Of a stretch of 64,000 bases of DNA, positions 1-64,000 are shown piece by piece; positions within the stretch are counted from its first letter, which is position 1, and each line of letters starts with the position of its first letter. The stretch is from the NCBI RefSeq assembly GCF_024502345.1, contig NZ_JALDNN010000001.1; one strand, written 5' to 3'. Made by a program: the position numbers and the translations under genes. The DNA is from Escherichia coli. Lineage in GTDB: Bacteria > Pseudomonadota > Gammaproteobacteria > Enterobacterales > Enterobacteriaceae. The notes beneath the pieces are model-generated. The model was given only the letters and a program-made list of their open reading frames with translations, had not been told where the DNA came from and did no database searches.

Positions 1-744
1 AACCAGCATCCGGCGCAGGGCAGACGCACGACGTGGCACGCGCAGCGGGCCTGGCAGTACACCTTCGGTGTTCATCCCGCGATCGATACATGCCTGCATG
101 GTTTGCCAGACATGCGCGAAATACTCGTCGATCTCTTTCTTGCTGTGCAGCGCCAGTTCGTTCTGCATAGCGAGACCAGACAGCGAATAGCCGGTTTCAT
201 TACAGTACGCGAGCAGTTCGGTGGCAGATTTGAACGGATACGGCACGCTCACTTCGTTGGCAGCATCCTGACCAAAGTGTTCTTCATCGACGATAAAACC
301 GCCGCCGATGGAATAATAAGTTTTGCTGTAGACGACTTCATCGCCGTTATAGGCGTGGATTTGCATACCGTTTTCATGCAGCGGCAGGTTGCCGTTATGA
401 AAACGCATCCCGTTGTCGCGCGGGAAATCCACTTCATGCCGTCCCTGTGCCAGCAGCAGACGTTCGCGCTCTTCTACGTCGCGAATAAAACCGGGAATAC
501 TGTCGATATCCACGGTGGCAGGTTCGTTACCTGCAAGACCCATAATAATGGCGATATCGGTGTGGTGGCCTTTACCCGTCAGCGACAGTGAACCATAAAC
601 GTCCACGGCAACGCGAGTAACGCTATCCAGTAAGCCTTTTTCGACCAGATCATCGACGAACTGTTTACCCGCCTTCATAGGCCCTACGGTATGGGAAGAT
701 GAGGGACCAATCCCCACCTTAAACATGTCGAATAGACTAATCAC
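1..744 (-). CDS. sdaA: L-serine dehydratase 1, N-terminal 248 codons; gene continues beyond window start
   Basis: Reverse-strand translation from GTG at 744 gives MISLFDMFKVGIGPSSSHTVGPM...; AGGAG 8 nt upstream; frame stays open to position 1. Confidence 0.88.
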   Translation of the reverse strand, partial: MISLFDMFKVGIGPSSSHTVGPMKAGKQFVDDLVEKGLLDSVTRVAVDVYGSLSLTGKGHHTDIAIIMGLAGNEPATVDIDSIPGFIRDVEERERLLLAQGRHEVDFPRDNGMRFHNGNLPLHENGMQIHAYNGDEVVYSKTYYSIGGGFIVDEEHFGQDAANEVSVPYPFKSATELLAYCNETGYSLSGLAMQNELALHSKKEIDEYFAHVWQTMQACIDRGMNTEGVLPGPLRVPRRASALRRMLV

Positions 745-927
745 GATAATACTCCTGACAAGGTGACTGGACTTCCAGTAACGAACTAATAACAGCGCAT
801 AGTGTAAGAGGGAACGCGGCGACTGGCTTAACTATTCACATGAATTAAACTAATCAAAAACCGCGATTTAACTAATATTGCGATGATTGTCTCAAGTAGT
901 GTTTTGTAGATGTAAAGATAAGTATAG

Positions 928-1506
928 TCAGGGTTTCACACCAATTTGCAGCGCCAGCTCACGAATTATGCCTGCGGTCATTCCCCATACAAAATACTGT
1001 TCGTACCAGGACAGCCATACCCGATGTGAATCGCCACGGCGGTAGATATCTAAAGGGTGATAACGACCCAGATGTAATGCCTGGGCGAGCGGCATTTCAA
1101 ACACCGCCGAGACTTCATCTTCACTGGCGCGATACGGCAGATCGGGCGGGATAATGCCGACCACTGGGGTTACCTGATAGCCAGTTACGCTATCGACGGG
1201 CGGCAGCACGCCGATAACTTCAACGGCGGAAGGTGGTATAGCGACCTCTTCTTCAGCTTCGCGCAGCGCGGCGGCGATAACTGATGCGTCCGTGTCATCG
1301 ACTGCACCTCCAGGGAATGCCACTTGTCCAGCGTGTTTACGCAGATGAATTGAACGCTGAGTCAGCAACAACCCCGGTTGCGGTCGACGGACGATGGGGA
1401 TTAACACGGCAGCCTGACGATGATTTAGGGTTTCCCGGTTAATTTGCGGGCGCAAAAGTTGAAAGCGCGATAAAAAATCATCAAGCGTCAGGCTACGGTA
1501 TTCCAC
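928..1506 (-). CDS. nudL: Nudix CoA pyrophosphohydrolase
   Basis: 192-aa ORF with Nudix box ([22 protein letters not shown]); position between sdaA and pabB. Confidence 0.88.
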
Positions 1507-1509
1507 GTC

Positions 1510-2871
1510 TTACTTCTCCAGTTGGCGTAATATCTTATTAACTTTATCAAAAGTTTCCTGATATTCCGCTTCTTCCTGGCTATCGGCGACAATTCCACCG
1601 CCCGCAGAGCAGTATATTTGTCCGTTAATGGCAGTCAGCGTGCGGATAGTAATGCTGGTATCCATGTTGCCGCAAAAGCTCAAATAGCCAATGCTGCCGC
1701 ACCAGGCATTACGTCGCTGCGGTTCCAGTTCGTCGATAATTTCCATAGCCCGTACTTTCGGAGCCCCGGTTATTGAGCCACCAGGAAAAGCTGCGCGCAG
1801 CAGATCGCTGGCGTGTAACTGTTCTGGTAGTCGCGCCGTTATAGTGCTGACCAGATGATGCACGGCAGGGAAGGGTTCCACCACGAAGAGCTCTGGTACT
1901 TTTACCGAACCGGCTACGGCAACACGACCGATATCATTACGCATTAAATCGACAATCATCAGATTTTCGGCACGATCTTTCGCTGAGTTCGCCAGTTTTT
2001 CTGCTTGTTTGCTATCTTCCTGAGGATCGGGCAGGCGTGGTAGCGTGCCTTTAATCGGGCGGGTCTGGATTTCACTATTATCACAAAGAATAAACCGCTC
2101 TGGCGAAAGGCTTAAAATTGCACCCTGTTCAAGACGTAAAAAAGCGCTAAATGGCGCGCGGTTGGCCTGATTAAGCTGAAGGAATGCCTGCCATTCATCG
2201 CCAGAATAGGTCGCATGAAAACGCTGGGCGAGATTCACCTGATAGCAATCACCGCTGTGCAGATATTCCTGTACCAGGCGAAATTTTTCGCCGTACTGCT
2301 CGCGGGTCATATTGGATTGCCAGTCGGAAGTGAGCGTGAAATCTTCCTGCGGCGAGAATTGCTGGCTTTCCAGCCAGGCCCGACGGGCATTGACATCATT
2401 ATGACTCAGCAAAGAAACTGTATGACGCTGGTGGTCGACAATGAGCGCCCAATCGTAGATACCCACTGCCATATCCGGCAGAACGATATCTTGTTCCGCA
2501 ATTTCTGGCAGTGACTCAAAACGGCGGCCCAGATCGTAGCCAAACAACCCCAGTGCGCCGCCCTGAAATGGCAAATCTTCGTTATGCGTTGGGCGAATGT
2601 CTGCGCGATCCAGCACCTGCTGGAGCACCTGTAGCGGGTCATCAGTGGTCGTTGTGCGTTTTTCGCTTTCACTAACAATGGTTTCTTTACCTAAAGTGGT
2701 TAAAGTGCAAATCGGATCGGCGACCACAATATCAAAGCGGCTATACGGATGATCGGCATAGCCGGAGTGTAAAAGCATCGCCCACGGCAGGTGGCTTAAG
2801 CGGGAGAAATAAAATTCAGCGGCGTCCTGACGCCAGGGTAAAGTAATCACAGAGGGAGATAACGTCTTCAT
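1510..2871 (-). CDS. pabB: aminodeoxychorismate synthase component I
   Basis: 453-aa ORF, anthranilate/ADC synthase family (PIKGT, GGGIVADS motifs). Confidence 0.92.
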   Translation of the reverse strand: MKTLSPSVITLPWRQDAAEFYFSRLSHLPWAMLLHSGYADHPYSRFDIVVADPICTLTTLGKETIVSESEKRTTTTDDPLQVLQQVLDRADIRPTHNEDLPFQGGALGLFGYDLGRRFESLPEIAEQDIVLPDMAVGIYDWALIVDHQRHTVSLLSHNDVNARRAWLESQQFSPQEDFTLTSDWQSNMTREQYGEKFRLVQEYLHSGDCYQVNLAQRFHATYSGDEWQAFLQLNQANRAPFSAFLRLEQGAILSLSPERFILCDNSEIQTRPIKGTLPRLPDPQEDSKQAEKLANSAKDRAENLMIVDLMRNDIGRVAVAGSVKVPELFVVEPFPAVHHLVSTITARLPEQLHASDLLRAAFPGGSITGAPKVRAMEIIDELEPQRRNAWCGSIGYLSFCGNMDTSITIRTLTAINGQIYCSAGGGIVADSQEEAEYQETFDKVNKILRQLEK

Positions 2872-2944
2872 CAGTCCTGACTCTACTGGCTATGTGCCGG
2901 GTAGCATGAAATAATTAGCGCCAACAATTTAGCAGGAGTTAACA

Positions 2945-3124
2945 ATGTTTGCAGGTTTACCTTCACTCACCCATGAACAGCAGCAAAAAGCTGTCGAGCG
3001 GATCCAGGAACTGATGGCACAAGGGATGAGCAGCGGCCAGGCAATCGCGCTGGTGGCAGAAGAGCTGCGTGCCAACCACTCCGGCGAGCGAATCGTGGCG
3101 CGTTTTGAGGATGAAGACGAGTAA
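2945..3124 (+). CDS. yoaH: UPF0181 small protein, 59 aa
   Basis: ATG at 2945, translation [59 protein letters not shown]; below ORF-track length cutoff. Confidence 0.8.
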
Positions 3125-3182
3125 CACACTAATCCGTATCGATTTCGTTATAGAAGCCGATGATCATTTGATTGTGAGAAAA

Positions 3183-3215
3183 AGGACGCTTTTTATATGT
3201 GATTAAAAGCGTCCT
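3183..3215. terminator. bidirectional stem-loop between convergent yoaH and yoaC
   Basis: aggacgcttttt ... aaaagcgtcct inverted repeat flanked by A/T runs. Confidence 0.5.
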
Positions 3216-3302
3216 GACCCATTTATGCTGATATAAATTTAACTCAGACCAGTGCTTTTAGTTCTTCCTGCATATATGTTGAAAAGTATTCAGGATTTTT
3301 AA

Positions 3303-3602
3303 TCACAGAACGTTCACCTGTCTCCATTTTTTTGCCCATCCAACCATTTTTTCCGTGAACCCAGGGTTCCAGCCTTCCTGGTCAGCTCGCGCCGTAATAT
3401 CAGCGGCACTCGCGGGTACTCCCAGTTCTTTTAAATATTTAAAGATTCCCTTCGCCGTGCTTTCATTCATCGAACTTGGTGTTGGCGCTGATACATCCAT
3501 GGCACCAATGAAATCCAGGGCTTTATCTATTACAGCAGGCATATTCTTATCCTTAAAATTAACCATGTTATCGATAAGGCTATATATGACCTTAATTTGC
3601 AT
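3303..3602 (-). CDS. yoaC: DUF1889 family protein
   Basis: 99-aa ORF; conserved position. Confidence 0.78.
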   Translation of the reverse strand: MQIKVIYSLIDNMVNFKDKNMPAVIDKALDFIGAMDVSAPTPSSMNESTAKGIFKYLKELGVPASAADITARADQEGWNPGFTEKMVGWAKKWRQVNVL

Positions 3603-3963
3603 CTAATATCAAAGGGATTATAACGATATGGCACGAGTTAACCTGTTGACATTCAGGTGTTTTAAAAGTAGCAGCTCATGGTGTGTTATCCAGTAAGATG
3701 GAGAAAATTAACTGTCAGTCCGCACGCTATAACCAGATTGTTCAGCTAAGAAAGAAAACCAGAGTTGCTAATCAAAGGGCGAACACAACGGCATGTTTAT
3801 GTTTATTTATATAGTTAGTTTTATAGATAAAATTGAAATTATAAATATAAATAATGAATTAGCAGAAGCATCAACAGTAATATCTTATTCTCTGGTCGAT
3901 TTATGTAAAACCGACCAGTATTATCGATAAATTATCGTCTGACTTATTTTGCTTCGATAAAGC

Positions 3964-4308
3964 TTACACCGCAGCCACAATCTTAATTTCAACTTTATAC
4001 TTCGGGTTCATCAAACCCGCTTGTACCGTGCAGCGCACCGGCGCATGACCCGCGACAACCCAGGCATCCCACGCTTTATTCATCGCCGCGAAGTCGTTTT
4101 TATCGGCCAGGAAAATGGTGGCATCCAGAATACTCGATTTATTGCTGCCCTGTTTTTCCAGCACGGCGTCAATCTGAGCCAGCGTGTTGGCGGTTTGCTC
4201 AAAGGCATCGGCGTCGAGGTTTTCCGGTACACCAGTGTAGTAGAGCGTGTTGTTGTGGATTACTACATCAGACCAGCGGGCTTCAGCATCGATACGAACG
4301 ATAGTCAT
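3964..4308 (-). CDS. yoaB: RidA/YjgF family protein
   Basis: ORF trimmed to second ATG (MTIVRIDAEARW...), 114 aa; GAGGA 7 nt upstream. Confidence 0.85.
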   Translation of the reverse strand: MTIVRIDAEARWSDVVIHNNTLYYTGVPENLDADAFEQTANTLAQIDAVLEKQGSNKSSILDATIFLADKNDFAAMNKAWDAWVVAGHAPVRCTVQAGLMNPKYKVEIKIVAAV

Positions 4309-4439
4309 CATTTTGTCCTCATTATCCTTCCATTTTCGTGCTGCAAAGACTGCCACAATGTGAGGTCGCCGTCACCACTTCAACTGGCGAAAGCGCCCTC
4401 ATCCTGACATAATCCCTGTTCAAATCAACAGGGGGTAGT

Positions 4440-6350
4440 GTGACGGACGATTTTGCACCAGACGGTCAGCTGGCGAAAGCGATACCAGGCTTTAAGCCGC
4501 GAGAACCACAGCGACAGATGGCGGTAGCCGTCACCCAGGCGATAGAAAAAGGCCAGCCGCTGGTGGTGGAAGCAGGAACCGGTACGGGCAAAACCTACGC
4601 TTACCTGGCTCCTGCGCTGCGGGCGAAAAAGAAAGTCATTATCTCGACCGGCTCAAAAGCGTTGCAGGATCAGCTCTACAGCCGCGATTTGCCAACAGTC
4701 TCAAAGGCATTGAAATATACGGGCAACGTGGCGCTGCTGAAAGGGCGCTCAAACTACCTCTGCCTCGAGCGTCTCGAACAGCAGGCGCTGGCGGGGGGCG
4801 ATCTGCCGGTACAAATCTTAAGTGATGTGATCCTGCTGCGCTCCTGGTCTAATCAAACAGTCGATGGTGATATCAGCACCTGCGTCAGCGTGGCGGAAGA
4901 TTCACAGGCGTGGCCGCTGGTCACCAGCACCAACGACAACTGTCTTGGCAGCGACTGCCCGATGTATAAAGATTGCTTTGTGGTCAAAGCACGTAAAAAA
5001 GCGATGGACGCCGATGTGGTGGTGGTAAACCATCATCTCTTTCTGGCGGATATGGTGGTTAAAGAGAGTGGATTTGGCGAGTTGATCCCGGAAGCGGACG
5101 TCATGATCTTCGACGAAGCCCACCAGCTACCGGACATTGCCAGCCAGTATTTTGGTCAGTCACTCTCCAGTCGACAACTGCTCGACCTGGCAAAAGACAT
5201 CACCATCGCCTACCGCACCGAATTAAAAGACACCCAGCAGTTACAAAAGTGCGCTGATCGTCTTGCCCAGAGTGCGCAGGATTTTCGTCTGCAACTCGGT
5301 GAGCCAGGTTATCGCGGTAACCTGCGTGAGCTGTTAGCTAATCCGCAAATTCAGCGGGCATTTTTACTGCTCGATGACACCCTGGAACTTTGTTATGACG
5401 TGGCGAAACTGTCACTGGGGCGTTCCGCCTTGCTGGATGCGGCATTTGAGCGCGCCACGTTGTATCGCACACGGCTGAAGCGGCTAAAAGAGATCAATCA
5501 GCCGGGCTACAGCTACTGGTACGAATGCACTTCGCGCCATTTTACTCTGGCTCTCACGCCGCTCAGCGTGGCGGATAAATTCAAAGAGTTAATGGCGCAA
5601 AAGCCCGGTAGCTGGATCTTCACCTCAGCAACGCTGTCGGTGAACGACGATCTGCATCATTTCACCTCGCGGCTTGGGATAGAACAGGCGGAGTCGTTGC
5701 TATTGCCAAGCCCGTTTGATTACAGCCGCCAGGCGTTACTCTGTGTGCCGCGCAACCTGCCGCAAACCAATCAACCGGGTTCCGCGCGGCAACTGGCGGC
5801 TATGCTGCGCCCGATCATCGAAGCTAACAACGGTCGCTGTTTTATGCTTTGTACCTCGCACGCCATGATGCGCGATCTGGCCGAGCAGTTCCGCGCTACC
5901 ATGACGCTTCCCGTATTATTGCAGGGGGAAACCAGCAAAGGGCAACTGTTGCAGCAATTTGTCAGTGCCGGTAACGCGCTTCTTGTGGCAACCAGCAGTT
6001 TCTGGGAAGGGGTGGACGTGCGTGGCGATACGCTGTCATTGGTGATTATCGACAAATTGCCGTTTACCTCTCCTGATGATCCACTGTTAAAAGCGCGCAT
6101 GGAAGATTGCCATTTGCGCGGTGGCGACCCGTTCGATGAAGTACAACTGCCGGATGCGGTGATTACTCTCAAGCAGGGGGTAGGGCGACTGATTCGCGAC
6201 GCCGATGATCGCGGCGTGCTGGTGATTTGCGATAATCGGCTGGTGATGCGCCCTTACGGTGCGACGTTTCTCGCCAGTCTGCCGCCCGCGCCGCGCACCC
6301 GTGACATTGCCCGTGCGGTTCGTTTCCTTGCGATACCATCCTCCAGGTAA
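4440..6350 (+). CDS. yoaA: ATP-dependent DNA helicase, DinG/Rad3 family
   Basis: 636-aa ORF, GTG start after GGGGG; Walker A (AGTGTGKT), DEAH box (FDEAHQL). Confidence 0.9.
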   Translation: MTDDFAPDGQLAKAIPGFKPREPQRQMAVAVTQAIEKGQPLVVEAGTGTGKTYAYLAPALRAKKKVIISTGSKALQDQLYSRDLPTVSKALKYTGNVALLKGRSNYLCLERLEQQALAGGDLPVQILSDVILLRSWSNQTVDGDISTCVSVAEDSQAWPLVTSTNDNCLGSDCPMYKDCFVVKARKKAMDADVVVVNHHLFLADMVVKESGFGELIPEADVMIFDEAHQLPDIASQYFGQSLSSRQLLDLAKDITIAYRTELKDTQQLQKCADRLAQSAQDFRLQLGEPGYRGNLRELLANPQIQRAFLLLDDTLELCYDVAKLSLGRSALLDAAFERATLYRTRLKRLKEINQPGYSYWYECTSRHFTLALTPLSVADKFKELMAQKPGSWIFTSATLSVNDDLHHFTSRLGIEQAESLLLPSPFDYSRQALLCVPRNLPQTNQPGSARQLAAMLRPIIEANNGRCFMLCTSHAMMRDLAEQFRATMTLPVLLQGETSKGQLLQQFVSAGNALLVATSSFWEGVDVRGDTLSLVIIDKLPFTSPDDPLLKARMEDCHLRGGDPFDEVQLPDAVITLKQGVGRLIRDADDRGVLVICDNRLVMRPYGATFLASLPPAPRTRDIARAVRFLAIPSSR

Positions 6351-6407
6351 TTTGTTACGGAGTATGGTATGATGCGCGCCTTTTTATTGATCTAAGCACG
6401 AAGACCC

Positions 6408-7103
6408 ATGCGAATTCTGGCTATCGATACCGCGACAGAGGCCTGCTCTGTCGCCCTGTGGAACGACGGTACTGTCAACGCTCATTTTGAGCTTTGCCCT
6501 CGTGAACATACTCAACGAATCTTACCGATGGTGCAGGATATCCTGACCACCAGCGGAACTTCCCTGACTGATATTAACGCTCTGGCTTACGGGCGCGGCC
6601 CCGGTAGCTTTACCGGCGTGCGCATTGGTATTGGCATCGCGCAAGGGCTGGCGCTTGGCGCGGAATTACCGATGATTGGCGTCTCCACGCTAATGACGAT
6701 GGCGCAAGGGGCGTGGCGCAAAAACGGCGCAACACGCGTGCTGTCAGCCATTGACGCGCGAATGGGCGAAGTTTACTGGGCCGAATATCAGCGTGATGAA
6801 AACGGTATCTGGCACGGTGAAGAAACCGAAGCTGTACTCAAACCCGAACTCGTTCATGAACGAATGCAACAGCTTTCCGGCGAATGGGTGACGGTAGGGA
6901 CGGGCTGGCAAGCCTGGCCGGATCTCGGTGAAGAGAGCGAGCTGGTTTTGCGCGATGGCGAAGTGTTACTCCCCGCTGCAGAAGATATGCTGCCGATTGC
7001 TTGTCAGATGTTTGCCGAGGGTAAAACGGTGGCGGTGGAACATGCCGAACCGGTTTATTTACGTAACAACGTCGCATGGAAGAAACTTCCGGGCAAAGAA
7101 TGA
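6408..7103 (+). CDS. tsaB: tRNA t6A37 threonylcarbamoyladenosine biosynthesis protein
   Basis: 231-aa [20 protein letters not shown]... Confidence 0.92.
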
Positions 7104-7142
7104 ATCTTAAGAGTATGCCCTGAGAAAAAAAGGAGTCGCATC

Positions 7143-7724
7143 ATGGCGGTTCAAAAGAATGTTATCAAAGGCATACTGGCAGGTACGTTTGCGCTAATGC
7201 TGAGCGGTTGTGTCACTGTGCCGGACGCCATTAAAGGCAGCAGTCCCACGCCGCAACAAGATTTAGTTCGGGTGATGAGTGCGCCGCAGCTGTACGTTGG
7301 TCAGGAGGCACGCTTTGGTGGCAAAGTGGTTGCGGTACAAAACCAGCAAGGGAAAACCCGCCTGGAAATTGCTACCGTACCGCTGGACAGCGGAGCCAGA
7401 CCGACGCTGGGAGAACCTTCTCGCGGTCGCATTTATGCCGATGTGAACGGTTTTCTGGACCCGGTGGATTTCCGTGGACAACTGGTTACGGTAGTCGGGC
7501 CAATCACTGGTGCGGTTGACGGCAAAATCGGCAATACGCCCTATAAATTTATGGTGATGCAAGTAACGGGTTACAAACGTTGGCATTTAACCCAGCAGGT
7601 GATTATGCCGCCTCAGCCGATTGATCCATGGTTTTATGGCGGTCGTGGCTGGCCCTATGGCTACGGCGGATGGGGCTGGTATAATCCCGGCCCCGCGAGA
7701 GTACAAACAGTTGTAACTGAATAA
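7143..7724 (+). CDS. yeaY: Slp-family outer membrane lipoprotein
   Basis: 193-aa ORF with lipobox LSGC. Confidence 0.85.
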
Positions 7725-7752
7725 TTGCTTGTTTTTAAAGAAAAAGAAACAG

Positions 7753-7770
7753 CGGCTGGTCCGCTGTTTC
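7753..7770 (+). promoter_or_regulatory. putative FadR operator (distal) within hairpin downstream of yeaY
   Basis: gctggtccgctgtttc resembles FadR consensus ANCTGGTCNGACNTGTT; also forms stem gaaacagcgg/ccgctgtttc. Confidence 0.4.
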
Positions 7771-7839
7771 TGCATTCTTACGGTAAAGATAAAAATAAAT
7801 AGTGACGCGCTTCGCAACCTTTTCGTTGGGTAATTATCA

Positions 7840-7856
7840 AGCTGGTATGATGAGTT
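7840..7856 (+). promoter_or_regulatory. putative FadR operator (proximal) in fadD promoter
   Basis: agctggtatgatgagtt, about 75 bp upstream of fadD start. Confidence 0.45.
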
Positions 7857-7928
7857 AATATTATGTTAACGGCATGTATATCATTTGGGGTTGCGATGAC
7901 GACGAACACGCATTTTAGAGGTGAAGAA

Positions 7929-9614
7929 TTGAAGAAGGTTTGGCTTAACCGTTATCCCGCGGACGTTCCGACGGAGATCAACCCTGACCGTTATCAATCT
8001 CTGGTAGATATGTTTGAGCAGTCGGTCGCGCGCTACGCCGATCAGCCTGCGTTTGTGAATATGGGGGAGGTGATGACCTTCCGCAAGCTGGAAGAACGCA
8101 GTCGCGCGTTTGCCGCTTATTTGCAACAAGGGTTGGGGCTGAAGAAAGGCGATCGCGTTGCGTTGATGATGCCTAATTTATTGCAATATCCGGTGGCGCT
8201 GTTTGGCATTTTGCGTGCCGGGATGATCGTCGTAAACGTTAACCCGTTGTATACCCCGCGTGAGCTTGAGCATCAGCTTAACGATAGCGGCGCATCGGCG
8301 ATTGTTATCGTGTCTAACTTTGCTCACACACTGGAAAAAGTGGTTGATAAAACCGCCGTTCAGCACGTAATTCTGACCCGTATGGGCGATCAGCTATCTA
8401 CGGCAAAAGGCACGGTAGTCAATTTCGTTGTTAAATACATCAAGCGTTTGGTGCCGAAATACCATCTGCCAGATGCCATTTCATTTCGTAGCGCACTGCA
8501 TAACGGCTACCGGATGCAGTACGTCAAACCCGAACTGGTGCCGGAAGATTTAGCCTTCCTGCAATACACCGGCGGCACCACAGGTGTGGCGAAAGGCGCG
8601 ATGCTGACTCACCGCAATATGCTGGCGAACCTGGAACAGGTCAACGCCACCTATGGGCCGTTGCTGCATCCAGGTAAAGAACTGGTAGTAACGGCACTGC
8701 CGCTGTATCACATTTTTGCCCTGACCATTAACTGCCTGCTGTTTATCGAACTGGGTGGGCAGAACCTGCTTATCACTAACCCGCGCGATATTCCAGGGTT
8801 GGTAAAAGAGTTAGCGAAATATCCGTTTACCGCTATCACTGGCGTTAACACCTTGTTCAATGCGTTGCTGAACAATAAAGAGTTCCAGCAGCTGGATTTC
8901 TCCAGTCTGCATCTTTCCGCAGGCGGTGGGATGCCAGTGCAGCAAGTGGTGGCAGAGCGTTGGGTGAAACTAACAGGACAGTATCTGCTGGAAGGCTATG
9001 GCCTTACCGAGTGTGCGCCGCTGGTCAGCGTTAACCCATATGATATTGATTATCATAGTGGTAGCATCGGTTTGCCGGTGCCGTCGACGGAAGCCAAACT
9101 GGTGGATGATGATGATAATGAAGTACCACCGGGTCAACCGGGTGAGCTTTGTGTCAAAGGACCGCAGGTGATGCTGGGTTACTGGCAGCGTCCCGATGCT
9201 ACAGATGAGATCATCAAAAATGGCTGGTTACACACCGGCGACATCGCGGTAATGGACGAAGAAGGTTTCTTACGCATCGTCGATCGCAAAAAAGACATGA
9301 TTCTGGTTTCCGGTTTTAACGTCTATCCAAACGAGATTGAAGATGTCGTCATGCAGCATCCTGGCGTACAGGAAGTCGCGGCTGTTGGCGTACCTTCCGG
9401 CTCCAGTGGTGAAGCGGTAAAAATCTTTGTAGTGAAAAAAGATCCATCGCTTACCGAAGAGTCACTGGTGACTTTTTGCCGCCGTCAGCTCACGGGCTAC
9501 AAAGTACCGAAGCTGGTGGAGTTTCGTGATGAGTTACCGAAATCTAACGTCGGAAAAATTTTGCGACGAGAATTACGTGACGAAGCGCGCGGCAAAGTGG
9601 ACAATAAAGCCTGA
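7929..9614 (+). CDS. fadD: long-chain fatty acid CoA ligase
   Basis: 561 aa from TTG at 7929 ([14 protein letters not shown]...); AMP-binding motif [11 protein letters not shown]; ORF-track start at 7863 is a 22-codon upstream extension. Confidence 0.92.
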
Positions 9615-9633
9615 GCGTTAAGTCAGTCGTCAG

Positions 9634-9659
9634 ACGCCGGTTAATCCGGCGTTTTTTTT
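9634..9659 (+). terminator. rho-independent terminator of fadD
   Basis: acgccggttaatccggcgt stem-loop followed by T8. Confidence 0.8.
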
Positions 9660-9683
9660 GACGCCCACTAAAGAGAATACAAT

Positions 9684-10811
9684 TTGAATTACCAAATGAT
9701 TACCACGGACGATGCGCTGGCTTCTTTGTGTGAAGCCGTCCGTGCCTTTCCGGCGATAGCCCTGGATACTGAATTTGTTCGTACGCGCACTTATTACCCG
9801 CAGCTGGGGTTGATTCAACTTTTCGATGGCGAGCATCTGGCGCTAATTGATCCGCTCGGGATCACTGACTGGTCACCGCTGAAAGCGATCCTGCGCGATC
9901 CGTCCATCACAAAATTTCTCCATGCAGGCAGTGAAGATCTGGAAGTGTTCCTCAATGTCTTTGGCGAATTACCACAACCCCTGATTGACACGCAAATCCT
10001 TGCTGCCTTCTGCGGACGCCCGATGTCATGGGGTTTCGCTTCCATGGTGGAAGAGTATTCCGGCGTTACGCTGGACAAGAGTGAATCGCGCACCGACTGG
10101 CTGGCCAGACCGCTGACCGAACGTCAGTGTGAATATGCAGCGGCGGATGTCTGGTATCTGTTACCGATCACCGCCAAGCTTATGGTAGAAACGGAGGCCT
10201 CCGGCTGGCTACCAGCGGCGCTGGATGAATGTCGCCTGATGCAAATGCGTCGTCAGGAAGTCGTTGCGCCGGAAGATGCCTGGCGTGATATCACCAATGC
10301 CTGGCAATTACGCACACGCCAACTGGCCTGTCTGCAACTGTTAGCCGACTGGCGACTGCGCAAGGCGCGAGAGCGCGATCTGGCGGTGAACTTTGTCGTG
10401 CGTGAAGAGCATTTGTGGTCGGTAGCGCGTTATATGCCGGGAAGTTTAGGCGAACTGGACAGCCTGGGTTTATCCGGTAGCGAAATCCGCTTTCACGGTA
10501 AAACGCTACTGGCGCTGGTGGAAAAAGCGCAGACATTGCCGGAAGATGCCTTACCGCAGCCGATGCTTAACCTGATGGACATGCCGGGTTATCGTAAAGC
10601 GTTTAAAGCGATTAAGTCGCTGATTACTGACGTGAGCGAAACGCATAATATCAGCGCCGAATTGCTGGCATCGCGTCGGCAAATCAACCAACTGCTGAAC
10701 TGGCACTGGAAACTGAAACCGCAGAACAATTTGCCGGAGCTGATTTCCGGCTGGCGTGGTGAGCTGATGGCGGAAGCATTACACAATTTATTGCAGGAAT
10801 ATCCGCAGTAA
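9684..10811 (+). CDS. rnd: ribonuclease D
   Basis: 375-aa ORF from TTG start (MNYQMITTDDALASLCEA...); DEDDy 3-prime-5-prime exonuclease and HRDC family. Confidence 0.92.
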   Translation: MNYQMITTDDALASLCEAVRAFPAIALDTEFVRTRTYYPQLGLIQLFDGEHLALIDPLGITDWSPLKAILRDPSITKFLHAGSEDLEVFLNVFGELPQPLIDTQILAAFCGRPMSWGFASMVEEYSGVTLDKSESRTDWLARPLTERQCEYAAADVWYLLPITAKLMVETEASGWLPAALDECRLMQMRRQEVVAPEDAWRDITNAWQLRTRQLACLQLLADWRLRKARERDLAVNFVVREEHLWSVARYMPGSLGELDSLGLSGSEIRFHGKTLLALVEKAQTLPEDALPQPMLNLMDMPGYRKAFKAIKSLITDVSETHNISAELLASRRQINQLLNWHWKLKPQNNLPELISGWRGELMAEALHNLLQEYPQ

Positions 10812-10817
10812 AATCTT

Positions 10818-10860
10818 CCGAAGCCGGACTGGGCGCGCTCAACGCCACATCCGGCTTCGG
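10818..10860. repeat. inverted repeat between convergent rnd and yeaX, possible bidirectional terminator
   Basis: ccgaagccgga ... tccggcttcgg, 11-bp arms, no T-run. Confidence 0.4.
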
Positions 10861-10864
10861 CAAA

Positions 10865-11830
10865 CTACAAATCCAACACCAGGCGTTTACCCTTCGCACG
10901 CGAACAACAGATCAACATACTTTGCTGGCTGGCACGCTCTTCATCGCTAAAATACTGATCCCGATGGTCAGCTTCACCTTCCAGTATTGCCGTTTCGCAG
11001 GTTCCGCATACCCCTTCACGACATAAACATTCCACTTTCGCGGCTTTATTATTTTCAATAACCTGCAAAATAGTCATCTCTTCCGGCACCACAAACTCTT
11101 TTCCGGAACGGGCAAGCACCAGGGTAAATGCATCGCCGGTTTTGTCTTCGATAGCAAATTGCTCAAAGTGCAGCGTATCGGCGGCGATGTCCAGACGCGT
11201 AGCTTCACTTCTTACCGCTTCAATTAGCGCCTCGGGGCCACAGGTATAAACGTGTGTGCCAGGTTCGATATCCGCCAATAATCGCGCTAATTCCAGTCGT
11301 GTTCCGGTTGATGAATGATGCAAATGGACTTTCTCAGCCTGCGGATGCTGGACTAGCTCATCACGAAATGCGCAACTTTCTGGATTTCGCGAGCAGTAAT
11401 GTAGCTGCCAGTCGACGTCGCTGTGTTGCAACTCTGCCATGTGCGACAGGAAAGGGGTGATACCAATACCGCCCGCGATAAACAGATGCTTTCTGGCTGA
11501 GGGAATTAGCGCAAACAGGTTATTAGGCGTTGAGATCGTTAACCGATCGCCCACTTTTACCTGCTGATGCAAAAAGCGGGAACCGCCGCGCGAGTTTTCT
11601 TCCAGTCGAACGGCAATCTGATAATGAGTTGTATCGAGAGGCGAACTCAGCAGTGAATACGCATTGCTGTACTGGTTATCACCATCGCTCATCTGCACAA
11701 TGACGTGACTTCCTCCAGTAAACGCAGGTAATGGTTTGCCATCGGTTGCCACCAGCGTGAAGCGTTTCACCTGTTCGGTAAGGGGTTCCACCTGACTCAC
11801 CTGTACTTCAAACATTTGATAGTCTGACAT
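10865..11830 (-). CDS. yeaX: carnitine monooxygenase reductase subunit (ferredoxin-NAD(P) reductase with 2Fe-2S domain)
   Basis: 321-aa ORF; C-terminal CxxGxCxxC ferredoxin motif (CREGVCGTC). Confidence 0.88.
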   Translation of the reverse strand: MSDYQMFEVQVSQVEPLTEQVKRFTLVATDGKPLPAFTGGSHVIVQMSDGDNQYSNAYSLLSSPLDTTHYQIAVRLEENSRGGSRFLHQQVKVGDRLTISTPNNLFALIPSARKHLFIAGGIGITPFLSHMAELQHSDVDWQLHYCSRNPESCAFRDELVQHPQAEKVHLHHSSTGTRLELARLLADIEPGTHVYTCGPEALIEAVRSEATRLDIAADTLHFEQFAIEDKTGDAFTLVLARSGKEFVVPEEMTILQVIENNKAAKVECLCREGVCGTCETAILEGEADHRDQYFSDEERASQQSMLICCSRAKGKRLVLDL

Positions 11831-11885
11831 TGCTGTACTCCATCAAAAATCAGCCCAGCGGCGGAAAATACCGCCGCCGATGTCA

Positions 11886-12095
11886 TTAGTCCTTAAATAC
11901 CTGCGCCAGCAGATTATGGAAATGGGCGATACCATGTTCGGAAATGCCGCTACCGCTACTGTCGGCCATGATGCGCCCCTGACCACGATAGCCACGCGAT
12001 TTCAGCCCTTTCTGTACGCTTTCAACCAGACGTAAATCTTCCGGACGGAACACATCGCGATACCACTCAATCAGCGATTTTTGCTCGTCGGTTAA
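11886..12095 (-). pseudogene. yeaW: 3-prime remnant of carnitine monooxygenase oxygenase subunit; N-terminal Rieske and catalytic domains absent
   Basis: 73-aa ORF ends 56 bp upstream of yeaX and its 5-prime end overlaps the dmlR start region; tail LTDEQKSLIEWYRDVFRPEDLRLVESVQKGLKSRGYRGQGRIMADSSGSGISEHGIAHFHNLLAQVFKD matches my recollection of the YeaW C-terminus. Confidence 0.6.
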
Positions 12096-12119
12096 CTGGT
12101 GAAACATAAAACACGAATC

Positions 12120-13043
12120 ATGAATAATTTACCGCTGCTGAATGATTTGCGCGTCTTTATGCTGGTGGCTCGCCGGGCTGGTTTTGCCGCCGTGGCGGAA
12201 GAACTGGGCGTTTCACCGGCGTTCGTCAGCAAGCGCATCGCCTTGCTGGAGCAAACGCTAAACGTGGTGTTGTTACACCGCACCACCCGCCGCGTCACCA
12301 TTACCGAAGAAGGAGAGCGGATTTATGAATGGGCGCAGCGGATTTTGCAGGATGTCGGTCAGATGATGGACGAACTTTCTGACGTGCGTCAGGTGCCACA
12401 GGGGATGCTGCGTATTATCAGCAGCTTTGGTTTTGGACGACAGGTGGTGGCTCCGGCGTTATCAGCGCTGGCGAAGGCGTATCCGCAACTGGAATTACGT
12501 TTTGATGTGGAAGACCGGCTGGTCGATTTGGTCAATGAAGGTGTCGATCTCGATATTCGCATTGGCGATGACATTGCCCCTAATTTAATCGCCCGCAAAC
12601 TGGCGACCAATTACCGCATTCTCTGCGCGTCGCCGGAATTTATTGCGCAACATGGCGCGCCGAAACATTTAACCGATCTTTCTGCATTGCCGTGCCTGGT
12701 CATTAAAGAGCGCGATCATCCTTTTGGTGTCTGGCAATTACGCAATAAAGAAGGCCACCATGCGATTAAAGTCACCGGCCCACTGTCGTCTAATCATGGA
12801 GAAATTGTCCATCAGTGGTGTCTCGATGGGCAGGGGATTGCTCTGCGTTCCTGGTGGGATGTTAGCGAAAACATTGCCAGTGGTCATTTAGTGCAAGTGC
12901 TACCGGAATATTACCAGCCAGCGAACGTCTGGGCCGTTTATGTTTCAAGGCTGGCGACGTCAGCGAAAGTGCGGATAACGGTAGAATTTTTACGCCAGTA
13001 TTTTGCCGAGCACTACCCGAATTTTTCACTGGAACATGCCTGA
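12120..13043 (+). CDS. dmlR: LysR-type transcriptional regulator (D-malate regulon)
   Basis: 307 aa from ATG at 12120 (MNNLPLLNDLRVFMLVARRAGFAAVAEELGVSPAFVSKR...). Confidence 0.85.
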   Translation: MNNLPLLNDLRVFMLVARRAGFAAVAEELGVSPAFVSKRIALLEQTLNVVLLHRTTRRVTITEEGERIYEWAQRILQDVGQMMDELSDVRQVPQGMLRIISSFGFGRQVVAPALSALAKAYPQLELRFDVEDRLVDLVNEGVDLDIRIGDDIAPNLIARKLATNYRILCASPEFIAQHGAPKHLTDLSALPCLVIKERDHPFGVWQLRNKEGHHAIKVTGPLSSNHGEIVHQWCLDGQGIALRSWWDVSENIASGHLVQVLPEYYQPANVWAVYVSRLATSAKVRITVEFLRQYFAEHYPNFSLEHA

Positions 13044-13100
13044 TTCATGATTCAATTATCGGGTTGATATCAGATTAAAACCTGATTTTCACCTTTCTAA

Positions 13101-13808
<708 letters not shown>

Positions 13809-13891
13809 TGCTTTCAGCCCGCGTTGTCGCGGGCTTCCCATCTATAATCCTCCCTGATTCTTCTCTGATATGGTGCTAAAAAGTAACCAAT

Positions 13892-13913
13892 AAATGGTAT
13901 TTAAAATGCAAAT
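13892..13913 (+). promoter_or_regulatory. putative NsrR operator in yeaR promoter
   Basis: aaatggtatttaaaatgcaaatt resembles NsrR consensus AANATGCATTTNAAATGCATNTT. Confidence 0.4.
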
Positions 13914-13980
13914 TATCAGGCGTACCCTGAAACGGCTGGAATAAACCGTTTTCAGCGCATTCACCGAAGGAGGGAAAAGG

Positions 13981-14340
13981 ATGCTGCAAATCCCACAGAA
14001 TTATATTCATACGCGCTCAACACCTTTCTGGAATAAACAAACTGCGCCTGCCGGAATATTCGAACGTCATCTTGATAAAGGAACGCGCCCGGGGGTTTAC
14101 CCACGCCTTTCCGTTATGCATGGGGCGGTCAAATATCTCGGCTACGCTGATGAACACAGTGCAGAGCCTGATCAGGTGATCCTTATCGAAGCGGGGCAGT
14201 TTGCGGTGTTCCCTCCAGAAAAGTGGCACAACATTGAAGCCATGACTGACGATACTTATTTCAACATTGACTTCTTCGTGGCTCCTGAAGTCCTGATGGA
14301 AGGTGCGCAACAACGGAAAGTCATTCATAACGGGAAATGA
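13981..14340 (+). CDS. yeaR: DUF1971 protein
   Basis: 119-aa ORF. Confidence 0.85.
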   Translation: MLQIPQNYIHTRSTPFWNKQTAPAGIFERHLDKGTRPGVYPRLSVMHGAVKYLGYADEHSAEPDQVILIEAGQFAVFPPEKWHNIEAMTDDTYFNIDFFVAPEVLMEGAQQRKVIHNGK

Positions 14341-14343
14341 ATC

Positions 14344-14526
14344 ATGGGTAAAGCAACGTATACCGTGACCGTCACCAATAACAGCAATGGCGTTTCTGTC
14401 GATTATGAAACAGAGACGCCGATGACTTTGCTGGTGCCAGAAGTGGCGGCTGAAGTGATAAAAGATCTGGTGAATACCGTGCGTTCTTATGACACGGAAA
14501 ACGAACATGATGTTTGTGGTTGGTAA
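14344..14526 (+). CDS. yoaG: DUF1869 small protein, 60 aa
   Basis: ORF 3 bp downstream of yeaR, implying co-transcription. Confidence 0.8.
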   Translation: MGKATYTVTVTNNSNGVSVDYETETPMTLLVPEVAAEVIKDLVNTVRSYDTENEHDVCGW

Positions 14527-14673
14527 TTATCACTGATCGTTGATGGCGTAATTTCTGCGCCATCGCAAAAAAATCCTCCGTGATGCTCGTCACAAATCTT
14601 GCCCTCCCGATGTTGTGCTATGCTTTTTATCAGCGACTAACCCGCTAATGCAAAACAGATAAGTGAGGAAACA

Positions 14674-14922
14674 ATGGGCATTCTGTCATGGATTATTTTT
14701 GGGCTTATTGCCGGTATTCTGGCGAAGTGGATCATGCCAGGTAAAGATGGTGGTGGATTCTTTATGACTATCCTGCTGGGGATAGTCGGTGCCGTAGTCG
14801 GCGGTTGGATCAGCACGCTGTTTGGCTTTGGTAAAGTCGATGGCTTCAATTTTGGCAGCTTCGTGGTTGCCGTTATTGGTGCGATTGTCGTGCTATTTAT
14901 CTACAGGAAGATTAAAAGTTAA
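14674..14922 (+). CDS. yeaQ: GlsB/YeaQ/YmgE family small membrane protein
   Basis: 82-aa glycine-rich hydrophobic ORF. Confidence 0.88.
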   Translation: MGILSWIIFGLIAGILAKWIMPGKDGGGFFMTILLGIVGAVVGGWISTLFGFGKVDGFNFGSFVVAVIGAIVVLFIYRKIKS

Positions 14923-14935
14923 CGCTTAAATTGCA

Positions 14936-14970
14936 CAAAGGCTGCACACAGGCAGCCTTTGCTATTTTTT
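14936..14970 (+). terminator. rho-independent terminator after yeaQ
   Basis: caaaggctgc / gcagcctttg stem followed by T-run. Confidence 0.7.
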
Positions 14971-14980
14971 AGAGGTGACG

Positions 14981-15055
14981 TTACCACCATCCCAGCTCAG
15001 TGCCGAGTACGACAATAATCGCCACACCCATCATAATAATCGTTGTTTTTTTCAT
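14981..15055 (-). CDS. yoaJ: 24-aa small membrane protein
   Basis: Read by eye: MKKTTIIMMGVAIIVVLGTELGWW; GGAG 7 nt upstream of ATG. Confidence 0.7.
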   Translation of the reverse strand: MKKTTIIMMGVAIIVVLGTELGWW

Positions 15056-15057
15056 CT

Positions 15058-15156
15058 TTATGCTCCCGGGGCAGCATAGCCGCCAATAAAAAACCATGCT
15101 AAAAATACGACCGCTGTAATGAAGATTACAACCGGAAAAATAATACCGATTCGCAT
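15058..15156 (-). CDS. yoaK: 32-aa small membrane protein
   Basis: Read by eye: MRIGIIFPVVIFITAVVFLAWFFIGGYAAPGA; immediately downstream of dgcP. Confidence 0.65.
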   Translation of the reverse strand: MRIGIIFPVVIFITAVVFLAWFFIGGYAAPGA

Positions 15157-15188
15157 GTTATCACCAATCAAAAGGATGTGAATACGCC

Positions 15189-16214
15189 TCAGGAATGTAG
15201 CGCTGGATGCGCGACAAAAGGTGTTTTCTGTTTGTGTTTTTTCTCCTGATACATCGCGATATCGGCAGCATGCAGGGCACTGTCTGCATCGGTCGTTTCA
15301 GGATCGACTTCTACTATGCCAAGACTGGCACCGGGATAATACAAATCAACATCACCTAAGTGATATTCTCCACGTATTTGCTGTTGAATACGTTCTCGCA
15401 GCGACGAAATATCCGCATTCTCGTTGTTTAGTGAAACAACCAAAAACTCATCACCACCGAGACGACCAATAACTTCGCCATTTTGCTGGAGCGTATTAAG
15501 GCGCTCGCCAACCTGAATGAGAAACAGATCGCCACTATTATGACCAAAACGATCATTGATTAATTTGAAGTTATCCAGATCGATAAACGCGATCATTATC
15601 TTATGGTTAAGATGCCGGGCGAGGGAAAACAGTGTTGTCAGATTTTCAAAAATCGCCCGCCGATTCGGTAGCCCGGTTAACGAGTCGGTATACGATTGCG
15701 CAATCAGCGCGGCATTGGCTTCGCGCAGCTGTTCAACCAACGCCTCTTTTTGAATATATTGTGCAATCAGTCCGGCGAATAACTGTAAAACCTGTTCCGC
15801 GCGTTCACTCCACTGGCGCTTCTCACTGCTGGCGGCGCAAAGCGTGCCATAGAATGATCCATCCGGTAAGTGAATTGGCGTGCTCAGAAATGTGGTGATG
15901 CCAAGATTGCGTGCCGCAATACAGTCGCCCCAACGGTCAGGGACTTCATCGCTGAAAAAGCAGTTTTCATCAATGGCGCGTTTGCATAACGAGTAATCCC
16001 ACGAGACGGTAAAATTCTCCGGGATGTGCATTTTCTGGCTGTTACGGGCAAACATAATATGCTGCAGGCGCGCTTCGACATCCACTTTGGTCAGGTAGGT
16101 TGATTCCATATCAGTGACCATTTCCAGCATCTCCAGAAGCTGTCGGACCAGACTTTCCAGTGACTGTTCTTTGGCAAGGGATTGCGAGACGCGGGCGATA
16201 ATCTGATCTGACAC
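15189..16214 (-). CDS. dgcP: diguanylate cyclase, GAF-GGDEF
   Basis: 341 aa from GTG at 16214 (GGAG upstream); intact GGDEF at 15445..15459. Confidence 0.88.
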   Translation of the reverse strand: MSDQIIARVSQSLAKEQSLESLVRQLLEMLEMVTDMESTYLTKVDVEARLQHIMFARNSQKMHIPENFTVSWDYSLCKRAIDENCFFSDEVPDRWGDCIAARNLGITTFLSTPIHLPDGSFYGTLCAASSEKRQWSERAEQVLQLFAGLIAQYIQKEALVEQLREANAALIAQSYTDSLTGLPNRRAIFENLTTLFSLARHLNHKIMIAFIDLDNFKLINDRFGHNSGDLFLIQVGERLNTLQQNGEVIGRLGGDEFLVVSLNNENADISSLRERIQQQIRGEYHLGDVDLYYPGASLGIVEVDPETTDADSALHAADIAMYQEKKHKQKTPFVAHPALHS

Positions 16215-16396
16215 GAAACAACTCCAGGATACGGCGGGTAAATGCTGATTATTTAATCTTTGCAGGCATGATAAAACATCACCAACAAAGATGAAACAAG
16301 ACGTAATATGTTTTGAGTGAATGTAATAAAAATAGTGCTGCAAAACAAAACGATACCGCGATACTCTAAGCGTAGATAAATGAGTGAGATCAATAA

Positions 16397-16651
16397 ATGA
16401 AAATTATCAGTTTTGCTTTGCCTTGCTTGCTGGTCCTGGCTGGTTGTTCAACCTCTTCTCAGCCAGAAGCACCTAAACCGCCGCAGATTGGTATGGCAAA
16501 TCCGGCGTCGGTCTATTGCCAGCAGAAGGGCGGGACGCTCATTCCAGTGTCGACAGCGCAAGGGGTCAGCAACAATTGCAAATTACCGGGCGGTGAAACG
16601 ATTGATGAATGGGCATTGTGGCGACGGGACCATCCGGCTGGTGAAAAATAA
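16397..16651 (+). CDS. yoaF: DUF333 lipoprotein
   Basis: 84-aa ORF with lipobox LAGC. Confidence 0.8.
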   Translation: MKIISFALPCLLVLAGCSTSSQPEAPKPPQIGMANPASVYCQQKGGTLIPVSTAQGVSNNCKLPGGETIDEWALWRRDHPAGEK

Positions 16652-16672
16652 CCGCCGGATGCTGTACTAAAA

Positions 16673-17020
16673 TCACAAGCTACGTAGCCAGTCGGCCAGC
16701 ACCAGCGCATGGTTCTGCGTGGTGTTTTTTGCTGCGTAGAGCAGGGTCAGCGGCTGTTTTTTGGCGATGTCCGCCAGCCGCTTTCCTTCTTGCTCGTGTT
16801 GCGCCAGTTCTGCAAGATATTGCTCGCGAAAGGTTGCAAAATCGACGACTTCGCCGTGAAAGGCTTTGCGCAGTTCCGTTGACGGCGTGATTTCTTTATC
16901 CCACTCATCAAGGGCTAAATCGGTTTTTTTGATACCGCGCGGCCAGAGGCGGTCGACCAGTAGGCGATAACCATCGCTCTGTTCAGCCGGATCATAAACG
17001 CGTTTGCACTGAATATTCAT
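16673..17020 (-). CDS. yeaO: DUF488 protein
   Basis: 115 aa from internal ATG (MNIQCKRVYDP...). Confidence 0.85.
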   Translation of the reverse strand: MNIQCKRVYDPAEQSDGYRLLVDRLWPRGIKKTDLALDEWDKEITPSTELRKAFHGEVVDFATFREQYLAELAQHEQEGKRLADIAKKQPLTLLYAAKNTTQNHALVLADWLRSL

Positions 17021-17074
17021 CGTGTTTGTTCTCCCTTTCACGCATGATTTGTCACGTCACTATAGCACCGGATA

Positions 17075-18256
17075 TTAGCGAATTTCTTTGTCTCTCCCGG
17101 CGCAAAGTCCGAAAATCGCCATCAGTAGTGAAAGTATTGCAACACCCATCAGTGGTACGGACCAGTCACCGTTAGCATCGTGTATTTTACCCATCAGCGG
17201 CGGCCCACAGGCTGCCAGCAAATACCCGACGGATTGTGCCATCCCCGAGAGTGCCGCCGCCTGATGCGCAGAACTTGCCCGAAGACCAATGAACGTCAAC
17301 CCCAGTATCATTGTTGCGCCGGAACCAAAACCGAAAAGCAGAGTCCAGGTGATCGCGTGCGCTGGCATAAAGCAGAGCCCAACAGCGCCCACTGCGCACA
17401 TCAAGGCAACGAACGCTGCAATACCACGCTGATCTTTCACATGATGTAAGAAAAGAGGGATCAGCAAACCGGGAGCTGCTGTGGCTAGTTGCAGCAAACC
17501 ATGCAGTGAACCCGCCTGTGCTTCGCTATAGCCGTGACTGATGAGGATCGCCGGAAGCCAGCCAATAATCACGTAATAGACCAGTGAGTTGATCCCAAGA
17601 AACAATGTGACCTGCCAGGCAAGCGGCGAACGCCAGATACCCCGAGTATGTAAGGCGCGCGAGGTACTCAAATTTGCATGTTGTTGGCTTCGCCACTGTG
17701 GCAGCCATAAAAAAAGAGACAGCAGAGGAAAACACATCAGCATGAACAACGCGCCTTGCCAGCCAAAACCGTTCAAAGCCAGCGGCACGACCATAGCCGA
17801 TCCCAGTGCCGCTGCAGCTCCCATTGTCAGGGAATATGCGCCGGTAAGTCTGGCGACGGAATGAGGGAAATCGCGTTTAATTAATCCTGGCAGTAAGACA
17901 TTGCCTAATGCAATCCCACCGCCAATGACCGCTGTACCGCCAAATAATAAGTAAGGCGAAGGGAGAGAACGAATTGCGATACCTGCACAGATCAAAAGTA
18001 ACGCGGCAAACAGGCTACGTTCCATACCAAAACGTCGCGCCACCGGGGCAGCCAAAGGTGAGATTAGCGCAAAGGCCAATAATGGCAGGGTGGTTAATAA
18101 GCCGGTTTGCGCTGTCGTCAGCGAGTAAGCGGAACGAATCGTATCCAGTAACGGCGCTGCGCCGGTAAAGGTGACGCGTAATGTTGTGGCAATCATCAGA
18201 ATGCCAGCGATAAGGACAATCCTGTTTTTGCCGCTTAATGAAGTTGAACAGGTCAT
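17075..18256 (-). CDS. yeaN: MFS transporter
   Basis: 393-aa multi-TM ORF. Confidence 0.88.
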   Translation of the reverse strand: MTCSTSLSGKNRIVLIAGILMIATTLRVTFTGAAPLLDTIRSAYSLTTAQTGLLTTLPLLAFALISPLAAPVARRFGMERSLFAALLLICAGIAIRSLPSPYLLFGGTAVIGGGIALGNVLLPGLIKRDFPHSVARLTGAYSLTMGAAAALGSAMVVPLALNGFGWQGALFMLMCFPLLSLFLWLPQWRSQQHANLSTSRALHTRGIWRSPLAWQVTLFLGINSLVYYVIIGWLPAILISHGYSEAQAGSLHGLLQLATAAPGLLIPLFLHHVKDQRGIAAFVALMCAVGAVGLCFMPAHAITWTLLFGFGSGATMILGLTFIGLRASSAHQAAALSGMAQSVGYLLAACGPPLMGKIHDANGDWSVPLMGVAILSLLMAIFGLCAGRDKEIR

Positions 18257-18352
18257 ATGCTTCTCATTGTTACAAACGAGGCTGTACCTTACCGTTTTTA
18301 TTGTTATGTTGAATCAAGCTAAAATGACAAATTATCGCTAAATTCGGACAAA

Positions 18353-19174
18353 ATGATGCACAGGTTGAATCTCAATGGCTATGAACCCGACCGACACCAT
18401 GAAGCCGCGGTCGCATTTTGTATTCACGCCGGAACGGATGAGTTAACCAGTCCTGTACATCAGCACCGCAAAGGACAGCTGATACTAGCATTACATGGTG
18501 CAATTACCTGTACGGTGGAAAATGCTTTGTGGATGGTGCCGCCGCAATATGCGGTTTGGATACCGGGCGGGGTGGAACATAGCAATCAAGTGACAGCTAA
18601 CGCTGAACTCTGTTTTCTGTTTATCGAACCCAGCGCAGTGACAATGCCGACAACCTGTTGCACATTGAAAATATCGCCCTTATGCCGGGAATTAATTTTA
18701 ACTCTGGCAAACAGGACGACGACTCAGCGTGCTGAGCCGATGACCCGCAGATTAATTCAGGTCCTGTTTGATGAACTCCCTCAGCAGCCACAACAACAGC
18801 TGCACCTACCCGTTTCTTCTCATCCTAAAATCCGCGCGATGGTGGAGATGATGGCGAAAGAGCCCGTCGAGTGGGGGTCATTGGGGCAATGGGCTGGCTT
18901 TTTTGCGATGAGTGAACGCAATCTTGCCCGACTGATAGTAAAAGAGACGGGGTTGAGTTTTCGCCAGTGGCGACAGCAGTTACAGCTGATTATGGCGCTT
19001 CAGGGATTAGTGAAAGGCGATACTGTACAGAAAGTTGCTCATACGCTGGGGTATGATTCAACAACGGCCTTTATTACTATGTTTAAGAAAGGCCTGGGGC
19101 AAACGCCAGGCCGATATATTGCGGGATTAACTACTGTTTCCCCACAATCAGCGAAACCAGACCCGCGGCAATAA
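18353..19174 (+). CDS. yeaM: AraC-family transcriptional regulator
   Basis: 273-aa ORF, C-terminal AraC HTH; divergent from yeaN. Confidence 0.85.
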
Positions 19175-19577
19175 GCGGGCCAACCGGTACGCCGCGAAAC
19201 AGCGCTACGCCTAAAACAGTGCCCACCAGCAGCCCAGCAACCAGTTGCGGCTGGCTGCCCATTAACGTCACGCCGCGCCCACCCAGCCAGGAGACAATAA
19301 CGCCTACTGCAATTGCCACCAGCGATTTCCAGTTCAGAAACGAGTGAATCAAGGTTGAGGGCGGTAGCGTCCCGCTGGCGATGGGGGCCATAACGCCAAT
19401 CGTCAGAATGATTATCCCGATACTTAGCCCCTGTTTTTCAATCCACGGGAAAAAGGTGCTTAACGGTGTGACGCGGACAATGATCAACACCAGAATTGAA
19501 ACGGCGACAGTGGTGTTATGACTGATAAAGCCCAGCGCAGCTAACCCGAGCAGGATCAGCAAAGTGACATCAAACAT
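19131..19577 (-). CDS. yeaL: DUF441 inner membrane protein
   Basis: 148-aa hydrophobic ORF. Confidence 0.85.
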
Positions 19578-19746
19578 CGTGGTTTCCTTGCCAAAAAATA
19601 ATAAGCCTGCTTACTTTACGCTTGCTGCAGGAAGGAAGTAGAAAATCTTTACGTTTTTTGCATAAAAAATCAGGCGAACTGTCATCAAACTGCCATTTGT
19701 GCACGCTAACAATAACGTGAAAACAGCTATCTCCCGGGGGCATACT

Positions 19747-19851
19747 ATGAACGATCAAATGTTCGTCGAGACACTGATTATCACGTCATCGTTTTTTGCC
19801 ATTGCGGTTGTGCTGGTTTTGTCCGTTCTGCTTATTGAACGGACAGGCTAG
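19747..19851 (+). CDS. yoaI: 34-aa small membrane protein
   Basis: Read by eye: [34 protein letters not shown]. Confidence 0.65.
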
Positions 19852-20355
19852 TTACGCTGTGCGGCGGAAATTGATCAGTTCTGGTTGCGCAATGCGCAAA
19901 TAATCCGCGGTTTTCAAAATAACGGATTTATCCAGCATCCCTGCATTGAAGGCGATTTCATCAAATCGTTCGAAGAGTAGAGGGTCGGCAACCAGTTTGA
20001 GTTTTGGATGGAAGCTGAAAGGGGGGATCGCGCCGAAGACACAGCCTGTGAGTTCATCGACTTCCGCCGGGCTGGCCAACGAAGCGCGTAATCCGCCTAT
20101 ATGGCTGGCGAGTTGGCTCAGATCGGCCTGTTGATCGGCTGCGAGGATCGCCAGAACATGTTGATTTACGCCATTGCCTTTGACTTTACATACCAGTGCC
20201 TTAGCACCCTGGCCTAGAGCGGTGCCACGAATTTCTGACACCGCTTCACATTTACCTACCGCTTCATGGGTAACGACGCGGAAATCAGCACCTTCTTGTG
20301 ATAATAAAGCGATTAACCGCTGATGCGTCACGCTTCCTTTAGCCATTTCAGTCAT
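19852..20355 (-). CDS. yeaK: YbaK/ProX-type aminoacyl-tRNA deacylase
   Basis: 167-aa ORF. Confidence 0.88.
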   Translation of the reverse strand: MTEMAKGSVTHQRLIALLSQEGADFRVVTHEAVGKCEAVSEIRGTALGQGAKALVCKVKGNGVNQHVLAILAADQQADLSQLASHIGGLRASLASPAEVDELTGCVFGAIPPFSFHPKLKLVADPLLFERFDEIAFNAGMLDKSVILKTADYLRIAQPELINFRRTA

Positions 20356-20397
20356 TTCACGCTCCTGAGATTACAAGCAAACAACCACAGAAGGTTA

Positions 20398-21888
20398 TCA
20401 TGAACGGCTGTTTTTGTTCTGCTTATTGACATATAAACGCTCATCGGAAGCTTTATACGCATCATGTAACGTATCGTTTTCTTTCATCGCGTAAATACCG
20501 GAAGAGAAGCCGATCTCTTTCTGCGGCGCGATATGTTGCAGACGTTTTTCGATACGTTCAGGCAGTTGTGCTGCAATTTGCGGCGTCGAATCGACAAGAA
20601 TGATGCAGAATTCATCGCCACCGAGTCGGATGGCATAATCACTTTTACGAATCGATTGTTTAATCGCCTGAGCTAACAACGTAATCGCTAAATCCCCTTC
20701 CTGATGACCGAGGGTGTCATTTATTAGCTTTAACTTGTCCATGTCAATTGCAATAAACATCACCGAAGAACCGGATTGCACCAGTTTCTGCAACCGCTGC
20801 TCCAGTTCAGGGGTTAAAATTTTGCGATTATACAGTCCAGTCATCGCATCACTAATATTTTCTCGCGACACATTTTGGTATAAGCGGAAGTGCATCCGCA
20901 CCATATTCAGCAAAATTAACGCCGTCAAAATCCAGAACAGAACGATTTTCCACGAAGACGTGATAAAGTAAAGAATATCAATGGATAACGAGACACGAAT
21001 GCCGCCCGGTAAGTCATGGACGTAACTGACATACTGGAACAGATTATCTTCGCTCTGGTTGATGATAATGTCGCGCCCCGAATCTGTATCGGTTAGCGTG
21101 ACATTGAGAAAACGCCAGAGGAGAGGGCGGTCATGAGTGTAAAAGATATTCCGCAGATTGTTTTTGTTAATATCCAGCAGCACAATCCCTTTTAGCTGCC
21201 CTGCAACATACACCGGCGTCAGCAAACTCATCACGTTCTGTTTAGTACGCTGATCCTGGTAAATGCTCGACAATACGGTACGCCCGGTAAATACCTTTTC
21301 AATATCTTTGCGATCGATGCCAATACTTCCTGACTGCAGGAAGGACCAGTTATTCATCGCAAAGTATTCAACATTAACCGGCTCATAAAAATAGACATAG
21401 CGGTCATTGAGATCGAGATAATAGTGAAATTTCTCTTCGGCCATCCCAAGACCTGAACCGTAATCATCCTGGTGGCGGTTGCCTTCCACTGCCTGATCAA
21501 AAGCGGGTAATAGTGCTGCAGCTTCCACAATTGTGTCGCAGTCAGTGGATGCGGTTTGTAGTGTGCCGCGTAAGCCCGGGTATTTATGGGCAGTCAGGTT
21601 TAAGCCATGGGTATTATTGGCAGACTCAAAAGCCTCGCAGATGGCGCGCCGCTGTTCTGGCGACACTTCCGACTGCTCAGCAGCGAGAGCGCGCATCACA
21701 TGCGCGGCAATACTCTGATTCTGATACTTATCATAAAGAAAGGAGGAGTCTGCTTTCTGCACGATATAGCGCAGATAGGCACTCATTGCTCTGTCGCTGG
21801 CGACAAGTTCAAAAATAAGGAAGGAAGATGTCAGCACAATGACACTTGCGGCGATAAAATGCCGGAGCATTCTATGGTGCAATTTCAT
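20398..21888 (-). CDS. dgcJ: diguanylate cyclase with periplasmic sensor domain
   Basis: 496 aa from ATG at 21888 (MKLHHRMLRHFIAAS...); GGDEF intact at 20608..20622. Confidence 0.88.
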   Translation of the reverse strand: MKLHHRMLRHFIAASVIVLTSSFLIFELVASDRAMSAYLRYIVQKADSSFLYDKYQNQSIAAHVMRALAAEQSEVSPEQRRAICEAFESANNTHGLNLTAHKYPGLRGTLQTASTDCDTIVEAAALLPAFDQAVEGNRHQDDYGSGLGMAEEKFHYYLDLNDRYVYFYEPVNVEYFAMNNWSFLQSGSIGIDRKDIEKVFTGRTVLSSIYQDQRTKQNVMSLLTPVYVAGQLKGIVLLDINKNNLRNIFYTHDRPLLWRFLNVTLTDTDSGRDIIINQSEDNLFQYVSYVHDLPGGIRVSLSIDILYFITSSWKIVLFWILTALILLNMVRMHFRLYQNVSRENISDAMTGLYNRKILTPELEQRLQKLVQSGSSVMFIAIDMDKLKLINDTLGHQEGDLAITLLAQAIKQSIRKSDYAIRLGGDEFCIILVDSTPQIAAQLPERIEKRLQHIAPQKEIGFSSGIYAMKENDTLHDAYKASDERLYVNKQNKNSRS

Positions 21889-22068
21889 GATAAATGGCAC
21901 TCCTTCGGTTAGTGAAACGAGAAAACCAGATAAAGTTCGATTGCGGCCTGGCACAGGGGCGCTAATTATACTCATCTCTGCGCCGCTGGGGAGGGGAAAT
22001 TTAGGGGTAATAGTAATAAATTGTATGCAAAAGCCACGCAAAAAGCATGGCTCTGAATATTTTTGCAC

Positions 22069-23544
22069 TTAAATATGATGAATAATCACTTTGTTGCCCC
22101 CCTCGCTTTTCGCTTCGCGTAAGGCTTTATCTGCTTCCGTCATGACAAGCGAGATATTACGCGTGTCACCCGTTGAAAAAACCGTGCCAATACTGATGGT
22201 CATTTGTTCAGGAACATCATATCTGTTACTAAAGCCGGTCAGGAGTTCGACATTTTTACGCATACGTTCCGCAATGATTTTTGCCTGGGCACTATTGAGT
22301 TCGGTAAATAGCAAGCCAAACACCTCACCCTCCAGTCGCGCTAAAATATCATCGGGGCGGATGCTTTGCTGGATAATATCGACAATTGAAACCAGCACTT
22401 TATCACCCACACGATGTCCCCATTGGGCATTTATGCGCTTGAACTGATTAATATCAACCAGCATGACACAGAAGTCCTTAACAACAGGTCGCGACAATAA
22501 TGACTCTACGCTGTTGAAAAAGTAGCGCCGATTATAAATATTGGTCAGCACATCATGAACTGCCAGTTTGCTGGAGAGTTGCAGCTCCTGAAAAATGTTA
22601 TAAATCAGAAAAGACACAACAAACAGTTTACTGGAGACTTCAATCCCGCGACTGATATACCAGATGGTATAATTATACTCATCCAGAGTCAGTAGAAGTA
22701 AGTTGCAGCATAGCGATGCCAGACATAATAATGCTATTAACGGCCATAGTTCGCTGGCTAATCGTGTACGCATGATAATAAAGAACAGTAAAAATGCCCA
22801 CAGACAAACCAATATTTTTGTATAGTTGATTCCCCAGGTCGCAGTATGGTTGTCCGGACAGTAATCGACGACATACAAAGAATAGTCAGCGTTATAACTG
22901 CTCAGATTGTGTGCCAGAAGGGGAAAAACTAAAAAAGGAATCAGCGCCAGCAACAGAATGCCAGTTTTTTTCTTATTGTTGTCAAGGATGTTGTCTTTTC
23001 CATAACAAAAGAGCGCCAGCAAGGTTAAACAAATAAAACTGAGTTGGCGGAAAATATAGAAAATAGAAACATCATTCGACTTTGTCTGGATCAGTGTACT
23101 GCCGTTAATTGGTTTATGGATAATTACAATGGTTTCAACTAAATAGATAAGGCCACTTAAAAATGCAAGGCTTAAAATGAGTGTTGGTAAAATTTGTTTG
23201 TTAGTGAAATATTTCATTAACATGAAAAGAAAAATGACGGCGTTAAGGAAAAACAAAGCCACAACAACCATCAGGTAATTCATCTGTGGGATGAGTTTTA
23301 CATTTGTGTTTTCGTTATATAAGGTAGTAATGCAAAATAAAATTAACGTCAGCAATAAACTGAAAATAAAAAAGCTTTGAGCTTTTAATTTTTGTGTACC
23401 CATAGAAACCATAAAAAGGAGAGCAATGTGAGTGCTGGATTTTATTGATGGCAGAGATATATAGTTTTGACCAGGATCAATTTTCGTTAACGATAAAAAA
23501 TATTTAAAGAATAACCCCATGGAAATACGTGTTGACTGAATCAT
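22069..23544 (-). CDS. dgcI: GGDEF-domain membrane protein with degenerate active site
   Basis: 491-aa ORF; motif reads EGEVF (22318..22332) instead of GG(D/E)EF. Confidence 0.88.
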   Translation of the reverse strand: MIQSTRISMGLFFKYFLSLTKIDPGQNYISLPSIKSSTHIALLFMVSMGTQKLKAQSFFIFSLLLTLILFCITTLYNENTNVKLIPQMNYLMVVVALFFLNAVIFLFMLMKYFTNKQILPTLILSLAFLSGLIYLVETIVIIHKPINGSTLIQTKSNDVSIFYIFRQLSFICLTLLALFCYGKDNILDNNKKKTGILLLALIPFLVFPLLAHNLSSYNADYSLYVVDYCPDNHTATWGINYTKILVCLWAFLLFFIIMRTRLASELWPLIALLCLASLCCNLLLLTLDEYNYTIWYISRGIEVSSKLFVVSFLIYNIFQELQLSSKLAVHDVLTNIYNRRYFFNSVESLLSRPVVKDFCVMLVDINQFKRINAQWGHRVGDKVLVSIVDIIQQSIRPDDILARLEGEVFGLLFTELNSAQAKIIAERMRKNVELLTGFSNRYDVPEQMTISIGTVFSTGDTRNISLVMTEADKALREAKSEGGNKVIIHHI

Positions 23545-23690
23545 TTTTCCGAATGATTGTTTTCTGGAACTAAATTGTGTAAAGGTTATGCTGTCATATT
23601 TAAAGCGGTTGTAAGCTAATGTATGTAATAAATGAGATAATTTACAGTGAGCTAAAAATCAGCCAGGCGATAATGACCCGGCTGATAGTT

Positions 23691-24986
<1,296 letters not shown>

Positions 24987-25086
24987 CTACATTTGCCAAC
25001 TGTATGCTACGCCTGTGTTGCCATTTCTCTGGCCCACGGTTCGCTGTCGTTGTAGGCCCGGTAGCATGTGTACCGGGCCAGGGTTG

Positions 25087-27021
25087 TTAAGACGATTTAC
25101 GTACGCGCAAATACCATTCGCACAGTAAACGCACCTGTTTACGGGTGTAGCCTTTTTCCATCATACGGTCGACAAAGTCGTCGTGTTTCTTCTGCTCGTC
25201 GGTTGACGTTTTGGCGTTAAACGAGATAACCGGCAACAGCTCCTCGGTATTGGAGAACATTTTCTTCTCGATAACCGTGCGCAGTTTTTCATAGCTGGTC
25301 CAGTTCGGATTGCGTCCGCTGTTATTGGCTCTGGCGCGCAGTACGAAGTTAACAATCTCGTTGCGGAAATCTTTTGGATTACTGATCCCCGCCGGTTTCT
25401 CGATTTTCTCCAGCTCGGCGTTAAGAGACTCGCGGTCAAACAGCTGCCCGGTATCCGGATCGCGATACTCCTGATCCTGAATCCAGAAATCCGCGTAGGT
25501 AACATAACGGTCGAAAATGTTTTGCCCATATTCGGAATAGGATTCAAGGTAGGCCGTCTGGATCTCTTTGCCGATAAACTCGGCATATTTCGGGATCAGA
25601 TAACCTTTCAGGAACTCCAGATAGCGTTCTGCCTGCTCTTGTGGGAACTGCTCGCGCTCGATCTGCTGTTCCAGGACGTAGAACAGATGGACCGGGTTTG
25701 CTGCCACTTCTACATGATCGAAGTTGAACACGCGGGAGAGGATCTTAAACGCAAAACGCGTCGACAGACCGTTCATCCCTTCATCGACACCGGCGTAGTC
25801 ACGATATTCCTGATACGACTTGGCTTTGGGATCGGTGTCTTTCAGACTTTCGCCATCATAAACCCGCATCTTTGAATAAATGCTGGAGTTTTCTGGCTCT
25901 TTCAGGCGCGAAAGAATGGAAAAACGTGACAGTGTTTCGAGCGTGCCAGGGGCGCATGGGGCGTGAGTCAATTCACTGTGATTAAGCAATTTCTCGTAGA
26001 TTTTGATCTCTTCGGAAATGCGCAAGCAATACGGCACCTTCACGATGTAAACACGATCGAGGAAGGCTTCGTTGTTTTTGTTATTACGGAAAGTGACCCA
26101 TTCGGACTCGTTCGAGTGGGCGAGAATAATCCCGTTGAACGGCAGGGCGGAGATACCTTCCGTCCCGTTGTAGTTACCTTCCTGAGTGGCGGTTAACAAG
26201 GGATGCAGCACTTTAATCGGTGCTTTAAACATCTCAACGAATTCCATGATCCCCTGGTTGGCGCGGCACAGTGCGCCGGAATAGCCATAGGCGTCTGGGT
26301 CATTCTGCGCGTAGTGTTCGAGTTTACGAATATCGACTTTCCCTACCAGCGCGGAGATGTCCTGGTTGTTCTCATCACCGGGCTCTGTTTTGGCGATAGC
26401 AATTTGTTGCAGAATGGACGGCCAGACCTTCACTACCCGGAACTTAGTAATATCGCCACCAAATTCATGCAGACGTTTTGCCGCCCACGGCGACATGATG
26501 GTGCCGAGATAACGGCGAGGAATGCCATACTCTTTTTCCAGAATCTGAGCATCTTCCTGCGGATTGAAAAGACAGAACGGATGATCGTTGACCGGGCTAC
26601 GCTCACCGTTGGCGCTCAATACATAAATCGGTACGAGCTGCATTAATGATTTCAGTCGCTCAGCAAGCGATGATTTACCCCCACCCACAGGCCCCAGCAG
26701 ATACAGGATTTGTTTCTTCTCTTCCAGCCCCTGAGCCGCGTGTTTCAGATAAGAGACAATCTGTTCAATCGCGTCTTCCATGCCGTAAAACTCTTCAAAT
26801 GCCGGATAACGTGCAATGACCCGGTTAGAAAAGAGTCGAGAAAGTCTGGGTTCCTGGGCTGTATCGACCATGACAGGCTCACCGATAGCCATCAATAGCC
26901 GCTCAGCCGCGTTGGCATAAGCACTGCGATCTTGCCGACAAGTGGTAAGAAACTCCTGCAGTGTGAACTCTTCGTCCTTGGCAGCTTCATATCGCTGGCG
27001 ATAGTGATCGAATATATTCAT
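25087..27021 (-). CDS. yeaG: PrkA-family serine protein kinase
   Basis: 644-aa ORF; Walker A GPVGGGKSS. Confidence 0.92.
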   Translation of the reverse strand: MNIFDHYRQRYEAAKDEEFTLQEFLTTCRQDRSAYANAAERLLMAIGEPVMVDTAQEPRLSRLFSNRVIARYPAFEEFYGMEDAIEQIVSYLKHAAQGLEEKKQILYLLGPVGGGKSSLAERLKSLMQLVPIYVLSANGERSPVNDHPFCLFNPQEDAQILEKEYGIPRRYLGTIMSPWAAKRLHEFGGDITKFRVVKVWPSILQQIAIAKTEPGDENNQDISALVGKVDIRKLEHYAQNDPDAYGYSGALCRANQGIMEFVEMFKAPIKVLHPLLTATQEGNYNGTEGISALPFNGIILAHSNESEWVTFRNNKNNEAFLDRVYIVKVPYCLRISEEIKIYEKLLNHSELTHAPCAPGTLETLSRFSILSRLKEPENSSIYSKMRVYDGESLKDTDPKAKSYQEYRDYAGVDEGMNGLSTRFAFKILSRVFNFDHVEVAANPVHLFYVLEQQIEREQFPQEQAERYLEFLKGYLIPKYAEFIGKEIQTAYLESYSEYGQNIFDRYVTYADFWIQDQEYRDPDTGQLFDRESLNAELEKIEKPAGISNPKDFRNEIVNFVLRARANNSGRNPNWTSYEKLRTVIEKKMFSNTEELLPVISFNAKTSTDEQKKHDDFVDRMMEKGYTRKQVRLLCEWYLRVRKSS

Positions 27022-27124
27022 GGTATGCCGTCCTTTCGTTTTTTAGCACAGGTTAAGAGCCGTTCATATGAATAGTAGAGGCTCCCGGAAGAGGTAAACT
27101 GAACGACGTCTCTTGCTAAAACAC

Positions 27125-27140
27125 AGCAACTCTCATGCCA
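27125..27140 (-). promoter_or_regulatory. putative sigma54 (-24/-12) promoter of yeaG-yeaH
   Basis: Reverse strand TGGCATGAGAGTTGCT (GG-N10-GC), about 105 bp upstream of yeaG ATG. Confidence 0.4.
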
Positions 27141-27456
27141 TTTTATCGACGATGAGAACAACGTGCCCGGTGATACACCTTCAAAATTAAGCGTAGATGG
27201 CAAATGGAAAACTTGCCTGCACGGCTTTCTTAATTTCAATGGCATATCAACAACTCATCCATAAATTTTGCATAATTAATGTAAAGACAAGGCTCGCCAG
27301 TAACGCTAAATTCATTTGGCTGTAAGCGCGGTGTCATCCGCGTCAGGAAAATTAAACAGTTACTTTAAAAAATGAAAACGTAAAAAGGTTGGGTTTCGAT
27401 GTATTGACGGGTAAACTTTGTCGCCCGCTAAACATTTGTTTAAGGAATGATTAATT

Positions 27457-28203
27457 GTGACCAAACTCAAACTTCTGGCACTTGGAGTGCTTATCGCAAC
27501 GTCTGCAGGCGTAGCGCACGCTGAAGGTAAATTTTCCCTGGGCGCAGGCGTAGGTGTCGTTGAACACCCATATAAAGATTACGATACCGATGTTTACCCA
27601 GTACCGGTAATCAACTATGAAGGCGATAACTTCTGGTTCCGTGGCTTAGGTGGTGGTTACTACCTGTGGAATGACGCAACGGACAAACTTTCAATTACCG
27701 CTTATTGGTCGCCGCTTTACTTCAAAGCGAAAGACAGTGGCGATCACCAAATGCGTCACCTGGATGACCGTAAGAGCACCATGATGGCTGGTCTGTCTTA
27801 TGCTCACTTTACCCAGTACGGTTACCTGCGTACCACCCTGGCTGGCGATACCCTGGATAACAGCAACGGCATCGTCTGGGATATGGCCTGGTTGTATCGT
27901 TACACCAACGGCGGCCTGACCGTGACCCCGGGTATCGGTGTGCAGTGGAACAGCGAAAACCAGAACGAATACTATTATGGCGTATCGCGCAAAGAGTCCG
28001 CTCGCAGCGGTCTGCGTGGCTATAACCCGAACGACAGCTGGAGCCCTTACCTGGAGCTGAGCGCCAGCTACAACTTCCTCGGCGACTGGAGTGTTTACGG
28101 TACCGCGCGCTATACCCGTCTGTCTGATGAAGTTACTGACAGCCCGATGGTGGATAAATCCTGGACTGGCCTGATTTCTACCGGGATCACCTACAAATTC
28201 TGA
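27457..28203 (+). CDS. mipA: MltA-interacting outer membrane scaffold protein
   Basis: 248-aa ORF with signal peptide, C-terminal aromatic beta-barrel signature (ITYKF). Confidence 0.9.
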   Translation: MTKLKLLALGVLIATSAGVAHAEGKFSLGAGVGVVEHPYKDYDTDVYPVPVINYEGDNFWFRGLGGGYYLWNDATDKLSITAYWSPLYFKAKDSGDHQMRHLDDRKSTMMAGLSYAHFTQYGYLRTTLAGDTLDNSNGIVWDMAWLYRYTNGGLTVTPGIGVQWNSENQNEYYYGVSRKESARSGLRGYNPNDSWSPYLELSASYNFLGDWSVYGTARYTRLSDEVTDSPMVDKSWTGLISTGITYKF

Positions 28204-28235
28204 TAATGCATCTTTCCAGGGCATTTTGTGCATAA

Positions 28236-28262
28236 AAACAGGGCGTCACGCCCTGTTTTGCA
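28236..28262 (+). terminator. rho-independent terminator after mipA
   Basis: acagggcg tca cgccctgt followed by TTTTG. Confidence 0.7.
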
Positions 28263-28292
28263 TTACGGTGGTGCAATACCTGGGAGGAAACA

Positions 28293-29147
28293 ATGCAACA
28301 AAAAATGATTCAATTTAGTGGCGATGTCTCACTGCCAGCCATAGGGCAGGGAACATGGTATATGGGCGAAGATGCCAGTCAGCGCAAAACAGAAGTTGCT
28401 GCACTACGCGCGGGCATTGAGCTCGGTTTAACCCTCATTGATACCGCCGAAATGTATGCCGATGGCGGTGCCGAAAAGGTGGTTGGGGAAGCATTAACCG
28501 GTCTGCGCGATAACGTCTTTCTCGTCTCTAAAGTCTATCCGTGGAATGCTGGCGGGCAAAAAGCGATAAATGCATGCGAAGCCAGTTTACGCCGTCTCAA
28601 TACTGATTATCTCGATCTCTACTTATTACACTGGTCTGGCAGTTTCGCTTTTGAAGAGACTGTGGCAGCGATGGAAAAATTGATCGCCCAGGGAAAAATC
28701 CGCCGCTGGGGCGTTTCTAACCTTGATCATGCTGATATGCAGGAACTCTGGCAGCTGCCGGGGGGAAATCAGTGTGCCACTAATCAGGTGCTTTACCATC
28801 TCGGTTCACGAGGGATTGAGTACGATCTACTCCCCTGGTGCCAGCAACAGCAGATGCCGGTGATGGCTTACAGTCCATTAGCCCAGGCCGGGCGGTTGCG
28901 CAATGGACTGTTAAAAAACGCGGTAGTCAACGAAATTGCACATGCTCACAATATCAGCGCGGCACAAGTATTGTTGGCGTGGGTAATCAGCCATCAGGGT
29001 GTGATGGCGATTCCAAAAGCGGCCACGATTGCCCATGTCCAACAGAATGCGGCTGTGCTTGAGGTCGAACTTTCGTCAGCGGAATTAACCATGCTGGATA
29101 AAGCGTATCCGGCACCAAAAGGAAAAACTGCGCTGGATATGGTGTGA
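28293..29147 (+). CDS. yeaE: aldo-keto reductase
   Basis: 284-aa ORF. Confidence 0.9.
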   Translation: MQQKMIQFSGDVSLPAIGQGTWYMGEDASQRKTEVAALRAGIELGLTLIDTAEMYADGGAEKVVGEALTGLRDNVFLVSKVYPWNAGGQKAINACEASLRRLNTDYLDLYLLHWSGSFAFEETVAAMEKLIAQGKIRRWGVSNLDHADMQELWQLPGGNQCATNQVLYHLGSRGIEYDLLPWCQQQQMPVMAYSPLAQAGRLRNGLLKNAVVNEIAHAHNISAAQVLLAWVISHQGVMAIPKAATIAHVQQNAAVLEVELSSAELTMLDKAYPAPKGKTALDMV

Positions 29148-29157
29148 TGTTGATACG

Positions 29158-29181
29158 TGCCGGATGCATCGCACCCGGCAC
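29158..29181. terminator. stem-loop between convergent yeaE and yeaD
   Basis: gtgccgg atgcatcgca cccggcac. Confidence 0.4.
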
Positions 29182-29197
29182 ACAACATTAACGCAAA

Positions 29198-30082
29198 TTA
29201 ACGTTTCGCAACGCGAATGGATTGCGCCAGATGTGCAGGTTTCTCTTTGGTCACTTTTTGCGTTTCTGAAGCGTAAGCCGTTTCTACACAAACAAATGTT
29301 TTGTAGCCATCATCCGGCATGTCGCCCATGCTAACTGAAAGCGCCGGTCCCGGGTTCCAGCCGACAACGTTCAGATGATGCTGGTGGCCTACGGCGATAA
29401 TACGATTCAGCGCTTCATCATTAATCACGCTGCAATCTTGCGGATTCAGATACACGCGATCGGTACGGTCAGGGAAGGTCTGAATACCGTCGGTCAGTAC
29501 ATCTTCTTTCGCGTCATTTACTTTATCAATGAAGCGATCGCCCAGCCCACTGACGCTTACCTTAGCGATATCACCCACGTTAAAGTAGGTATGCAGGGCA
29601 GAGGTGGTTTCAAATTCGCCATGTGATTCAAGATCGATTTCACAGGTTTTACCCACGCGGAAATGCGCTAACAGCGTAAAGTCGTGCGGCCAGAATTTTT
29701 TCGTCTCTTCGCTTTGCGTCAATTCAAAAGTCAGCGCTACGCCATCAGCATCTTCATGATGTGATTTCAGCGTCCACGGCAGGTTGCGGGCAAAACCGTG
29801 CGCAGGCAGGCCTTGTTGTGCCGCCGGACCAAACCACGGCCAGCAAACCGGTACGCCACCGCGAATAGCGACGCCATTTTTGAACGGTGTGTTGTTGCTC
29901 AACCACAGAACTTCTTCTTCACCCGCAGGTTTCCACGAGAGAAGGTGTGCGCCCTGTAATGCAAAAGAGGCTTTTACCTGGGGATGATCGACCACAATGA
30001 GGTCCAGTTCATCCAGTTTACGACGGGAGAGGACAGGGGAGATTTGTTCGATGACCGGAAGGGCAAAAATTTTCTTAATCAT
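29198..30082 (-). CDS. yeaD: glucose-6-phosphate 1-epimerase
   Basis: 294 aa from ATG at 30082 (MIKKIFALPVIEQ...); AAGGA upstream. Confidence 0.88.
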   Translation of the reverse strand: MIKKIFALPVIEQISPVLSRRKLDELDLIVVDHPQVKASFALQGAHLLSWKPAGEEEVLWLSNNTPFKNGVAIRGGVPVCWPWFGPAAQQGLPAHGFARNLPWTLKSHHEDADGVALTFELTQSEETKKFWPHDFTLLAHFRVGKTCEIDLESHGEFETTSALHTYFNVGDIAKVSVSGLGDRFIDKVNDAKEDVLTDGIQTFPDRTDRVYLNPQDCSVINDEALNRIIAVGHQHHLNVVGWNPGPALSVSMGDMPDDGYKTFVCVETAYASETQKVTKEKPAHLAQSIRVAKR

Positions 30083-30111
30083 GACGCAGTCCTTTAACTT
30101 CATTTTATCAG

Positions 30112-30143
30112 GTAAAAAAAAGAGCGACCGAAGTCGCTCTTTT
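30112..30143 (-). terminator. rho-independent terminator of gapA
   Basis: agagcgac cgaa gtcgctct flanked by A8 / T5. Confidence 0.75.
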
Positions 30144-30165
30144 TAGATCACAGTGTCATCTCAAC

Positions 30166-31173
<1,008 letters not shown>

Positions 31174-31502
31174 CTATTTGTTAGTGAATAAAAGGTTGCC
31201 TGTAAAATTACAAAAACCTTACGCAGCGTCAAGCGGAATCGTGTCAATCATTGCGACAAATCAATCCTGTGCCTAAGCATTACGCGACTGACTCGCCTCA
31301 CTCTTCCTTTGGGCTTGAAACCACATGGGGTCGGCGCCCCGAATTTTAAAGGGCAATTACGATAAAAATGTGATTTTCATCACGATTTAGGTGCAGCCAT
31401 TTCGTCGAGATCAAGTTTAGGACAAAATTTTGCCAGTTGGTGTTAATGTTTTGTTAGAATCAGTCACGTAATGTGAGCACGATTAAAGTGAGATGTGAGC
31501 AA

Positions 31503-31916
31503 ATGGCTAATAAACCTTCGGCAGAAGAACTGAAAAAAAATTTGTCCGAGATGCAGTTTTACGTGACGCAGAATCATGGGACAGAGCCGCCATTTACGGG
31601 TCGTTTACTGCATAACAAGCGTGACGGCGTATATCACTGTTTGATCTGCGATGCCCCGCTGTTTCATTCCCAAACCAAGTATGATTCCGGCTGTGGTTGG
31701 CCCAGTTTCTACGAACCGGTGAGTGAAGAATCCATTCGTTATATCAAAGACTTGTCACATGGAATGCAGCGCATAGAAATTCGTTGCGGTAACTGTGATG
31801 CCCATCTGGGGCATGTCTTCCCTGACGGGCCGCAGCCAACGGGCGAACGTTATTGTGTTAACTCTGCCTCTTTACGCTTTACCGATGGCGAAAACGGCGA
31901 AGAAATCAACGGTTGA
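31503..31916 (+). CDS. msrB: peptide methionine-(R)-sulfoxide reductase
   Basis: 137 aa from [14 protein letters not shown]...; two CxxC pairs and catalytic CGWPSF. Confidence 0.9.
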
Positions 31917-31957
31917 AAAAACGATTCAGCAACTTATTCCACAGGAGCGGAAAAATT

Positions 31958-32230
31958 ATGAATCTTGATGACATTATCAACAGCATGACGCCTGAGGTAT
32001 ACCAGCGTTTGTCGACCGCCGTTGAACTGGGGAAATGGCCCGATGGCGTTGCGTTGACCGAGGAACAAAAAGCGAACTGCCTGCAACTGGTGATGCTGTG
32101 GCAAGCTCGCCATAATACCGAAGCACAGCATATGACAATTGACACAAATGGTCAGATGGTCATGAAGAGCAAACAGCAGTTAAAAGAAGATTTTGGTATC
32201 TCAGCAAAGCCTATTGCTATGTTTAAGTGA
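31958..32230 (+). CDS. yeaC: DUF1315 protein
   Basis: 90 aa from ATG at 31958 (MNLDDIINSMTPEVYQRL...). Confidence 0.8.
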   Translation: MNLDDIINSMTPEVYQRLSTAVELGKWPDGVALTEEQKANCLQLVMLWQARHNTEAQHMTIDTNGQMVMKSKQQLKEDFGISAKPIAMFK

Positions 32231-32390
32231 ATGAGTTATCTAGTATTTAAGCCTGTTATTAAGGGAGGGCAAATATACTTGTTAGGACGTCGTGTTTTAG
32301 CTGCAAGTAGGTTAAATGCAACACTGACAAGTATTATCTGGCCTACAATGTCATTGAGGAAATGTAGGCCAGAGATGAATTCAACTAATA

Positions 32391-33032
32391 TTACCCCTGC
32401 GTCTCTTCCCAGTCTGCCAGCGTATATAGCGTTGCCCCAGCTGCTGACATCTCCATAAACGCGTGCGCACTGTCCTGGGGCTGGATATTCACGCCACGAC
32501 AACCATCGGTAATCACGTTTACCTTATAACCTAACTGTAACGCGTCCAGCACGGTAAACTTCACGCAATAGTCAGTAGCCAGGCCCATAACGATCAATTC
32601 ATCGATTTCATGATCGCGTAACCAGTCATCGAGAGAGGTTTTCTGCCGACGGCCGTTATCAAAAAAGGCACTGTAACTGTCAACTAAAGGATTTTCGCCT
32701 TTATGGAACACCGCTGCGATCGCTTTTTGGTTCAGTAACGGATGTAATTGTGCGCCTTCACTGTTCTGCACACAGTGATCTGGCCAGAAGGTTTGTGGCA
32801 AACCGTCGAGTTGGCCTGGCGTATAAGGCTCTACACCGTGCTGACTGGCAAAACTGCCGTGATTCGCCGGGTGCCAGTCCTGACTGGCGATAACCGCTTC
32901 ACCGCGCGACTGGCACCAGTCAATCAGGCGGTTAGCGACATCTACCGTACTGTCACCTTCCGGCACGGCGAGCGCGCCACCAGCACAGAAATCATTTTGT
33001 AAATCGACCAGTAACAGGGCGCGAGGGGGCAT
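32391..33032 (-). CDS. pncA: nicotinamidase/pyrazinamidase
   Basis: 213 aa from MPPRALLLVDLQNDFCAGG... Confidence 0.9.
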   Translation of the reverse strand: MPPRALLLVDLQNDFCAGGALAVPEGDSTVDVANRLIDWCQSRGEAVIASQDWHPANHGSFASQHGVEPYTPGQLDGLPQTFWPDHCVQNSEGAQLHPLLNQKAIAAVFHKGENPLVDSYSAFFDNGRRQKTSLDDWLRDHEIDELIVMGLATDYCVKFTVLDALQLGYKVNVITDGCRGVNIQPQDSAHAFMEMSAAGATLYTLADWEETQG

Positions 33033-33042
33033 TGCAGTCTCC

Positions 33043-34059
33043 TTAATCATCCGGCGTCAGTTCGCCGCGCAGGTTTTGGCTCATGGCCTTGCGAATGGTT
33101 TCAGTATCCAGTTCCTGGCTCAGCAGGTAATGCAGTTTGGTTAGCGTGGCTTCTACAGTCATATCTGCACCGCCAATAACGCCGGCATGGGCGAGGGCGT
33201 TACCGGTGGCATAACCACCCATATTCACTTTACCGGACATACATTGTGTCAGGTTGACCACCACAATACCGCGATCGCTGGCTTCTTGTAATTCCTGCAG
33301 GAAGGCTTTGTTTTGTGGCGCATTACCCACGCCATAGGAGCGCAGAATCAATGCTTTCACCGGTTGGCGCAGAAAATTGCGCACGACATCAGCAGAAATC
33401 CCCGGATAAATCGTCACTACGCCAATTGGTTGTGGCGTGATTGGATGAACGATTAATTCCCCTTCACCGTGCGGGGCGGGTGGCGTATTCAAACGACGAA
33501 TATGGATACCAGCTTCCAGTAACGGAGGAAGGTTTGGAGAGGCAAACGCATCAAAACCATCGGCATGGGCTTTGGTAGTGCGGTTGCCGCGATACAATCG
33601 GTTATTGAAAAAGAGCGTTACTTCGTTGATCGGATAATTCGCCGCAACGTACAACGCATTCAGCAGATTAATTTGTCCGTCAGAGCGTAACTCAGCCAGC
33701 GGGATTTGTGACCCTGTCACAATGACCGGTTTACCGAGATTCTCGAGCATGAACGACAGCGCAGAGGCGGTATACGCCATCGTGTCGGTACCGTGTAGAA
33801 TGACAAAACCATCATAGTCGTCATAGTGCGCTTTAATATCTTCAGCAATATGCTGCCAGTCTTCCGGCGTCATATCAGAAGAATCCATCAACGGCGTATA
33901 TTCATGAATGGTGAAATCTGGCATCTCCGGGCGATGGAATTCCGGCATCAGCGCCAGTTGGCGTTGTAGATGACCTGACACCGGAATATAACCCTGCTCG
34001 GAACGCTGCATCCCGATGGTCCCGCCCGTGTAGGCGACGTAAATTGATTTCTTTTGCAT
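33043..34059 (-). CDS. ansA: cytoplasmic L-asparaginase 1
   Basis: 338-aa ORF MQKKSIYVAYTGGTIGMQRS... Confidence 0.95.
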   Translation of the reverse strand: MQKKSIYVAYTGGTIGMQRSEQGYIPVSGHLQRQLALMPEFHRPEMPDFTIHEYTPLMDSSDMTPEDWQHIAEDIKAHYDDYDGFVILHGTDTMAYTASALSFMLENLGKPVIVTGSQIPLAELRSDGQINLLNALYVAANYPINEVTLFFNNRLYRGNRTTKAHADGFDAFASPNLPPLLEAGIHIRRLNTPPAPHGEGELIVHPITPQPIGVVTIYPGISADVVRNFLRQPVKALILRSYGVGNAPQNKAFLQELQEASDRGIVVVNLTQCMSGKVNMGGYATGNALAHAGVIGGADMTVEATLTKLHYLLSQELDTETIRKAMSQNLRGELTPDD

Positions 34060-34179
34060 GATATTGATATGAATGATATCGAAAGAGCAAAAGTATATAC
34101 GTGAGGCAGGAGGAGCGCACCTGATACTATGCGGATAAGGAAATATGGGGCGAGACAGCGGGAAGAGGATTCGTCGAGG

Positions 34180-34213
34180 TAAAAAATAATGTGGCCGACG
34201 ATCTGTCGGCCAC
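34180..34213 (-). terminator. rho-independent terminator of sppA
   Basis: gtggccgaca gatcg tcggccac preceded on + strand by A-run (T-run on - strand). Confidence 0.65.
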
Positions 34214-34225
34214 TCAGTACAAGAC

Positions 34226-36082
34226 TTAACGCACGTTGGCGCAGGTCAGGCAAAACGCATAACGGTTTTGTGGGTCGTTAAACGCGGCCAGCTTGTCGCT
34301 TTCACTTTTAACGGTAGAGGCTACCGAGGCAAGCGGTGCAGGTAATATGGCCTGGAACGCATCTGGCAAAATTGCCCGGACAGAACCAGACATGTTGTCC
34401 ATCACTTTGTCGAAGAAGGTCGGTTCATCAACGTAGTATTCCAGATGCCACTGTTTCACTTTTGCGAGCTCTGCTGCTTTGGCAACCGCATCATCGAAAT
34501 CCCCGAGACTATCGACCAGCCCGTTAGCTTTTGCATCCTGACCGGTCCAGACGTGGCCCTGGGCGATTTTATCAATTTGCTCCGGCGTCGAATGACGCGC
34601 ATCAGCAACCAGCGTGATAAAGCGTTTATAGCCATTCTCAATGCTTAATTGCATCATCTGCTGCGCTTCCGGCGGCAGTGCCCTGGTGATAGAAACATCC
34701 GCCAGCGGTGAAGTTGAGACACCATCAGTATGAACACCAATCGAATCCAGACTATTTTCTACGGTGGTGATCACGCCGAAGATACCGATAGAACCGGTCA
34801 GGGTGCTGGGGTTAGCCACAATGTAATTAGCTGGCGTGGAAATCCAGTAACCACCAGATGCCGCCATGCCGCCCATCGATACAACCACAGGCTTACCCGC
34901 TGCCCGGGCTGCTGCCAGTTCAGCGCGAATCACTTCAGACGCGGTAACGCTGCCGCCTGGGCTATTAACACGCAGGACAATCGCTTTCACTTTCGGGTCA
35001 AGGCGAGCGTCGCGGATTTGTGCCGCAGTGGTATCACCGCCAACATTCCCCTGAGTTTCCTCGCCATCCATAATTGCGCCATTAGCGAAGACGACACCGA
35101 TGCTGTCACCGGTATCTGCCGGCGTTTTCAATGCGTAATCGTAATAACTGATGGCGCGATAATTTTTATCAGTCTTACTCCAGCCGAACTCTTTGGTCAG
35201 AGCTTTTTCGATTTCGGCACTCGATGCCAGTGCATCGACCAGCTTGTTTTCCAGTGCATATTTCGCGGTATCGCCACCGGTTTTGGTTAAACCCTCAAGC
35301 AACCCTTGCGCGCCAGGGAATACCTGCTGAGCAGGGATCTGCCGGTTAGCGGCAACAGTATTCAGATAGTTTTGCCACAGCTCACCAATCCAGCGGCTGT
35401 CAGCTTCGCGGGCTGCCGGTGACATGTCATCACGAATAAACGGTTCAACGGCAGATTTATACGTACCCACGCGGAACACATGGGTGGAAACTTTCAGCTT
35501 ATCCAGCAACGATTTGTAGTACAGACCGTTGGTAGCAAAACCGTGCAAATCCACCACGCCTTGCGGTGACAGCCAAATTTTATTGGCGAAACTGGCGAGA
35601 TAATATTGCCCCTGGCTGTAGTTCTCGCCAACGGCATAAACCGGTTTCCCGCTGTCACGAAACTCTTTCAGGGCTTTGCCGATGTACTGCATAGACGGCT
35701 GGTCGCCGCCTGCGAAGTTTTTCAGATCCATCACGATACCGGTGATATTGCGGTCGTCCTTCGCCTGGCGAATGGTGTTGACGATATCAAACAGTGAGTT
35801 TTCCTGCAGACGATCGGAACTGGCACCAAGCAGCTGGCGGCTTAATTTACTAAACCGCTGAGAACTGTCGGGTTTATCGACGATCACACCAGAAATGTCC
35901 AGCAGCAGTGCGCCACGACTGGCCGTTTCTTTCGAATCACCACCACTGACCTGCATCCAGATCCCCACACCAACCAGTACGAGGAAAATAAAGAACAGGT
36001 TAAGTACCATTTCACGGACGAAATTCAGCAGACGCCACGTCCATTTAAAAAATCCGGCAATAAATCGCCAAAGGGTTCGCAT
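34226..36082 (-). CDS. sppA: signal peptide peptidase A (protease IV)
   Basis: 618 aa from [21 protein letters not shown]...; ORF-track start at 36226 is a 48-codon upstream extension. Confidence 0.92.
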
Positions 36083-36242
36083 GTATTCTCCCAACTTAAG
36101 GTCACACCTGTCACAGGCGCAATAGATGTGGTTATCGTAATGACCCAACCGGCACTTGTCAGCAGGAATTGCGGACTGTGCTGTAACAAAATCCACTCTC
36201 GTGTTAATTTTGTGAATAAATCTCACGACAGGAGTTAATCAA

Positions 36243-36794
36243 ATGGATGCACTCGAACTATTGATCAATCGCCGTAGCGCCTCCCGCCTGGCTGAACCCG
36301 CACCAACGGGTGAACAACTGCAAAACATCCTGCGTGCGGGTATGCGCGCGCCGGACCATAAGTCCATGCAACCGTGGCATTTTTTTGTGATTGAAGGGGA
36401 AGGGCGCGAGCGTTTCAGCGCCGTACTGGAACAGGGGGCGATTGCTGCCGGTAGTGATGACAAAGCTATCGACAAAGCCCGTAATGCGCCGTTCCGCGCA
36501 CCGCTCATCATCACGGTGGTGGCGAAATGCGAAGAAAATCATAAAGTCCCGCGATGGGAACAGGAAATGTCTGCCGGATGCGCGGTCATGGCGATGCAAA
36601 TGGCAGCCGTTGCCCAGGGATTTGGCGGCATCTGGCGCAGTGGCGCATTAACTGAAAGTCCGGTAGTGCGTGAAGCATTCGGTTGCCGTGAGCAGGATAA
36701 AATTGTCGGTTTTCTCTACCTCGGCACGCCGCAGTTGAAAGCATCTACGTCGATTAACGTCCCGGACCCGACGCCGTTTGTAACTTATTTCTGA
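36243..36794 (+). CDS. ydjA: NAD(P)H nitroreductase
   Basis: 183-aa ORF. Confidence 0.9.
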
Positions 36795-36910
36795 TAATTG
36801 TCGCGAAACTGTCTGGATTGTGAGCAAAGGCGCAGGAATTCAGAGACTCTCACTTATCACTTCACGGAATGAGGGTTACCATACCCGGATTGCATTGACA
36901 GGAGATGTCC

Positions 36911-37954
36911 ATGAGCGAGAACTCGATTCGTTTGACCCAATACAGCCACGGAGCTGGTTGCGGCTGTAAAATTTCCCCAAAAGTGTTGGAAACCATCCTG
37001 CACAGTGAGCAGGCGAAGTTTGTTGATCCGAATTTGCTTGTGGGTAATGAAACCCGCGACGATGCGGCGGTGTACGATCTGGGCAATGGCACCAGCGTTA
37101 TCAGTACCACCGACTTCTTTATGCCGATCGTTGATAATCCTTTCGATTTTGGCCGCATTGCGGCGACTAACGCCATCAGCGATATCTTCGCGATGGGGGG
37201 CAAACCGATTATGGCGATTGCGATCCTCGGCTGGCCGATTAACAAACTTTCCCCAGAAATTGCCCGCGAAGTAACCGAAGGTGGACGCTATGCATGCCGT
37301 CAGGCGGGTATTGCGCTGGCTGGCGGTCACTCCATCGATGCGCCGGAGCCGATTTTTGGTCTGGCGGTAACGGGGATCGTACCGACCGAGCGGGTGAAGA
37401 AAAACAGTACCGCACAAGCCGGATGCAAACTGTTCCTGACGAAACCGCTGGGGATCGGCGTTCTTACCACGGCTGAGAAAAAATCACTGTTGAAACCAGA
37501 ACATCAGGGACTGGCGACGGAAGTGATGTGCCGGATGAACATCGCAGGTGCGTCCTTTGCCAACATCGAAGGCGTAAAAGCGATGACCGACGTTACTGGT
37601 TTTGGTCTGCTGGGCCATTTGAGCGAAATGTGTCAGGGCGCAGGTGTGCAGGCGCGCGTTGACTATGACGCGATCCCAAAATTGCCGGGGGTTGAAGAGT
37701 ACATTAAGTTGGGCGCAGTGCCTGGCGGCACCGAACGTAACTTTGCCAGCTACGGTCATCTGATGGGTGAAATGCCGCGTGAAGTGCGCGATTTGCTGTG
37801 CGATCCGCAAACTTCTGGCGGTTTGCTGCTGGCGGTCATGCCGGAAGCAGAAAATGAGGTTAAAGCTACAGCCGCCGAGTTTGGCATTGAACTGACGGCG
37901 ATTGGCGAACTGGTGCCAGCGCGCGGCGGTCGTGCCATGGTTGAGATCCGTTAA
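36911..37954 (+). CDS. selD: selenide, water dikinase
   Basis: 347 aa from [20 protein letters not shown]... Confidence 0.95.
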
Positions 37955-37958
37955 TTCA

Positions 37959-39920
37959 ATGCGGTTGTTTATTGCCGAAAAACCGAGTCTGGCGCGCGCC
38001 ATTGCTGATGTCCTGCCCAAACCGCACCGTAAAGGCGATGGCTTTATCGAGTGCGGTAATGGTCAGGTGGTGACCTGGTGTATCGGTCACCTGCTTGAGC
38101 AGGCGCAGCCAGACGCCTACGACAGCCGCTATGCGCGCTGGAATCTTGCGGATTTGCCGATTGTCCCGGAAAAGTGGCAATTACAGCCCCGACCCTCCGT
38201 GATCAAACAACTTAACGTCATCAAACGGTACCTGCATGAAGCCAGCGAAATCGTTCACGCCGGGGACCCGGATCGCGAAGGGCAACTGCTGGTGGATGAA
38301 GTGCTGGACTATCTGCAACTGGCACCGGAAAAGCGCCAGCAGGTGCAGCGTTGCTTGATAAACGACCTGAACCCGCAGGCGGTTGAGCGGGCGATCGACC
38401 GTCTTCGTTCCAACAGTGAGTTTGTACCGCTGTGCGTTTCTGCGCTGGCGCGAGCGCGTGCCGACTGGCTGTACGGCATCAATATGACCCGTGCGTATAC
38501 TATTCTCGGTCGCAATGCCGGTTATCAGGGCGTGCTTTCCGTGGGACGCGTGCAGACACCCGTGCTCGGGCTGGTGGTGCGCCGCGATGAAGAGATTGAA
38601 AACTTCGTGGCGAAAGACTTCTTTGAAGTCAAAGCGCATATCGTGACACCTGCCGATGAGCGGTTTACCGCTATCTGGCAACCGAGCGAAGCGTGTGAAC
38701 CGTACCAGGATGAAGAAGGGCGCTTGTTACATCGTCCACTGGCGGAGCATGTGGTTAACCGCATTAGTGGTCAACCGGCTATTGTCACCAGCTATAACGA
38801 TAAACGGGAATCAGAATCCGCGCCGCTGCCTTTTTCGCTTTCGGCGTTGCAGATTGAAGCGGCAAAACGTTTTGGTCTGAGTGCGCAGAACGTGCTTGAT
38901 ATCTGTCAGAAACTGTACGAAACGCACAAGCTAATCACTTATCCGCGTTCTGATTGTCGCTATTTGCCAGAAGAACATTTTGCCGGACGCCACGCGGTGA
39001 TGAATGCCATCAGCGTTCATGCACCGGATCTGTTGCCACAGCCAGTGGTAGATCCAGATATACGCAACCGCTGTTGGGATGACAAAAAGGTCGATGCGCA
39101 CCACGCCATCATTCCGACCGCACGGAGTTCTGCGATCAACCTGACGGAGAACGAAGCGAAGGTCTATAACCTGATTGCCCGTCAGTACTTGATGCAGTTC
39201 TGCCCGGATGCGGTGTTCCGCAAGTGTGTTATCGAACTGGACATTGCCAAAGGCAAATTTGTCGCTAAAGCGCGTTTTCTTGCTGAAGCAGGTTGGCGCG
39301 CGCTGTTAGGCAGCAAAGAGCGCGATGAAGAAAACGACGGCACGCCATTGCCTGTGGTGGCGAAAGGCGATGAGTTGCTGTGTGAAAAAGGTGAAGTGGT
39401 AGAGCGGCAAACCCAGCCGCCGCGCCATTTTACCGATGCAACACTGCTTTCGGCGATGACCGGGATCGCGCGCTTTGTGCAGGACAAAGATCTGAAAAAG
39501 ATCCTTCGTGCGACCGATGGTCTGGGGACAGAAGCAACGCGTGCCGGGATTATTGAACTGTTGTTCAAGCGTGGTTTCCTCACCAAAAAAGGGCGCTATA
39601 TCCACTCCACCGACGCCGGAAAAGCGTTATTCCATTCGCTGCCAGAAATGGCTACGCGACCGGACATGACCGCGCACTGGGAATCGGTGCTGACGCAAAT
39701 CAGCGAAAAGCAGTGTCGCTATCAGGACTTTATGCAGCCGCTGGTGGGGACGCTATATCAGCTTATTGATCAAGCCAAACGTACTCCGGTGCGGCAGTTT
39801 CGCGGCATTGTGGCTCCGGGCAGTGGTGGCAGTGCTGATAAGAAAAAGGCTGCACCGCGTAAACGTAGTGCGAAAAAAAGTCCGCCAGCAGATGAAGCCG
39901 GAAGCGGGGCGATAGCGTAA
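37959..39920 (+). CDS. topB: DNA topoisomerase III
   Basis: 653 aa from [19 protein letters not shown]...; starts 4 bp after selD stop. Confidence 0.95.
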
Positions 39921-39960
39921 GCGAGCGAATCTTTCGTGCTATTCGAGTTATATTCTGAAA

Positions 39961-39999
39961 TATCCAGCGGATCAAGAAAATTCGTTGGATATTTTTTTT
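39961..39999 (+). terminator. rho-independent terminator after topB
   Basis: atccagcg ... cgttggat stem (one mismatch) followed by T8. Confidence 0.6.
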
Positions 40000-40047
40000 G
40001 CATGGATAAAATTATCGCCTCTAAAGTACGTAATAACAGGGAATGTG

Positions 40048-41036
40048 ATGAAAAAAGTTTTATTACAAAACCATCCTGGGAGCGAGAAGTATTCTTTTAA
40101 TGGCTGGGAAATATTTAATAGTAATTTTGAACGGATGATTAAAGAAAATAAGGCCATGCTGCTTTGTAAGTGGGGGGGGGGTATTTAACATGTGTTGTCG
40201 CTGTAATGTTTGTATTCGCAGCGATAACATCCAACGGTTTGAATGAAAGAGGCCTGATTACCGCGGGATGCTCATTTCTTTATCTATTAATTATGATGGG
40301 GCTTATTGTTCGGGCCGGTTTTAAAGCAAAAAAAGAACAGCTGCATTATTATCAGGCTAAAGGTATTGAGCCGCTCAGTATCGAGAAATTACAGGCGCTA
40401 CAATTGATCACACCTTATCGATTCTATCATAAGCAATGGTCTGAAACGCTGGAGTTCTGGCCGCGAAAGCCTGAACCTGGCAAAGATACCTTCCAATATC
40501 ATGTGCTTCCTTTTTACTCGATCGATATCATAAGTAAAAGACGCGAGTCTTTAGAGGATCAATGGGGTATCGAAGATAGCGAAAGTTATTGTGCCTTAAT
40601 GGAGCATTTTCTTTCTGGCGACCATGGAGCCAATACCTTTAAAGCAAACATGGAGGAAGCCCCAGAGCAGGTTATCGCCTTGTTGAATAAATTTGCTGTT
40701 TTTCCCTCTGACTATATCTCTGATTGCGCTAATCATAGCTCCGGTAAATCCTCGGCGAAGCTAATATGGGCGGCGGAATTATCATGGATGACCTCGATAT
40801 CAAGCACAGCTTTTCAAAACGGGACAATTGAAGAAGAACTGGCCTGGCATTATATAATGCTTGCTTCTCGAAAGGCGCACGAGTTGTTCGAAAGCGAAGA
40901 AGATTATCAAAAAAATAGTCTAATGGGATTTCTTTACTGGCATATCTGCTGCTATCGCAGAAAGTTAACGGATGCTGAACTTGAAGCGTGTTATCGTTAC
41001 GACAAGCAGTTTTGGGTGATGCTGCCAACTTACTGA
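40048..41036 (+). pseudogene. ynjI: DUF1266 inner membrane protein gene, disrupted twice (poly-G frameshift and IS1 insertion near 3-prime end)
   Basis: Frame from ATG 40048 (MKKVLLQNHPGSEKYS...CKW) stops at 40188; downstream ORF 40170..41036 is in a different frame; the two join in-frame if the G10 run were G8 or G11; last 6 codons lie inside the IS1 inverted repeat. Confidence 0.75.
40172..40181 (+). repeat. G10 homopolymer tract inside ynjI
   Basis: Ten consecutive G read directly at 40172..40181. Confidence 0.95.
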
Positions 41037-41069
41037 TTTAGTGTATGATGGTGTTTTTGAGGTGCTCCA

Positions 41070-41345
41070 GTGGCTTCTGTTTCTATCAGCTGTCCCTCCT
41101 GTTCAGCTACTGACGGGGTGGTGCGTAACGGCAAAAGCACCGCCGGACATCAGCGCTATCTCTGCTCTCACTGCCGTAAAACATGGCAACTGCAGTTCAC
41201 TTACACCGCTTCTCAACCCGGTACGCACCAGAAAATCATTGATATGGCCATGAATGGCGTTGGATGCCGGGCAACCGCCCGAATTATGGGCGTTGGCCTC
41301 AACACGATTTTCCGCCATTTAAAAAACTCAGGCCGCAGTCGGTAA
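41070..41345 (+). CDS. insA: IS1 InsA
   Basis: 91-aa [46 protein letters not shown]... Confidence 0.93.
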
Positions 41346-41767
41346 CCTCGCGCATACAGCCGGGCAGTGACGTCATCGTCTGCGCGGAAATGGACGAACA
41401 GTGGGGATACGTCGGGGCTAAATCGCGCCAGCGCTGGCTGTTTTACGCGTATGACAGGCTCCGGAAGACGGTTGTTGCGCACGTATTCGGTGAACGCACT
41501 ATGGCGACGCTGGGGCGTCTTATGAGCCTGCTGTCACCCTTTGACGTGGTGATATGGATGACGGATGGCTGGCCGCTGTATGAATCCCGCCTGAAGGGAA
41601 AGCTGCACGTAATCAGCAAGCGATATACGCAGCGAATTGAGCGGCATAACCTGAATCTGAGGCAGCACCTGGCACGGCTGGGACGGAAGTCGCTGTCGTT
41701 CTCAAAATCGGTGGAGCTGCATGACAAAGTCATCGGGCATTATCTGAACATAAAACACTATCAATAA
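41264..41767 (+). CDS. insB: IS1 insB frame; expressed as InsAB' transposase by -1 frameshift from insA
   Basis: 167-aa ORF in -1 frame relative to insA. Confidence 0.88.
41321..41327 (+). promoter_or_regulatory. A6C programmed -1 ribosomal frameshift motif of IS1
   Basis: AAAAAAC at insA/insB frame overlap; insA reads LKNSGRSR*, -1 frame reads KKLRPQSV... Confidence 0.8.
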
Positions 41768-41880
41768 GTTGGAGTCATTACCCAGTTTTGGGAGCACTAC
41801 AGTAAGAAATGCCGTTGGCCCATAAGAAATGTTCCCTGGGGAGCATCATCCGTTAAATACTCATAAACGCCTGAAATTTT

Positions 41881-41974
41881 GCCGGGGGCGCTGCGCTTGC
41901 CCGGCCTACATTAGAGCGTAACTGCAATGAATTGTGCCCATTTGTAGGCCTGATAAGCGTAGCGCCATCAGGCA
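41881..41974. repeat. BIME: two inverted REP elements
   Basis: gccgggggcgctgcgcttgcccggcctaca and tgtaggcctgataagcgtagcgccatcaggc. Confidence 0.7.
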
Positions 41975-41982
41975 TTTACAAC

Positions 41983-43326
41983 TTAAATCACACCCTGCGC
42001 CAGCATCGCATCGGCAACCTTCACAAAACCGGCAATGTTCGCGCCCTGCACGTAGTTGGTTTGCTCACCTTCACCACCATGCTCAACACAGGCATGGTGG
42101 ATATCCAGCATGATGTGATGCAAACGTGCGTCAACTTTCTCGGCTTTCCAGCCCAGGCGCGCAGCGTTTTGCGCCATTTCAAGGCCTGACGTTGCTACAC
42201 CGCCAGCATTAGCCGCTTTACCCGGTGCAAACAGTACGCCTGCCTGCTGGAACAGTTCAGTCGCTTCGATGGTGGTCGGCATATTTGCCCCTTCGGCGAC
42301 GGCTTTAACGCCATTGGCGATAAGCTGATGCGCGGCGTCAACATCCAGTTCGTTCTGGGTAGCGCAAGGCAGGGCGATATCAACCGGTACAGACCACGGC
42401 TGTTGGCCTTCGAGATAGACCAGACCAAATTCTTTGGCGTAATCTGCCACTCGACCATCGCGGCTGGCTTTGATTTCGATAAGACGTGCCAGTTTCTCTT
42501 TCGTGAATCCGCTTTCATCAACTACAGTGCCGCTGGAGTCTGACGCAGTGATCACCCGAGCACCAAATTCCATCGCTTTTTCGATAGCGTACTGGGCGAC
42601 GTTGCCGGAGCCAGAAACGGAAACGCGCATCCCTTCAAAACCCATACCGTGGCGTTTTAGCATTGCTTCTGTGAAATAAACCAGACCGTAGCCGGTAGCT
42701 TCCGGGCGAATAAGACTGCCGCCAAATGAAAGGCCCTTACCGGTGAAGACGCAGGCGGTATTGTTGGAGAGCTTTTTCATCATCCCCGCCATAAAGCCGA
42801 CTTCACGACCACCAACCCCGATATCACCTGCCGGAACGTCGGTATCCGCGCCCAGGTGGCGATACAGTTCAGTCATCAGCGCCTGGCAAAAACGCATCAC
42901 TTCACCTTCGCTTTTTCCTTTTGGATCGAAATCGCTGCCGCCTTTACCACCGCCCATCGGCAGAGTAGTCAGGGCATTTTTGAAGGTTTGTTCGAAGCCG
43001 AGGAATTTAAGAATGGAGAGGTTAACTGACGGATGGAAACGCATACCGCCTTTGTACGGGCCGATGGCAGAGCTGAACTGCACACGCCATGCACGGTTGA
43101 CCTGTACCTGATTGCGATCATCAACCCATACCACGCGAAACTGGATCACGCGCTCCGGTTCAACCAGACGCTCCAGTAATGACATCTGGCGATATTTTGG
43201 ATTTTGTTCAAGAAAAGGCCAGAGTGTGGTCATTACTTCACGAACGGCTTGCGCGAACTCGGTTTGATTCGGGTCGCGCTTTTGGACATGGTTGAGGAAT
43301 GACTCCAGAGAATATGTCTGATCCAT
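41983..43326 (-). CDS. gdhA: NADP-specific glutamate dehydrogenase
   Basis: 447-aa ORF MDQTYSLESFLNHVQKRDP... Confidence 0.97.
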   Translation of the reverse strand: MDQTYSLESFLNHVQKRDPNQTEFAQAVREVMTTLWPFLEQNPKYRQMSLLERLVEPERVIQFRVVWVDDRNQVQVNRAWRVQFSSAIGPYKGGMRFHPSVNLSILKFLGFEQTFKNALTTLPMGGGKGGSDFDPKGKSEGEVMRFCQALMTELYRHLGADTDVPAGDIGVGGREVGFMAGMMKKLSNNTACVFTGKGLSFGGSLIRPEATGYGLVYFTEAMLKRHGMGFEGMRVSVSGSGNVAQYAIEKAMEFGARVITASDSSGTVVDESGFTKEKLARLIEIKASRDGRVADYAKEFGLVYLEGQQPWSVPVDIALPCATQNELDVDAAHQLIANGVKAVAEGANMPTTIEATELFQQAGVLFAPGKAANAGGVATSGLEMAQNAARLGWKAEKVDARLHHIMLDIHHACVEHGGEGEQTNYVQGANIAGFVKVADAMLAQGVI

Positions 43327-43561
43327 AGATATAAAACCCTTATATATTAATACGATTGTGCTTATGTTGTTTATGTGATGTGCTTTTGCAGTTTTCGACT
43401 ATACCATCAAGAATGTGACGGTAAGCAAGAAAAAAATGACCCAGGAAAGCAAATTAATAACGAGAGTAATCTCATAACCAAATGCGATAACTCAGACGCT
43501 AAAGTTTTGCCACCCGGCTACCGTTATCAGTAGCAGAGACAATAACGTTAAGGAGTTCCCT

Positions 43562-43834
43562 GTGAGTCGAGCATTGTTCGCCGTAGTATTAGCATTTCCA
43601 TTAATTGCACTGGCTAACCCGCATTATCGTCCGGACGTGGAGGTAAACGTACCGCCAGAAGTGTTCAGTTCAGGCGGGCAATCAGCGCAGCCCTGTACTC
43701 AGTGCTGCGTTTATCAGGATAAAAATTATTCTGAAGGGGCGGTAATTAAAGCCGAAGGAATACTGCTGCAATGCCAGCGGGATGACAAAACCCTTAGCAC
43801 TAATCCGCTGGTCTGGCGGCGCGTAAAGCCATAA
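43562..43834 (+). CDS. ynjH: DUF1496 secreted protein
   Basis: 90-aa ORF with signal peptide. Confidence 0.8.
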   Translation: MSRALFAVVLAFPLIALANPHYRPDVEVNVPPEVFSSGGQSAQPCTQCCVYQDKNYSEGAVIKAEGILLQCQRDDKTLSTNPLVWRRVKP

Positions 43835-44207
43835 ACGCCTCTAATAATGGAATGTCAGCAGGAGCCAGCGGATATTGCAGCGCCTCTTCAGGTGAGCACC
43901 AGACCAGCGCCTGATGTTCATGTGCCTGTAACGTCCCGTGGAAGTCGGGTACGTGCCAGGCATGAAGATGGATAATCCGCCCCGAAACTTCTCGCTGATG
44001 GCTGGCAACATACTCACCCACAGTTGCTTCGATGCCCAGTTCTTCGCGTAACTCACGCACCAGCGCCTGCCGCTGGCTTTCATCCAGCTCGACTTTACCA
44101 CCGGCAAACTCCCATAATCCCGCCTGATCGCTCTGGGCGGGGCGTTGCGCGAGTAAAATTTTGCCATCACGTTCAATGAGGGCGGCAACAACTTCAATCA
44201 TTTTCAT
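43800..44207 (-). CDS. nudG: Nudix CTP/8-oxo-dGTP pyrophosphohydrolase
   Basis: 135-aa ORF; Nudix box GGKVELDESQRQALVRELREELG. Confidence 0.9.
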   Translation of the reverse strand: MKMIEVVAALIERDGKILLAQRPAQSDQAGLWEFAGGKVELDESQRQALVRELREELGIEATVGEYVASHQREVSGRIIHLHAWHVPDFHGTLQAHEHQALVWCSPEEALQYPLAPADIPLLEAFMALRAARPAD

Positions 44208-44293
44208 AAATTACACACGGGCAGATAAGCGAAAAATGCCATAATATCCGCACTGTTGCTCAATCAGAAAGGCTTTATATTTAAGGAGTGCCT

Positions 44294-44914
44294 GTGCTAG
44301 ACCGCCATCTTCATCCCCGGATTAAACCGTTGTTGCATCAGTGCGTGCGGGTTCTTGATAAACCGGGCATTACGCCAGATGGTTTAACATTAGTGGGATT
44401 TGCCATCGGCGTGCTGGCTCTGCCGTTTCTGGCTCTGGGCTGGTATCTGGCGGCGCTAGTCGTCATTTTGTTGAATCGTCTGCTTGATGGTCTGGATGGC
44501 GCACTGGCGCGGCGCAGAGGGCTTACCGACGCGGGCGGATTTCTCGATATTTCTCTCGATTTTCTCTTTTACGCGCTGGTGCCGTTTGGTTTTATTCTTG
44601 CTGCACCGGAGCAAAATGCGCTGGCAGGCGGCTGGCTGCTGTTTGCGTTTATCGGTACGGGCAGCAGTTTTCTCGCTTTTGCTGCGCTGGCGGCGAAACA
44701 TCAGATTGATAATCCCGGTTATGCGCATAAATCGTTTTATTATCTGGGGGGATTAACCGAAGGCACAGAAACGATCTTACTGTTTGTGCTGGGATGTTTA
44801 TTCCCTGCATGGTTTGCGTGGTTTGCGTGGATCTTCGGTGCGTTGTGCTGGATGACGACCTTTACGCGGGTGTGGAGTGGGTATCTGACGCTGAAGTCGT
44901 TCCAGCGTCAGTAA
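44294..44914 (+). CDS. ynjF: CDP-alcohol phosphatidyltransferase family membrane protein
   Basis: 206 aa from second GTG (AAGGAG 5 nt upstream); DG(x)2AR motif in LDGLDGALARRRG. Confidence 0.85.
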   Translation: MLDRHLHPRIKPLLHQCVRVLDKPGITPDGLTLVGFAIGVLALPFLALGWYLAALVVILLNRLLDGLDGALARRRGLTDAGGFLDISLDFLFYALVPFGFILAAPEQNALAGGWLLFAFIGTGSSFLAFAALAAKHQIDNPGYAHKSFYYLGGLTEGTETILLFVLGCLFPAWFAWFAWIFGALCWMTTFTRVWSGYLTLKSFQRQ

Positions 44915-44922
44915 TTGCAATG

Positions 44923-46230
44923 TTATTTGCTGCTGTCCGGGCCGCGTTCACCGGTTGCTACCGGATTTTTGGGATCGCTGCTCCATTCGTACCAGCCGCC
45001 GTCGTAAACGGAGACGTTATTCCAGCCCATTGCTCGTGCGTACATAAAGGTTTCGGACGCGCGCCAGCCGGTGCCGCAGTAGAATGAAACTTGCTGATCT
45101 GGTTTGATATTCCATGCTTTCCACATAGCGGTAATATCATCGGCGCTACGCATGGTGCCATCGGGGTTATGGAAATCTTCCATATGCGTCGAGTCGCTAC
45201 CAGCGTGTCCCCAACGTGCTCCGGCTATTTCACCTTTTGGTTTAATATAACTGTAACCGCTGGTCGTACCGATAAATTCTGGCCACGAACGAATGCTCAC
45301 CAGCGATGCATCCTGGCGATGCAGCAGTCCACGGGCCTGTTCCATATCGAGCATCAACTGCGGTTGCGCCGGGATCTTCACGCCGAAATCCGGTTCCGCT
45401 TTCACTTTCGGTGGCGTTCCGCGCTCAACAGGCAGTCCCGCGTCGGACCAGGTTTGCCAGCCGCCATCCAGCAGGCGCACATCTTTCACGCCAGCATAAA
45501 GCATAATCTGCGCCACACGCGCTGCAGCATATACGTCACGCCCGTACAGAATGACCGTGGTGTCATGGCGAATGCCGTGTTTTGCCAGCATCGCTTTTAG
45601 TTGTTCATCAGAAACTTTGTTCCACAGCGGTTCGCTTTCCACTTCGTTGGTATCGATGTAGTCAGCGCCAGGAATATGGCTGATAAGGTAAAGCTTAGGA
45701 GCGCCCCAGGCCGCTTCAATGACTTTCCAGTCTCCGGCAGGTTTCGCCGTAACCTCTTTACCTTGTTGCAGGTCGTGCAGCCATTGCGGATAAACCAGCT
45801 GCTCAAAGTGCGGCAGTTTTTGTAGACGGGAAGGTTCGCTTAGCGCGTCACTCAGAATGGAGATATGCGTAAAACCTGCTTTTTGCAGTCGCGTTTTGAC
45901 GGCGTCGACATCTTTGCCATTACCGTATAGCGCCACCGGGGCATCGGCTTTCAGGTTATGTTGCTTGATCCACGCGTTTAGCTGTTCGGTGCTCATTTTG
46001 TCAAGCCAGCTAGCAGAGAGGTTTAAGGCGGCAGGTTCATGACCAGAAGGGCCATTTAAGGTTTGTGGCCAGCCGTTATAAAACGCGCTGGGGCGAGTAT
46101 CTATCGCTTTGCCATTTTGTTGTTGAAGCTGGTCAAGTGTAAGAGGCTTCGCCAGTTCAGCGGCCCACGAAGAAGCGCAAGCCAGCCCTAAAGCCATTGC
46201 CAGCGCGGTCATTTGAGAAACACGTTTCAT
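44923..46230 (-). CDS. ynjE: periplasmic thiosulfate sulfurtransferase with three rhodanese domains
   Basis: 435 aa from MKRVSQMTALAMALGLACASSWAAE (signal peptide); active-site loop CGTGWR. Confidence 0.88.
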   Translation of the reverse strand: MKRVSQMTALAMALGLACASSWAAELAKPLTLDQLQQQNGKAIDTRPSAFYNGWPQTLNGPSGHEPAALNLSASWLDKMSTEQLNAWIKQHNLKADAPVALYGNGKDVDAVKTRLQKAGFTHISILSDALSEPSRLQKLPHFEQLVYPQWLHDLQQGKEVTAKPAGDWKVIEAAWGAPKLYLISHIPGADYIDTNEVESEPLWNKVSDEQLKAMLAKHGIRHDTTVILYGRDVYAAARVAQIMLYAGVKDVRLLDGGWQTWSDAGLPVERGTPPKVKAEPDFGVKIPAQPQLMLDMEQARGLLHRQDASLVSIRSWPEFIGTTSGYSYIKPKGEIAGARWGHAGSDSTHMEDFHNPDGTMRSADDITAMWKAWNIKPDQQVSFYCGTGWRASETFMYARAMGWNNVSVYDGGWYEWSSDPKNPVATGERGPDSSK

Positions 46231-46296
46231 CGAAAATCCCGACATTGTAGTTTTGAGTGCGCCATTCTGAACTGACGCATTGGGAAAAACTTTGCG

Positions 46297-46950
46297 TTAT
46301 CGCAGTTTGTTGTAATTTTCTGACCACTGAGCCATATCCAGAACAGAACTATCAGCAGGAACATCCTGGAGATCGTGCGTTACCTGAACGACGGGGAGCG
46401 CCAGTTCGCGAACTTCGCTGAACACCCACTGGCGAAAATTATCGCGCAGAGCCACATCAAGACGGCTGAATGGCTCATCCAGTAGCAACGCTTTTGGCTG
46501 AGCGAGAAGGGCGCGAAGCAGAGCAACGCGCGCTCGCTGACCGCCAGACAAAGTGGCAGGATCCTGATGGAAAGCTCCGTCAAGGCCTGAACGCTCAAGT
46601 GCATCATTCACGGCATTACGTCGGGCATTCCCCTTAAGTGTCGCCGGTAGCGCCAGCAGTAAATTTTGCCCGACACTGAACTGGTCAAATAACAGTACAT
46701 CCTGGAAAAGAATGCCAATATGACGCTGTGCGGTGGGTAGCATGTCAATCCGTTGCTCATTGAGCCATAGCTCACCTGTACAAGAAAACTGTCCAGCCAG
46801 TGCACCAATCATCCATGAAAACAGAGTGGATTTTCCACAGCCAGACGGACCCATTAACGTGACAATGTCACCTTTATCCACCGTAAAGTTAACGTTTGTC
46901 AGCAAGCGGCTTTCTGGTAAACGTAGCGAAACATTTTTCACGCAGAGCAT
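46297..46950 (-). CDS. ynjD: ABC transporter ATP-binding protein
   Basis: 217 aa from MLCVKNVSLRL...; Walker A GPSGCGKST; start overlaps ynjC stop by 1 nt. Confidence 0.85.
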   Translation of the reverse strand: MLCVKNVSLRLPESRLLTNVNFTVDKGDIVTLMGPSGCGKSTLFSWMIGALAGQFSCTGELWLNEQRIDMLPTAQRHIGILFQDVLLFDQFSVGQNLLLALPATLKGNARRNAVNDALERSGLDGAFHQDPATLSGGQRARVALLRALLAQPKALLLDEPFSRLDVALRDNFRQWVFSEVRELALPVVQVTHDLQDVPADSSVLDMAQWSENYNKLR

Positions 46951-48485
46951 TAGCGGAGTCCTTGTCTGACATAACCTACCCATTTTGCGACTAACGCGGT
47001 CAGGGCAAAAATAGTAAGCGGTAATAGCAGTTGCCATAAAGCCTGGGCGGCGAGAATACCGTTGCTGCCGCCGCTGCTTAATGCCACCGCCTCAGTGGTG
47101 AGCGTCGGAAAACGCCCCGCGCCCAGCCACAGCGTCGGCATATACTGCGCAATACTGACTGAAAATCCCACCGCGAAGGCAATCAGCGTAGGGCGTAGCA
47201 TAAGCGGACATTTCACGTAAAAGAAGATTTTGGCCCGCGACCAGCCCAGTGTTTGTGCAATCAAAATTAACCGTGAATCAATGCGCTGCCAGGCGGGTTG
47301 CAGGATAAACAGCATCCACGGCATTACCCACAGCAGATGCCCCCAGACCACCGCCGTCCAGCTTCCATCCATGTTCAGCCATAGCGCCAGCGTGTACTGG
47401 CCCGCCACCAGCTGCAGTGCCGGTAATAAAATGGGCAACCATAGCCACAACTGGCGACGCTGTGGCCCCCATTCCAGCCACAGCAGTAACAGGAGCCAAG
47501 CGATGAATGTCGCCACCAGCCCCATTGTCAGGCTGTTGATGAGCGCTTCACTATTGATCGTCGACTGATCCGCGAGGATCGCCAGCAGAACCACACACAG
47601 CACACCGGTCAAGGGTAAAAAACTCGCCAGCGTAATGCCTGGCAATAAAGGCGTGGCAGGCTTACGAACGCCATCTACGCGGGGAATAGTACGCCGCCAG
47701 GTACACCATAGCAGATAGCCCAGCAAAACGTAGGCGGCGAGTAACAACATCAGCAGCAGGCTGGCGAGTGCGCCTTTCGTTTGTTGATCGGCGTCGCCCT
47801 GAGTTAACCACTGCCAGCTAATTACTGCCAGCGTCGGTGGATTACCTGGCCCAAGAATAATCGCCACATCCACGACCGACAGCGACCAGGCAACAATCGC
47901 CAGCATCGCCATTGCCAGCGCAGGCGCGACGGAGGGCAACAGCAGCCAGTTCAGGCATTGCCAGCGGCTGTAGCCCAGCGAATCCAGCACGATGACTTGC
48001 TGTAAAAGCCGTTTTTCACTCAATACCGCTGCTAAGATCCACAGCAGAAATGCGCTTTCTTTCACCGCCAGCGTGAAGCCCAGCCCAATACCCAATTTGT
48101 CCATTGGCGGAGTGAAATACGGGAAATAGTCATAAAGCAGCCCTCCGTCAGCAAAGAGCAGAAGGGCGCTGGTGGCAAAAGCCACATGGGGAATGGCGAG
48201 CAGCCACGGCAGACGGGTGCACATACGCTGCCATTTCGGCCCAGGCCACAGCGCCACAATCACCAGCAGGGCAATCAACAACGCCCCGACCGCCGCGATG
48301 GTTGTCGACACCAGCGTTGCCAGTAATGCCTGCGGTAACTGTGGATCGGCAAATAACGCCTGCCAGTGTGTCAACGACAAAGCAGGCGATATCAGCGTGA
48401 GAGCTGCCGGGATCAGCGGTGCATAAATCACCGCCACCATCGCCCACAGCAAAAAGATTAATGCGTACCGTAACGGTGTAGCCAT
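46950..48485 (-). CDS. ynjC: ABC transporter permease (fused two-domain)
   Basis: 511 aa from MATPLRYALIFLLW... Confidence 0.85.
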   Translation of the reverse strand: MATPLRYALIFLLWAMVAVIYAPLIPAALTLISPALSLTHWQALFADPQLPQALLATLVSTTIAAVGALLIALLVIVALWPGPKWQRMCTRLPWLLAIPHVAFATSALLLFADGGLLYDYFPYFTPPMDKLGIGLGFTLAVKESAFLLWILAAVLSEKRLLQQVIVLDSLGYSRWQCLNWLLLPSVAPALAMAMLAIVAWSLSVVDVAIILGPGNPPTLAVISWQWLTQGDADQQTKGALASLLLMLLLAAYVLLGYLLWCTWRRTIPRVDGVRKPATPLLPGITLASFLPLTGVLCVVLLAILADQSTINSEALINSLTMGLVATFIAWLLLLLWLEWGPQRRQLWLWLPILLPALQLVAGQYTLALWLNMDGSWTAVVWGHLLWVMPWMLFILQPAWQRIDSRLILIAQTLGWSRAKIFFYVKCPLMLRPTLIAFAVGFSVSIAQYMPTLWLGAGRFPTLTTEAVALSSGGSNGILAAQALWQLLLPLTIFALTALVAKWVGYVRQGLR

Positions 48486-49624
48486 TCTTGTTCCAGCGCA
48501 TTTACCCAACCTGCGTGCGGTTCAGCCAGTACCGGCGGCAGATCTTGCGGCATTCTTGATTGCAATGTTTCGCGCTGCCCATCAGGCAGTTTTTGCGGAT
48601 CGAGAACAGAAGGATCGCCCCAGACAGCGGGATCTGCTTTACGCAATTGCGCATCGGGTGAGAGCAAGAAATTGGCAACTACCTTCGCCGCAGCACTGGC
48701 ATTCGCGTTGGCAGGAATGGTGACGAAATGCACGTTGCCAATCGTCCCCTCGCGAAAGCCAAAACTGTAACTGCTTGCAGGCAAATCGCCGCTGGCGATT
48801 TTTTGCTGCGCATGCGCGGGGTTAAAGGTCAGCGACAGGCGCAATGTGCCGGCTTTCAGCAGAGCATCCATCCGCGCGGGCGAAGGCGGGAAATCCTTTC
48901 CTTCGCGCCACAAATACGGATGCAGCGCATCAAGATATTGCCACAAGGGAGCAGTGACGCGGGCGAAAGTCGCATCGTCCGGCGCTTCTTTTAATGCGGC
49001 GGGATCGGCCGTCAGCATAATCAGCAACTGTTCAAGAAACGCCGTGCCGGTAAAGTCCGGTGGGCGCGGATAGGTAACCGTGCCGGGATTGGCTTTAGCA
49101 AACTCCAGTAAGGCTTGCGGCGTTTGTGGTGGCTGTGGCGTAACATCGCGGCGGGCGATAAATGTCAGTTGTGCGCCCCCCCAGGGCGATTCAGCCCCTT
49201 CTGTAGGCACTGAAAAATCTTCCCGCACCGGCAGCTGTGTGTCGACATAGCGCCAGTTGGGCAGAGTCTCTGCCCAGTCGGTTTGCAGTAAATTGGCCTC
49301 TTTTAAGGTGCGGAAGTTTTCGCCGTTCACCCAGAGTAGATCCACCGAGCCGCCCGTTTTACGTCCGGCTGCGGCTTCGGTCTGAATGCGCTTCACCGCG
49401 TCTGCGGCATCCGCCAGACGGACAATCTTCAGGTTTATAGCGTAATGGGTTTTCATCTCGCCGCTCACCCAGTCGAGATAGCGGTTAATTGCGGTATCGC
49501 CGCCCCAGGCGTTAAACCAGACGGTTTGCCCTTTGGCCTCATTTTTAATTTCTTGCCAGTCACTGGCATATGTTGCCAGAGAAAACAGCGATAACAATCC
49601 CAGCAACCACCCACAATGGCGCAT
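48458..49624 (-). CDS. ynjB: ABC transporter periplasmic substrate-binding protein
   Basis: 388 aa, signal peptide. Confidence 0.85.
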   Translation of the reverse strand: MRHCGWLLGLLSLFSLATYASDWQEIKNEAKGQTVWFNAWGGDTAINRYLDWVSGEMKTHYAINLKIVRLADAADAVKRIQTEAAAGRKTGGSVDLLWVNGENFRTLKEANLLQTDWAETLPNWRYVDTQLPVREDFSVPTEGAESPWGGAQLTFIARRDVTPQPPQTPQALLEFAKANPGTVTYPRPPDFTGTAFLEQLLIMLTADPAALKEAPDDATFARVTAPLWQYLDALHPYLWREGKDFPPSPARMDALLKAGTLRLSLTFNPAHAQQKIASGDLPASSYSFGFREGTIGNVHFVTIPANANASAAAKVVANFLLSPDAQLRKADPAVWGDPSVLDPQKLPDGQRETLQSRMPQDLPPVLAEPHAGWVNALEQEWLHRYGTH

Positions 49625-49633
49625 CATCTCTCC

Positions 49634-50182
49634 TTAAGAACGTTTTTCCGGAATACGGCACAGTCCCTGAGCGGGAATGTCCATGGCAGAATTAAAACGA
49701 GCCGACAGGTTTTGCAGGCCGATCAATGCCGTCAGTTCGGTGAGCGCCTGAGCGTCAAAATGCGCAGCCAGTCGGGTACGCAGGGCATCATCGACCGTTG
49801 GCGGCGTTACGCTTGCGGCTTCGGCGTACTCCAGCGCCAGCCGTTCTTCATCGCTAAAGAGCGGGCTTTGCCGCCAGTCAGCCACTGCCAGCAGTTTATC
49901 GCTGCTGCCGGTGCGCTCGGCGACTTTCATACTGGTGATATCCACACAAAACTCACACAGGCACATTTGCGCAATGCGCGCGCTGACAAGCGATCGTACT
50001 ACCGGATCGAGCGGTGAGCGTTTGCGCTCCAGCCAGCCAACAAACATCGACACCAGATAAAAGATAAACGGGATCCGCCCCCACCAGCGAATGGGGCTTA
50101 GCACCTCGCCGTAATGGCGACGATGCAGCCACGCCTGCGGACGTAAAATGAAAGGAATTTTGCTAAGCGGCGGTAAACCCAT
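49634..50182 (-). CDS. ynjA: carboxymuconolactone decarboxylase / AhpD-like family protein
   Basis: 182-aa ORF; start overlaps ydjZ stop by 1 nt. Confidence 0.85.
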   Translation of the reverse strand: MGLPPLSKIPFILRPQAWLHRRHYGEVLSPIRWWGRIPFIFYLVSMFVGWLERKRSPLDPVVRSLVSARIAQMCLCEFCVDITSMKVAERTGSSDKLLAVADWRQSPLFSDEERLALEYAEAASVTPPTVDDALRTRLAAHFDAQALTELTALIGLQNLSARFNSAMDIPAQGLCRIPEKRS

Positions 50183-50889
50183 CAGGCATTCCTCTTCTGG
50201 CGCTCAAGCCATATTTTCTTCGCCATAAAAATCACCACGGTCAGGGCAAACAGAATAAACAGTCCGGTGACAAACCAGAAGGTACCGCCTGTTAACATGC
50301 TGCCCGCCCAGGAATAAACAATAGTCGCCGGTAACTGACCAAGCCCGGTGGCGATAAAAAACGAGCGAAAACGTATTGAAGTCAAACCGGCAGCATAGCT
50401 GATTGGATCGAAAGGGACAAAAGGCAATAACCGACAGACCAGGATGGTGTGTTTGCCGTAGCGAGTGAAAAAGCCGTCCATACTGTCAAGTACGGTTTTG
50501 CCGGTTAATTTTTCCACCACTTCGCGGCCCATCACTCTGGCGATAAAAAAGCACAGTGCCGCGCCGGCCATCGAACTGGTCCACGACAGCAAGCCGCCCC
50601 AGAACGCGCCAAACAGCGACGCATTGGCAAAGGTGATCAAAAACGCAGGTAGCGGTGCAGCAATGGCCTGTAAAATCATCAACAAGAACGAGACAACTGC
50701 CGCCAGTGCGCCGTAAGACTGAATAAAGCGTTCTATACCCTGTTGGTCCACGGCGGCAAACGCCGCAACGCTGCGATTGATAAACTCATGGACGCCGGGA
50801 AGCAGCGCCCATGCCAGCAGCATAGCGAACAACAGGATGATGAGGGTTATACGGTAGTACCAGATTTTACGCGATTGCATCTTCATCAT
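50182..50889 (-). CDS. ydjZ: TVP38/TMEM64 (DedA-related) inner membrane protein
   Basis: 235-aa ORF. Confidence 0.85.
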   Translation of the reverse strand: MMKMQSRKIWYYRITLIILLFAMLLAWALLPGVHEFINRSVAAFAAVDQQGIERFIQSYGALAAVVSFLLMILQAIAAPLPAFLITFANASLFGAFWGGLLSWTSSMAGAALCFFIARVMGREVVEKLTGKTVLDSMDGFFTRYGKHTILVCRLLPFVPFDPISYAAGLTSIRFRSFFIATGLGQLPATIVYSWAGSMLTGGTFWFVTGLFILFALTVVIFMAKKIWLERQKRNA

Positions 50890-50903
50890 CCTTTATCCTG
50901 GCT

Positions 50904-51581
50904 TTATTCGGTGATTTTAAAGGTAACCGTTGCCAGCGTGTTATCCGCCGGGAGAACCGAGGCATTGCCTTTGAATTTAACTTCACCTCGTTTTTCAACC
51001 GCACCATAAGTGTATGTTGCATTGCTGACGATGCCGACCGGGCAGCTATCCAGACACACCAGGCAACCCGTTTTCTTCTCTTCTGCTGCCGTTAAATTAC
51101 CGCCAAAGCGCATGTCCAGTTTCTTGCCATTACTGTCAACAATCACTTCATCGAAGGAATACGTTTTTGCCGCCCCTTGCCAGTTGACCGAAATATCCAG
51201 TTTGCTGCCCGTGACATGAGTCGTTTCTTTATTATCCATCGTCATGTTTTCGCCCGGCGTACCACCTGCCTCTTTCAGGGCTTCATAAAATGCTTTCGGG
51301 GTCGCATAACCCATAAACAGCGATTTATGTCCGTTGGAGCCATCTTTAAACACAATACCGTGACGAGTGTCGTCGGTGAGGAAACGACCATTAATTTGCA
51401 CCAGCATGGTTACCGTATGGTTATTGGCATCGACGCGCAGCGGTTGGCTGTTCGAAAGTCCGTCGTATTCCACTTTTGCCGCCGTATTCTCTTTTTGATC
51501 GCAGCCGCTAAGCCCAGCAACAGCCAGTAAGCAGAGTGCAGTCAGTCCTTTTTTCCATGACACTGAATAATGTTGCAACAT
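50904..51581 (-). CDS. ydjY: putative lipoprotein with C-terminal Cys cluster
   Basis: 225 aa from MLQHYSVSWKKG... (AAGGA upstream); lipobox LSGC. Confidence 0.8.
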   Translation of the reverse strand: MLQHYSVSWKKGLTALCLLAVAGLSGCDQKENTAAKVEYDGLSNSQPLRVDANNHTVTMLVQINGRFLTDDTRHGIVFKDGSNGHKSLFMGYATPKAFYEALKEAGGTPGENMTMDNKETTHVTGSKLDISVNWQGAAKTYSFDEVIVDSNGKKLDMRFGGNLTAAEEKKTGCLVCLDSCPVGIVSNATYTYGAVEKRGEVKFKGNASVLPADNTLATVTFKITE

Positions 51582-51585
51582 CGTT

Positions 51586-52295
51586 CTATCCTTCATTTTT
51601 TGGGTGAGTAAGTGGGTTGCGGCGCGAAGCAGACAGATCCACATGTTTGTGTCGGGCGTAGAGTTTGGCGAGCTGGACGAGAATAAACAGCGCCAGGCCC
51701 GCCAGACAGAGTTGTAAAATAAAGCGCAGCGTAATGCCTTCATTGGCGAGATCGCTTGCCATCACGGTATAAATAACAATACCGGGCAGGGTCGTGAGTG
51801 CCGAAATAAGGGTATAAGGCCAGAAGGCGATTGTGGTTAATCCGTAAGCGTAATTTTGAATATTGTAAGGAAACAACGGGATTAAGCGGGTCAGAATAAG
51901 AAAATCAATACCGTTACGCGCGATGCCTTTTTCAATGGCCTGGAAGGTATGGCTATGGCCAACGTATTTCAGCAGTAAATCACGTCCCAGCCAGCGCGCC
52001 AGCAGGAATGAGCACGAGGAGGCCAGCGTGGCGGCAATTAATGAGAGTAGTGTTCCTAAGAGCGGCCAAAAACTATTCCTCCAGCGATCACCAGTATGCT
52101 TCCTGGTAACAGAAAGAGGGTGGCAATGATGAATAACAGAATATAGAGGCTATAACCGAACAATCCGCTCTGGCGGATGAGTGTCTGTAAGTGGGGTAAA
52201 TCGGTGAGCAGATCGAATAAACCGAAAGCGTGGATAGCGTAAATGACCAGCGCAAAAATAAGACAGGCAAAAAGAAATTTACGCTCAGCGTTCAT
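51586..52295 (-). pseudogene. ydjX: TVP38/TMEM64 family membrane protein gene with -1 frameshift
   Basis: N-terminal frame (MNAERKFLFA...GGIVFGRS*) stops at 52056; C-terminal frame continues PLLGTLLSLIAATLASS... to 51586; locus is 710 nt, one short of a multiple of 3. Confidence 0.75.
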
Positions 52296-52461
52296 CGTGG
52301 AGTTTCCTATATCAAACTTGATAATAGAGAAGTGGTCAGACAACTAAAAACGCAGAGACGGTATAACAAAGGACGGCAGGCAACAAATCATTACTGACAG
52401 TTTGTTGATTTTTCTCAAGGTTAATTCTCCTGACCCAGTTTGAGCCAGGAGAGCTGTTAAA

Positions 52462-53268
52462 TTAGCGGCGGAAGGTCGCCCAGACGGGGGCGTGATCGGA
52501 CGGTTTTTCCATGCTGCGGATTTCATAGTCGATGCCGGTTTCTACGCAACATTCTGCCAGCGGTTGGCTGGCGAGCAGCAGGTCGATGCGCAGACCACGG
52601 TTATCGTCAAAACCTTTTGAGCGGTAATCAAACCATGAGAAACGATCTGCTGTTTGCGGATTCGCATGGCGGAAGGTATCGACCAACCCCCAGCTCATCA
52701 GCCTGTCCATCCATTCGCGCTCTTCCGGCAGGAAAGAGCATTTACCGGTACGCAGCCAGCGCTTACGGTTTTCTTCGCCAATGCCAATATCCAGGTCGCC
52801 AGGACTGATATTCATATCGCCCATAATCAGCACCGGATTTTCACGCTTGAGTTCGGTTTCCAGGTAGTTTTGCAGATTCTGATAAAACTGCGCTTTTGCC
52901 GGGAATTTTATCGGATGGTCGCGGCTTTCACCCTGCGGGAAGTAACCGTTGATCACGGTGACATTGCCCAGCGGCGAGGGGATTTCCGCCATAATAATCC
53001 GCCGCTGCGCCTCTTCGTCGTCACCGGGAAAGCCGCGACGCACGGCAATCGGCGTCTCTTTGGTCAGCAGCGCCACGCCATAATGGCCTTTCTGCCCGTG
53101 ATAAAACACGTTGTAGCCGAGCTTCGCCACCTCTTCGAGCGGAAACATATCGTCATGAACTTTTGTCTCCTGCAGGCCAATCACATCCGGTTGGTGCTTT
53201 TCGACGATGGCTTTAAGCTGGTGGGGCCTGGCGCGCAGGCCGTTGATATTAAAAGAGACAAATTTCAT
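52462..53268 (-). CDS. xthA: exodeoxyribonuclease III
   Basis: 268 aa from [18 protein letters not shown]... Confidence 0.95.
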
Positions 53269-53625
53269 AGTCGCTGCCATTTATTCAGATAAAGAGTGCG
53301 TGGATGGTAGCAGAATTTCGCTTTGCTTACCGCCTGTTGTTAAGTGATTTGATCGATGGTTGTTAATGATGTCAACGATGGCGCAAAAAATGCCCGCTTT
53401 TGGTGCGAGCTGCGTCAGAATGGCGCAGTAATTTCCAGTAAATTTCGTCAATGATCACAATTCCAGAATTATATTTTACTTCTGCATAACATTGCGTTTT
53501 TTATTCTTTTTATTCACTCACATCGCAAACGTATTCACTTAATATGCACTTTAAATGTATATGGTTTGGTTATAACTCCTTGATTTCCAGTTAGCCTCCG
53601 CGGTTTATGCACTTTCATCACTGGC

Positions 53626-53641
53626 TGGCACGAACCCTGCA
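53626..53641 (+). promoter_or_regulatory. sigma54 (-24/-12) promoter of astCADBE
   Basis: TGGCACGAACCCTGCA (GG-N10-GC), about 70 bp upstream of astC ATG. Confidence 0.6.
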
Positions 53642-53677
53642 ATCTACATTTACAGCGCAAACATTACTTATAGTTAA

Positions 53678-59741
<6,064 letters not shown>

Positions 59742-59746
59742 TACTT

Positions 59747-59770
59747 ACCCGCAGAAATCATTCTGCGGGT
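59747..59770 (+). terminator. stem-loop after astE
   Basis: acccgcagaa atca ttctgcgggt. Confidence 0.5.
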
Positions 59771-60070
59771 ATTAAGTTGCTTTCTTATAAATTAATACAG
59801 ATTAATCCTGGTTATTTGCTTTATTTATCACCAGTCATCCGGTATAGTTCTTCATAATCTCTGCAAAATCATCGTGTTGTAATATTCGCTCATCACTCTC
59901 CATCAAATTTTCTTTTTTTCTCCATAATTGGCGCAAAAGTGTTTTTTACACTTTCATTGTTTTACCGTTGCTCTGATTAATTGACGCTAAAGTCAGTAAA
60001 GTTAATCTCGTCAACACGGCACGCTACTTAAGAAAGCCGTAATAAATAACTGAAAGGAAGGATATAGAAT

Positions 60071-60556
60071 ATGCGTAAATTAACTGCACTGTTTGTTGCC
60101 TCTACCCTGGCTCTTGGCGCGGCTAACCTGGCCCATGCCGCAGACACCACTACCGCAGCACCGGCTGACGCGAAGCCGATGATGCACCACAAAGGCAAGT
60201 TCGGTCCGCATCAGGACATGATGTTCAAAGACCTGAACCTGACCGACGCGCAGAAACAGCAGATCCGCGAAATCATGAAAGGCCAGCGTGACCAGATGAA
60301 ACGTCCGCCGCTGGAAGAACGCCGCGCAATGCATGACATCATTGCCAGCGATACCTTCGATAAAGCAAAAGCTGAAGCGCAGATCGCAAAAATGGAAGAA
60401 CAGCGCAAAGCTAACATGCTGGCGCACATGGAAACCCAGAACAAAATTTACAACATCCTGACGCCGGAACAGAAAAAGCAATTTAATGCTAATTTTGAGA
60501 AGCGTCTGACAGAACGTCCAGCGGCAAAAGGTAAAATGCCTGCAACTGCTGAATAA
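60071..60556 (+). CDS. spy: periplasmic ATP-independent chaperone
   Basis: 161-aa ORF, signal peptide. Confidence 0.95.
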   Translation: MRKLTALFVASTLALGAANLAHAADTTTAAPADAKPMMHHKGKFGPHQDMMFKDLNLTDAQKQQIREIMKGQRDQMKRPPLEERRAMHDIIASDTFDKAKAEAQIAKMEEQRKANMLAHMETQNKIYNILTPEQKKQFNANFEKRLTERPAAKGKMPATAE

Positions 60557-60578
60557 TCTTTCAGCCAAAAAACTTAAG

Positions 60579-60640
60579 ACCGCCGGTCTTGTCCACTACC
60601 TTGCAGTAATGCGGTGGACAGGATCGGCGGTTTTCTTTTC
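60579..60640 (+). terminator. long hairpin terminator after spy
   Basis: accgccggtcttgtccac ... gtggacaggatcggcggt followed by TTTTCTTTTC. Confidence 0.7.
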
Positions 60641-60680
60641 TCTTCTCAAACAGTTGTAAAAAAAGCCTGATCACCACTAA

Positions 60681-62181
<1,501 letters not shown>

Positions 62182-62331
62182 TGTTGACTCCGAATGCTGG
62201 TTATCTATCCAGTGTAACAGGCGGGAAGCGATTAAAAAAGAGGCGGGTTGATGACAAAGGTTACACCGTCTGACGTGCTACGCCTGTCAGGCCTATTCGA
62301 CTCCTGCAATGCATTGAATTTGCATAGTTTT

Positions 62332-62366
62332 GTAGGTCGAATAAGGCGTTCACGCCGCATCCGGCG
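62332..62366. repeat. REP element between cho and nadE
   Basis: gtaggtcgaataaggcgttcacgccgcatccggcg. Confidence 0.6.
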
Positions 62367-62410
62367 TGAACAAATTACTCTTTTTCGCACAATCCAATAG
62401 GTGCAAATTA

Positions 62411-63238
62411 TTACTTTTTCCAGAAATCATCGAAAACGGTAATTGGCGGACGGCGTTTATGTGCGGTTTTCAGATACCAGTTCTCTATTGTTCTGGCGAC
62501 CTGTTCAGGTACGTTTTTCCCTTCCAGATAGTCGTCGATATTGTCATAGGTCACGCCGAGTGCCACTTCATCTGGCAGAGAAGGGCGATCATCTTCCAGA
62601 TCGGCCGTTGGCGCTTTCTTATAAAGGTGTTCCGGGCAACCTAATGCCGCCAGTAACTGTTTACCCTGACGTTTGTTGAGACGATACAGCGGATTAATGT
62701 CCGTACCGCCGTCACCATATTTAGTGAAGAATCCGGTAATGGCTTCTGCTGCATGATCGGTGCCCACCACGACACCGCTGGTCATACCCGCAATGCTATA
62801 TTGTGCTTTCATCCGCTCACGCGCTTTTTCATTGCCACGGACAAAATCGCTCAGTTCAATGCCTGCTTCCCGCAATGCCTGCTCGCTAGCCAATACCGCG
62901 CCCTTGATATTAACGGTTAATACGCGATCCGGTTGAATAAAGGCAATGGCATCCTGGCAATCTTGTTCGTCGGCCTGAATACCATAGGGCAGGCGTACGG
63001 CAATAAATTGCAGTGATTCGTTGCCGGTTTCCTGGCGCAGCTCATTAATCGCCATCTGGCACAGCTTTCCGGCAAGCGTGGAGTCCTGACCGCCGCTGAT
63101 CCCGAGCACCAGTGATTTAATGAACGGATAAGTTCGCAGGTAGCTTTTCAGAAAATCGACACTACGACGAATTTCCTCTTCGGCATTAATCTGCGGTTTT
63201 GCGCCCAGCGCCTTTATTATTTGTTGTTGCAATGTCAT
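62411..63238 (-). CDS. nadE: NH3-dependent NAD+ synthetase
   Basis: 275-aa ORF; PP-loop SGGQDS. Confidence 0.95.
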
Positions 63239-63439
63239 TGAACCCCTCCAGACAGAAAAGACAAAACTTCCTTAAAGCTAACCCGTTGCCACTGAAACGA
63301 CAAGCGACAGCGGGCTGAATGGTGGTTAAAACGTCATACAGGAATCCTCTGAAAGCGGAGCCGTTTCGTTCATGGGCTTGAAAAAGCGCCCAATGTATTC
63401 CAGGCTTATCTAACACGCTGATAAACAAGAGGACGGAAT

Positions 63440-63778
63440 ATGAACAAGAATATGGCAGGAATTCTGAGTGCAGCGGCGGTATTAACCATGCTGGCGGGTT
63501 GTACGGCTTATGATCGTACCAAAGACCAGTTTGTACAGCCTGTGGTGAAAGACGTCAAAAAAGGCATGAGCCGGGCGCAGGTTGCACAAATTGCGGGTAA
63601 ACCTTCGTCTGAAGTGAGCATGATCCATGCTCGTGGTACTTGCCAGACCTACATCCTGGGTCAACGTGATGGTAAAGCAGAAACCTACTTTGTCGCGTTA
63701 GATGATACCGGACATGTCATCAACTCCGGTTATCAGACCTGTGCTGAATACGACACTGATCCACAGGCTGCGAAGTAA
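63440..63778 (+). CDS. osmE: osmotically inducible lipoprotein E
   Basis: 112-aa ORF; lipobox LAGC. Confidence 0.92.
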
Positions 63779-63810
63779 TCACTTCGTCTGAAAGCTTGAG
63801 TAACAACGGA

Positions 63811-63836
63811 AACCGGCCATTGCGCCGGTTTTTTTT
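63811..63836 (+). terminator. rho-independent terminator after osmE
   Basis: aaccggc cattgc gccggtt followed by T8. Confidence 0.8.
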
Positions 63837-64000
63837 GGTCTGAGTTCTTAATTATCTTCGCGAATTATTTACCCGAAATGTGAAGAGGGTCATAACCGCA
63901 GGTCAAGGAGAGACAATTTATAAGGTCAAAGAAATACTATTGCTCAGGTCTATACCGTATACTCCTTTCAGCCACAAAAAAAGTCATGTTGGTTTCGCAA

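Follow-up and report, generated by a model that had tools for sequence, protein, structure and literature searches.

RESULTS

nimR and yeaL converge and share 44 bp of coding sequence

The window, i.e., the whole 64,000-nt stretch of DNA analyzed here (GCF_024502345.1, NZ_JALDNN010000001.1), is Escherichia coli chromosome. A 1.4-kb segment of it (18300..19700) is 100% identical to the corresponding segment of strain FDAARGOS_944 and was matched in 5411 of 5426 complete E. coli genomes. The gene order in the neighborhood is dgcP, yoaF, yeaO, nimT, nimR, yeaL, yoaI, yeaK, dgcJ, and the ORF listing places the two genes of interest as follows:

18353..19174, plus strand: coding sequence of nimR (formerly yeaM), 273 aa, from ATG to TAA
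19131..19577, minus strand: coding sequence of yeaL, 148 aa, from ATG to TAG
19131..19174, both strands: shared coding segment, 44 bp

The original prediction had described an AraC-type regulator gene, yeaM, on the plus strand and a membrane protein gene, yeaL, on the minus strand, with 44 bp in common at their 3′ ends. The ORF listing, Pfam, RefSeq, and the MG1655 annotation agree with these gene identities, strands, and coordinates, and the ORF listing, RefSeq, and MG1655 show the figure of 44 bp to be exact to the base. In both FDAARGOS_944 and K-12 MG1655, RefSeq names the genes nimR and yeaL and gives an identical 44-bp overlap; in MG1655, yeaL occupies 1874352..1874798 and nimR occupies 1874755..1875576, with 44 bases in common. 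The overlap is already known, since it is contained in the standard K-12 annotation and is catalogued as a transcriptional overlap.

The nimR product carries an AraC-type HTH_18 domain (residues 180-255) and an HTH_AraC match, with an AraC_binding/cupin domain in its N-terminal half (Pfam). A single-target repressor of the AraC type, NimR acts on nimR itself and on nimT, the gene for a 2-nitroimidazole exporter (Ogasawara et al. 2015, as cited in PMC5934670). The yeaL product is an inner-membrane protein of the DUF441 family (Pfam, residues 7-145 of 148). The yeaL mRNA is repressed by the small RNA UhpU (PMC12704781), and yeaL is weakly expressed, at 36 to 67 normalized counts (PMC10294691). 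Orthologues of both genes are spread over the Enterobacteriaceae, and nimR and yeaL are a convergent overlapping pair of two real protein-coding genes. Elsewhere in the same ORF listing, the longest ORF of dgcJ (20398..22068, minus strand) begins at an upstream GTG and gives 556 aa instead of the 496 aa of RefSeq; this longer form is a mere artefact of longest-ORF choice.

The shared segment lies past the NimR HTH_18 domain and within YeaL DUF441

The nimR stop codon TAA lies at 19172-19174, and the yeaL stop codon TAG is the complement of 19131-19133. The shared 44 bp comprise nimR codons 260-273 plus the stop codon and yeaL codons 135-148 plus the stop codon, in phase (123:132), meaning that nimR codon positions 1, 2, and 3 face yeaL positions 1, 3, and 2. 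Among convergent overlaps of 5 nt or longer, this phase is the most frequent one, at 49% (Lillo & Krakauer 2007, PMC2174442). The HTH_18 match of NimR ends at Tyr255 (window position 19117), 13 nt ahead of the yeaL stop codon, and residue 255 closes the last conserved motif, ..GQTPGRY. All the shared NimR residues (260-273) are past the end of HTH_18, and the shared YeaL residues (135-148) are within the conserved DUF441 (Pfam). The NimR domain end was taken from the Pfam match alone; a PDB sequence search with NimR for the end of the last helix gave no match at E <= 1e-5. With a permissive threshold, an Rfam scan of 17000..21000 returned only two sub-threshold chance matches and no known RNA element in the overlap.

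On the basis of the comparisons described below, the shared segment was divided into these parts:

19131..19147, both strands: 17-nt core of the overlap, yeaL codons 144-148, present in 27 loci
19148..19174, both strands: 27-nt lineage-specific extension, NimR residues 266-273 plus the stop codon, found in E. coli and many Citrobacter
19145..19147, plus strand: nimR codon 265, CAA here, whose first base complements the first base of yeaL codon 145

According to the original prediction, transcripts ending before the shared segment would speak against the overlap. An mRNA for a full-length protein carries its own stop codon, so the whole shared segment is always included in it, and this objection is inapplicable to full-length mRNAs.

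The 44-nt overlap is fixed in E. coli proper

A 101-bp query centered on the overlap was found at an identity of at least 95% in 5407 of the 5426 complete E. coli genomes, and at 99% or more in 3889. Three divergent E. coli strains that we sampled carried the same 44-bp overlap and an identical YeaL protein accession. These data bear on the idea that an error of annotation or sequencing produced the overlap, a frameshift or the loss of a stop codon having wrongly extended a 3′ end in this one assembly. Such errors have a precedent, as 124 of 178 long convergent overlaps of >60 bp were judged to be 3′-end extension artefacts (Palleja et al. 2008, PMC2478687), and NimR orthologues of 264 aa do exist. 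However, 44 nt is below the 60-nt range where artefacts dominate, stop codons are independent of gene calling, and each ORF runs only to the first stop codon in its frame. Moreover, the same sequence is present in those 5407 genomes and in K-12, a 273-aa NimR is encoded in 13 other species representatives, and the YeaL C terminus is conserved to its last residues. We therefore consider an artefact extremely improbable. A sequencing error or a strain-specific frameshift was excluded by the population data, namely, the 5407 genomes and the three divergent strains.

A 17-nt overlap allele is carried by a strain deposited as "E. coli" E69. When this allele was sought in the complete E. coli genomes, the best match had 91% identity. 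Its absence from these genomes indicates that it belongs to a diverged lineage and that the 44-nt state is fixed in E. coli proper.

Two E. coli strains had a nimR-yeaL region broken by IS1. In strain 23CRST051 (locus 1566..2319), IS1B is inserted within the nimR/yeaL overlap, and NimR is annotated at 279 aa and the DUF441 protein at 166 aa. The C termini of the two products are altered, which shows that this strain tolerates a disrupted overlap. In strain ZH142 (locus 3227..3996), an IS1-associated deletion extends from nimR codon 58 through yeaL, yoaI, and yeaK into dgcJ, a block that is dispensable in this strain.

The position of the nimR stop codon varies among Enterobacteriaceae

We scanned one genome per species and obtained 80 loci encoding YeaL at 81 to 100% identity. 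A convergent nimR orthologue was found downstream of yeaL in 58 of them, and the other 22 had no adjoining nimR. The overlap at each locus was measured by extending each ORF to its stop codon, and it ranged from -181 to +45 nt over the 58 convergent loci:

45 nt: 1 locus
44 nt: 13 loci, several of them Citrobacter (the window itself is not counted)
21 nt: 1 locus
20 nt: 3 loci
17 nt: 27 loci, from Klebsiella, Raoultella, Enterobacter, Lelliottia, Leclercia, Kluyvera, Pluralibacter, and others
6 nt: 2 loci
0 to -5 nt: 8 loci
-122 to -181 nt (spacers): 3 loci

The 17-nt class also includes the diverged "E. coli" E69 and Citrobacter youngae ATCC 29220. In most convergent loci, the yeaL and nimR starts were exactly the same number of bases apart (3001 to 4225 in locus coordinates). 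This constancy indicates that the juxtaposition is old and free of indels and that it is the nimR stop position that moves. The zero-spacer juxtaposition of nimR and yeaL, conserved across the Enterobacteriaceae, is not random. The C terminus of YeaL was nearly constant in all 80 loci; the NimR tails differed (e.g., PQSMRPGLPL), and NimR residues 266-273 varied freely among species. As the outgroup genera carry 17 nt, parsimony suggests that the 44-nt state probably arose from an ancestral 17-nt state.

Several non-coli Escherichia (five loci, from Escherichia sp., E. whittamii, E. albertii, and others; L003 and L005 to L008) keep yeaL at 97 to 100% identity and have no full-length nimR downstream of it. 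One of them, L003, keeps only a 41-residue N-terminal fragment of nimR.

YeaL residue 145 distinguishes the 17-nt from the 44-nt overlap

In phase (123:132), nimR can meet a TAA or TGA only where one yeaL codon ends in TT or TC and the next begins with A, so the position of the nimR stop codon is set by the YeaL sequence together with codon choice. All 27 loci with a 17-nt overlap encode YeaL Ile145 (ATH) after an xTT or xTC codon, and nimR codon 265 is TAA or TGA. Val145 (GTN; GTG in the window) is encoded in all 17 sequences whose overlap is 44 or 20 nt, the window included, and there nimR codon 265 is CAA or CGA. The association of Ile145 with 17 nt and of Val145 with 44 or 20 nt is thus perfect. 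With Val145, nimR reads nine codons further, to the site where yeaL L135-I136 (CTT ATT) provides the TAA at 19172-19174. In the 20-nt class, a synonymous change of yeaL L143, from CTG to CTT, creates a TAA one codon beyond codon 265.

The overlap length matches chance and the core shows reduced diversity

We set up a null model in which the YeaL protein was held fixed, its codons were resampled 5000 times according to local codon usage, and nimR was allowed to read in. The resulting overlap had a median of 68 nt and a 5th-to-95th percentile range of 20 to 221 nt, and the probability of an overlap of at least 44 nt was 0.64. The length of 44 nt is what chance predicts once the spacer is zero.

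Constraint was measured as the third-position diversity of yeaL codons, compared with that of the gene body (codons 1-125) in the same group of sequences:

yeaL codons 135-143 (27-nt extension), loci with a 44-nt overlap: 0.36; gene body, 0.37
yeaL codons 144-148 (17-nt core), loci with a 44-nt overlap: 0.16; gene body, 0.37
yeaL codons 144-148 (17-nt core), loci with a 17-nt overlap: 0.28; gene body, 0.46
yeaL codons 144-148, loci without overlap or without nimR: 0.455; gene body, 0.515

Codons 135-143 were as diverse as the gene body, which means that NimR residues 265-273 add no detectable constraint. From this pattern of variation, the nine extra NimR residues look like passengers of YeaL codons, with no function of their own. 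In the core, the Gly146 wobble site of yeaL had a diversity of 0 to 0.24 where it was overlapped versus 0.67 where it was not, and the complement of this wobble base determines which of Ser, Phe, Tyr, or Cys stands at NimR residue 263. The comparison of core diversities, which involves small numbers and sequences that are not phylogenetically independent, suggests that there may be a mild dual constraint in the 17-nt core, in which case the overlap would not be wholly neutral.

A terminator-like hairpin follows yeaL inside nimR

As there is no spacer between the two genes, the termination signal of each must sit inside its partner. A consensus scan of 18200..19900 gave a single terminator-like site:

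19112..19085, minus strand: yeaL terminator-like element, inside nimR codons 245-254, which encode the conserved end of the AraC HTH

The hairpin itself (19112..19091) starts 18 nt past the yeaL stop codon and has a folding energy of -13 to -14 kcal/mol. Its stem, GGCCUGG/CCAGGCC (19112..19106 and 19097..19091), consists of 7 bp, 6 of them GC, and encloses a loop of 8 nt; the hairpin is followed by UUUCUUAAAC, and the U-tract, UUUCUU, is at 19090..19085. A GC-rich stem and a U-rich tract located close to the 3′ side of the yeaL stop codon are the structural features that define an intrinsic terminator. The 3′ end of yeaL is accordingly predicted at ~19083-19088, i.e., at ~1874841-1874846 in K-12.

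Stability did not set the hairpin apart from chance. Among synonymous recodings of nimR, 22% folded as well, and dinucleotide shuffles gave a z of -0.83; neither result was significant. By itself, stability is no proof of selection here, since GC-rich, self-complementary codons come inherently with the peptide GLGQTPGR. A covariation count over 21 Escherichia, Citrobacter, and Salmonella sequences yielded 98% pairing and zero compensatory changes and was uninformative. We also analyzed stem wobble positions in 19 distinct Escherichia and Citrobacter sequences, with 162 nimR codons of conserved amino acid as the reference. The wobble diversities of the stem codons G247, L248, P252, and G253 were 0.105, 0, 0.105, and 0.105, respectively; the mean over the 162 codons was 0.46, and a value of 0.11 or less was seen in only 13% of them. 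For the three loop codons, the values were 0.70, 0.53, and 0.72. Of 12 Gly codons, the two in the stem showed the lowest diversity, as did the stem Pro codon (CCA) among 11 Pro codons. CCA is generally not the preferred Pro codon in enterics.

A hairpin at the same distance was present in every Escherichia locus with nimR, in every Citrobacter locus, and in Salmonella. Its U-tract is UUUCUU, a weak one, in E. coli and usually a better UUUUUU in the Citrobacter and Salmonella loci. The hairpin was degenerate or absent in Kluyvera, Raoultella, Pluralibacter, and others, and the five non-coli Escherichia loci without full-length nimR had no terminator-like hairpin within 150 nt of the yeaL stop codon. 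From its conservation at synonymous sites and its distribution, we read the hairpin as a putative intrinsic terminator of yeaL that lies within nimR and is specific to a clade, and it looks like the only selected element of the locus.

Embedded terminators of this kind are known: of the 58 convergent overlaps counted in E. coli, 19 have a rho-independent terminator of one gene within the coding sequence of its partner (PMC2174442). The yeaL hairpin and U-tract within nimR codons resemble them but differ in that the U-tract is weak in E. coli and the hairpin is largely dictated by the peptide GLGQTPGR.

nimR probably ends by Rho-dependent termination

On the plus strand, between the nimR stop codon and 19900, we found no hairpin with a T-tract, i.e., no intrinsic terminator for nimR. 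The region immediately downstream of nimR has the following composition:

19175..19332, plus strand: C-rich, G-poor untranslated stretch, antisense to yeaL, C/G ratio of 1.4 to 2.1

This composition makes the stretch a candidate Rho loading region, and nimR probably ends by Rho-dependent termination in antisense yeaL. Regarding transcripts of the locus, SMRT-Cappable-seq detected a full-length yeaK-yeaL transcript from the transcription start site (TSS) at 1873543 (PMC6131387). The Term-seq supplements of Adams et al. 2021 (PMC7815308) had no entry for yeaL, nimR, or yeaM, and no mapped 3′ end of yeaL or nimR was found in the published data searched. If yeaL ends as predicted above, the full-length mRNAs would be complementary over at least ~90 nt (19085..19174).

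The hairpin (19091..19112) could also be viewed as an overlapping bidirectional terminator of the collision type that serves both genes, an arrangement known from many convergent pairs of E. coli. The pair is convergent, and the conserved GC-rich hairpin lies where both transcripts run, as in the bidirectional terminators defined by SEnd-seq, which place a hairpin in a zone of convergent transcription; in that model, pausing at the hairpin and head-on collisions end transcription in both directions (Ju et al. 2019, as cited in bioRxiv 10.1101/2022.10.23.513370). In contrast to those terminators, the hairpin here lies 60 to 83 nt upstream of the nimR stop codon, in the essential HTH-coding region, and cannot terminate nimR productively: ending there would leave a truncated nimR mRNA without a stop codon. 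In addition, the plus strand has no T-tract after the hairpin (GATATATTG), and both genes are apparently weakly expressed (PMC10294691), whereas the collision model fits highly expressed pairs best (bioRxiv 10.1101/2022.10.23.513370). We consider a terminator shared by the two genes very improbable. The candidate was rejected, given that the only hairpin is upstream of the nimR stop codon and lacks a plus-strand T-tract.

Overlapping transcription of nimR and yeaL

The juxtaposition of the two genes raises the question of a selected regulatory device, in which the overlap would act as a functional convergent excludon, with mutual antagonism through convergent transcription and/or RNase III cutting the complementary 3′ ends, and in which this effect would be what preserves the zero-spacer layout. 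Like an excludon, nimR and yeaL are convergent neighbors with necessarily overlapping transcripts, which is the structural criterion of the class. The 165 convergent excludons that ExcludonFinder assigns to MG1655 include yeaL-nimR, together with yeaK-yoaI and yeaO-yoaF (PMC12288877); the yeaL-nimR transcript boundaries overlap in at least 50% of 58 MG1655 transcriptomes. Of the 58 convergent loci, 55, from many genera, retain the tight arrangement (-5 to +45 nt), synonymous diversity is lowered over the final five codons of yeaL where nimR overlaps them, and nimR, having no intrinsic terminator of its own, must read into yeaL. However, overlapping transcription is automatic for overlapping coding sequences, so the listing of yeaL-nimR follows by logical necessity; it is uninformative on regulation and is not evidence for it. 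The length of the overlap toggles with single bases, the tail sequence drifts, three loci have spacers of 122 to 181 nt, and 22 loci have no nimR beside yeaL. The low expression of yeaL (36 to 67 normalized counts, PMC10294691) also leaves little room for polymerase collisions. In the classical excludon, of which Listeria provides the paradigm, a long antisense untranslated region accompanies demonstrated mutually exclusive expression of functionally opposed genes. In contrast, the yeaL-nimR listing is based on coverage thresholds alone, and no functional link between NimR and YeaL is known. Our literature search found no experiment linking nimR and yeaL expression. On balance, we regard a selected regulatory device as unlikely.

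One specific form of such regulation can be spelled out. When NimR autorepression is relieved, for example by a ligand, unterminated nimR transcription would lower YeaL through collision or through RNase III acting on a duplex of at least 90 nt, and the yeaK-yeaL transcript would in turn damp nimR. We hold this scenario to be distinctly unlikely.

Other convergent pairs lie nearby. yoaI (19747..19851, plus strand) and yeaK (19852..20355, minus strand) converge with a 0-nt gap, the yoaI stop codon ending at 19851 and that of yeaK beginning at 19852. The yeaK-yeaL transcript (K-12 TSS 1873543, window position ~20386, minus strand) would run antisense over the entire yoaI. The small gene yoaI is strongly activated by PhoB, with 12,266 counts in the wild type versus 28 in a phoB deletion strain, and yeaL itself is little changed (36 versus 67 counts) (PMC10294691). 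The sequence TGTCATCAAACTGCCATT, at window position ~19680..19697 between yeaL and yoaI, is the PhoB box, located by ChIP-seq at K-12 1874218 (PMC10294691). For genuine antisense regulation, yeaK/yoaI seems a stronger candidate than yeaL/nimR. Also convergent are yoaF (plus strand) and yeaO (minus strand), ~1.4 to 2 kb upstream of nimR (1098..1352 and 1374..1721 in the coordinates of locus L001), with 21 nt between their stop codons. The same 4-kb stretch thus holds three tightly packed convergent pairs, an unusually high density.

DISCUSSION

In our interpretation, the overlap is most probably a genuine but incidental tail-to-tail coding overlap. nimR and yeaL converge without an intergenic spacer, and past the motif GQTPGRY the nimR frame runs antisense through the codons of the last transmembrane segment of YeaL until it meets a stop codon by chance. 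With Ile145 in YeaL, nimR stops at codon 265 and the overlap measures 17 nt, the widespread state; with Val145, as in E. coli, nimR reads on and the overlap measures 44 nt. Transcription of yeaL would end at the hairpin and U-tract within nimR codons 245-254, and that of nimR would end through Rho in antisense yeaL.

This picture agrees with what has been described for convergent overlapping pairs (Rogozin et al. 2002; PMC2174442; PMC2478687), in which two real genes on opposite strands have their 3′ ends in common. Loss or shift of a stop codon that extends one 3′ end is the standard route to such overlaps (PMC2478687), and nimR/yeaL arose in the same way. Nothing essential differs from the known cases, except that here the stop-shifting substitution can be named (Ile145/Val145 in YeaL, TAA/CAA in nimR) and that the 17-nt and 44-nt states coexist in close relatives.

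If nimR/yeaL were nevertheless a functional excludon, a DUF441 membrane protein would be tied to the 2-nitroimidazole efflux circuit. Under the interpretation that we prefer, an incidental coding overlap, the overlap matters little, as it belongs to a well-described class with about 58 members in E. coli. The small additions made here are the substitution that toggles between 17 and 44 nt, the apparent passenger tail of NimR, and a hairpin accompanied by synonymous-site conservation in nimR. On a practical level, edits in the last 90 nt of nimR or in the last 15 codons of yeaL hit the partner gene. Together, these additions make nimR/yeaL a teaching example of how convergent overlaps originate and where terminators are placed.

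Follow-up and report, generated by a model that had tools for sequence, protein, structure and literature searches.

The adjacent dgcJ and cdgI genes of Escherichia coli: a diguanylate cyclase gene and a degenerate GGDEF gene with an intact I-site

Introduction

The neighbouring dgcJ and cdgI genes of Escherichia coli are probably two independent membrane-bound GGDEF genes that have long been adjacent: DgcJ a cyclase, and CdgI a non-enzymatic regulator that binds c-di-GMP. DgcJ is an active diguanylate cyclase, open to product inhibition, that carries a GAPES1 sensor in the periplasm and feeds NfrB. CdgI, anchored by its MASE4 domain, would have become non-catalytic in the ancestor that all Escherichia share while retaining its allosteric I-site, where c-di-GMP is expected to bind at R396, D399 and R427. 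Its degenerate GGDEF domain may then engage other GGDEF proteins heteromerically, or another target. The state of the motifs, their conservation, the selection on the gene and the synteny are shown, as are, in published work, c-di-GMP binding and two-hybrid contacts; both the full absence of cyclase activity in CdgI and its downstream output are points that we infer.

The locus and its GGDEF genes

The window analysed here, a stretch of 64,000 nucleotides, is E. coli chromosome. The region is matched at at least 95% identity by 5419 of 5426 complete E. coli genomes, and the gene pair is the known dgcJ–cdgI pair (Table 1). The original prediction, which is correct yet ordinary, placed a gene with an intact GGDEF motif beside one with a degenerate motif. 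The intact motif is borne out: read on the minus strand, 20608..20622 gives ggtggcgatgaattc, which encodes GGDEF. The degenerate motif also reads as proposed (EGEVF, reverse complement gagggtgaggtgttt), but its gene had been called dgcI, a name now given to yliF, a separate gene elsewhere in the genome; RefSeq calls the gene found here cdgI (formerly yeaI). Neither motif is a chance pentapeptide, since each occupies the A-site column of a Pfam GGDEF match (E values in Table 1).

A third gene with an intact motif, dgcP, had been put about 5 kb away and is indeed there: 4.2 kb separate it from the end of dgcJ, and the motifs of the two genes are 5.2 kb apart. All three proteins belong to the GGDEF superfamily, with Pfam PF00990 scores of 152.7 bits for CdgI, 136.1 for DgcJ and 140 for DgcP (cut-off 23.8) and TIGR00254 scores of 120–126 bits (cut-off 37.4). 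The canonical GG[DE]EF motif occurs in only two of the window's ORFs of at least 150 aa, those of dgcJ and dgcP. DgcP has no RxxD I-site (QNGE stands at that place). Three of about 19 GGDEF-domain genes thus sit inside 8.4 kb of a 4.6-Mb genome, where about 0.01 such triplets are expected; three genes this close by chance are unlikely, and synteny of the cluster extends to E. albertii and Citrobacter. A search of the region for noncoding RNAs and tRNAs found none.

The NCBIfam DgcJ equivalog model (NF040885) gives the dgcJ product 748.6 bits (cut-off 500) and CdgI only 66 bits. By this model the protein is the DgcJ of K-12, and the local gene order is that of RefSeq E. coli genomes. A longer ORF of 556 aa, starting from GTG at 22068, was set aside as mechanical in favour of the 496-aa coding sequence given by RefSeq and the NF040885 match. 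DgcJ is specifically needed for phage N4 infection and contacts NfrB directly; its published role is to supply c-di-GMP locally to this glycosyltransferase, which synthesizes the glycan that phage N4 uses as its receptor.

CdgI differs from the K-12 MG1655 protein by one residue (L175S, with 99.3% nucleotide identity), a strain-level polymorphism only. It has the layout of the MASE4-GGDEF family (DgcT, DgcX and CdgI), that is, an N-terminal MASE4 domain, with about seven hydrophobic segments in a hydropathy scan, followed by a GGDEF domain that matches diguanylate cyclases in the PDB down to E=1.5e-21. RefSeq's automatic label for the product, 'sensor domain-containing diguanylate cyclase', is probably wrong, and so is the start codon it annotates; codon 48 (ATG, 23403..23401) is the probable conserved start.

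Table 1. Features of the dgcP–dgcJ–cdgI region (positions in the window)
Feature	Position	Strand	Basis
dgcP (yeaP), 341 aa, GAF + GGDEF	15189..16214	-	Pfam, RefSeq
dgcP A-site GGDEF	15444..15458	-	sequence
dgcJ (yeaJ) CDS, 496 aa	20398..21888	-	RefSeq annotation of near-identical genomes
DgcJ layout: TM, periplasmic GAPES1 sensor, TM, GGDEF		-	Pfam GAPES1 E=6e-151, GGDEF E=1e-39; two TM-like segments
DgcJ A-site GGDEF, canonical, residues 423-427	20608..20622	-	sequence
DgcJ I-site RKSD (RxxD), residues 414-417, five residues before GGDEF	20638..20649	-	sequence
DgcJ GAPES1 periplasmic sensor, residues 31-304	20977..21798	-	Pfam PF17155
Perfect TATAAT, candidate -10 of a putative separate dgcJ promoter, in the 180-bp cdgI-dgcJ spacer	21965..21970	-	sequence
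Stable hairpin 16 nt past the cdgI stop, then UUU; weak terminator-like	22031..22053	-	fold -19.4 kcal/mol, z = -4.2
cdgI (yeaI) CDS as annotated, 491 aa, MASE4 + degenerate GGDEF	22069..23544	-	RefSeq; Pfam
CdgI GGDEF domain, residues 328-485	22090..22563	-	Pfam PF00990 E=9e-45
CdgI degenerate A-site EGEVF, residues 405-409; PleD G368->E, E371->V	22318..22332	-	sequence, PleD mapping
CdgI intact I-site RPDD, R396..D399 = PleD R359..D362	22348..22359	-	sequence, PleD mapping
CdgI MASE4 integral-membrane sensor, residues 88-319	22588..23283	-	Pfam PF17158 E=2e-49
AAAGGTTATGC, matches published SrsR (YgfI) box, yeaH-cdgI spacer	23581..23591	+	sequence identity
Terminator-like hairpin + T-run just past the yeaH stop, between yeaGH and cdgI	23658..23686	-	terminator scan

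Catalytic and allosteric residues of CdgI

CdgI residues were mapped onto PleD of Caulobacter crescentus, with the numbering verified. The two GGDEF domains are homologous (E=2.6e-18), although PleD is a soluble response regulator and has GGEEF and R446. The I-site is kept in CdgI: the RxxD that the original prediction asked to be looked for is present (R396-P-D-D399, ILARL, then EGEVF), as is R427, the equivalent of PleD R390. PopA (C. crescentus) and PelD (Pseudomonas aeruginosa) have degenerate GGDEF domains and are c-di-GMP receptors via an RxxD I-site. CdgI shares with them a degenerate A-site, a conserved RxxD five residues before it and the R390 equivalent; PelD is also membrane-anchored. 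The proteins differ in architecture (receiver domains in PopA, TM and GAF domains in PelD, which is encoded in the pel operon, and MASE4 in CdgI). Moreover, the outputs of PopA and PelD are known, whereas for CdgI only two-hybrid GGDEF contacts are reported, with no linked target gene.

Five conserved positions of the GGDEF domain are altered (D329N, D336A, G368E, E371V and R446G in PleD numbering), so that the signature GG[D/E]EF is absent, with E405 in place of the first Gly and V408 in place of the Glu at the fourth residue. R446G had been considered added proof of inactivity and was downgraded: R or K is conserved in this column in intact MASE4-GGDEF relatives, but DgcJ has N and DgcP has Q, and because both are without Arg there the loss in CdgI (Gly483) is not diagnostic alone. 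The equivalents retained in CdgI are those of D327, K332, N335, H340, D344, R359, D362, R366, G369, E370, F372, R390 and K442 (K479 in CdgI). They include the metal ligands (D327 and E370) and guanine-binding residues (N335 and D344), found in CdgI as D364, E407, N372 and D381, a point against the explanation that we favour.

Retention of these four residues agrees with another reading, that despite EGEVF CdgI has low but physiologically relevant cyclase activity and raises c-di-GMP like the other cyclases of E. coli. With five conserved positions altered, two of them in the signature itself (its first Gly and the Glu at its fourth place), we regard this as unlikely.

Published function of CdgI

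A receptor role for CdgI is already published. In Sarenko 2017 it is a non-enzymatic protein whose GGDEF domain is degenerate but has an intact I-site; when purified, this domain binds c-di-GMP by UV cross-linking (Fig. S4B), and it makes strong heteromeric two-hybrid contacts with several GGDEF domains, the partners being unnamed in the article's text. The proposal that the degenerate gene acts as a receptor thus holds in its conclusion, given the published binding and the conserved I-site. YeaI/CdgI is also classed as catalytically non-functional by Cimdins-Ahne 2023, and both classifications argue against residual activity. Overall, the inactivity of CdgI as a cyclase is predicted and widely accepted.

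The literature is not uniform, however, and in some of it genetic evidence is taken to mean that YeaI is an active cyclase. Citing papers credit Sanchez-Torres 2011 with a rise in c-di-GMP caused by yeaI in BW25113 and with 'verified' cyclase activity. In CFT073, the biofilm defect of a yeaI deletion in no-salt LB was complemented by the heterologous cyclase WspR, which favours a cyclase role, but WspR gave no rescue of the deletion in glycerol minimal medium. In the Sanchez-Torres work, an E407A change in YeaI is said to have abolished complementation. Shifts of c-di-GMP in vivo could also be the indirect effect of a protein that binds at its I-site or joins a heterodimer. We found no report of a direct in vitro enzyme assay of CdgI in the accessible literature, and a full-text search on the EGEVF motif returned unrelated papers only.

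Evolution and selection

Syntenic orthologs in Citrobacter enshiensis, Citrobacter sp. Awk 4 and Citrobacter sp. NCU1 are 57–61% identical to CdgI. They share its position (yeaG-yeaH-[MASE4-GGDEF]-dgcJ-yeaK), its architecture and its low GC content. All three are canonical at every mapped catalytic position (GGEEF, GRN) and are presumably still enzymes, to judge from these residues. In Escherichia, G368 and R446 are absent from E. coli, E. albertii, E. fergusonii, E. marmotae/whittamii, E. ruysiae and one further lineage. With canonical residues in the syntenic genes of Citrobacter, the predicted loss of CdgI catalysis maps to the stem of the genus.

Since then, the two sites have fared differently. 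The A-site drifts across Escherichia (EGEVF, EGNVF, EGEEF, DGEVF, EGDVF and EGKRF), and even the E370 equivalent is gone in the orthologs of E. albertii (N) and the P0018 lineage (K), which is unexpected for a working active site and weighs further against residual cyclase activity. The equivalents of R359, D362, R366 and R390 are constant across the sampled Escherichia, except for one cluster member with Cys at R359.

Could cdgI instead be a functionless relic, silenced and decaying toward a pseudogene? Its GC content is low (38%), expression is very low, and the protein is undetectable under standard conditions. Of 60 genomes sampled, about 4 carry IS insertions (IS5, IS1) or deletions; some strains have truncated protein clusters, and S. 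flexneri has lost the gene by deletion. On the other hand, purifying selection acts on cdgI. Its dN/dS is 0.05–0.14 within E. coli (0.05 for codons 48–490) and 0.075 against E. albertii, where dS is about 1 and near saturation for the NG86 method; the latter ratio is equal in the MASE4 and GGDEF parts, so both domains are equally constrained. The gene is found in 5418 of 5426 complete E. coli genomes (99.9%), an ORF of 447–491 aa exists in all six named Escherichia species sampled, the I-site is conserved, and SrsR, RstA and CsrA have been reported to regulate its expression. In particular, an SrsR box and SrsR-dependent expression of cdgI are published (PMC9181523). We therefore rejected cdgI as a pseudogene on its dN/dS and its retention in E. 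coli genomes, and consider decay to a relic very unlikely. The same disruptions do count against the regulator that we favour: because the protein is undetectable under standard conditions and about 4 of 60 genomes carry insertions or deletions, the function of CdgI is therefore dispensable in many settings.

Adjacency of dgcJ and cdgI

The two genes had been described as tandem paralogs. This description fails, as does a tandem duplication: the sensors differ (GAPES1 in DgcJ, MASE4 in CdgI), the GGDEF domains are only 29% identical, and closer MASE4 paralogs lie elsewhere. In the GGDEF domain, CdgI is 42–57% identical to its MASE4 relatives. Its closest paralogs are DgcT (YcdT) and DgcX, both active E. 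coli cyclases, and the YcdT-like proteins of Enterobacter, which share the MASE4 and GGDEF domains and are 40–41% identical to it over the full length (42–45% in the GGDEF domain). These proteins have GGEEF, D329, D336 and R/K446, all of which CdgI lacks. Nor does adjacency tell anything of a receptor role, because Citrobacter has the same adjacency with a canonical GGEEF MASE4 gene, and this part of the original argument falls away.

A pairing of the two products was implied all the same: CdgI would be a dedicated partner of DgcJ, a c-di-GMP-responsive pseudo-enzyme that forms a heterodimer with it and tunes the DgcJ-NfrB pathway. Such a partnership is compatible with two independent genes as a special case, and it agrees with the adjacency kept across Escherichia and Citrobacter, with the strong two-hybrid contacts of the CdgI GGDEF domain (again, with partners unnamed in the text) and with S. 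flexneri 2457T, in which both genes are missing or truncated. We give it little credence. Adjacency is older than degeneration, the joint loss in Shigella fits one deletion of neighbouring genes, and the differing sensors and 29% identity of the GGDEF domains count here too. In addition, studies of N4 and NfrB require DgcJ without mention of CdgI.

Expression also sets the genes apart. DgcJ protein is detectable and CdgI is not, and a hairpin and a separate candidate -10 box stand between cdgI and dgcJ. A single operon with yeaGH or dgcJ is not supported, given the hairpin past yeaH, the hairpin and TATAAT before dgcJ and the published difference in protein levels. The hairpin at 22031..22053 was missed by a stricter terminator scan; consensus promoter and terminator scans did no better than on shuffled sequence, and the hairpins and -10 box stay weak evidence.

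Conclusions

Two independent, long-adjacent genes, with DgcJ as the cyclase and CdgI as the c-di-GMP-binding regulator, thus remain our preferred explanation. Little of it is new: the degenerate A-site, the intact I-site and the c-di-GMP binding of CdgI are published, and the DgcJ pathway is assigned. The evolutionary pattern, with the I-site fixed, the A-site drifting and purifying selection lasting, is of modest added value.

A bolder and in our judgement improbable extension is that CdgI is a genus-specific pseudo-enzyme, an active MASE4 cyclase until its conversion in the Escherichia ancestor and now a c-di-GMP-gated inhibitor or scaffold that heterodimerizes with active cyclases, DgcJ among them. 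If true, this would tie local DgcJ-NfrB signalling, and hence phage N4 susceptibility, to the global level of c-di-GMP. Altogether, CdgI offers a clean case from nature of an enzyme turned ligand-binding pseudo-enzyme, and its real output is worth seeking.

A conserved cluster of GGDEF genes

The window is E. coli chromosome. Its 3.1-kb region of dgcJ, then cdgI, is matched at at least 95% identity in 5419 of 5426 complete E. coli genomes, and RefSeq places the two genes in a conserved run (gapA-yeaD-yeaE-mipA-yeaG-yeaH-cdgI-dgcJ-yeaK-...-dgcP). Three of the roughly 19 GGDEF-domain genes fall inside 8.4 kb, an arrangement expected by chance about 0.01 times and unlikely to be accidental; synteny of the cluster extends to E. 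albertii and Citrobacter. The original prediction located the motifs of dgcJ and its neighbour exactly, and the dgcP motif is also present. None of the three is a chance pentapeptide, since each occupies the A-site (signature) column of a GGDEF domain with a strong score. The name dgcI was mistaken. The degenerate gene, once called yeaI, now goes by cdgI (RefSeq; Sarenko et al. 2017), and dgcI is today the symbol for yliF, which lies at another place in the genome (Sarenko et al. 2017, PMC5635695).

Features of the window, with coordinates and strand
Feature	Coordinates	Strand	Remarks
sroD sRNA	9573..9658	+	Rfam, 115 bits
dgcP	15189..16214	-	341 aa; GAF + GGDEF domains
DgcP A-site GGDEF	15444..15458	-	read from sequence
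nimR/yeaL overlap	19131..19174		44 bp
dgcJ	20398..21888	-	496 aa; GAPES1 + GGDEF domains
DgcJ A-site GGDEF	20608..20622	-	read from sequence
cdgI-dgcJ spacer	21889..22068	-	180 bp
cdgI	22069..23544	-	491 aa as annotated; MASE4 + GGDEF domains
CdgI A-site EGEVF	22318..22332	-	read from sequence
cdgI codon 48	23403..23401	-	conserved ATG
cdgI codons 1-47	23403..23544	-	annotated 5' end
SrsR box	23581..23591		published box
ES036/CssrF sRNA	62289..62331	-	borderline; Rfam, 38.0 bits vs gathering score 37.6

DgcJ passes the NCBIfam DgcJ equivalog model (748 bits, cut-off 500); NCBIfam holds no equivalog model for CdgI. Most RefSeq genomes carry the automatic product name 'sensor domain-containing diguanylate cyclase', which clashes with both the degenerate A-site and the symbol cdgI. 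Translation of cdgI probably begins downstream of the annotated start, whose ATG (23544) is not conserved. In E. albertii, Citrobacter and the lineage of compared locus L005, in-frame stops precede the M45/M48 equivalent by 10-23 codons. Over codons 1-47, the window and SE15 differ by five changes, all non-synonymous (dS = 0). An ORF-finder extension of dgcJ (556 aa from GTG 22068) spans the entire spacer; the true start is ATG 21888, just preceded by GGAG. Elsewhere, nimR (+) and yeaL (-) converge with overlapping 3' ends, as in RefSeq, and the 64-kb window contains no tRNA genes.

A degenerate A-site beside an intact I-site

Aligned to PleD, whose numbering was verified against PDB sequences, CdgI retains the equivalents of D327, K332, N335, H340, D344, R366, G369, E370, F372 and K442, and is altered at five conserved positions (D329N, D336A, G368E, E371V and R446G). 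In structural work on PleD and WspR, G368 and E371 are signature residues, and K442 and R446 contact the phosphates. The R446 change does not settle the matter, since DgcP (Q) and DgcJ (N) likewise have no arginine there. At the remaining mapped positions DgcJ is canonical, and its I-site is of the RxxD type (RKSD); DgcP has a canonical A-site and no RxxD (QNGE). The I-site check proposed for CdgI came out positive: the sequence reads RPDD, then ILARL, then EGEVF, and the entire primary site is kept (R396, D399 and R427, equivalent to PleD R359, D362 and R390).

These features are already known. CdgI has been described as a degenerate GGDEF protein with an intact I-site whose purified domain binds c-di-GMP and which engages several further GGDEF domains in strong heteromeric contacts; it is CsrA-repressed, undetectable under standard conditions and toxic when overproduced, and it has been proposed to inhibit other GGDEF proteins in a c-di-GMP-modulated manner (Sarenko et al. 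2017, PMC5635695). EGEVF was tabulated by Spurbeck et al. 2012, and CdgI has been assigned, together with DgcT and DgcX, to the MASE4-GGDEF family and called catalytically non-functional (Cimdins-Ahne et al. 2023). The gene is activated by SrsR (PMC9181523), and in EHEC the yeaI promoter is bound by RstA.

The residues strongly predict that CdgI is catalytically inactive. This is a prediction rather than a measurement, as the accessible literature yielded no direct enzyme assay. Residual cyclase activity is unlikely, even though YeaI is a 'verified' cyclase raising c-di-GMP according to Sanchez-Torres et al. 2011 as cited by Spurbeck 2012 and Liu 2019. A yeaI deletion in CFT073 was rescued by the heterologous cyclase WspR in one medium and not in another (Spurbeck 2012). 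All of these results are in vivo and indirect, and a c-di-GMP-binding heterodimer partner could yield them without catalysis.

Predicted loss of catalysis on the Escherichia stem

MASE4-GGDEF relatives were gathered by protein search, with organisms taken from cluster look-ups. Orthologs from Citrobacter enshiensis, Citrobacter sp. Awk 4 and sp. NCU1 (57-61% identity to CdgI) are canonical at all mapped positions (DID..FK..IND..RxxD..GGEEF..GRN) and occupy the same site, between yeaH and a GAPES1-GGDEF dgcJ. G368 and R446 are lost in every sampled Escherichia species and one further lineage. The A-site reads EGEVF in E. coli and E. fergusonii, EGNVF in E. albertii, EGEEF or EGEVF in E. marmotae and E. 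whittamii, DGEVF in E. ruysiae, EGDVF in divergent 'E. coli' and EGKRF in the further lineage. The equivalents of R359, D362, R366 and R390 are kept throughout, except for a Cys at R359 in one cluster member. Together, these patterns indicate that the tandem arrangement is old and that the MASE4 gene was formerly an ordinary cyclase; as read from the alignments, catalysis would have been lost on the Escherichia stem, after which the A-site drifted and the I-site stayed fixed. Against MASE4 outgroups, the CdgI GGDEF domain is slightly more diverged (42-45% identity) than that of the Citrobacter ortholog (49-50%).

In the E. marmotae/E. whittamii cluster (P0007), 10 of 15 members have EGEEF, with the fourth-position Glu present and only the first Gly changed, and the other five have EGEVF. 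This split may reflect either reversion or ancestral polymorphism.

Selection and gene integrity

Against E. albertii, cdgI has a dN/dS of 0.075, equal for its MASE4 and GGDEF parts, compared with 0.034 for dgcJ, 0.010 for yeaH and 0.025 for yeaK (with dS near 1, these figures are approximate in absolute terms); within E. coli (window vs SE15, codons 48-490) it is 0.05. The gene is found in 5418 of 5426 complete E. coli genomes, and in a 60-genome sample spread over the ranking it was IS-disrupted in three and mostly deleted in one. Low dN/dS, near-universal presence and rare disruption mean purifying selection with occasional loss rather than decay, making a functionless relic very improbable.

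Mobile elements and deletions have struck the locus repeatedly (genomes H16, H18, H38 and H75; locus L007, 1153..3420; proteins P0026 and P0035). Both IS5 and IS1B are found inserted in cdgI, and one deletion removes nearly all of the gene. Deletion-generated cdgI'-'dgcJ fusion proteins exist and are rare. One MG1655 stock carries IS1A within dgcJ, as also recorded in PMC8117528, and in S. flexneri 2457T cdgI is missing and dgcJ truncated. The GC content of cdgI is 38% (MASE4 part 36%) against about 50% in flanking genes. This AT-richness is an old property, since orthologs are alike (E. albertii 38%, Citrobacter 37%), and might be linked to the very low expression of the gene.

Relation of cdgI to dgcJ

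The two genes were rejected as tandem duplicates: their GGDEF domains are 29% identical, a similarity no greater than either shows to DgcP, and their sensor domains (MASE4 and GAPES1) are unrelated. They are probably not one transcription unit either, given a terminator-like hairpin directly after yeaH, a spacer containing a perfect TATAAT box as well as a stable hairpin (-19.4 kcal/mol, z = -4.2), and unequal protein levels (DgcJ is detectable, CdgI is not). Adjacency is thus no evidence for regulatory pairing, and CdgI as a dedicated DgcJ partner, a reading compatible with our main view, is improbable. DgcJ itself is specifically needed for phage N4 infection and contacts NfrB directly; its sensor domain has been suggested to recognize a nutritional signal in Casamino Acids.

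The regulatory or receptor role originally proposed for the degenerate protein is therefore the right conclusion, already published, reached by a partly invalid argument from adjacency and a paralog pair. The best explanation, and a fairly probable one, is that CdgI is a pseudo-enzyme c-di-GMP receptor beside an unrelated active cyclase.

Follow-up and report, generated by a model that had tools for sequence, protein, structure and literature searches.

A ten-guanine run in Escherichia coli ynjI, probably one of several lengths of a hypermutable tract in a decaying gene

The ynjI gene of the Escherichia coli genome described here is broken by a run of ten guanines, which raises the question of whether the run is a true inactivating lesion, a site that is prone to slippage or an error in the sequence. 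The initial annotation offered these as separate options; they are not exclusive, and what we found speaks for a hypermutable tract whose present length is real and was inherited. We consider it very probable that G10 is one of the lengths taken by a hypermutable G-run in a dispensable ynjI, and that the gene is decaying through slippage.

The DNA that was analysed is a single stretch of 64 kb (hereafter the window), in which ynjI lies between topB and gdhA, as it does in the orthologous RefSeq loci; individual loci are given L numbers where they have to be told apart. The features needed for the argument are these:

40048-41014, plus strand: 5' portion of ynjI, the first 322 or so codons once the frame is repaired, encoding a DUF1266 inner-membrane protein
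40170-41036, plus strand: -1-frame ORF holding the remainder of YnjI and then running on into IS1, ending in KQFW-VMLPTY and a stop
40172-40181, plus strand: G10 homopolymer, running from the second base of W42 through G43 and G44 to the second base of codon 45
40186-40188, plus strand: premature TAA, at which the original frame ends with a 46-aa product
40192-40230, plus strand: imperfect inverted repeat (RNA hairpin) within the coding sequence of transmembrane helix 1
41007-41014, no strand assigned: left copy of the 8-bp target-site duplication CAGTTTTG, read from the sequence
41015-41782, plus strand: IS1, 768 bp, with the insA and insB' ORFs, sitting in ynjI codon 323
41783-41866, plus strand: right copy of CAGTTTTG (41783-41790) and the ynjI 3' remnant
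41983-43326, minus strand: gdhA, downstream of the ynjI remnant

The tract stands in the context AAGT-G10-TATTTAA, with exactly ten G, and in the frame of the ynjI start codon (ATG, 40048) the codons around it are TGT AAG TGG GGG GGG GGT ATT TAA, that is C40 K41 W42 G43 G44 G45 I46 and then the stop. The original observation that a ten-G run interrupts ynjI, with a stop ending at 40188, is therefore confirmed in the sequence, the length of the tract being out of frame (n = 1 mod 3). It is the only homopolymer of nine or more bases in the window, for which 0.06 runs of G10 or C10 are expected and in which one appears in 5 of 100 shuffles. Tandem Repeats Finder returned nothing over the tract region, mononucleotide runs lying outside what this tool reports.

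Downstream of the tract the protein was said to continue in another frame, and the -1-frame ORF bears this out as far as the IS1; there, however, the ORF runs into the insertion sequence, and the last 24 codons of ynjI lie beyond it. The GTG at 40170 that opens this ORF is a mechanical ORF call only, and no Shine-Dalgarno-like sequence was seen directly upstream of it when the sequence was read by eye. Setting the tract to G8 and taking out the IS1 gives an uninterrupted YnjI of 346 aa, and G11 gives a protein of 347 aa, which the RefSeq annotation of strain S19-651 presents as intact, so that either length does restore a single ORF, as had been predicted. The 346-aa length also agrees with that of K-12 YnjI, but K-12 itself does not carry G8: its site is GGGGGTTTT, read as TGG GGG TTT TAT (W-G-F-Y), with the short and stable run G5TTTT. 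Reference YnjI proteins stay collinear with the window's protein through the tract, where K-12 has WGFY and the window WGG(G)Y.

The second lesion in the gene is the IS1. An IS1 end, GGTGATGCTGCCAACTTACTGAT, begins at 41015, where the terminal sequence reads GGTGATGCTGCC..., and both ends of the 768-bp element can be read, together with insA and insB' and the 8-bp direct duplication. The inserted portion matches IS1 copies of E. coli genomes and is the one IS1 copy in the window. When it is spliced out with one duplicate and the tract is repaired, the 346-aa ORF is recovered; the 3' remnant ends …EHYSKKCRWPIRNVPWGASSVKYS and a stop at 41864-41866. No complete RefSeq E. coli genome carries the same junction; it is found in several draft E. 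coli assemblies (L025-L028), and the IS1-fusion protein of this lineage has been deposited as E. coli WP_306422446.1. Three Shigella-labelled YnjI fragments (P0097, P0099 and P0114) are without the substitutions of the window's protein. A Shigella origin of the window, which an IS1 might suggest, was rejected on these grounds: the single IS1 copy, the E. coli deposit and the fragments. In this genome, then, ynjI is a pseudogene with two lesions, the poly-G frameshift and the IS1, and because the IS1 also inactivates the gene the length of the tract is functionally moot here. For annotation, the tract should be regarded neither as a sequencing error in need of being 'fixed' nor as a recoding site.

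The profile searches were made with the protein of L018, an intact G8 allele closely related to the ynjI of the window. Pfam DUF1266 (PF06889) matches residues 167-338 with E = 7e-26, and the NCBIfam PRK11380 equivalog (NF008480, 'hypothetical protein') scores 667 bits against a cut-off of 386. YnjI has two predicted transmembrane helices in addition to this domain, and positively charged residues stand N-terminal to them and again past helix 2, which by the positive-inside rule suggests that the DUF1266 domain is cytoplasmic; on that prediction YnjI is not an obvious surface target. A PADLOC defence-system search with YnjI gave no match and a PDB sequence search no solved relative.

The gene is dispensable. 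It is present in about 3500 of 5426 complete E. coli genomes, and in 1923 of them (35%) even a sensitive blastn search found no match, which makes ynjI an accessory gene. Many of the copies that do exist keep other lesions once the tract has been repaired. The nonsense change W246* (TGG to TAG) recurs in many E. coli genomes and metagenome contigs (L010, L017, L034, L037, L057, L058 and L078 among the loci compared), on G5T4 and poly-G backgrounds alike, which implies that the mutation either arose repeatedly or is an old polymorphism carried about by recombination. A T5-to-T4 frameshift at alignment column 653 (about window 40699-40703) is common to L003 and L005, which differ in the G-run itself (G8 against G7); the gene of L002 has a Q-to-stop change, strain 100416 has an IS1 elsewhere in ynjI, and a laboratory strain with IS10 in ynjI has been described (PMC10044804). 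Alleles that are out of frame at the tract and otherwise intact are also numerous (L004, L009 and L020-L024 are examples). The absence of ynjI from 35% of genomes and the frequency of other lesions together point to relaxed selection. The window's copy has five private SNPs in comparison to the other alleles, three of them protein-changing (A121T, D156Y and I257T); these substitutions would fit relaxed constraint, though their numbers are small.

That the tract varies in length on an otherwise fixed background is seen directly. Alleles L018 (G8), L004 (G10) and L006 (G11) are identical over all other positions of ynjI, and L009 (G9) is a single SNP away from this haplotype. Relatives of the window, found through an exact look-up of the identical TopB protein, are 99.83-99.97% identical to it over 6.5 kb, and the same picture holds amongst them. 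Three that have the window's IS1 junction, L025 (G11), L026 (G9) and L028 (G10), are mutually identical over the 6.5 kb, and a fourth with the IS1 present, L027, has G11; the relatives without IS1 at the site have G8 (L023), G9 (L020) or G10 (L021, L022 and L024). G10 is found in five of the ten closest relatives (L021, L022, L024, L028 and L029), and, as the commonest state in its own lineage, the G10 of the window was probably inherited. The variation between IS1-bearing relatives implies that slippage went on after ynjI was already dead. At least five tract length changes are implied amongst the window's relatives, against 24 SNP columns in 6.5 kb, from which we roughly estimate that the tract may change some thousand times faster than the average base. 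The poly-G alleles fall on at least two haplotype groups, which may reflect recombination or recurrent origin, the informative sites being few.

Comparison of the tract in related genomes, which had been proposed as a check, reveals lengths from G6 to G14 in thousands of assemblies, in keeping with the earlier suggestion of a slippage-prone site. Approximate counts in complete E. coli genomes, from exact matches to short queries of each length, are as follows:

G6: 30-55 complete genomes
G7: 38-60 complete genomes
G8: about 460-480 complete genomes
G9: 180-200 complete genomes
G10: 92-118 complete genomes
G11: 9-20 complete genomes
G12: 3 complete genomes
G13: 1 complete genome

All of these come from assemblies, in which homopolymer lengths are error-prone (most of all in long-read-only assemblies), and part of the spread is artefact. 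G5T4 is found in about 70% of the complete genomes that carry ynjI and in 38 of 54 metagenome contigs, and a longer G-run or a substituted derivative in about 990 complete genomes, or 28% of carriers. G8 accounts for more than half of the pure tracts, as would suit a G8 founder state but also a degree of purifying selection on the intact frame; from G8 upwards the counts drop steadily and the in-frame G11 is not in excess. The out-of-frame share of pure tracts is about 42-47%, and a frameshift at the tract is present in about 10% of the complete genomes that have ynjI, such copies being labelled 'frameshifted' or pseudogene by RefSeq in many strains. An exact-sequence look-up in a collection of 15 billion proteins, which includes the Illumina-based Logan and ENA assemblies, returned the truncated products of G7, G9 and G10 on at least 1000 contigs each and those of G6, G12 and G13 on 848, 285 and 66 contigs; the full-length products of G8, G11 and G14 were on at least 1000, 509 and 4 contigs, respectively. 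Full-length WGCY, WGLY or G17 proteins and a G8-plus-IS1 fusion were absent from this collection.

These data bear on whether the G10 call is itself a sequencing or assembly error, the true tract being G11, G8 or G9. Most sequencing platforms have difficulty with runs of ten G, the G9, G10 and G11 states on identical flanks in the closest relatives could partly be assembly noise, and control homopolymers at the same loci (A6, A7, T5, T8 and the K-12-type G5) deviate too. They do so, however, in only 1-7% of sequences, for which reason assembly error alone does not explain the spread of lengths. Nor is G10 a length unique to one assembly: besides being the commonest state in the closest lineage, it occurs in about 100 complete genomes, members of the same clonal set agreeing with each other (three O169:H41 genomes; AR436 with AR_0374), and its 46-aa product is on at least 1000 contigs. 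Strain ETEC-2264 (CP023349) is an example of G10 without the IS1. We therefore regard an erroneous G10 as unlikely, and even if the length were wrong the IS1 would inactivate ynjI.

How a run of this length may have come about can be read from alleles that survive. They form a graded series in which the total length of the block is constant:

GGGGGTTTT: WGFY, G5T4 (L016)
GGGGGGTTT: WGVY, G6T3 (L084-L087; protein on 69 contigs)
GGGGGGGTT: WGGY, G7T2 (L048)
GGGGGGGGT: WGGY, G8T (L018)
GGGGGGGGG: WGGD, G9 (L014; protein on 64 contigs)

Outside the block, the G6T3 allele L086 is identical to the G5T4 allele L016, and the G8T allele L018 is one SNP away from L016. Interrupted variants also exist, namely G5TGGT (WGWY, L013) and GGGGAGGTT (WGGY, L015). 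We take G5T4 as the older state because the divergent allele L011 also has it. This allele, from E. coli ET201, is a mosaic, in which the first 130 nt or so, through G5TTTT, are ordinary ynjI and the rest is about 70% identical, a pattern that implies a recombination breakpoint at or beside the tract; L011-like alleles are in about 14-20 complete genomes.

The history that we propose for the decaying gene would begin with ancestral G5TTTT (W-G-F-Y), from which successive T-to-G changes at the boundary of the run would have lengthened it through G6T3, G7T2 and G8T to G9. Polymerase biochemistry suggests that such boundary changes may arise by transient misalignment, or dislocation, a form of mutagenesis by DNA polymerases at run boundaries that was reportedly described by Kunkel and co-workers. 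As in dislocation mutagenesis, the base beside the ynjI run turns into the base of the run, which grows longer while the total length stays the same; the difference is that the ynjI series consists of natural alleles only, for which independent ordinary transversions are also possible. Once the run had reached eight bases or more, replication slippage (slipped-strand mispairing) would add or remove single G's, in variation that is probably neutral, and at G10 the ribosome would be put out of frame to yield the 46-aa peptide.

A different reading would make the poly-G a contingency locus, with YnjI on at G8 and G11 and off at G7, G9 and G10, and with selection maintaining this reversible switch. 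Like the poly-G genes of Campylobacter jejuni, pgtA and lgt of Neisseria and the tracts of Bordetella pertussis, ynjI has a G-run of at least eight bases early in its ORF, a length that differs by one nucleotide between very close relatives, and in-frame and out-of-frame states that are both common. The repeat is a hypermutable simple sequence within an ORF, ranging from G6 to G14, whose length shifts the frame; ON and OFF lengths occur on identical haplotypes; and many OFF alleles are intact apart from the tract. The gene, moreover, encodes an envelope protein from a promoter that BglJ-RcsB activates and H-NS/StpA in part represses (PMC3950696). Against this, G11 (about 9-20 complete genomes) is not raised above G10 (92-118) or G9 (180-200), the ORF is often not intact apart from the tract, with second lesions that include W246*, frameshifts and IS insertions, and the tract still changes in relatives whose ynjI has been cut by IS1. 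As noted, 35% of genomes lack the gene. Its ancestral and majority allele is without the long tract, unlike the poly-G contingency loci, from which ynjI is also set apart by in-frame lengths that are not in excess, by frequent other lesions, by a product that is not known to be surface-exposed and by a host, E. coli, that is mismatch-repair-proficient. The predicted cytoplasmic DUF1266 domain offers no obvious surface target, no known defence system matches and no paper that we found describes a ynjI switch. Since nothing points to a surface antigen, we rate adaptive phase variation as very unlikely, and it would likewise be a long shot to see in the tract a newborn contingency locus, in which a BglJ-RcsB-controlled inner-membrane protein is switched by slippage of the G-run. 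Were the ON and OFF states selected, ynjI would offer a rare case of slipped-strand phase variation at a core locus of an enterobacterium that is proficient in mismatch repair, and were the contingency locus true, living alleles would still show how the switch was born, by stepwise extension from G5T4 to G8T. Repeats in coding sequence are something that the species E. coli avoids (PMC3315296).

That G10 alleles yield full-length YnjI by recoding, through a -1 frameshift on G GGG GGG or through RNA polymerase slippage that adds one G, is exceedingly improbable, since the resemblance to a dnaX-type -1 site (a downstream -1 frame, an in-phase X XXY YYZ heptamer at 40173-40179 that permits perfect re-pairing but is a formal match only, and a stable hairpin 12 nt 3' of it) is set against a two-frame layout that is not conserved, most alleles being single 346-aa ORFs, a hairpin older than the tract, a 12-nt spacer where the usual distance from heptamer to structure is 5-9 nt, an all-G heptamer of a kind not known, as far as we are aware, to be an efficient shift site in E. 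coli, and an IS1 that would truncate any product in this genome. Transcriptional insertions in E. coli, for their part, prevail in runs of A and T (PMC5574713). A -1 frameshift aided by the hairpin was rejected on the lack of conservation of the arrangement among alleles, and the likeness to dnaX looks like coincidence. The hairpin itself, at 40192-40230, has a dG of -18.6 kcal/mol (z = -4.7; 0 of 200 shuffles) and begins 10 nt downstream of the G-run. The K-12 allele has it too, whereas in the divergent L011 it is much weaker; its presence in G5T4 alleles implies that it did not evolve for recoding, and it could pause polymerases near the tract.

The decaying, slippage-prone ynjI fits instead the known class of homopolymer-frameshift pseudogenes of E. 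coli, with which it has in common a frameshift in a mononucleotide run and a non-essential gene, to which insertion sequences are added here. It differs from them in its unusual breadth, G6 to G14, and in the survival of intermediate alleles. A survey of homopolymers in Escherichia found that longer tracts are enriched in pseudogenes and that conserved intragenic tracts have no more than eight bases (PMC8928963); the survey does not mention the ynjI locus, and our literature search found no paper describing the tract. No new biological mechanism is opened by the ynjI tract. What is most noteworthy about it is the preserved series of alleles in which the growth of the run is displayed. More generally, the locus preserves in small compass the natural history of a mutational hot spot, from its birth to the ruin of the gene that contains it. 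The tract might be used as a fast-evolving typing marker, as a natural reporter of homopolymer slippage rates or as a benchmark for the homopolymer accuracy of assemblies. A second, shorter homopolymer lies close by, a T8 run at 39992-39999 between topB and ynjI, ahead of the ynjI ATG, and it is mildly polymorphic, with T8 in 74 loci, T7 in five and T6 in one.

Follow-up and report, generated by a model that had tools for sequence, protein, structure and literature searches.

The window analyzed here (the whole 64-kb stretch of Escherichia coli DNA, 64,000 nucleotides) aligns collinearly with E. coli K-12 between sdaA and osmE (98.2 to 98.9% identity) and holds three frameshifted genes and one insertion sequence. 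The latter, a complete IS1 within ynjI, is the only inserted mobile element in the window relative to K-12. The features of the interrupted gene, of the element, and of the region downstream are as follows, in order of position.

40048 to 41014, + strand: 5' portion of ynjI, codons 1 to 322 of K-12 YnjI, with a poly-G frameshift at codon 43
40172 to 40181, + strand: poly-G tract in ynjI, G10 followed by one T where K-12 has G5T4
41007 to 41014, + strand: left copy of the direct repeat CAGTTTTG, read as an 8-bp target-site duplication
41015 to 41782, + strand: complete IS1, IS1B-like, 768 bp, with its transposase genes on the + strand
41015 to 41037, + strand: inverted repeat IRL of IS1, GGTGATGCTGCCAACTTACTGAT, with 0 mismatches to the canonical repeat
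41070 to 41345, + strand: insA, 91 codons with a GTG start, from the list of open reading frames (ORFs)
41264 to 41767, + strand: insB' reading frame, coding for the catalytic DDE domain of the IS1 transposase, from the ORF list
41321 to 41327, + strand: A6C slippery motif for the -1 programmed frameshift from InsA to InsB', within TTAAAAAACTC, which is located at 41319
41760 to 41782, - strand: inverted repeat IRR of IS1, GGTAATGACTCCAACTTATTGAT, with 0 mismatches to the canonical repeat
41783 to 41790, + strand: right copy of the direct repeat CAGTTTTG, read as an 8-bp target-site duplication
41792 to 41866, + strand: displaced native ynjI tail, 24 codons (EHYSKKCRWPIRNVPWGASSVKYS) plus the stop
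41887 to 41966, no strand assigned: imperfect inverted repeat between ynjI and gdhA, from the repeat search
41983 to 43326, - strand: gdhA, intact and convergent with ynjI, from the ORF list, with 99.6% identity to K-12 GdhA over residues 1 to 447

The IRL and IRR motifs each have one match in the 64-kb window and none in shuffled sequences, and the same terminal inverted repeats were recovered independently by the repeat search. Between them, InsA contains the zinc-ribbon and helix-turn-helix (HTH) set of Pfam domains, Zn_ribbon_InsA (PF03811, E = 3e-21) and HTH_Tnp_IS1 (PF12759, E = 1.7e-30), and InsB' matches DDE_Tnp_IS1 (PF03400, E = 2.3e-78) across profile positions 1 to 131 of 131, as well as the NCBIfam model NF033558 (transpos_IS1) at 143.7 bits against a cutoff of 100. 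An in silico -1 shift at the A6C motif yields a fused InsAB' of 232 aa, and near-identical IS1 copies are labelled with "programmed frameshift" in RefSeq. The closest matches in complete E. coli genomes share 99.9% identity with this copy (one mismatch) and are annotated in RefSeq as "IS1-like element IS1B family transposase"; the sole difference is private, lies at IS position 268 (window position 41282), and is synonymous in insA. The copy thus looks intact and transposition competent, as judged from its ends and reading frames. A promoter-like site is also present at positions 41022 to 41049, in or beside IRL.

The interrupted gene corresponds to K-12 YnjI, of which residues 1 to 43 align by tblastn at 40048 to 40176 and residues 43 to 322 at 40176 to 41015 in another frame. 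The insertion point is codon 322, where the junction reads ...GACAAGCAGTTTTG followed directly by GGTGATGCTGCC..., and IRL contributes the third base of the Trp322 codon and then VMLPTY and a stop codon (41034 to 41036), such that the truncated ORF ends in YDKQFWVMLPTY at 41036. Beyond the right end of the element, the 27 residues 320 to 346 of K-12 YnjI align at 41783 to 41863 with 100% identity. The original prediction had described a complete 768-bp IS1 with a short direct repeat on both sides, lying about 24 codons before the native ynjI stop, with the ORF reading six codons into the inverted repeat and the native tail displaced past the right end; each of these particulars is borne out, the insertion costing ynjI 24 codons and adding six that are IS derived. 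Removal of 41015 to 41782 plus one repeat copy in silico, which had been proposed as a check, rebuilds a ynjI of 1,043 nt that is collinear with that of K-12 (1,041 nt) and differs from it in length at the poly-G tract only.

The consequences for the protein lie at its C terminus. The Pfam domain DUF1266 spans residues 167 to 338 of K-12 YnjI, and its C-terminal end (about 18 profile positions) is clipped here, since the truncated ORF matches only profile positions 1 to 157 of 175. The family assignment is nonetheless clear, with the 288-aa ORF scoring 88.2 bits against DUF1266 (PF06889; cutoff, 27) and a match to the NCBIfam equivalog NF008480 (PRK11380) of 528 bits (cutoff, 386). One paper lists YnjI as an inner-membrane protein, describes activation of its promoter by BglJ-RcsB, and reports indications of regulation by H-NS/StpA. 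The literature on ynjI and DUF1266, very scant for the latter, deals with regulation by BglJ-RcsB and H-NS only and describes no function, and a PDB sequence search with YnjI returned nothing at E-values up to 1. Whatever YnjI does, it is presumably lost in this strain. Because gdhA is convergent with ynjI, a polar effect of the insertion on a downstream gene would not be expected. The inverted repeat in the intergenic region between them looks REP-like; an Rfam scan of positions 39000 to 43500 found no family.

The direct repeats at the two ends of IS1 are the clearest trace of how the element arrived. The 8-mer CAGTTTTG is not itself rare, occurring six times in the window where 3.2 occurrences are expected, but both copies abut the IS1 ends exactly, and the chance of this at a fixed position is 4^-8 (~1.5e-5). 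The independent repeat search gave a longer direct repeat, CAGTTTTGGG (10 nt), at a spacing of 776; the two additional bases arise because IS1 begins with GG, as does the target sequence that follows CAGTTTTG. Combinations of IS1 length and duplication of 768 plus 8, 767 plus 9, and 766 plus 10 all formally fit, and IS1 target-site duplications are 8 to 9 bp. The duplication could then be 9 bp (or 10 bp), flanking an IS1 that lacks one (or two) terminal G residues at its left end, and 9 bp is the commonest class at the topB-ynjI-gdhA locus, being found in seven of eight other simple IS1 insertions there. This is nevertheless very improbable: both ends match the canonical 23-nt repeats without mismatch and with the terminal GG included, the element has the standard 768-bp length, and a terminal deletion hidden by target bases that are identical by chance is the less parsimonious account. 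Moreover, the remaining insertion of the eight, in ynjI of strain ETEC1720, is a full-length IS1 that independently has an 8-bp duplication. An 8-bp duplication, assuming a full-length IS1, is therefore the parsimonious reading of these repeats; it belongs to a minority class for IS1 and is mildly unusual, with a precedent in ynjI itself.

Comparison with relatives, defined as contigs encoding an identical TopB, separates two groups, with empty and filled sites. Three near-identical contigs have the empty site, a single CAGTTTTG followed by GGAGCAC (CAGTTTTGGGAGCAC), and differ from the window over ~14 kb at 5 (L007, in 13,973 bp), 8 (L010), and 14 (L011) positions. K-12 ynjI likewise has just one copy of the repeat at this site, and alignment to IS-free alleles, another of the checks that had been suggested, agrees with a simple insertion. 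In two other contigs (L012 and L013) the site is filled: the left junction is identical to that of the window, and the contig ends within IS1, as is usual for short-read assemblies. Exact look-up of the IS-truncated products identified 20 further contigs with a 276-aa ORF and 10 with a 329-aa ORF, which come from NCBI drafts, ENA human-gut metagenomes, and Logan runs; the 329-aa product is also present in RefSeq as WP_306422446.1, labelled E. coli. Every truncated-product contig inspected has the same junction, and at least 12 public contigs were checked by sequence; independent contigs with the identical left junction include L012, L013, L016 to L021, L024, and L025. The filled-site support in relatives is from left junctions, their contigs breaking inside IS1.

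Such breaks are relevant to an assembly artefact, in which a repeat was collapsed or misplaced into ynjI. IS1 is multicopy, with a median of ~11 places per E. coli genome, and the short-read contigs of the relatives all break within it, as would suit this explanation. However, both junctions lie within the window, along with the target-site duplication and a gene split at a precise point; at least 12 independent contigs from different samples share exactly this left junction; and misplacement would not duplicate the target. An artefact is accordingly the least credible of the alternatives discussed here, and a genuine insertion is strongly preferred.

The distribution of this genuine insertion is restricted. 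Of 5,426 complete RefSeq E. coli genomes, not one contains the exact left junction (at 80% coverage or more), so that all of the independent support is from drafts and metagenome contigs, and the exact junction has no matches in GTDB species-representative genomes. Nine apparent right-junction matches in complete genomes reflect IS1 elsewhere in ynjI, with pieces merged by the search; five of the nine were checked, and all are at other positions. GdhA was also used as bait for sister contigs with the right junction but is too widespread (63,614 blocks) and recovered unrelated lineages, yielding additional poly-G samples only. No complete E. coli matches the 22-kb flank at more than 98.8% identity; with the junction also absent from finished genomes, these therefore represent the source lineage poorly. 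A Shigella origin, considered in view of that identity, is not supported, given that the 64 kb contain only three frameshifted genes and one IS and that RefSeq labels the truncated product E. coli. The insertion is a lineage marker common to several draft and metagenome assemblies, and a convenient one, and from the sequence comparisons it is younger than the split from the IS-free sisters, which differ by ~0.04%.

The second lesion in ynjI is the poly-G tract, in which G10T1 adds 2 nt relative to G5T4 of K-12 and therefore shifts the frame at codon 43. With G10 out of frame at this codon, neither full-length nor IS-truncated YnjI can be made in the window. Contigs that share the IS1 junction have G9, G10, G11, or G12, of which G11 is in frame and gives the 329-aa truncated product; IS-free sister contigs have G8 (in frame, 346 aa), G9, or G10, and other E. 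coli contigs have G5T4, G6T2, G8, or G9. Contigs with at most 0.1% divergence outside the tract thus include both in-frame (G8 and G11) and out-of-frame (G9, G10, and G12) lengths, with the proviso that runs of G9 to G12 are open to sequencing or assembly error. The out-of-frame states are common, with the N-terminal peptides of G10 and G9 each on at least 1,000 contigs and that of G12 on 285. As tract length varies among contigs sharing the IS1 junction, the tract either mutates or is misread in sequencing at a faster pace than that of the IS1 insertion. The original prediction of two independent lesions holds for this window, with its G10 frameshift and its IS1, but the poly-G portion does not extend to the lineage, given the G9 to G12 states behind the same junction. 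By this comparison, IS1 is the older, shared event within its lineage, and the poly-G state is not a fixed lesion. In the window, the G tract had probably silenced ynjI by the time IS1 inserted.

Together, these observations are best explained by an IS1B-like copy that moved by ordinary DDE transposition and inserted at codon 322 of ynjI in an E. coli lineage with a long poly-G allele, a reading to which we assign a probability of about 95%. On the established biology of IS1, InsAB', the product of -1 frameshifting on A6C, would have bound the IS1 inverted repeats, and the 3' ends of the element would have been joined to staggered target cuts 8 bp apart (...AAG/CAGTTTTG/GGAGCAC...). Repair of the resulting 8-nt gaps would then duplicate CAGTTTTG. 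The YnjI frame would from that point run six codons into IRL and stop, with the last 24 residues lost and the native tail stranded downstream of the element. Either a direct simple insertion or a resolved cointegrate would be compatible with the product. The composition of the target is in keeping with this, as IS1 prefers AT-rich targets and ynjI fits that preference (41.5% GC, compared to 50.6% for the window).

This is not the only IS1 to have entered the region. At least 10 other copies map at distinct positions in the topB-ynjI-gdhA interval of complete E. coli genomes, in a survey that detected copies in the query orientation only. In strains 53 and A65EC, IS1 has no duplication and is adjacent to a deletion of most of ynjI, and the left junction of A65EC is also that of GDSC2239PM, the pattern that an IS1-mediated adjacent deletion would leave; contig L041 is without ynjI altogether. 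These recurring hits and deletions, together with the prevalence of out-of-frame poly-G states, raise the prospect that the insertion was not neutral and that loss or locking-off of YnjI is selected. The numbers argue against it. A crude uniform expectation, from ~62,000 chromosomal IS1 places over ~5 Mb, is ~12 per kb across the collection, and the ~25 to 30 same-orientation hits in ~1.3 kb, uncorrected for clonality, exceed this by a few-fold at most, an enrichment that AT-richness and dispensability explain. Further, ynjI was probably off at the G tract in the window before IS1 arrived, and no phenotype is known. Selection for loss of YnjI is thus unlikely, and we infer that the insertion event was neutral.

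A more speculative proposal joins the two lesions. The allele has one hallmark of a contingency gene, a long homopolymer in the 5' coding region and both in- and out-of-frame lengths among very close relatives. In the G8 to G12 allele group, ynjI, which is AT-rich and activated by BglJ-RcsB, might be a true phase-variable gene that switches by poly-G slippage, and the IS1 insertion described here, with the 10 or more other hits and deletions, might reflect recurrent selection for permanent YnjI shut-off; we regard this combined scenario as unlikely. If it were true, E. coli would have an unusual case of a core-genome inner-membrane protein whose phase variation is driven by a homopolymer. The hypervariable poly-G tract and the recurrent IS1 hits are mildly unusual side observations, which could bear on whether selection on YnjI expression fluctuates. 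For annotation, ynjI in this window should be entered as a pseudogene bearing two lesions, and its IS1 as IS1B-like and intact.

The allele is already in public databases, and the feature is a textbook IS1 insertion, of an already-known kind, into a non-essential gene. Relative to known IS1 elements (the IS1B and IS1A isoforms of E. coli K-12 and of plasmids), it has the same 768-bp length, 23-nt IRL and IRR, arrangement of insA, A6C, and insB', 232-aa fusion, and three Pfam domains, and differs in its private synonymous substitution and in a duplication of 8 bp where 9 bp is more usual. Relative to K-12 YnjI (b1762; DUF1266, PRK11380), the gene has the same position between topB and gdhA and, once repaired, is collinear with ~98 to 100% aa identity per segment, whereas this allele has G10T in place of G5T4 at codons 42 to 45, with the attendant frameshift, and an IS1 truncation after codon 322. 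The closest parallels are the insertions in strains TOK-001, ABW_A32, CT02, 2021CK-01361, ETEC1720, JX21CE35, C21-2, and GDSC2239PM, which are simple insertions of the same family in the same ~1.3-kb AT-rich interval with 8- to 9-bp duplications, but which are located at reference coordinates 205, 226, 382, 529, 796, 855, 1046, and 1222, compared to 1265 here.

The ynjI poly-G tract (window 40172-40181) is hypervariable across E. coli, as seen in the window, L002, the draft and metagenome relatives of the window (L007-L025), and further E. coli contigs sampled for this tract (L034-L043). The states in this set are G5T4 (the K-12 type), G6T2, G8, G9, G10, G11, and G12, of which G8 and G11 keep the reading frame, with the remaining states as listed here being out of frame. 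Out-of-frame peptides are abundant in public contigs, with at least 1,000 contigs for G9, at least 1,000 for G10, and 285 for G12, and in-frame and out-of-frame states coexist even in contigs whose sequence outside the tract diverges by 0.1% at most. This variability could reflect phase variation, gene decay, or, in part, sequencing noise.

The ynjI locus has been a repeated target of IS1 in other strains. In the interval homologous to window 39920-41983, complete E. coli genomes (L001, L003, and L026-L033) show that IS1 has inserted independently at least 10 times, either within ynjI or in the spacer between topB and ynjI; seven of these insertions have 9-bp duplications, one has an 8-bp duplication, and two have an IS1-adjacent deletion of ynjI. 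A65EC and GDSC2239PM have a left IS1 junction in common, and ynjI is wholly missing from one unrelated contig (L041). The IS1 copy in the window carries a private substitution at IS position 268 (window 41282), with an A where four other IS1 copies examined have a C, and the change is synonymous in insA.

None of the 5,426 complete RefSeq E. coli genomes exceeds 98.8% identity over the 22-kb core segment at window 41791-64000, the best complete-genome matches being O55:H7/O157:H7 strains and an isolate from guinea fowl. By contrast, contigs from drafts and metagenomes reach at least 99.9% identity. This collection of complete genomes seems to contain no finished representative of the source lineage.

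Two other genes in the window are frameshifted relative to K-12:

51589-52295, minus strand, ydjX, with a 1-nt deletion at ~52065 (GGCCCG to GGCCG)
3247-3542, minus strand, yoaC, with homopolymer A8 (K-12) shortened to A7 at ~3333

The ydjX deletion breaks the reading frame in two near codon 77, and could reflect either genuine pseudogene formation or an error in sequencing; the yoaC frame is shifted beyond about codon 70.

Two larger K-12 segments are absent. A junction at 12093-12097 stands in place of a 3.7-kb segment that in K-12 holds dmlA, yeaV, and the greater part of yeaW, and because the short repeated motif at this junction (TAACT...GGTGAA) is present on both sides in K-12, the sequence suggests a microhomology-mediated deletion. 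The 9.2-kb ydjE-ydjL sugar-acid cluster, which in K-12 lies between pncA and yeaC, is missing, with ~145 bp of unrelated AT-rich sequence (32241-32385) in its place, and contigs L007-L015 share this arrangement of yeaC adjoining pncA.

Follow-up and report, generated by a model that had tools for sequence, protein, structure and literature searches.

An IS1 insertion within ynjI, next to the BIME at the 3' end of gdhA in Escherichia coli

The DNA considered here, referred to as the window, is a 64-kb stretch of an E. coli genome (contig NZ_JALDNN010000001.1), which by alignment corresponds to positions 1,897,675 to 1,821,696 of K-12 in inverted orientation, with ~98.2-98.9% identity. Among complete E. 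coli genomes, the best matches reach only ~98.4-98.9% identity to the window over 24 kb. The window contains ynjI, a DUF1266 gene, which is interrupted by a copy of IS1; the end of ynjI is followed by a pair of REPs and then by gdhA on the opposite strand (Table 1). The window also differs from K-12 in other places. At 12093-12097, there is the junction of a 3.7-kb deletion (K-12 1,881,836 to 1,885,578; dmlA to yeaW), and at 32240-32386, a 145-bp filler stands in place of the 9.2-kb ydjE-ydjL block of K-12. This filler is a variable segment with a REP-like border, as it holds inverted REP "feet" (CTGGCCTAC and GTAGGCCAG, separated by 17 nt, at ~32331-32371).

Table 1. Features of the ynjI-gdhA region, in window coordinates
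Feature	Position	Strand	Basis
ynjI (DUF1266), 5' part	40048-41014	+	alignment to K-12 ynjI, Pfam DUF1266
G10T tract, ynjI frameshift	40172-40182	+	K-12 has G5T4
TSD, left copy, CAGTTTTG	41007-41014	.	K-12 empty site and flank overlap
IS1, complete 768-bp copy	41015-41782	+	both IRs exact, ORFs, Pfam
IRL of IS1	41015-41037	+	exact match to canonical 23-bp repeat
insA	41070-41345	+	ORF in IS1
insB' frame	41264-41767	+	ORF overlapping insA
A6C frameshift motif, AAAAAAC	41321-41327	+	-1 frameshift site of IS1
IRR of IS1	41760-41782	-	exact match to canonical 23-bp repeat
TSD, right copy, CAGTTTTG	41783-41790	.	K-12 empty site and flank overlap
ynjI 3' tail, 27 codons + stop at 41864-41866	41783-41866	+	alignment to K-12
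REP-A, y-like, CTAC at its + strand end (iREP), TGCCGGGGGCGCTGCGCTTGCCCGGCCTAC	41880-41909	+	y foot, inverted-repeat arm
Head-to-head linker, 34 nt	41910-41943	.	resembles shortened L motif
REP-B, z2-type, GTAG at + strand start, GTAGGCCTGATAAGCGTAGCGCCATCAGGC	41944-41973	-	Z2 alignment
gdhA, NADP-specific glutamate dehydrogenase, intact, 447 aa	41983-43326	-	ORF, Pfam ELFV_dehydrog

The element at 41015-41782 is a member of the IS1 family in its length and IRs, in its insA and insB' frames with the A6C motif and the corresponding domains, and in its 8-bp TSD. A motif search of the 64-kb window found the two IRs (GGTGATGCTGCCAACTTACTGAT and GGTAATGACTCCAACTTATTGAT) exact and 768 bp apart, an arrangement of which none was expected by chance, and the window has this one copy of IS1. 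Its reading frames match the Pfam domains Zn_ribbon_InsA, HTH_Tnp_IS1, and DDE_Tnp_IS1 (PF03811, PF12759, and PF03400; E values of 1e-21 to 1e-78), and the element differs from the IS1A and IS1B copies in RefSeq E. coli genomes at 1-8 positions. Known insertions of the family into AT-rich DNA of E. coli and Shigella have the same 768 bp, 23-bp IRs, insA/insB' frames with A6C, 8-bp TSD, and AT-rich target; compared with these, the present copy is novel in location only. As the initial annotation had stated, insA reads toward gdhA, which is on the opposite strand, and both IS1 and ynjI are thus convergent with gdhA. A 23-nt segment within insB (GCGACGCTGGGGCGTCTTATGAG; 41504-41526, IS1 nt 490-512) agrees with 21 of the 23 positions of the z1 REP core, a score that was reached neither by any of 1000 shuffles nor by any of 77 chunks of 768 bp taken from the real sequence of the window. 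A functional z1 REP-like hairpin within IS1 was considered and rejected, given that divergent IS1 variants carry 5 substitutions in this segment, and the match is probably a coincidence.

Comparison with K-12 defines the point of insertion. The empty site in K-12, GACAAGCAGTTTTGGGAGCAC, has a single CAGTTTTG; in the window this sequence flanks IS1 on either side, and the two flanks overlap by 8 bp. The TSD is therefore given as 8 bp and would be 9 bp only if the first G of IS1 were counted as target; both lengths are normal for IS1 (PMC12428005). CAGTTTTG has a T-rich core with C and G at its edges, and a T-tract core with G or C at its borders is shared by several TSDs of this locus (CAGTTTTG, CAGCTTTTC, and GCTCTTTTC). 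IS1 entered after nt 965 of the 1041-nt ynjI and left a tail of 84 nt, stop included. An intergenic or spacer location of IS1 was consequently rejected, since the DNA between IS1 and the REPs holds these last 84 nt of the coding sequence. By translation, the interrupted ynjI' reading frame enters IS1, where it meets a stop after six codons (VMLPTY).

None of the 5,426 complete E. coli genomes has this ynjI::IS1 junction, nor was a 35-mer spanning the right junction found among the GTDB species representatives. The exact YnjI'-IS1 fusion ORF was nevertheless recovered from 20 contigs, which come from human-gut and other metagenome assemblies and from public sequencing runs and which end inside IS1; the protein collection also gives an NCBI source for it. 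Its presence in 20 contigs indicates that the junction is real and comes from a circulating lineage. Being absent from the 5,426 complete genomes and recurrent in gut metagenome contigs, the junction is usable as a lineage marker.

The gene that IS1 entered was most likely inactive already. The G10T tract adds a net 2 nt relative to K-12 and shifts the ynjI frame near codon 45. The G10 allele is found at an identity of at least 99% in 305 E. coli genomes, many of them 100% identical, and none of these has IS1 at the window's site; strain SE11 carries the allele, and RefSeq marks its ynjI as a "frameshifted" pseudogene. Because the allele is common and not one of the 5,426 complete genomes has the IS1 junction, the frameshift is most likely older than the insertion, an order that is read from allele frequencies rather than from a tree. 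In composition, ynjI is an AT-rich island, with a GC content of 37-45%, versus 52-58% for topB and gdhA. It has no megablast match in ~36% of E. coli genomes. In one genome without ynjI (GCA_044160525.1), the gap between topB and gdhA is ~80 bp and contains one y-type REP, a configuration that suggests that ynjI may be an island flanked by REPs.

The initial annotation had placed a pair of inverted REPs about 90 bp from the right end of IS1 and just downstream of the gdhA stop, and both statements agree with the measured distances: 97 nt separate IS1 from REP-A (41783-41879), and REP-B ends 9 nt from the stop codon of gdhA (41983-41985, - strand). The K-12 RefSeq record has no repeat_region feature at gdhA-ynjI, and the identity of the REPs was therefore tested by alignment, using the Y, Z1, and Z2 sequences of PMC11208160 as queries. 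Apart from one inserted base, REP-B agrees with 29 of the 30 positions of the Z2 consensus. REP-A agrees with the Y consensus at 26 of 35 positions and keeps the y foot (TGCCGG...CCGGCCTAC); it would be a short, divergent y variant, and its assignment to this type is loose. The arms of the pair form a 24-nt inverted repeat that is 83% complementary, and the predicted fold of the gdhA 3' region has an energy of -54.5 kcal/mol (z = -5.1 versus shuffles). A search of Rfam returned nothing in 40900-42200, even at E = 1. REPs are imperfect palindromes of ~30-37 nt; judged by the foot tetranucleotide (GTAG or CTAC), the consensus match, and the fold, both palindromes are real REPs, and the mismatch with the REP consensus that had been named as grounds for abandoning the initial annotation was not observed. 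REP-B also holds a natural IS621 target, the 11-mer ATCAGGCCTAC, on the - strand (target from PMC11208160).

By the definition in PMC3333891, the sequence features of this pair make it an atypical BIME, with y-like and z2 REPs and a long L-like linker. It differs from BIME-1 in that the partner REP is z2 rather than z1 and in that the linker lacks a typical IHF site (none at ≤2 mismatches), and from BIME-2 in that z2 is combined with a 34-nt L-like linker instead of a short S and in that it is present as a single copy, where BIME-2 usually has copies in tandem. It resembles atypical BIMEs in its head-to-head y-like and z2 REPs between convergent genes. Atypical BIMEs occur in multiple copies (PMC3333891); the gdhA BIME is single-copy and is conserved across E. 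coli. The 116-nt ynjI-gdhA spacer, in which it lies, has one and the same sequence in 25 of the 33 loci that were compared, among them K-12 and other loci free of IS1. Since the BIME is the same in K-12 and in loci without IS1, it must be older than the insertion. At 62264-62366, the window has a second BIME, in which an L linker of 35 nt, containing an IHF site with 1 mismatch (ATTCAATGCATTG), separates a z-like REP from a y REP (31/35); it is BIME-1-like and has no IS nearby. Compared by eye, the linkers of the two BIMEs have in common CTGCAATG...GAATT.GC...TTT.

An effect of IS1 on the expression of gdhA is unlikely on the evidence of the sequence, since the promoter of gdhA is at the end of the gene that faces away from IS1, ~1.5 kb from the element, and the BIME at the 3' end of gdhA is unchanged relative to K-12; moreover, ynjI already converged on gdhA before IS1 arrived. 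GdhA with exactly this sequence is widespread in E. coli. Scans for promoters and terminators in the region of IS1 and the BIME, including the interval between IS1 and gdhA, gave nothing above shuffle expectation.

To place this insertion among others at the same locus, 5,426 E. coli genomes were searched with synthetic queries in which an IS1 end was joined to the right flank in both orientations. Such joins were found in 26 genomes in the orientation of the window and in 14 in the opposite orientation, and other searches added a few more. In total, IS1 lies in or beside ynjI in ~45 of the 5,426 genomes, at ~32 further positions and in both orientations, giving ~33 distinct boundaries when the window's own is included. 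The alignment spans convert exactly to boundaries, as verified on 22 fetched loci. Of these exactly mapped loci, 15 have simple insertions, 6 have IS1-adjacent deletions that remove most of ynjI, and 1 has an IS1 composite in the BIME. On a reference scale in which ynjI occupies 444-1484 and the BIME 1495-1591, the simple insertions, with TSDs of 8-9 bp, are at 361, 664, 667, 681, 778, 891, 932, 1012, 1080, 1181, 1201, 1320, 1329, 1357, and 1401, the last being the site of the window.

The boundaries show no gradient toward the BIME. Counted in 200-bp bins from 401 to 1600, they number 4, 8, 6, 4, 7, and 3, which is a flat distribution, and the BIME itself received 1 of 16 insertion events, against ~1.2 expected for a segment whose 97 bp make up ~8% of the locus; these counts cover one locus, with events taken without phylogenetic correction. 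The single event within the BIME is found in strain CFSAN061761 (NZ_CP042903.1, ~1750-5003), where an IS1-corA-ysgD-IS1 composite lies in the linker at position 1528, with a 9-bp TSD, ATTAGAGCG, that corresponds to window 41910-41918. This composite also carries a truncated phosphodiester glycosidase gene; from its sequence, it appears to have mobilised a second copy of corA. In two other strains, E4 and strain 53, IS1 copies of opposite orientation to each other have left boundaries at 426 and 428, just upstream of the ynjI start. These boundaries are only 2 bp apart and adjoin different ~950-bp deletions, each of which reaches the 3' end of ynjI; they may reflect either a micro hot spot or descent from one ancestral copy.

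As a control, the IS1 end was joined to three other segments of the window, namely the 5' part of cdgI, the yoaC region, and ynjC. For the 5' part of cdgI (~23.1 kb) and the yoaC region (~3.4 kb), IS1 was found in at least 40 genomes, at ~12 positions among the matches listed. Both segments (~22000-24000 and 3000-4000, respectively) have a GC content of 36-42%, no REP nearby, and no IS1 in the window. For ynjC, with 56% GC, there was no IS1-adjacent place among the matches listed, a result that is only suggestive. A passage of PMC8265650 that cites Zerbib 1985 likewise gives AT-rich regions as hot spots of IS1.

In the window together with 100 kb of K-12, ~0.7% of positions fall inside a REP cluster or no more than 94 bp from one. 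K-12 has 584 REPs (PMC3333891), and from this number the genome-wide share of such positions can be estimated at roughly 1.5-2%. The median number of IS1 places per E. coli genome is ~10. With up to ~1.5-2% of positions qualifying, a single IS1 as close as 100 bp to a REP is unremarkable, and among tens of IS1 copies one such case is to be expected.

Given all of these findings, it is very probable that the window records a routine transposition of IS1 into ynjI, an AT-rich, dispensable, and already pseudogenic target, and that the older, conserved BIME had no detectable part in the choice of site. In this explanation, the regional preference of IS1 for AT-rich DNA would have picked the 3' part of ynjI, and the insertion would have been kept at no cost, as ynjI was already inactive. 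With the promoter and the 3' REP structures intact, the expression of gdhA would be unaffected.

An improbable alternative, though the best placed of those considered, is that IS1 recurs in ynjI because loss of YnjI is advantageous, so that the pattern reflects selection instead of target preference. The ~32 positions in both orientations among ~45 genomes would fit this idea, as would the several IS1-mediated deletions of most of the gene, its lack of a megablast match in about a third of genomes, and its frameshifted state in hundreds. However, in the window ynjI was already frameshifted near codon 45, and an insertion at codon 321 adds no further loss of function. Furthermore, the like recurrence of IS1 in other AT-rich segments points to target preference combined with tolerance.

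Targeting by the REPs, in which the BIME or proteins bound to it draw IS1 nearby, is less probable still. It was encouraged by the statement in the initial annotation that IS elements often insert near REP/BIME sequences. Other IS do target REPs, namely IS1397, IS621, and ISPpu9/10 (PMC1525189); in addition, an IS1 composite is present in the BIME linker of CFSAN061761, and no simple insertion was found closer to the BIME than the one in the window. Nevertheless, REP-targeting elements enter the REP at a fixed position, and the window's IS1 is neither of type 1 nor of type 2 in the sense of Tobes and Pareja, as both REPs are intact and the element lies 97 nt away in the coding DNA of ynjI. In Shigella flexneri 2457T, a REP was present in the flanking extragenic space of 6 of 101 IS1 copies (Tobes and Pareja, PMC1525189, Table 1), far under the 45% of REP-flanked copies by which those authors define an association. 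The survey of IS1 insertion sites for REP proximity that had been proposed earlier thus comes out negative both in these published data and at the present locus, where the boundaries are spread evenly over ynjI, the BIME has about its expected share, and AT-rich segments without a REP were hit to an equal extent (among the matches listed). For IS1, therefore, the general statement is not supported.

A variant with a slightly smaller probability is that IS1 is weakly drawn by the BIME, to a degree that depends on distance, by way of local supercoiling or of REP-bound gyrase or Pol I together with convergent transcription. The bin that precedes the window's site (1201-1400) has 7 boundaries, above some other bins, and ~33 events leave room for a weak local effect near the 3' end of ynjI. 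If such a pull were real, the final ~200 bp of ynjI would form a mild hot spot, receiving IS1 somewhat more often than AT-richness alone accounts for. A connection between this pull and the z1-like segment of IS1 is more speculative.

The least probable explanation is that an IHF-bent BIME captured the transpososome through IHF bound to the IS1 ends. These ends have IHF consensus sites with 0 and 1 mismatches, and a hot spot of IS1 beside an IHF site in pBR322 is reportedly described in the older literature. The L linkers of BIME-1 often have an IHF site (PMC3333891), but an IHF site in the linker of the gdhA BIME was rejected, as there is no match to WATCAANNNNTTR there at ≤2 mismatches; the sole 2-mismatch site of the region lies in REP-B, such sites occur ~0.9 times per 100 bp anyway, and the window's other BIME, with its 1-mismatch site, has no adjoining IS1.

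How a REP-specific element behaves at this very BIME can be seen in E. coli strain 53 (NZ_CP048359.1, 2748-4024), where IS621 occupies the z2 REP directly after GTAG, with a 2-bp AG (CT) TSD, at a point equivalent to window 41947/41948. REP-B is thus a target of a REP-specific element. (The IS1 of strain 53 and its adjoining 942-bp deletion of ynjI are present in addition.) The window's IS1 resembles IS621 of the IS110 family and IS1397 of the IS3 family in lying close to a BIME. IS621, however, enters the z2 REP itself, at the CT core of its target ATCAGGCCTAC, and has a TSD of 2 bp (PMC11208160), whereas the window's IS1 lies in coding DNA at a distance of 97 nt from the BIME, has a TSD of 8 bp, and shows no sequence relation to a REP.

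Taken together, these results make the IS1 near the gdhA BIME an event of a familiar kind at a familiar kind of site; its proximity to the BIME is coincidental. The case provides a useful negative: an IS1 beside a BIME is no sign of REP targeting. What IS1 follows is AT-rich, dispensable DNA; entry into the REP itself is the mark of truly REP-specific elements, of which IS621 is one.

Follow-up and report, generated by a model that had tools for sequence, protein, structure and literature searches.

The convergent genes ynjH and nudG of Escherichia coli share the last 35 bp of their coding sequences on opposite strands, and we put at roughly 75 % the probability that this arrangement is a conserved, spacer-less, dual-coding junction in which the overlap of the two transcripts is an architectural by-product, with termination probably mediated by Rho or by polymerase collision inside the partner gene. 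The analysis was conducted on a window of 64,000 nt of E. coli DNA (the whole stretch analysed, to which coordinates refer unless another sequence is named), and the features discussed are collected in Table 1. Although the original prediction gave the overlap as new, it is already annotated and published. In GWIPS-viz 2018 (PMC5753223), the ‘overlapping genes nudG and ynjH’ serve as a figure example, with strand-specific Ribo-seq and mRNA-seq tracks for both genes (its Figure 1), and ExcludonFinder (NAR 2025, PMC12288877) places nudG–ynjH among 165 convergent excludons of strain MG1655, a pair being listed when found in at least 50 % of 58 MG1655 transcriptomes. What this study adds to that literature is a family-wide survey of the junction, the hand-over of selection from one reading frame to the other, the setting of the nudG stop codon by synonymous sites of ynjH, and a description of the junction as one without an intrinsic terminator, Rfam family or conserved hairpin.

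Table 1. Features of the ynjH–nudG junction and its surroundings (window coordinates)
Feature	Position	Strand	Description
Sigma-28 (FliA) promoter of ynjH	43500..43527	+	TAAAGTTT, 12-nt spacer, ACCGTTAT
ynjH CDS	43562..43834	+	90 aa, GTG start; ORF list, DUF1496, RefSeq annotation
nudG CDS	43800..44207	-	135 aa Nudix hydrolase; ORF list, NUDIX, PRK10546
Dual-coding overlap	43800..43834	both	35 bp, CTAATCCGCTGGTCTGGCGGCGCGTAAAGCCATAA; ynjH codons 80 (2 nt) to 90 plus stop, nudG codons 125 (2 nt) to 135 plus stop
ynjH-ruled segment	43800..43825		26 bp; YnjH T80–V88, nearly invariant; NudG 128–135 drifts
ynjH Val88 codon	43823..43825	+	GTA or GTG only
nudG-ruled segment	43826..43834		9 bp; NudG F125, M/I126 and residue 127 opposite ynjH K89, residue 90 and stop
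Candidate Rho loading region	43975..44135	+	C-rich, G-poor ynjH read-through RNA, antisense to nudG

Within the overlap the plus strand encodes (T)NPLVWRRVKP-stop of YnjH and the minus strand (F)MALRAARPAD-stop of NudG; set against the ORF list, the extent and strands of the shared 35-bp end given in the original prediction were exact. YnjH has a signal-peptide-like N-terminal segment and four Cys residues, its GTG start is preceded by a Shine–Dalgarno sequence (AAGGAG, 43551–43556), and the Pfam family DUF1496 matches residues 33–89 (E 1.7e-24) and so covers the C-terminus. NudG is, by its annotated activity, a CTP/5-hydroxy-CTP diphosphatase; the NUDIX match spans residues 4–125 and the NCBIfam equivalog PRK10546 spans residues 1–135 (E 2.3e-79). 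The locus, flanked by gdhA, ynjF and ynjE, lies in the window in reverse orientation relative to K-12, where the RefSeq annotation (nudG 1841490..1841897, plus strand; ynjH 1841863..1842135, minus strand) contains the identical 35-bp overlap; the window and K-12 sequences of the overlap do not differ, and the RefSeq annotation of strain FDAARGOS_943 likewise has a 35-bp ynjH/nudG overlap. A search of 5,426 complete E. coli genomes with a 121-bp sequence representing the junction gave matches in 5,415, and in 29 of 30 genomes among the matches listed both nudG and ynjH lie under the match. The two opposite-strand ORFs thus have 3' nucleotides in common, and both are real genes under purifying selection into the overlap, with the exception of NudG residues 129–135, which are unconserved. 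It had also been predicted that each mRNA 3' end is antisense to the partner, and this was borne out, each stop codon lying beyond that of the partner. As each stop codon is situated inside the partner gene, any mRNA carrying the full coding sequence includes 35 complementary nucleotides; the overlap is therefore obligatory, and transcripts that end before it cannot be functional mRNAs. A second tight convergent pair lies alongside, ynjF (44288..44914, plus strand) and ynjE (44923..46245, minus strand), with 8 bp between the stop codons, and ynjE–ynjF is also part of the MG1655 excludome (PMC12288877).

The history of the junction was examined by searching one genome per species with NudG as the query, which yielded 80 Enterobacterales loci in which both genes were extended to their stop codons. 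The two genes converge in 78 of these. The coding sequences overlap by 23–44 bp in every Enterobacteriaceae locus, most commonly by 35 or 41 bp, the genera concerned including Escherichia, Citrobacter, Salmonella, Kosakonia, Kluyvera, Buttiauxella, Enterobacter, Cedecea and Mangrovibacter, among others. The distance from the nudG start to the ynjH stop is fixed, and it is the position of the nudG stop that shifts. In most loci of Serratia, Yersinia and Erwinia the gene ends range from 30 bp apart to 12 bp overlapping; Serratia sp. H1w (100-bp gap) and Yersinia ruckeri (50-bp overlap) fall outside this range. As judged from these alignments, the spacer-less tail-to-tail junction is old and the Enterobacteriaceae have the deeper overlap as a derived condition, which would have arisen most simply through loss of approximately 25–30 bp holding the original nudG stop codon, outgroup comparison being the sole basis for an origin by deletion or stop loss.

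Several individual loci from this survey deserve mention. The spacer of approximately 100 bp between nudG and ynjH in Serratia sp. H1w (locus L068, 3447..3548) is the only long one found, and holds a G/C-rich palindrome, GGGAGAGGGG ... CCCCTCTCCC, resembling an inserted repeat element. The 50-bp overlap of Y. ruckeri (locus L082, 3401..3450) is independent, the NudG protein of this species having 149 aa with an unrelated C-terminal extension; this separate, longer overlap indicates that read-through of nudG into ynjH arose more than once. A contig labelled Chryseobacterium sp. 18061 (L037) has an Enterobacteriaceae-type nudG–ynjH junction and is probably mislabelled or contaminated, and the metagenome-assembled genome ‘Citrobacter sp. 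HRGM_Genome_0066’ has two copies (L004 and L010) with NudG identities of 96 % and 81 % and is probably a chimeric bin.

The manner in which two reading frames are accommodated in the same 35 bp was investigated by entropy and per-codon analysis of 52 loci whose alignment is free of gaps. Upstream of the ynjH stop codon, column entropy was 0.61, 0.37 and 1.51 at nudG codon positions 1, 2 and 3, respectively. Inside the overlap, mean entropy was 0.96 where nudG position 2 coincides with ynjH position 3, and only 0.16 in the nearly fixed columns where nudG position 3 coincides with ynjH position 2; the periodicity of entropy thus changes frame at the ynjH stop codon. In the few base pairs nearest the body of nudG it is NudG that is obeyed. 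The ynjH stop codon is TAA in 51 of the 52 loci and TGA in one; TAG, which is never used, would put Ser in place of the invariant NudG F125. Similarly, YnjH residue 90 varies widely (P/T/Q/S/A/E/L), yet the third base of its codon is A in 52/52 loci; this base pairs with the middle base of the codon for NudG M/I126. Over the remainder of the overlap YnjH is favoured: its residues T80, P82, L83, W85, R87 and V88 are invariant in the 52 loci and its NPLVWRRV motif is nearly so, while the opposing NudG residues vary at 129 (R/P/H/L), 130 (D/A/V/G), 132 (R/T/K/I), 133 (P/L/S/R/stop) and 134 (A/K/V/T/E/M).

The length of NudG is likewise decided in the ynjH frame. The nudG stop codon TAG sits opposite the third base of the ynjH Thr80 codon ACT, and with ACT at this position the overlap is 35 bp. 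When Thr80 is encoded by ACC, ACG or ACA, the nudG codon specifies W, S or L, its stop falls two codons further on, and the overlap is 41 bp. Synonymous sites of ynjH therefore set the position of the nudG stop. A further point of contact is the Val88 codon of ynjH, which is GTA in 38 loci, GTG in 14 and GTT or GTC in none (n=52), whereas all four Val codons are found at Val84 (Fisher p = 1e-17, uncorrected for phylogeny). With either of the absent codons, nudG codon 128 would become a stop, TAA or TGA, and under a neutral expectation, i.e. random synonymous recoding of YnjH, a stop falls at this codon in 48 % of draws. On this codon evidence, an opportunity for early termination at nudG codon 128 appears to have been avoided. 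The Val88 site is not frozen, given that both GTA and GTG occur within Citrobacter and within Enterobacter.

Structural information was considered for the part of NudG that is encoded in the overlap. The entry PDB 2RRK, solved from the recombinant full-length protein, is identical to NudG at 133 of 135 residues over residues 1–135. Other Nudix/MutT structures align with NudG only as far as residues ~120–127, and the last invariant residue of the NudG alignment is L122. The AF2 model of NudG has a mean pLDDT of 93.7, with the last helix ending at residue 130 and a mean pLDDT of 63 for residues 131–135. These data, some of them from a predicted model, agree with a NudG frame that would run on beyond the end of the Nudix fold. 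We also considered a NudG tail that is wholly dispensable, a notion that had to be tempered in that the reading frame stays open beyond codon 128 and that F125 and M/I126 constrain ynjH.

Our current working model is that a tail-to-tail junction without an intergenic spacer, itself old, has been inherited across the Enterobacteriaceae, and that in this family the nudG frame would extend past the Nudix fold and run on opposite the conserved C-terminal codons of ynjH. Constraint would then be divided, the 9 bp nearest the Nudix domain obeying nudG and the other 26 bp obeying ynjH. NudG F125 and M/I126 would fix both the choice of ynjH stop codon and the third base of its codon 90, and beyond them the NudG tail would be free to change through second-position substitutions and would end wherever the antisense of ynjH happens to spell a stop.

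Transcription through the junction was addressed by looking for signals that might end either transcript. A consensus scan for intrinsic terminators on both strands of 43300–44400 gave no sites where 0.9 were expected, a relaxed scan for hairpins followed by U-rich tracts, again on both strands, gave nothing convincing near the junction, and no Rfam family matched 43300–44400 at E <= 1. Single-sequence folds were no better than those of shuffled sequences (z -0.98 and -0.58), and in an alignment of 30 species RNAalifold gave consensus energies of only -1.0 and -3.0 kcal/mol for the two strands, with no compensatory pairs. A stem-loop at the gene ends that is kept in relatives, as in an intrinsic or bidirectional terminator, was thus not found. 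The curated Term-seq data of Adams et al. (2021; PMC7815308) contain no 3' end in K-12 1841400–1842399, and in the supplements to that study, including its Rho termination regions, no entry names nudG or ynjH; this may fit low expression in non-motile MG1655, diffuse 3' ends or both. The nearest curated 3' end corresponds to window position ~43246 on the minus strand (K-12 1842451, plus strand), 80 nt inside gdhA, and is classed by Adams et al. (2021) as ORF-internal.

An exact 11-nt inverted repeat, CGCTGGTCTGG / CCAGACCAGCG, is present at 43806–43816 and 43899–43909, and its arms pair as a long-range stem in the minimum free energy fold. It is accounted for by YnjH (NPLVW) and NudG (ALVW) encoding L-V-W with identical codons on opposite strands, and was rejected as a conserved structure, its complementarity declining from 11 to 5 of 12 positions across genera without compensation.

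With no intrinsic terminator on either strand, each transcript probably continues into the partner gene. Such read-through may proceed for hundreds of nucleotides, until it is halted by Rho or by collision with a polymerase travelling in the opposite direction. In 80-nt windows the C/G ratio of the read-through RNA is 1.8–2.4 from +141 to +300 past the ynjH stop and 1.3–1.6 past the nudG stop; the C-rich stretch on the ynjH side (the candidate region of Table 1) has a base composition compatible with Rho loading.

The promoter of ynjH is condition-specific. RegulonDB places the start site of ynjHp at 43534, with the promoter sequence as reproduced in the supplement to the FliA regulon study (PMC4183435), and the sense FliA motif is conserved in Escherichia, Citrobacter, Salmonella and Enterobacter loci. 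RNA-seq values for ynjH were 29 in the wild type and 2 in a fliA deletion, and deletion of ynjH had no motility phenotype (PMC4183435); FliA dependence is kept for the Salmonella homologue STM1300 (bioRxiv 2020.09.09.289983). Since this promoter is on the sense strand of ynjH, induction by FliA should drive polymerases antisense into nudG. Fitzgerald et al. (2014) print, in their Table 2, a ynjH motif, TAACGTTATTGTCTCTGCTACTGATAAC, that is at 43523..43550 on the minus strand, opposite ynjH and directed towards gdhA; K-12 and the closest Escherichia locus (L002 and L003) are the only ones in which it is intact, and the motif shared across genera is the sense TAAAGTTT-N12-ACCGTTAT.

The alternative that survives best, although we consider it unlikely, is a functional convergent excludon, in which FliA-driven read-through from ynjH lowers NudG by collision, by RNase III cleavage or by both. 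The presence of nudG–ynjH in the MG1655 excludome (PMC12288877), the FliA dependence of ynjH (29 vs 2) and its conservation in Salmonella, and the conservation in Enterobacteriaceae of the junction together with the sense FliA promoter are all congruent with this, and there is no terminator to shield nudG from ynjH read-through. RNase III needs a duplex of approximately 20 bp, a length that the 35 bp of the overlap exceeds. However, protein-coding constraints alone explain the sequence change observed in the overlap, and the complementarity is automatic and needs no additional selection. Furthermore, nudG is not mentioned in the text of the FliA regulon study (PMC4183435) or in those of its supplements that were covered, our literature search found no paper connecting nudG with fliA, and the excludon catalogue could not confirm convergent pairs by dsRNA capture, p19-based validation not being feasible for E. 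coli convergent excludons (PMC12288877). The original prediction held that the overlap allows mutual transcriptional interference or RNase III-sensitive duplexes, which we regard as a possibility only; if there is a regulatory effect, it would chiefly concern conditions in which ynjH is induced by sigma-28, approximately 15-fold.

A stronger form of this idea, namely that the conserved junction is a selected device through which sigma-28-driven ynjH acts as a cis antisense brake on nudG in motile cells, is in our estimation improbable. If true, it would link the flagellar programme to control of nucleotide pools or alarmones throughout the Enterobacteriaceae, the relevant NudG substrates being CTP and oxidized or modified pyrimidine nucleotides, with action on (p)ppGpp also reported. 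Selected regulatory coupling would also predict that the junction and the FliA promoter are kept throughout the family, so that the description of the transcript overlap as a by-product is a probable one only; overlapping genes are hard to split by rearrangement, and adjacency would be preserved by that alone.

Less credible again is a bidirectional terminator of the SEnd-seq type, in which a stem-loop positions head-on collisions in such a way that the two transcripts stop where the genes meet and overlap only minimally. Such terminators are reported as common between convergent E. coli genes and as needing a stem-loop in the nascent RNA (bioRxiv 2022.10.23.513370), and the excludon report gives overlapping TransTermHP-predicted terminators for 146 of 165 convergent excludons, a figure for the set as a whole (PMC12288877). 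Here, however, there is no intergenic space and no hairpin with a U-tract on either strand, the RNA folds no better than shuffled sequence and has no conserved structure in the 30 species, the 11-nt inverted repeat decays with divergence, and the Term-seq data (PMC7815308) have no 3' end at the junction. Finally, small ORFs of unknown function are often over-called, but an annotation artefact, i.e. a miscalled ORF end or a ynjH that is not a real gene, is refuted by unambiguous stop codons with none earlier in either frame, by a YnjH C-terminus that lies inside DUF1496 and is nearly invariant with third-position variation, by a solved structure spanning NudG residues 1–135, and by the strand-specific Ribo-seq and mRNA-seq tracks for both genes in the published figure (PMC5753223).

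The conserved dual-coding junction is important mostly for practical reasons, in that ynjH and nudG cannot be manipulated independently. Any ynjH deletion that removes the last 35 bp will alter NudG. The ynjH::thyA design (PMC4183435 supplement, primer JW4931), when read against the window, keeps only 43805..43834, its downstream homology arm ending ...CCAGCGG, so that nudG loses its stop codon together with two bases of codon 135 and NudG would read into the cassette. A 2026 screen has associated ynjH with reduced c-di-GMP (PMC13031359); as ynjH mutations can alter NudG, ynjH phenotypes such as this one may need a nudG control. Biologically, the pair is a small, clean example of overlapping frames that share constraint, with synonymous sites of one gene setting the sequence and length of its partner's tail. 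It is an ordinary finding, and the overlap opens no new question.

The junction may be compared with three known systems. It resembles bidirectional terminators (Ju et al., 2019, as cited in bioRxiv 2022.10.23.513370) in that polymerases will meet head-on if both genes are transcribed, but it differs from that description in that the stem-loop positioning the collision is absent or unconserved, and the two genes leave no intergenic region in which one could lie. With excludons it shares a listed transcript overlap and, in ynjH, a condition-specific FliA promoter (PMC12288877), but the ynjH–nudG overlap takes in coding sequence and not UTRs only, and whereas excludons are defined by mutually exclusive expression and RNase III processing, the likeness in this case is one of transcript overlap alone. 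The closest relatives are the convergent overlapping pairs, of which the E. coli reference genome has 75 that are adjacent (Huvet and Stumpf 2014, PMC4161906); convergent overlaps of coding sequence are not rare, and the ynjH–nudG overlap is one that is stably inherited across a bacterial family. As in those pairs (PMC4161906), opposite-strand 3' ends are shared and a gene reads into the antisense of its neighbour as far as a chance stop codon, so that nothing essential differs and ynjH–nudG is one of the ~75 in E. coli. What is particular to it is its conservation across the family, the fixed stop of ynjH and the floating stop of nudG, and the hand-over between frames within 35 bp.

Follow-up and report, generated by a model that had tools for sequence, protein, structure and literature searches.

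The window, a stretch of 64,000 nucleotides, carries at 44923–52295 on its minus strand the E. coli-type operon ydjX-ydjY-ydjZ-ynjA-ynjB-ynjC-ynjD followed by ynjE, and the sulfurtransferase, DedA proteins and ABC importer encoded there probably serve a single sulfur- or selenium-handling pathway, because their genes also cluster, frequently with selenium genes as neighbours, in bacteria only distantly related. Gene content, domain families and conservation of the neighbourhood across phyla were observed directly, and co-regulation is taken from the literature. More specifically, we tentatively propose, at somewhat short of an even chance, that the locus specifies an FNR-induced, anaerobic thiol relay of the envelope for a chalcogen, with selenium favoured, together with import of a polar compound. 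The locus itself is already known; it is well catalogued and linked to FNR, with no function assigned in the catalogues.

Gene content, layout and regulation

Of 5,426 complete E. coli genomes, 5,424 have the operon with ynjE. The region matches at 95–99% identity in 5,334 complete genomes of the species, and an E. coli record with 99.2% identity is annotated with an identical gene list. Gene order, orientation and products are those of ydjXYZ-ynjABCD and ynjE in E. coli K-12 (b1750–b1757), except that ydjX in the window is broken by the loss of one nucleotide. All eight genes lie within the span given by the original prediction, on the minus strand (Table 1), and its domain assignments were borne out by matches to VTT_dom, CMD, SBP_bac_8, ABC_tran and three Rhodanese stretches. 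The overlaps it had reported at several junctions are those of ydjZ with ynjA (1 nt), ynjB with ynjC (28 nt) and ynjC with ynjD (1 nt); the coordinates leave gaps of 4 nt between ydjX and ydjY, 14 nt between ydjY and ydjZ, 9 nt between ynjA and ynjB, and 66 nt between ynjD and ynjE. Two other descriptions held in part. The gene ynjE does adjoin ynjD, but the 66-nt gap contains a sigma-70-like promoter, consistent with the separate FNR-dependent promoter published for ynjE (PMC3688515), and both YdjX and YdjZ belong to the TVP38-type membrane families (VTT_dom), but ydjX is frameshifted.

Table 1. Coordinates of the genes and sites discussed
Feature	Position	Strand	Description
selD	36905..37954	+	selenophosphate synthetase (NF002098, 619 bits); 7 kb beyond ynjE, context only
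ynjF	44294..44914	+	CDP-alcohol phosphatidyltransferase (CDP-OH_P_transf); convergent with ynjE
ynjE	44923..46230	-	periplasmic three-domain rhodanese; active-site loop CGTGWR
Sigma-70-like promoter	46244..46271	-	ynjD-ynjE gap; TTCAGA-16-TACAAT, from promoter scan
ynjD	46297..46950	-	short ABC ATPase, 217 aa
ynjC	46950..48485	-	fused double permease, 511 aa
ynjB	48458..49624	-	periplasmic substrate-binding protein of ABC importer; SBP_bac_8
ynjA	49634..50182	-	AhpD-like (carboxymuconolactone decarboxylase family); motif C-L-C-E-F-C
ydjZ	50182..50889	-	YdjZ-type DedA membrane protein; conserved partner of YdjY
ydjY	50904..51581	-	lipoprotein; invariant C173-x2-C176-x3-C180 triad and R73-H74
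ydjX	51586..52295	-	YdjX-type (COG0398/TVP38) DedA membrane protein gene, disrupted
FNR-box-like site	52405..52418	-	TTGAGaaaaATCAA on coding strand, upstream of ydjX

Aligned with ydjX of E. coli GF3-3, the window copy has CC in place of CCC at 52064–52065. The resulting frame shift leads to a TAG stop at 52056–52058, after 79 codons, and splits the reading frame in two (52056–52343 and 51586–51876), while the intact orthologue matches VTT_dom at 89.6 bits. This deletion is missing from all 5,426 complete E. coli genomes; it marks either a pseudogene private to this strain or an error of sequencing. The second DedA protein, YdjZ (VTT_dom, 87 bits), carries the subtype motif AALCFFxAR, and YdjY has a lipobox, LSGC, in addition to three further Cys residues.

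YnjE begins with a signal-like sequence, MKRVSQMTALAMALGLACASSWA, and matches PDB entries 3ipo/2wlr with an E-value of 1e-287. Its next-closest solved relatives are the 460-aa 'Sulfurtransferase' chains 6ktv and 6h98 (E 1e-88, residues 33–427), which we take to be the ergothioneine synthase EanB; if so, they are cytoplasmic enzymes forming C-S bonds, whereas YnjE has a signal peptide and a different gene context. Weak matches link it to ExtH, a rhodanese encoded in an operon for selenite/tellurite reduction. In the literature YnjE is treated as periplasmic, the purified protein has poor activity on thiosulfate and 3-mercaptopyruvate, and ynjE supplied to the RHOD-8K strain raised cellular sulfane sulfur only slightly (PMC10215317).

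YnjA matches the Pfam CMD family, and its PDB relatives are AhpD/CMD proteins and the debrominase Bmp8. Its top NCBIfam match, at 101 bits, is to a YciW-related (seleno)protein family and is under the cut-off; '(seleno)protein' in such names means that some members use Sec for Cys and is no evidence of a selenium substrate. YnjD (ABC_tran, 104 bits) has in translation the Walker A (GPSGCGKS), signature (LSGGQ) and Walker B (LLLDEP) motifs, and its top NCBIfam matches, the PhnT2, sulfate, ThiQ and PotA ATPases, are all under cut-off. YnjC matches BPD_transp_1 weakly (19.5 bits, under cut-off) and resembles the PhnU2, ModB and CysT permeases weakly; its gene is syntenic, 3' of ynjB, in 60 loci. 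The importer thus has the class-II binding protein, fused 12-helix permease and short ATPase of ThiBPQ, PhnS2T2U2 and FbpABC-type systems, which appear among its top weak family matches, with all scores under cut-off, and among its fold neighbours. Uptake of a sulfur compound, as originally suggested, is not what the nearest family of YnjB indicates: its fold neighbours are a generic assortment of binders for maltose, 2-aminoethylphosphonate, Fe3+, thiamine and polyamines (9–17% identity), no grouping with sulfate or thiosulfate binding proteins was seen in this comparison, and YnjB, at no more than 17% identity to characterised binding proteins, falls in its own NCBIfam subfamily, PRK11622.

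ChIP and RNA-seq have identified ydjXYZ-ynjABCD and ynjE as direct targets that FNR activates, with a ChIP site for the operon at -60.5 (PMC3688515). The site found upstream of ydjX has one mismatch to TTGAT-N4-ATCAA; matches with up to two mismatches show no enrichment across the window (45 observed against 34 expected), and the site gains weight only because of that published ChIP site. No FNR box with up to two mismatches was found in the ynjD-ynjE gap. Independent-component analysis places ydjXYZ-ynjABCD, ynjE, yedEF and yjiLM in one anaerobic iModulon, for which a relation to molybdenum and selenium usage has been proposed, and in O157 ydjY and ynjE were co-induced with ydfZ and ynfE.

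Related gene clusters in other bacteria

In all five Firmicute loci (L091 and L172–L175) a ynjE homologue is co-directional with importer genes, for a YnjB-family binding protein, permeases and a YnjD-like ATPase, and with DedA genes, for a YdjZ homologue (52–58% identical) and a YdjX-type protein. The Firmicute YnjE homologues are extracytoplasmic lipoproteins, 37–39% identical to YnjE, with the CGTGWR loop unchanged, and the binding proteins are 34–38% identical to YnjB, that of L172 scoring 470 bits against NF008633 (cut-off 203). Each of these loci also encodes a second lipoprotein rhodanese and an HdrD-like Fe-S/CCG protein, and those of L091, L173 and L174 end with a RihA-like nucleoside hydrolase. 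An APH/choline-kinase-like kinase occurs in related clusters.

Conservation of the link between ynjE and the transporter genes is uneven: ynjE adjoins ynjD in 21 of 21 enterobacterial loci and lies with the importer in the five Firmicute loci, but it is found at none of the 42 proteobacterial ynjBCD loci outside Enterobacteriaceae. There ynjD is instead followed on the same strand by ynjF (33 of 42 loci), often with a 1–4 nt overlap.

Partners that recur at these loci are disulfide-reductase-type proteins, TIGR04282/TIGR04283 transferases, ArsS and SelD. Genes for YdjY and a DedA protein adjoin in 19 of 20 distant loci, a Psr/Phs-like molybdoenzyme is encoded beside one YdjY locus, and in L163 YdjY, DedA, an ArsS radical-SAM (seleno)protein, TIGR04282 and TIGR04283 form one operon. 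At about 20 of 58 non-enteric ynjB loci DedA is fused to a pyridine-nucleotide-disulfide oxidoreductase with CLNYGC and His-Glu motifs; Desulfarculus has a DedA-CCG fusion, and Vibrio mexicanus encodes a GltD-like protein, a CCG protein and a rhodanese 5' of DedA and ynjB. Selenite resistance has been linked to a DedA protein (Ledgham 2005, as described in a citing paper).

SelD is encoded above cut-off beside ynjBCD-ynjF in five of the 58 non-enteric loci (L036, L050, L067, L080 and L084), all of them from Burkholderiales and thus not independent observations, and the TIGR03169 'N-terminal to SelD' oxidoreductase in 10 loci. Selenium is indicated no less than sulfur by the SelD neighbours and by co-regulation with yedEF.

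A putative chalcogen relay and its alternatives

The original idea of a sulfur module is partly supported. FNR, the iModulon and the Firmicute loci tie ynjE functionally to the transporter and DedA genes; against the idea stand the lack of ynjE at the 42 other proteobacterial loci, a YnjB that is not of sulfate/thiosulfate type and the poor activity of YnjE on thiosulfate. Selenium is somewhat more likely than sulfane sulfur to be the element trafficked. From this evidence we infer its identity, each transport and chemical step and the nature of the ABC ligand as follows. In the periplasm YnjE would carry the element on its catalytic Cys as a persulfide or perselenide, and YdjY may hold it on the Cys triad. 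YdjZ, the fixed partner of YdjY, and YdjX, both COG0398 DedA proteins, would form the membrane conduit. On the cytoplasmic side of the membrane YnjA, a CxxC protein, could reduce the S-S or S-Se bond and free sulfide or selenide, for example to SelD, a role that elsewhere may fall to the fused Lpd/GR-type flavoprotein disulfide reductase or the HdrD-like Fe-S/CCG protein. YnjBCD would import a polar organic compound of the same pathway, which in most other bacteria may be handed to YnjF and/or to a kinase and TIGR04282/TIGR04283 transferases.

Several observations argue against this relay. The importer occurs without YnjE in the 42 proteobacterial loci, and a simple chalcogen relay gives YnjBCD and YnjF no mechanistic role. 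YnjE works poorly on thiosulfate and 3-mercaptopyruvate and has a cytoplasmic label in the literature, YnjB is unlike sulfur-oxyanion binders, and others think COG0398 DedA proteins to be lipid scramblases tied to aerobic metabolism. The ydjX frameshift would also make the system dispensable in this strain.

The last-named view of DedA proteins, with the position of ynjF, could indicate a module for membrane-lipid head groups, which we consider unlikely. YnjBCD would import a polar alcohol (a polyol, sugar or amino-alcohol), YnjF would join it to CDP-diacylglycerol, and YdjX and YdjZ would scramble the unusual phospholipid outward, leaving YnjE, YdjY and YnjA accessory or unrelated and no chalcogen transported. 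The CDP-alcohol motif of YnjF, DG-x2-AR-x8-G-x3-D-x3-D, is intact in translation, and its nearest families, under cut-offs, are archaetidylinositol-phosphate and phosphatidylinositol-phosphate synthases. Eukaryotic DedA homologues are phospholipid scramblases, and the kinase and nucleotidyltransferase-like TIGR04282 resemble head-group activation of the Kennedy type. However, ynjF is inverted and outside the operon in Enterobacteriaceae, the Firmicute clusters have no YnjF homologue, and the repeated fusion or adjacency of DedA to disulfide-reductase-type proteins, the conserved pair of extracytoplasmic rhodaneses with a Cys-triad lipoprotein, and the SelD and ArsS neighbours are left unexplained.

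A pathway of 'arsenosugar' type, salvaging or making an organo-arsenic, organo-selenium or organo-sulfur riboside, is rather improbable. A 5'-modified nucleoside or sugar would be imported and processed by a nucleoside hydrolase, an APH-type kinase and TIGR04282/TIGR04283 transferases, with rhodaneses, YdjY, DedA and reductases supplying or detoxifying the heteroatom, and E. coli would keep only uptake and relay. TIGR04282 and TIGR04283 are indeed above cut-off in the Firmicute clusters and in eight Comamonadaceae ynjB loci, and the L163 operon and the terminal nucleoside hydrolases fit as well. A Cys triad is a classical As(III) site, as in ArsR. Homologues of ArsS, TIGR04282/TIGR04283, the kinase and the nucleosidase are nevertheless absent from the window, no ArsS turned up in the 10 kb on either side of the ynjB loci, and the name 'arsenosugar' is based on an enzyme from a cyanobacterium, not on members of these clusters.

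It is very unlikely that the neighbourhood is coincidental and that ynjE acts in cytoplasmic sulfur transfer for the molybdenum cofactor next to an FNR-regulated operon with which it has nothing to do. In the FNR study YnjE appears as molybdopterin synthase sulfurtransferase (PMC3688515), ynjE has its own promoter and the 42 other proteobacterial loci lack it beside ynjBCD. Yet YnjE has a signal peptide and is treated as periplasmic (PMC10215317), and chance adjacency in E. coli would not predict lipoprotein homologues inside all five Firmicute clusters, with YnjB-family importers and YdjZ homologues. A thiamine-type vitamin importer, suggested by JGI names such as 'putative thiamine transport system substrate-binding protein' for some YnjB homologues, by ThiQ among the better matches of YnjD, by a fused permease like ThiP and by the weak resemblance of the Firmicute kinase to thiamine kinase, is the most improbable reading, since all scores are far under family cut-offs, a TPP riboswitch was found neither in the window nor in 13 related loci, and rhodaneses, DedA proteins and reductases stay unexplained.

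The proposed chalcogen relay can be compared with several known systems. The mer thiol relay comprises the periplasmic Cys protein MerP, the membrane protein MerT and the flavoprotein reductase MerA, and the logic in common is a Cys protein outside the cytoplasm, a small conduit in the membrane and, within the cytoplasm, a pyridine-nucleotide-disulfide oxidoreductase, which is DedA-fused in many relatives. The proteins of the locus, however, are unrelated in sequence to MerP or MerT, a His-Glu motif of Lpd/GR type is present in the fused reductase but the C-terminal Cys pair of MerA is not, and E. coli has the AhpD-like protein in place of a reductase. Sud is a periplasmic rhodanese that works with polysulfide reductase; Sud and Geobacter ExtH (NF040901) are extracytoplasmic rhodanese carriers, like YnjE, but YnjE and its relatives score 40–50 bits against ExtH, far under the cut-off of 200, and the window lacks a gene for a respiratory reductase. 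The ArsS/TIGR04282/TIGR04283 set, co-operonic with YdjY and DedA in L163, goes in other taxa with YnjB-family importers and YnjE-type rhodaneses. The YedE/YedF and YeeE/YeeD (TsuA/TsuB) systems for sulfur or selenium uptake likewise pair a membrane protein with a small sulfur carrier; their families are unrelated (Sulf_transp/TusA as against DedA/rhodanese/YdjY), and yedEF, although outside the window, is co-regulated with ydjXYZ-ynjABCD and ynjE.

The ydjXYZ-ynjABCD-ynjE locus in Escherichia coli

When nucleotides 44200-52600 of the window were compared by megablast with 5,426 complete E. coli genomes, the region carrying the eight co-directional minus-strand genes of the locus was found in 5,424 of them. 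At least 80% of the query was covered at one place in 5,383 genomes, and identity was 95–99% in 5,334, with a top match of 99.2%. The RefSeq annotation of the top-matching genome names the genes ydjX, ydjY, ydjZ, ynjA, ynjB, ynjC, ynjD and ynjE, flanked by xthA on one side and by ynjF (convergent), nudG, ynjH and gdhA on the other. The locus is already known and is near-universal in E. coli. Pfam and NCBIfam confirmed the domain assignments of the original prediction, and the overlapping gene junctions that it described were recovered at ydjZ/ynjA (1 nt), ynjB/ynjC (28 nt) and ynjC/ynjD (1 nt). The content of the eight-gene cluster was also as predicted, but a frameshift in ydjX had been overlooked. 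This deletion is absent from all 5,426 complete genomes and, because a 61-nt probe over the site aligned to 2,263 E. coli genomes and never did so gap-free, it is either private to the strain or a sequencing error. As no complete genome exceeds 99.2% identity over the region, the source strain is not part of this set and may be a Shigella or an atypical E. coli.

YnjE consists of three tandem rhodanese domains (three stretches of Pfam Rhodanese, 117.7 bits), and its residues 20–435 match the solved YnjE structures (PDB 3ipo and 2wlr, E = 1e-287); PDB 6ktv and 6h98, the next-closest solved relatives, may represent EanB. The six-residue C-x-x-G-x-R loop of its C-terminal domain reads CGTGWR in the translation. 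Its N-terminus contains a hydrophobic segment ending, by eye, in SWA-AE, and the PDB constructs begin at residue 20 or 23. YnjE has been treated as a periplasmic protein; it showed no apparent activity in the thiosulfate:GSH reaction and acted poorly on thiosulfate or 3-mercaptopyruvate, and what it acts on physiologically has been termed unclear (PMC10215317).

The VTT domain was recognized in YdjZ (87 bits) and in intact YdjX (89.6 bits). YdjZ is the exemplar of COG0398, a group of DedA proteins without an assigned function that are sometimes fused to pyridine-nucleotide-disulfide oxidoreductases (PMC10127716). An UptA-type undecaprenyl-phosphate flippase (a COG0586 DedA protein) was rejected for YdjX and YdjZ, which scored 27.6 and 36.4 bits where 250 are required. 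YdjY is a "YdjY domain" lipoprotein according to Pfam and NCBIfam; its cross-phylum alignment has a mean column identity of 52% with invariant C173, C176, C180, R73 and H74, and its predicted structure, a confident model, has no solved structural relative. YnjA matches Pfam CMD (36.5 bits, cut-off 23), contains the CxxC redox motif C-E-F-C in translation, and has AhpD/CMD proteins as its relatives in the PDB. We found no functional literature on ydjY or ynjF.

YnjBCD is referred to in the literature as an "ABC-type uncharacterized transport system". YnjB, the binding protein of the PRK11622 subfamily, provides the periplasmic substrate-binding protein of an ABC importer, and YnjD is a short ABC ATPase (ABC_tran, 103.7 bits) with Walker A GPSGCGKS, signature LSGGQ and Walker B LLLDEP. 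YnjC, a fused permease, reached only 19.5 bits with BPD_transp_1, whose gathering score is 26.4; its place in the gene order, conserved across 60 loci, and weak matches to the PhnU2, ModB and CysT permeases favour its membership in this family. A check of the nearest family of YnjB did not bear out a sulfur ligand. Unlike the binding proteins of the sulfate/thiosulfate transporter Sbp/CysP-CysUWA, YnjB shows no kinship to Sbp or CysP. A PDB sequence search found no relatives of YnjB or YdjY, and a fold search with the YnjB model gave generic class-II binding proteins only, so that no ligand can be assigned from the predicted fold. A riboswitch search for hints to the ligand, covering the window and 13 related loci, gave nothing but an SAH riboswitch in L037, 3 kb away and probably unrelated.

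Both transcription units are directly activated by FNR, as judged by ChIP-seq and RNA-seq, from sites at −60.5 (ydjXYZ-ynjABCD) and −41.5 (ynjE) (Myers et al. 2013, PMC3688515). An FNR-box-like site is present upstream of ydjX; no FNR box with two or fewer mismatches was found in the 66-nt gap between ynjD and ynjE, which contains a sigma-70-like promoter. As predicted, ynjE is the co-directional neighbour of ynjD, but it is a transcription unit of its own. An uncharacterised iModulon that is active anaerobically unites ydjXYZ-ynjABCD and ynjE with yedEF and yjiLM, and a tie to molybdenum and selenium usage has been proposed for it (Sastry et al. 2021). Neither the locus nor the idea that its genes belong together is new, since the reports on FNR, the iModulon, YnjE, YnjBCD and COG0398 predate this analysis.

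Gene neighbourhoods in other bacteria

Loci with YnjB homologues were collected by a genome scan with an 11-sequence alignment, and a sample of 80 genomic loci (46–96% identity to YnjB) was searched with the window proteins. Neighbours were counted from tblastn matches because ORF clustering in high-GC loci gave shadow ORFs. The ynjE gene follows ynjD in 21 of 21 enterobacterial loci with sufficient sequence (from genera including Escherichia, Citrobacter, Kluyvera, Lelliottia, Enterobacter, Pluralibacter, Cedecea, Shimwellia and Buttiauxella) but in none of the 42 non-enteric proteobacterial ynjBCD loci (from Comamonadaceae, Vibrio, Rhizobiales, Deefgea, Propionivibrio, Desulfosediminicola and others). 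The linkage of ynjE is thus clade-specific within Proteobacteria, and the conserved association with the transporter that had been anticipated extends to Enterobacteriaceae and to five of five Firmicute loci, but not to other Proteobacteria. In 33 of the 42 non-enteric loci, a YnjF homologue (40–63% identity) lies directly 3' of ynjD on the same strand, at a distance of −19 to +116 nt with many overlaps of 1–4 nt; in Enterobacteriaceae, ynjE sits between ynjD and an inverted ynjF. Among enterobacterial loci, ydjY is confined to Escherichia and one Citrobacter locus, and the remaining enterics have ydjX-ydjZ-ynjBCD with an ynjA-like gene elsewhere.

Several partners recur outside the enterics. 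Of 20 distant loci, 19 place YdjY next to a YdjZ-type DedA protein. A 716–757 aa fusion of DedA to a flavoprotein disulfide reductase is encoded in about 20 of 58 non-enteric ynjB loci. Its flavoprotein part has the motifs CLNYGC and His-x5-Glu but no MerA-type C-terminal Cys pair; MerA-type metal reduction was rejected on these grounds, and the motifs mark the protein as a disulfide, not a metal, reductase. In Desulfarculus, DedA is fused to an HdrD-like module, and in Vibrio mexicanus DedA and ynjB are preceded by a rhodanese together with a GltD/YgfK-like flavoprotein and a CCG protein. Eight Comamonadaceae loci have TIGR04282/TIGR04283 and a kinase beside ynjBCD-ynjF. Above-cut-off SelD is encoded beside ynjBCD-ynjF in five Burkholderiales loci (L036, L050, L067, L080 and L084), and the TIGR03169 "N-terminal to SelD" oxidoreductase in ten loci. 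In the window itself, ynjF, nudG, ynjH, gdhA, an ynjI-like ORF and topB lie between selD and ynjE.

A metagenome scan with YdjY returned mainly E. coli contigs, with about 13 of 80 loci being informative. The Firmicute cluster L088/L091 was reached from YdjY homologues, and the loci L172–L175, with Catonella and Lacrimispora as named relatives, were reached via the rhodanese. L088/L091 combines YdjY, YdjZ-type and YdjX-type DedA proteins, Fe-S and CCG proteins, a rhodanese with 38% identity to YnjE, a TIGR04282+TIGR04283 fusion exceeding both cut-offs, an APH-type kinase, a RihA-like nucleoside hydrolase, and a YnjB homologue (35% identity, E = 7e-63) with permeases and ATPase alongside. The lipoprotein YnjE homologues of L172–L175 show 37–39% identity over YnjE residues ~104–430, and the CGTGWR loop is identical in all five Firmicute homologues (L091 and L172–L175). 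Between them, L172–L175 encode a second lipoprotein rhodanese, an HdrD-like Fe-S/CCG protein, a TIGR04282/TIGR04283 fusion, a kinase, DedA proteins homologous to YdjZ (52–58% identity) and a YnjB-family binding protein, the L172 copy of which scores 470 bits against the NF008633 cut-off of 203. Because rhodanese, DedA and YnjB-type importer come together in five of five loci of a distant phylum, with L173 lacking DedA and the CCG protein, their association is hard to explain other than by functional coupling.

Further genes were observed in these neighbourhoods. Next after the YnjE-type rhodanese, every Firmicute cluster encodes a hydrophobic protein of ~145 aa that lacks an annotation; it has no match among Pfam and NCBIfam families and no E. 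coli counterpart. Another small protein (126–154 aa), also without a family match, is found between YdjY and DedA in Campylobacterota-like and Desulfarculus loci, and its copies in L089 and L171 are 80% identical. In L089, on a Campylobacterota-like contig, a Psr/Phs-like oxidoreductase and a two-component system adjoin YdjY, the small protein and DedA. In a Hydrogenophaga locus, ynjB is immediately preceded by a bufferin-type RiPP maturase, which matches BufB with 306 bits, slightly below the cut-off of 310, and by its HvfX-like partner. The splitting of a DedA-reductase fusion and of ynjC-type permeases into several ORFs in three loci suggests frameshifts, through pseudogenes or assembly errors.

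Coordinates of features in the window and in related loci of other taxa (L-numbers, each with its own coordinates)
Feature	Sequence	Position	Remarks
ydjXYZ-ynjABCD-ynjE	window	44923-52295	minus strand
ydjX lesion	window	52064-52065 (stretch 52056-52066)	1-nt deletion, CCC to CC; TAG stop after 79 codons (versus intact ydjX)
FNR-box-like site	window	52405-52418	upstream of ydjX; one mismatch; comparable matches not enriched within the window
selD	window	36905-37954	selenophosphate synthetase; 7 kb from ynjE
ynjH/nudG overlap	window	43800-43834	3' ends
ynjF terminator-like hairpin	window	44951-44964	within ynjE coding end
PRK11380-like ORF	window	40170-41036	288 aa
mgtC leader-like match	window	53383-53494	between xthA and astC
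~145-aa protein	L172	10113-10547	
~145-aa protein	L173	10213-10659	
~145-aa protein	L174	10226-10675	
~145-aa protein	L175	10180-10611	
~145-aa protein	L091	6352-6591	
126–154 aa protein	L002	8649-9029	
126–154 aa protein	L006	8666-9130	
126–154 aa protein	L089	7656-8051	
126–154 aa protein	L171	10686-11078	
Psr/Phs-like molybdopterin oxidoreductase and two-component system	L089	1-4394	Molybdopterin, NrfD and 4Fe-4S subunits
RiPP maturase and partner	L078	7415-9578	MNIO family; HvfX-like copper-binding partner
Split DedA-reductase fusion	L055	7821-9957	
Split ynjC-type permease	L086	11068-12769	
Split ynjC-type permease	L091	12638-14121	

Possible roles of the locus

Since thiol/disulfide chemistry recurs around DedA on both sides of the membrane, we tentatively favour a system, induced under anaerobic conditions, that would relay and import a chalcogen by chemical and transport steps that are all putative. 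Rhodaneses and the Cys-triad lipoprotein would act outside the membrane, and a CxxC protein, a flavoprotein disulfide reductase or an HdrD-like protein inside it; attached would be the ABC importer and enzymes for activating or transferring a moiety that resembles a sugar or an alcohol. Selenium is somewhat preferred to sulfane sulfur because of the SelD neighbours, the co-regulation with yedEF and the need of E. coli for selenium under anaerobic conditions. The coupling implied by the proposed periplasmic module for sulfur compounds is upheld, but a specificity for sulfur is unproven, with selenium no less likely.

It is a more speculative and rather doubtful proposal that ydjXYZ-ynjABCD, ynjE and ynjF are what has remained in enterobacteria of a widespread, uncharacterised pathway that combines a relay towards SelD with a chalcogen-containing sugar or lipid. 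Extracytoplasmic rhodaneses and YdjY would pass selenium (or sulfane sulfur) on to DedA proteins of COG0398, which would import it reductively in the direction of SelD, and the YnjB-type importer, YnjF and TIGR04282/TIGR04283 would build or salvage the sugar or lipid. If true, this would be the first physiological function for COG0398 DedA, YdjY and YnjE, and it could reveal the long-sought specific route of selenium acquisition in E. coli. At stake is how trace selenium reaches the anaerobic formate dehydrogenases of this organism. The locus is ordinary, yet its genes are among the last of unknown function in the best-studied bacterium, and YnjE has a solved crystal structure while its physiological substrate is still missing. 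The network of YnjE-type rhodanese, YdjY, DedA, disulfide reductase, YnjB-type importer, YnjF, TIGR04282/TIGR04283 and SelD extends across phyla and makes the functions of YnjE, YdjY and COG0398 DedA directly testable by cheap, specific experiments. No published description of it was found in the literature searched, although one may exist in print.

YnjF invites another reading. It matches Pfam CDP-OH_P_transf (43 bits), and the motif D-G-x2-A-R-x8-G-x3-D-x3-D is present in its translation as DGLDGALARRRGLTDAGGFLDISLD; it reaches no equivalog, the top one being archaetidylinositol-phosphate synthase with 63 bits against a cut-off of 180. A lipid head-group pathway around YnjBCD, YnjF and a DedA scramblase is unlikely. 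A pathway of the "arsenosugar" type, for a riboside containing arsenic, selenium or sulfur in organic form, is suggested by locus L163, where TIGR04283, TIGR04282, an ArsS radical-SAM (seleno)protein (437 bits, cut-off 300), YdjY and DedA follow one another and ArsS and YdjY overlap by 4 nt. Members of this system were seen only in related loci of other taxa, with no tblastn match to ArsS, TIGR04282 or TIGR04283 in the 64-kb window, and such a pathway is quite improbable here. Both readings overlap the chalcogen relay and may describe other parts of one pathway. Set against the Firmicute clusters, chance adjacency, with YnjE working in Moco synthesis, is very improbable. A thiamine-type importer is scarcely credible: the ThiQ match of YnjD, with 133 bits, falls short of the cut-off of 245, ThiB (PDB 2qry) is a fold neighbour of YnjB with just 16% identity, and the riboswitch search of the window and 13 related loci brought up no TPP element.

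Elsewhere in the window, an ORF in a low-GC stretch (GC 0.40–0.42) matches the hypothetical protein PRK11380 only from profile position 44 of 353 onward and may have a shortened N-terminus or a wrongly assigned start. The weak resemblance of another stretch to the mgtC leader RNA of Salmonella (23 bits, gathering score 48, E = 0.87) is most likely due to chance. The genes ynjH (plus strand, DUF1496) and nudG (minus strand, CTP pyrophosphohydrolase) overlap by 35 nt, and ynjE and ynjF converge across an 8-nt gap; both pairs are among the candidate excludons in PMC12288877.
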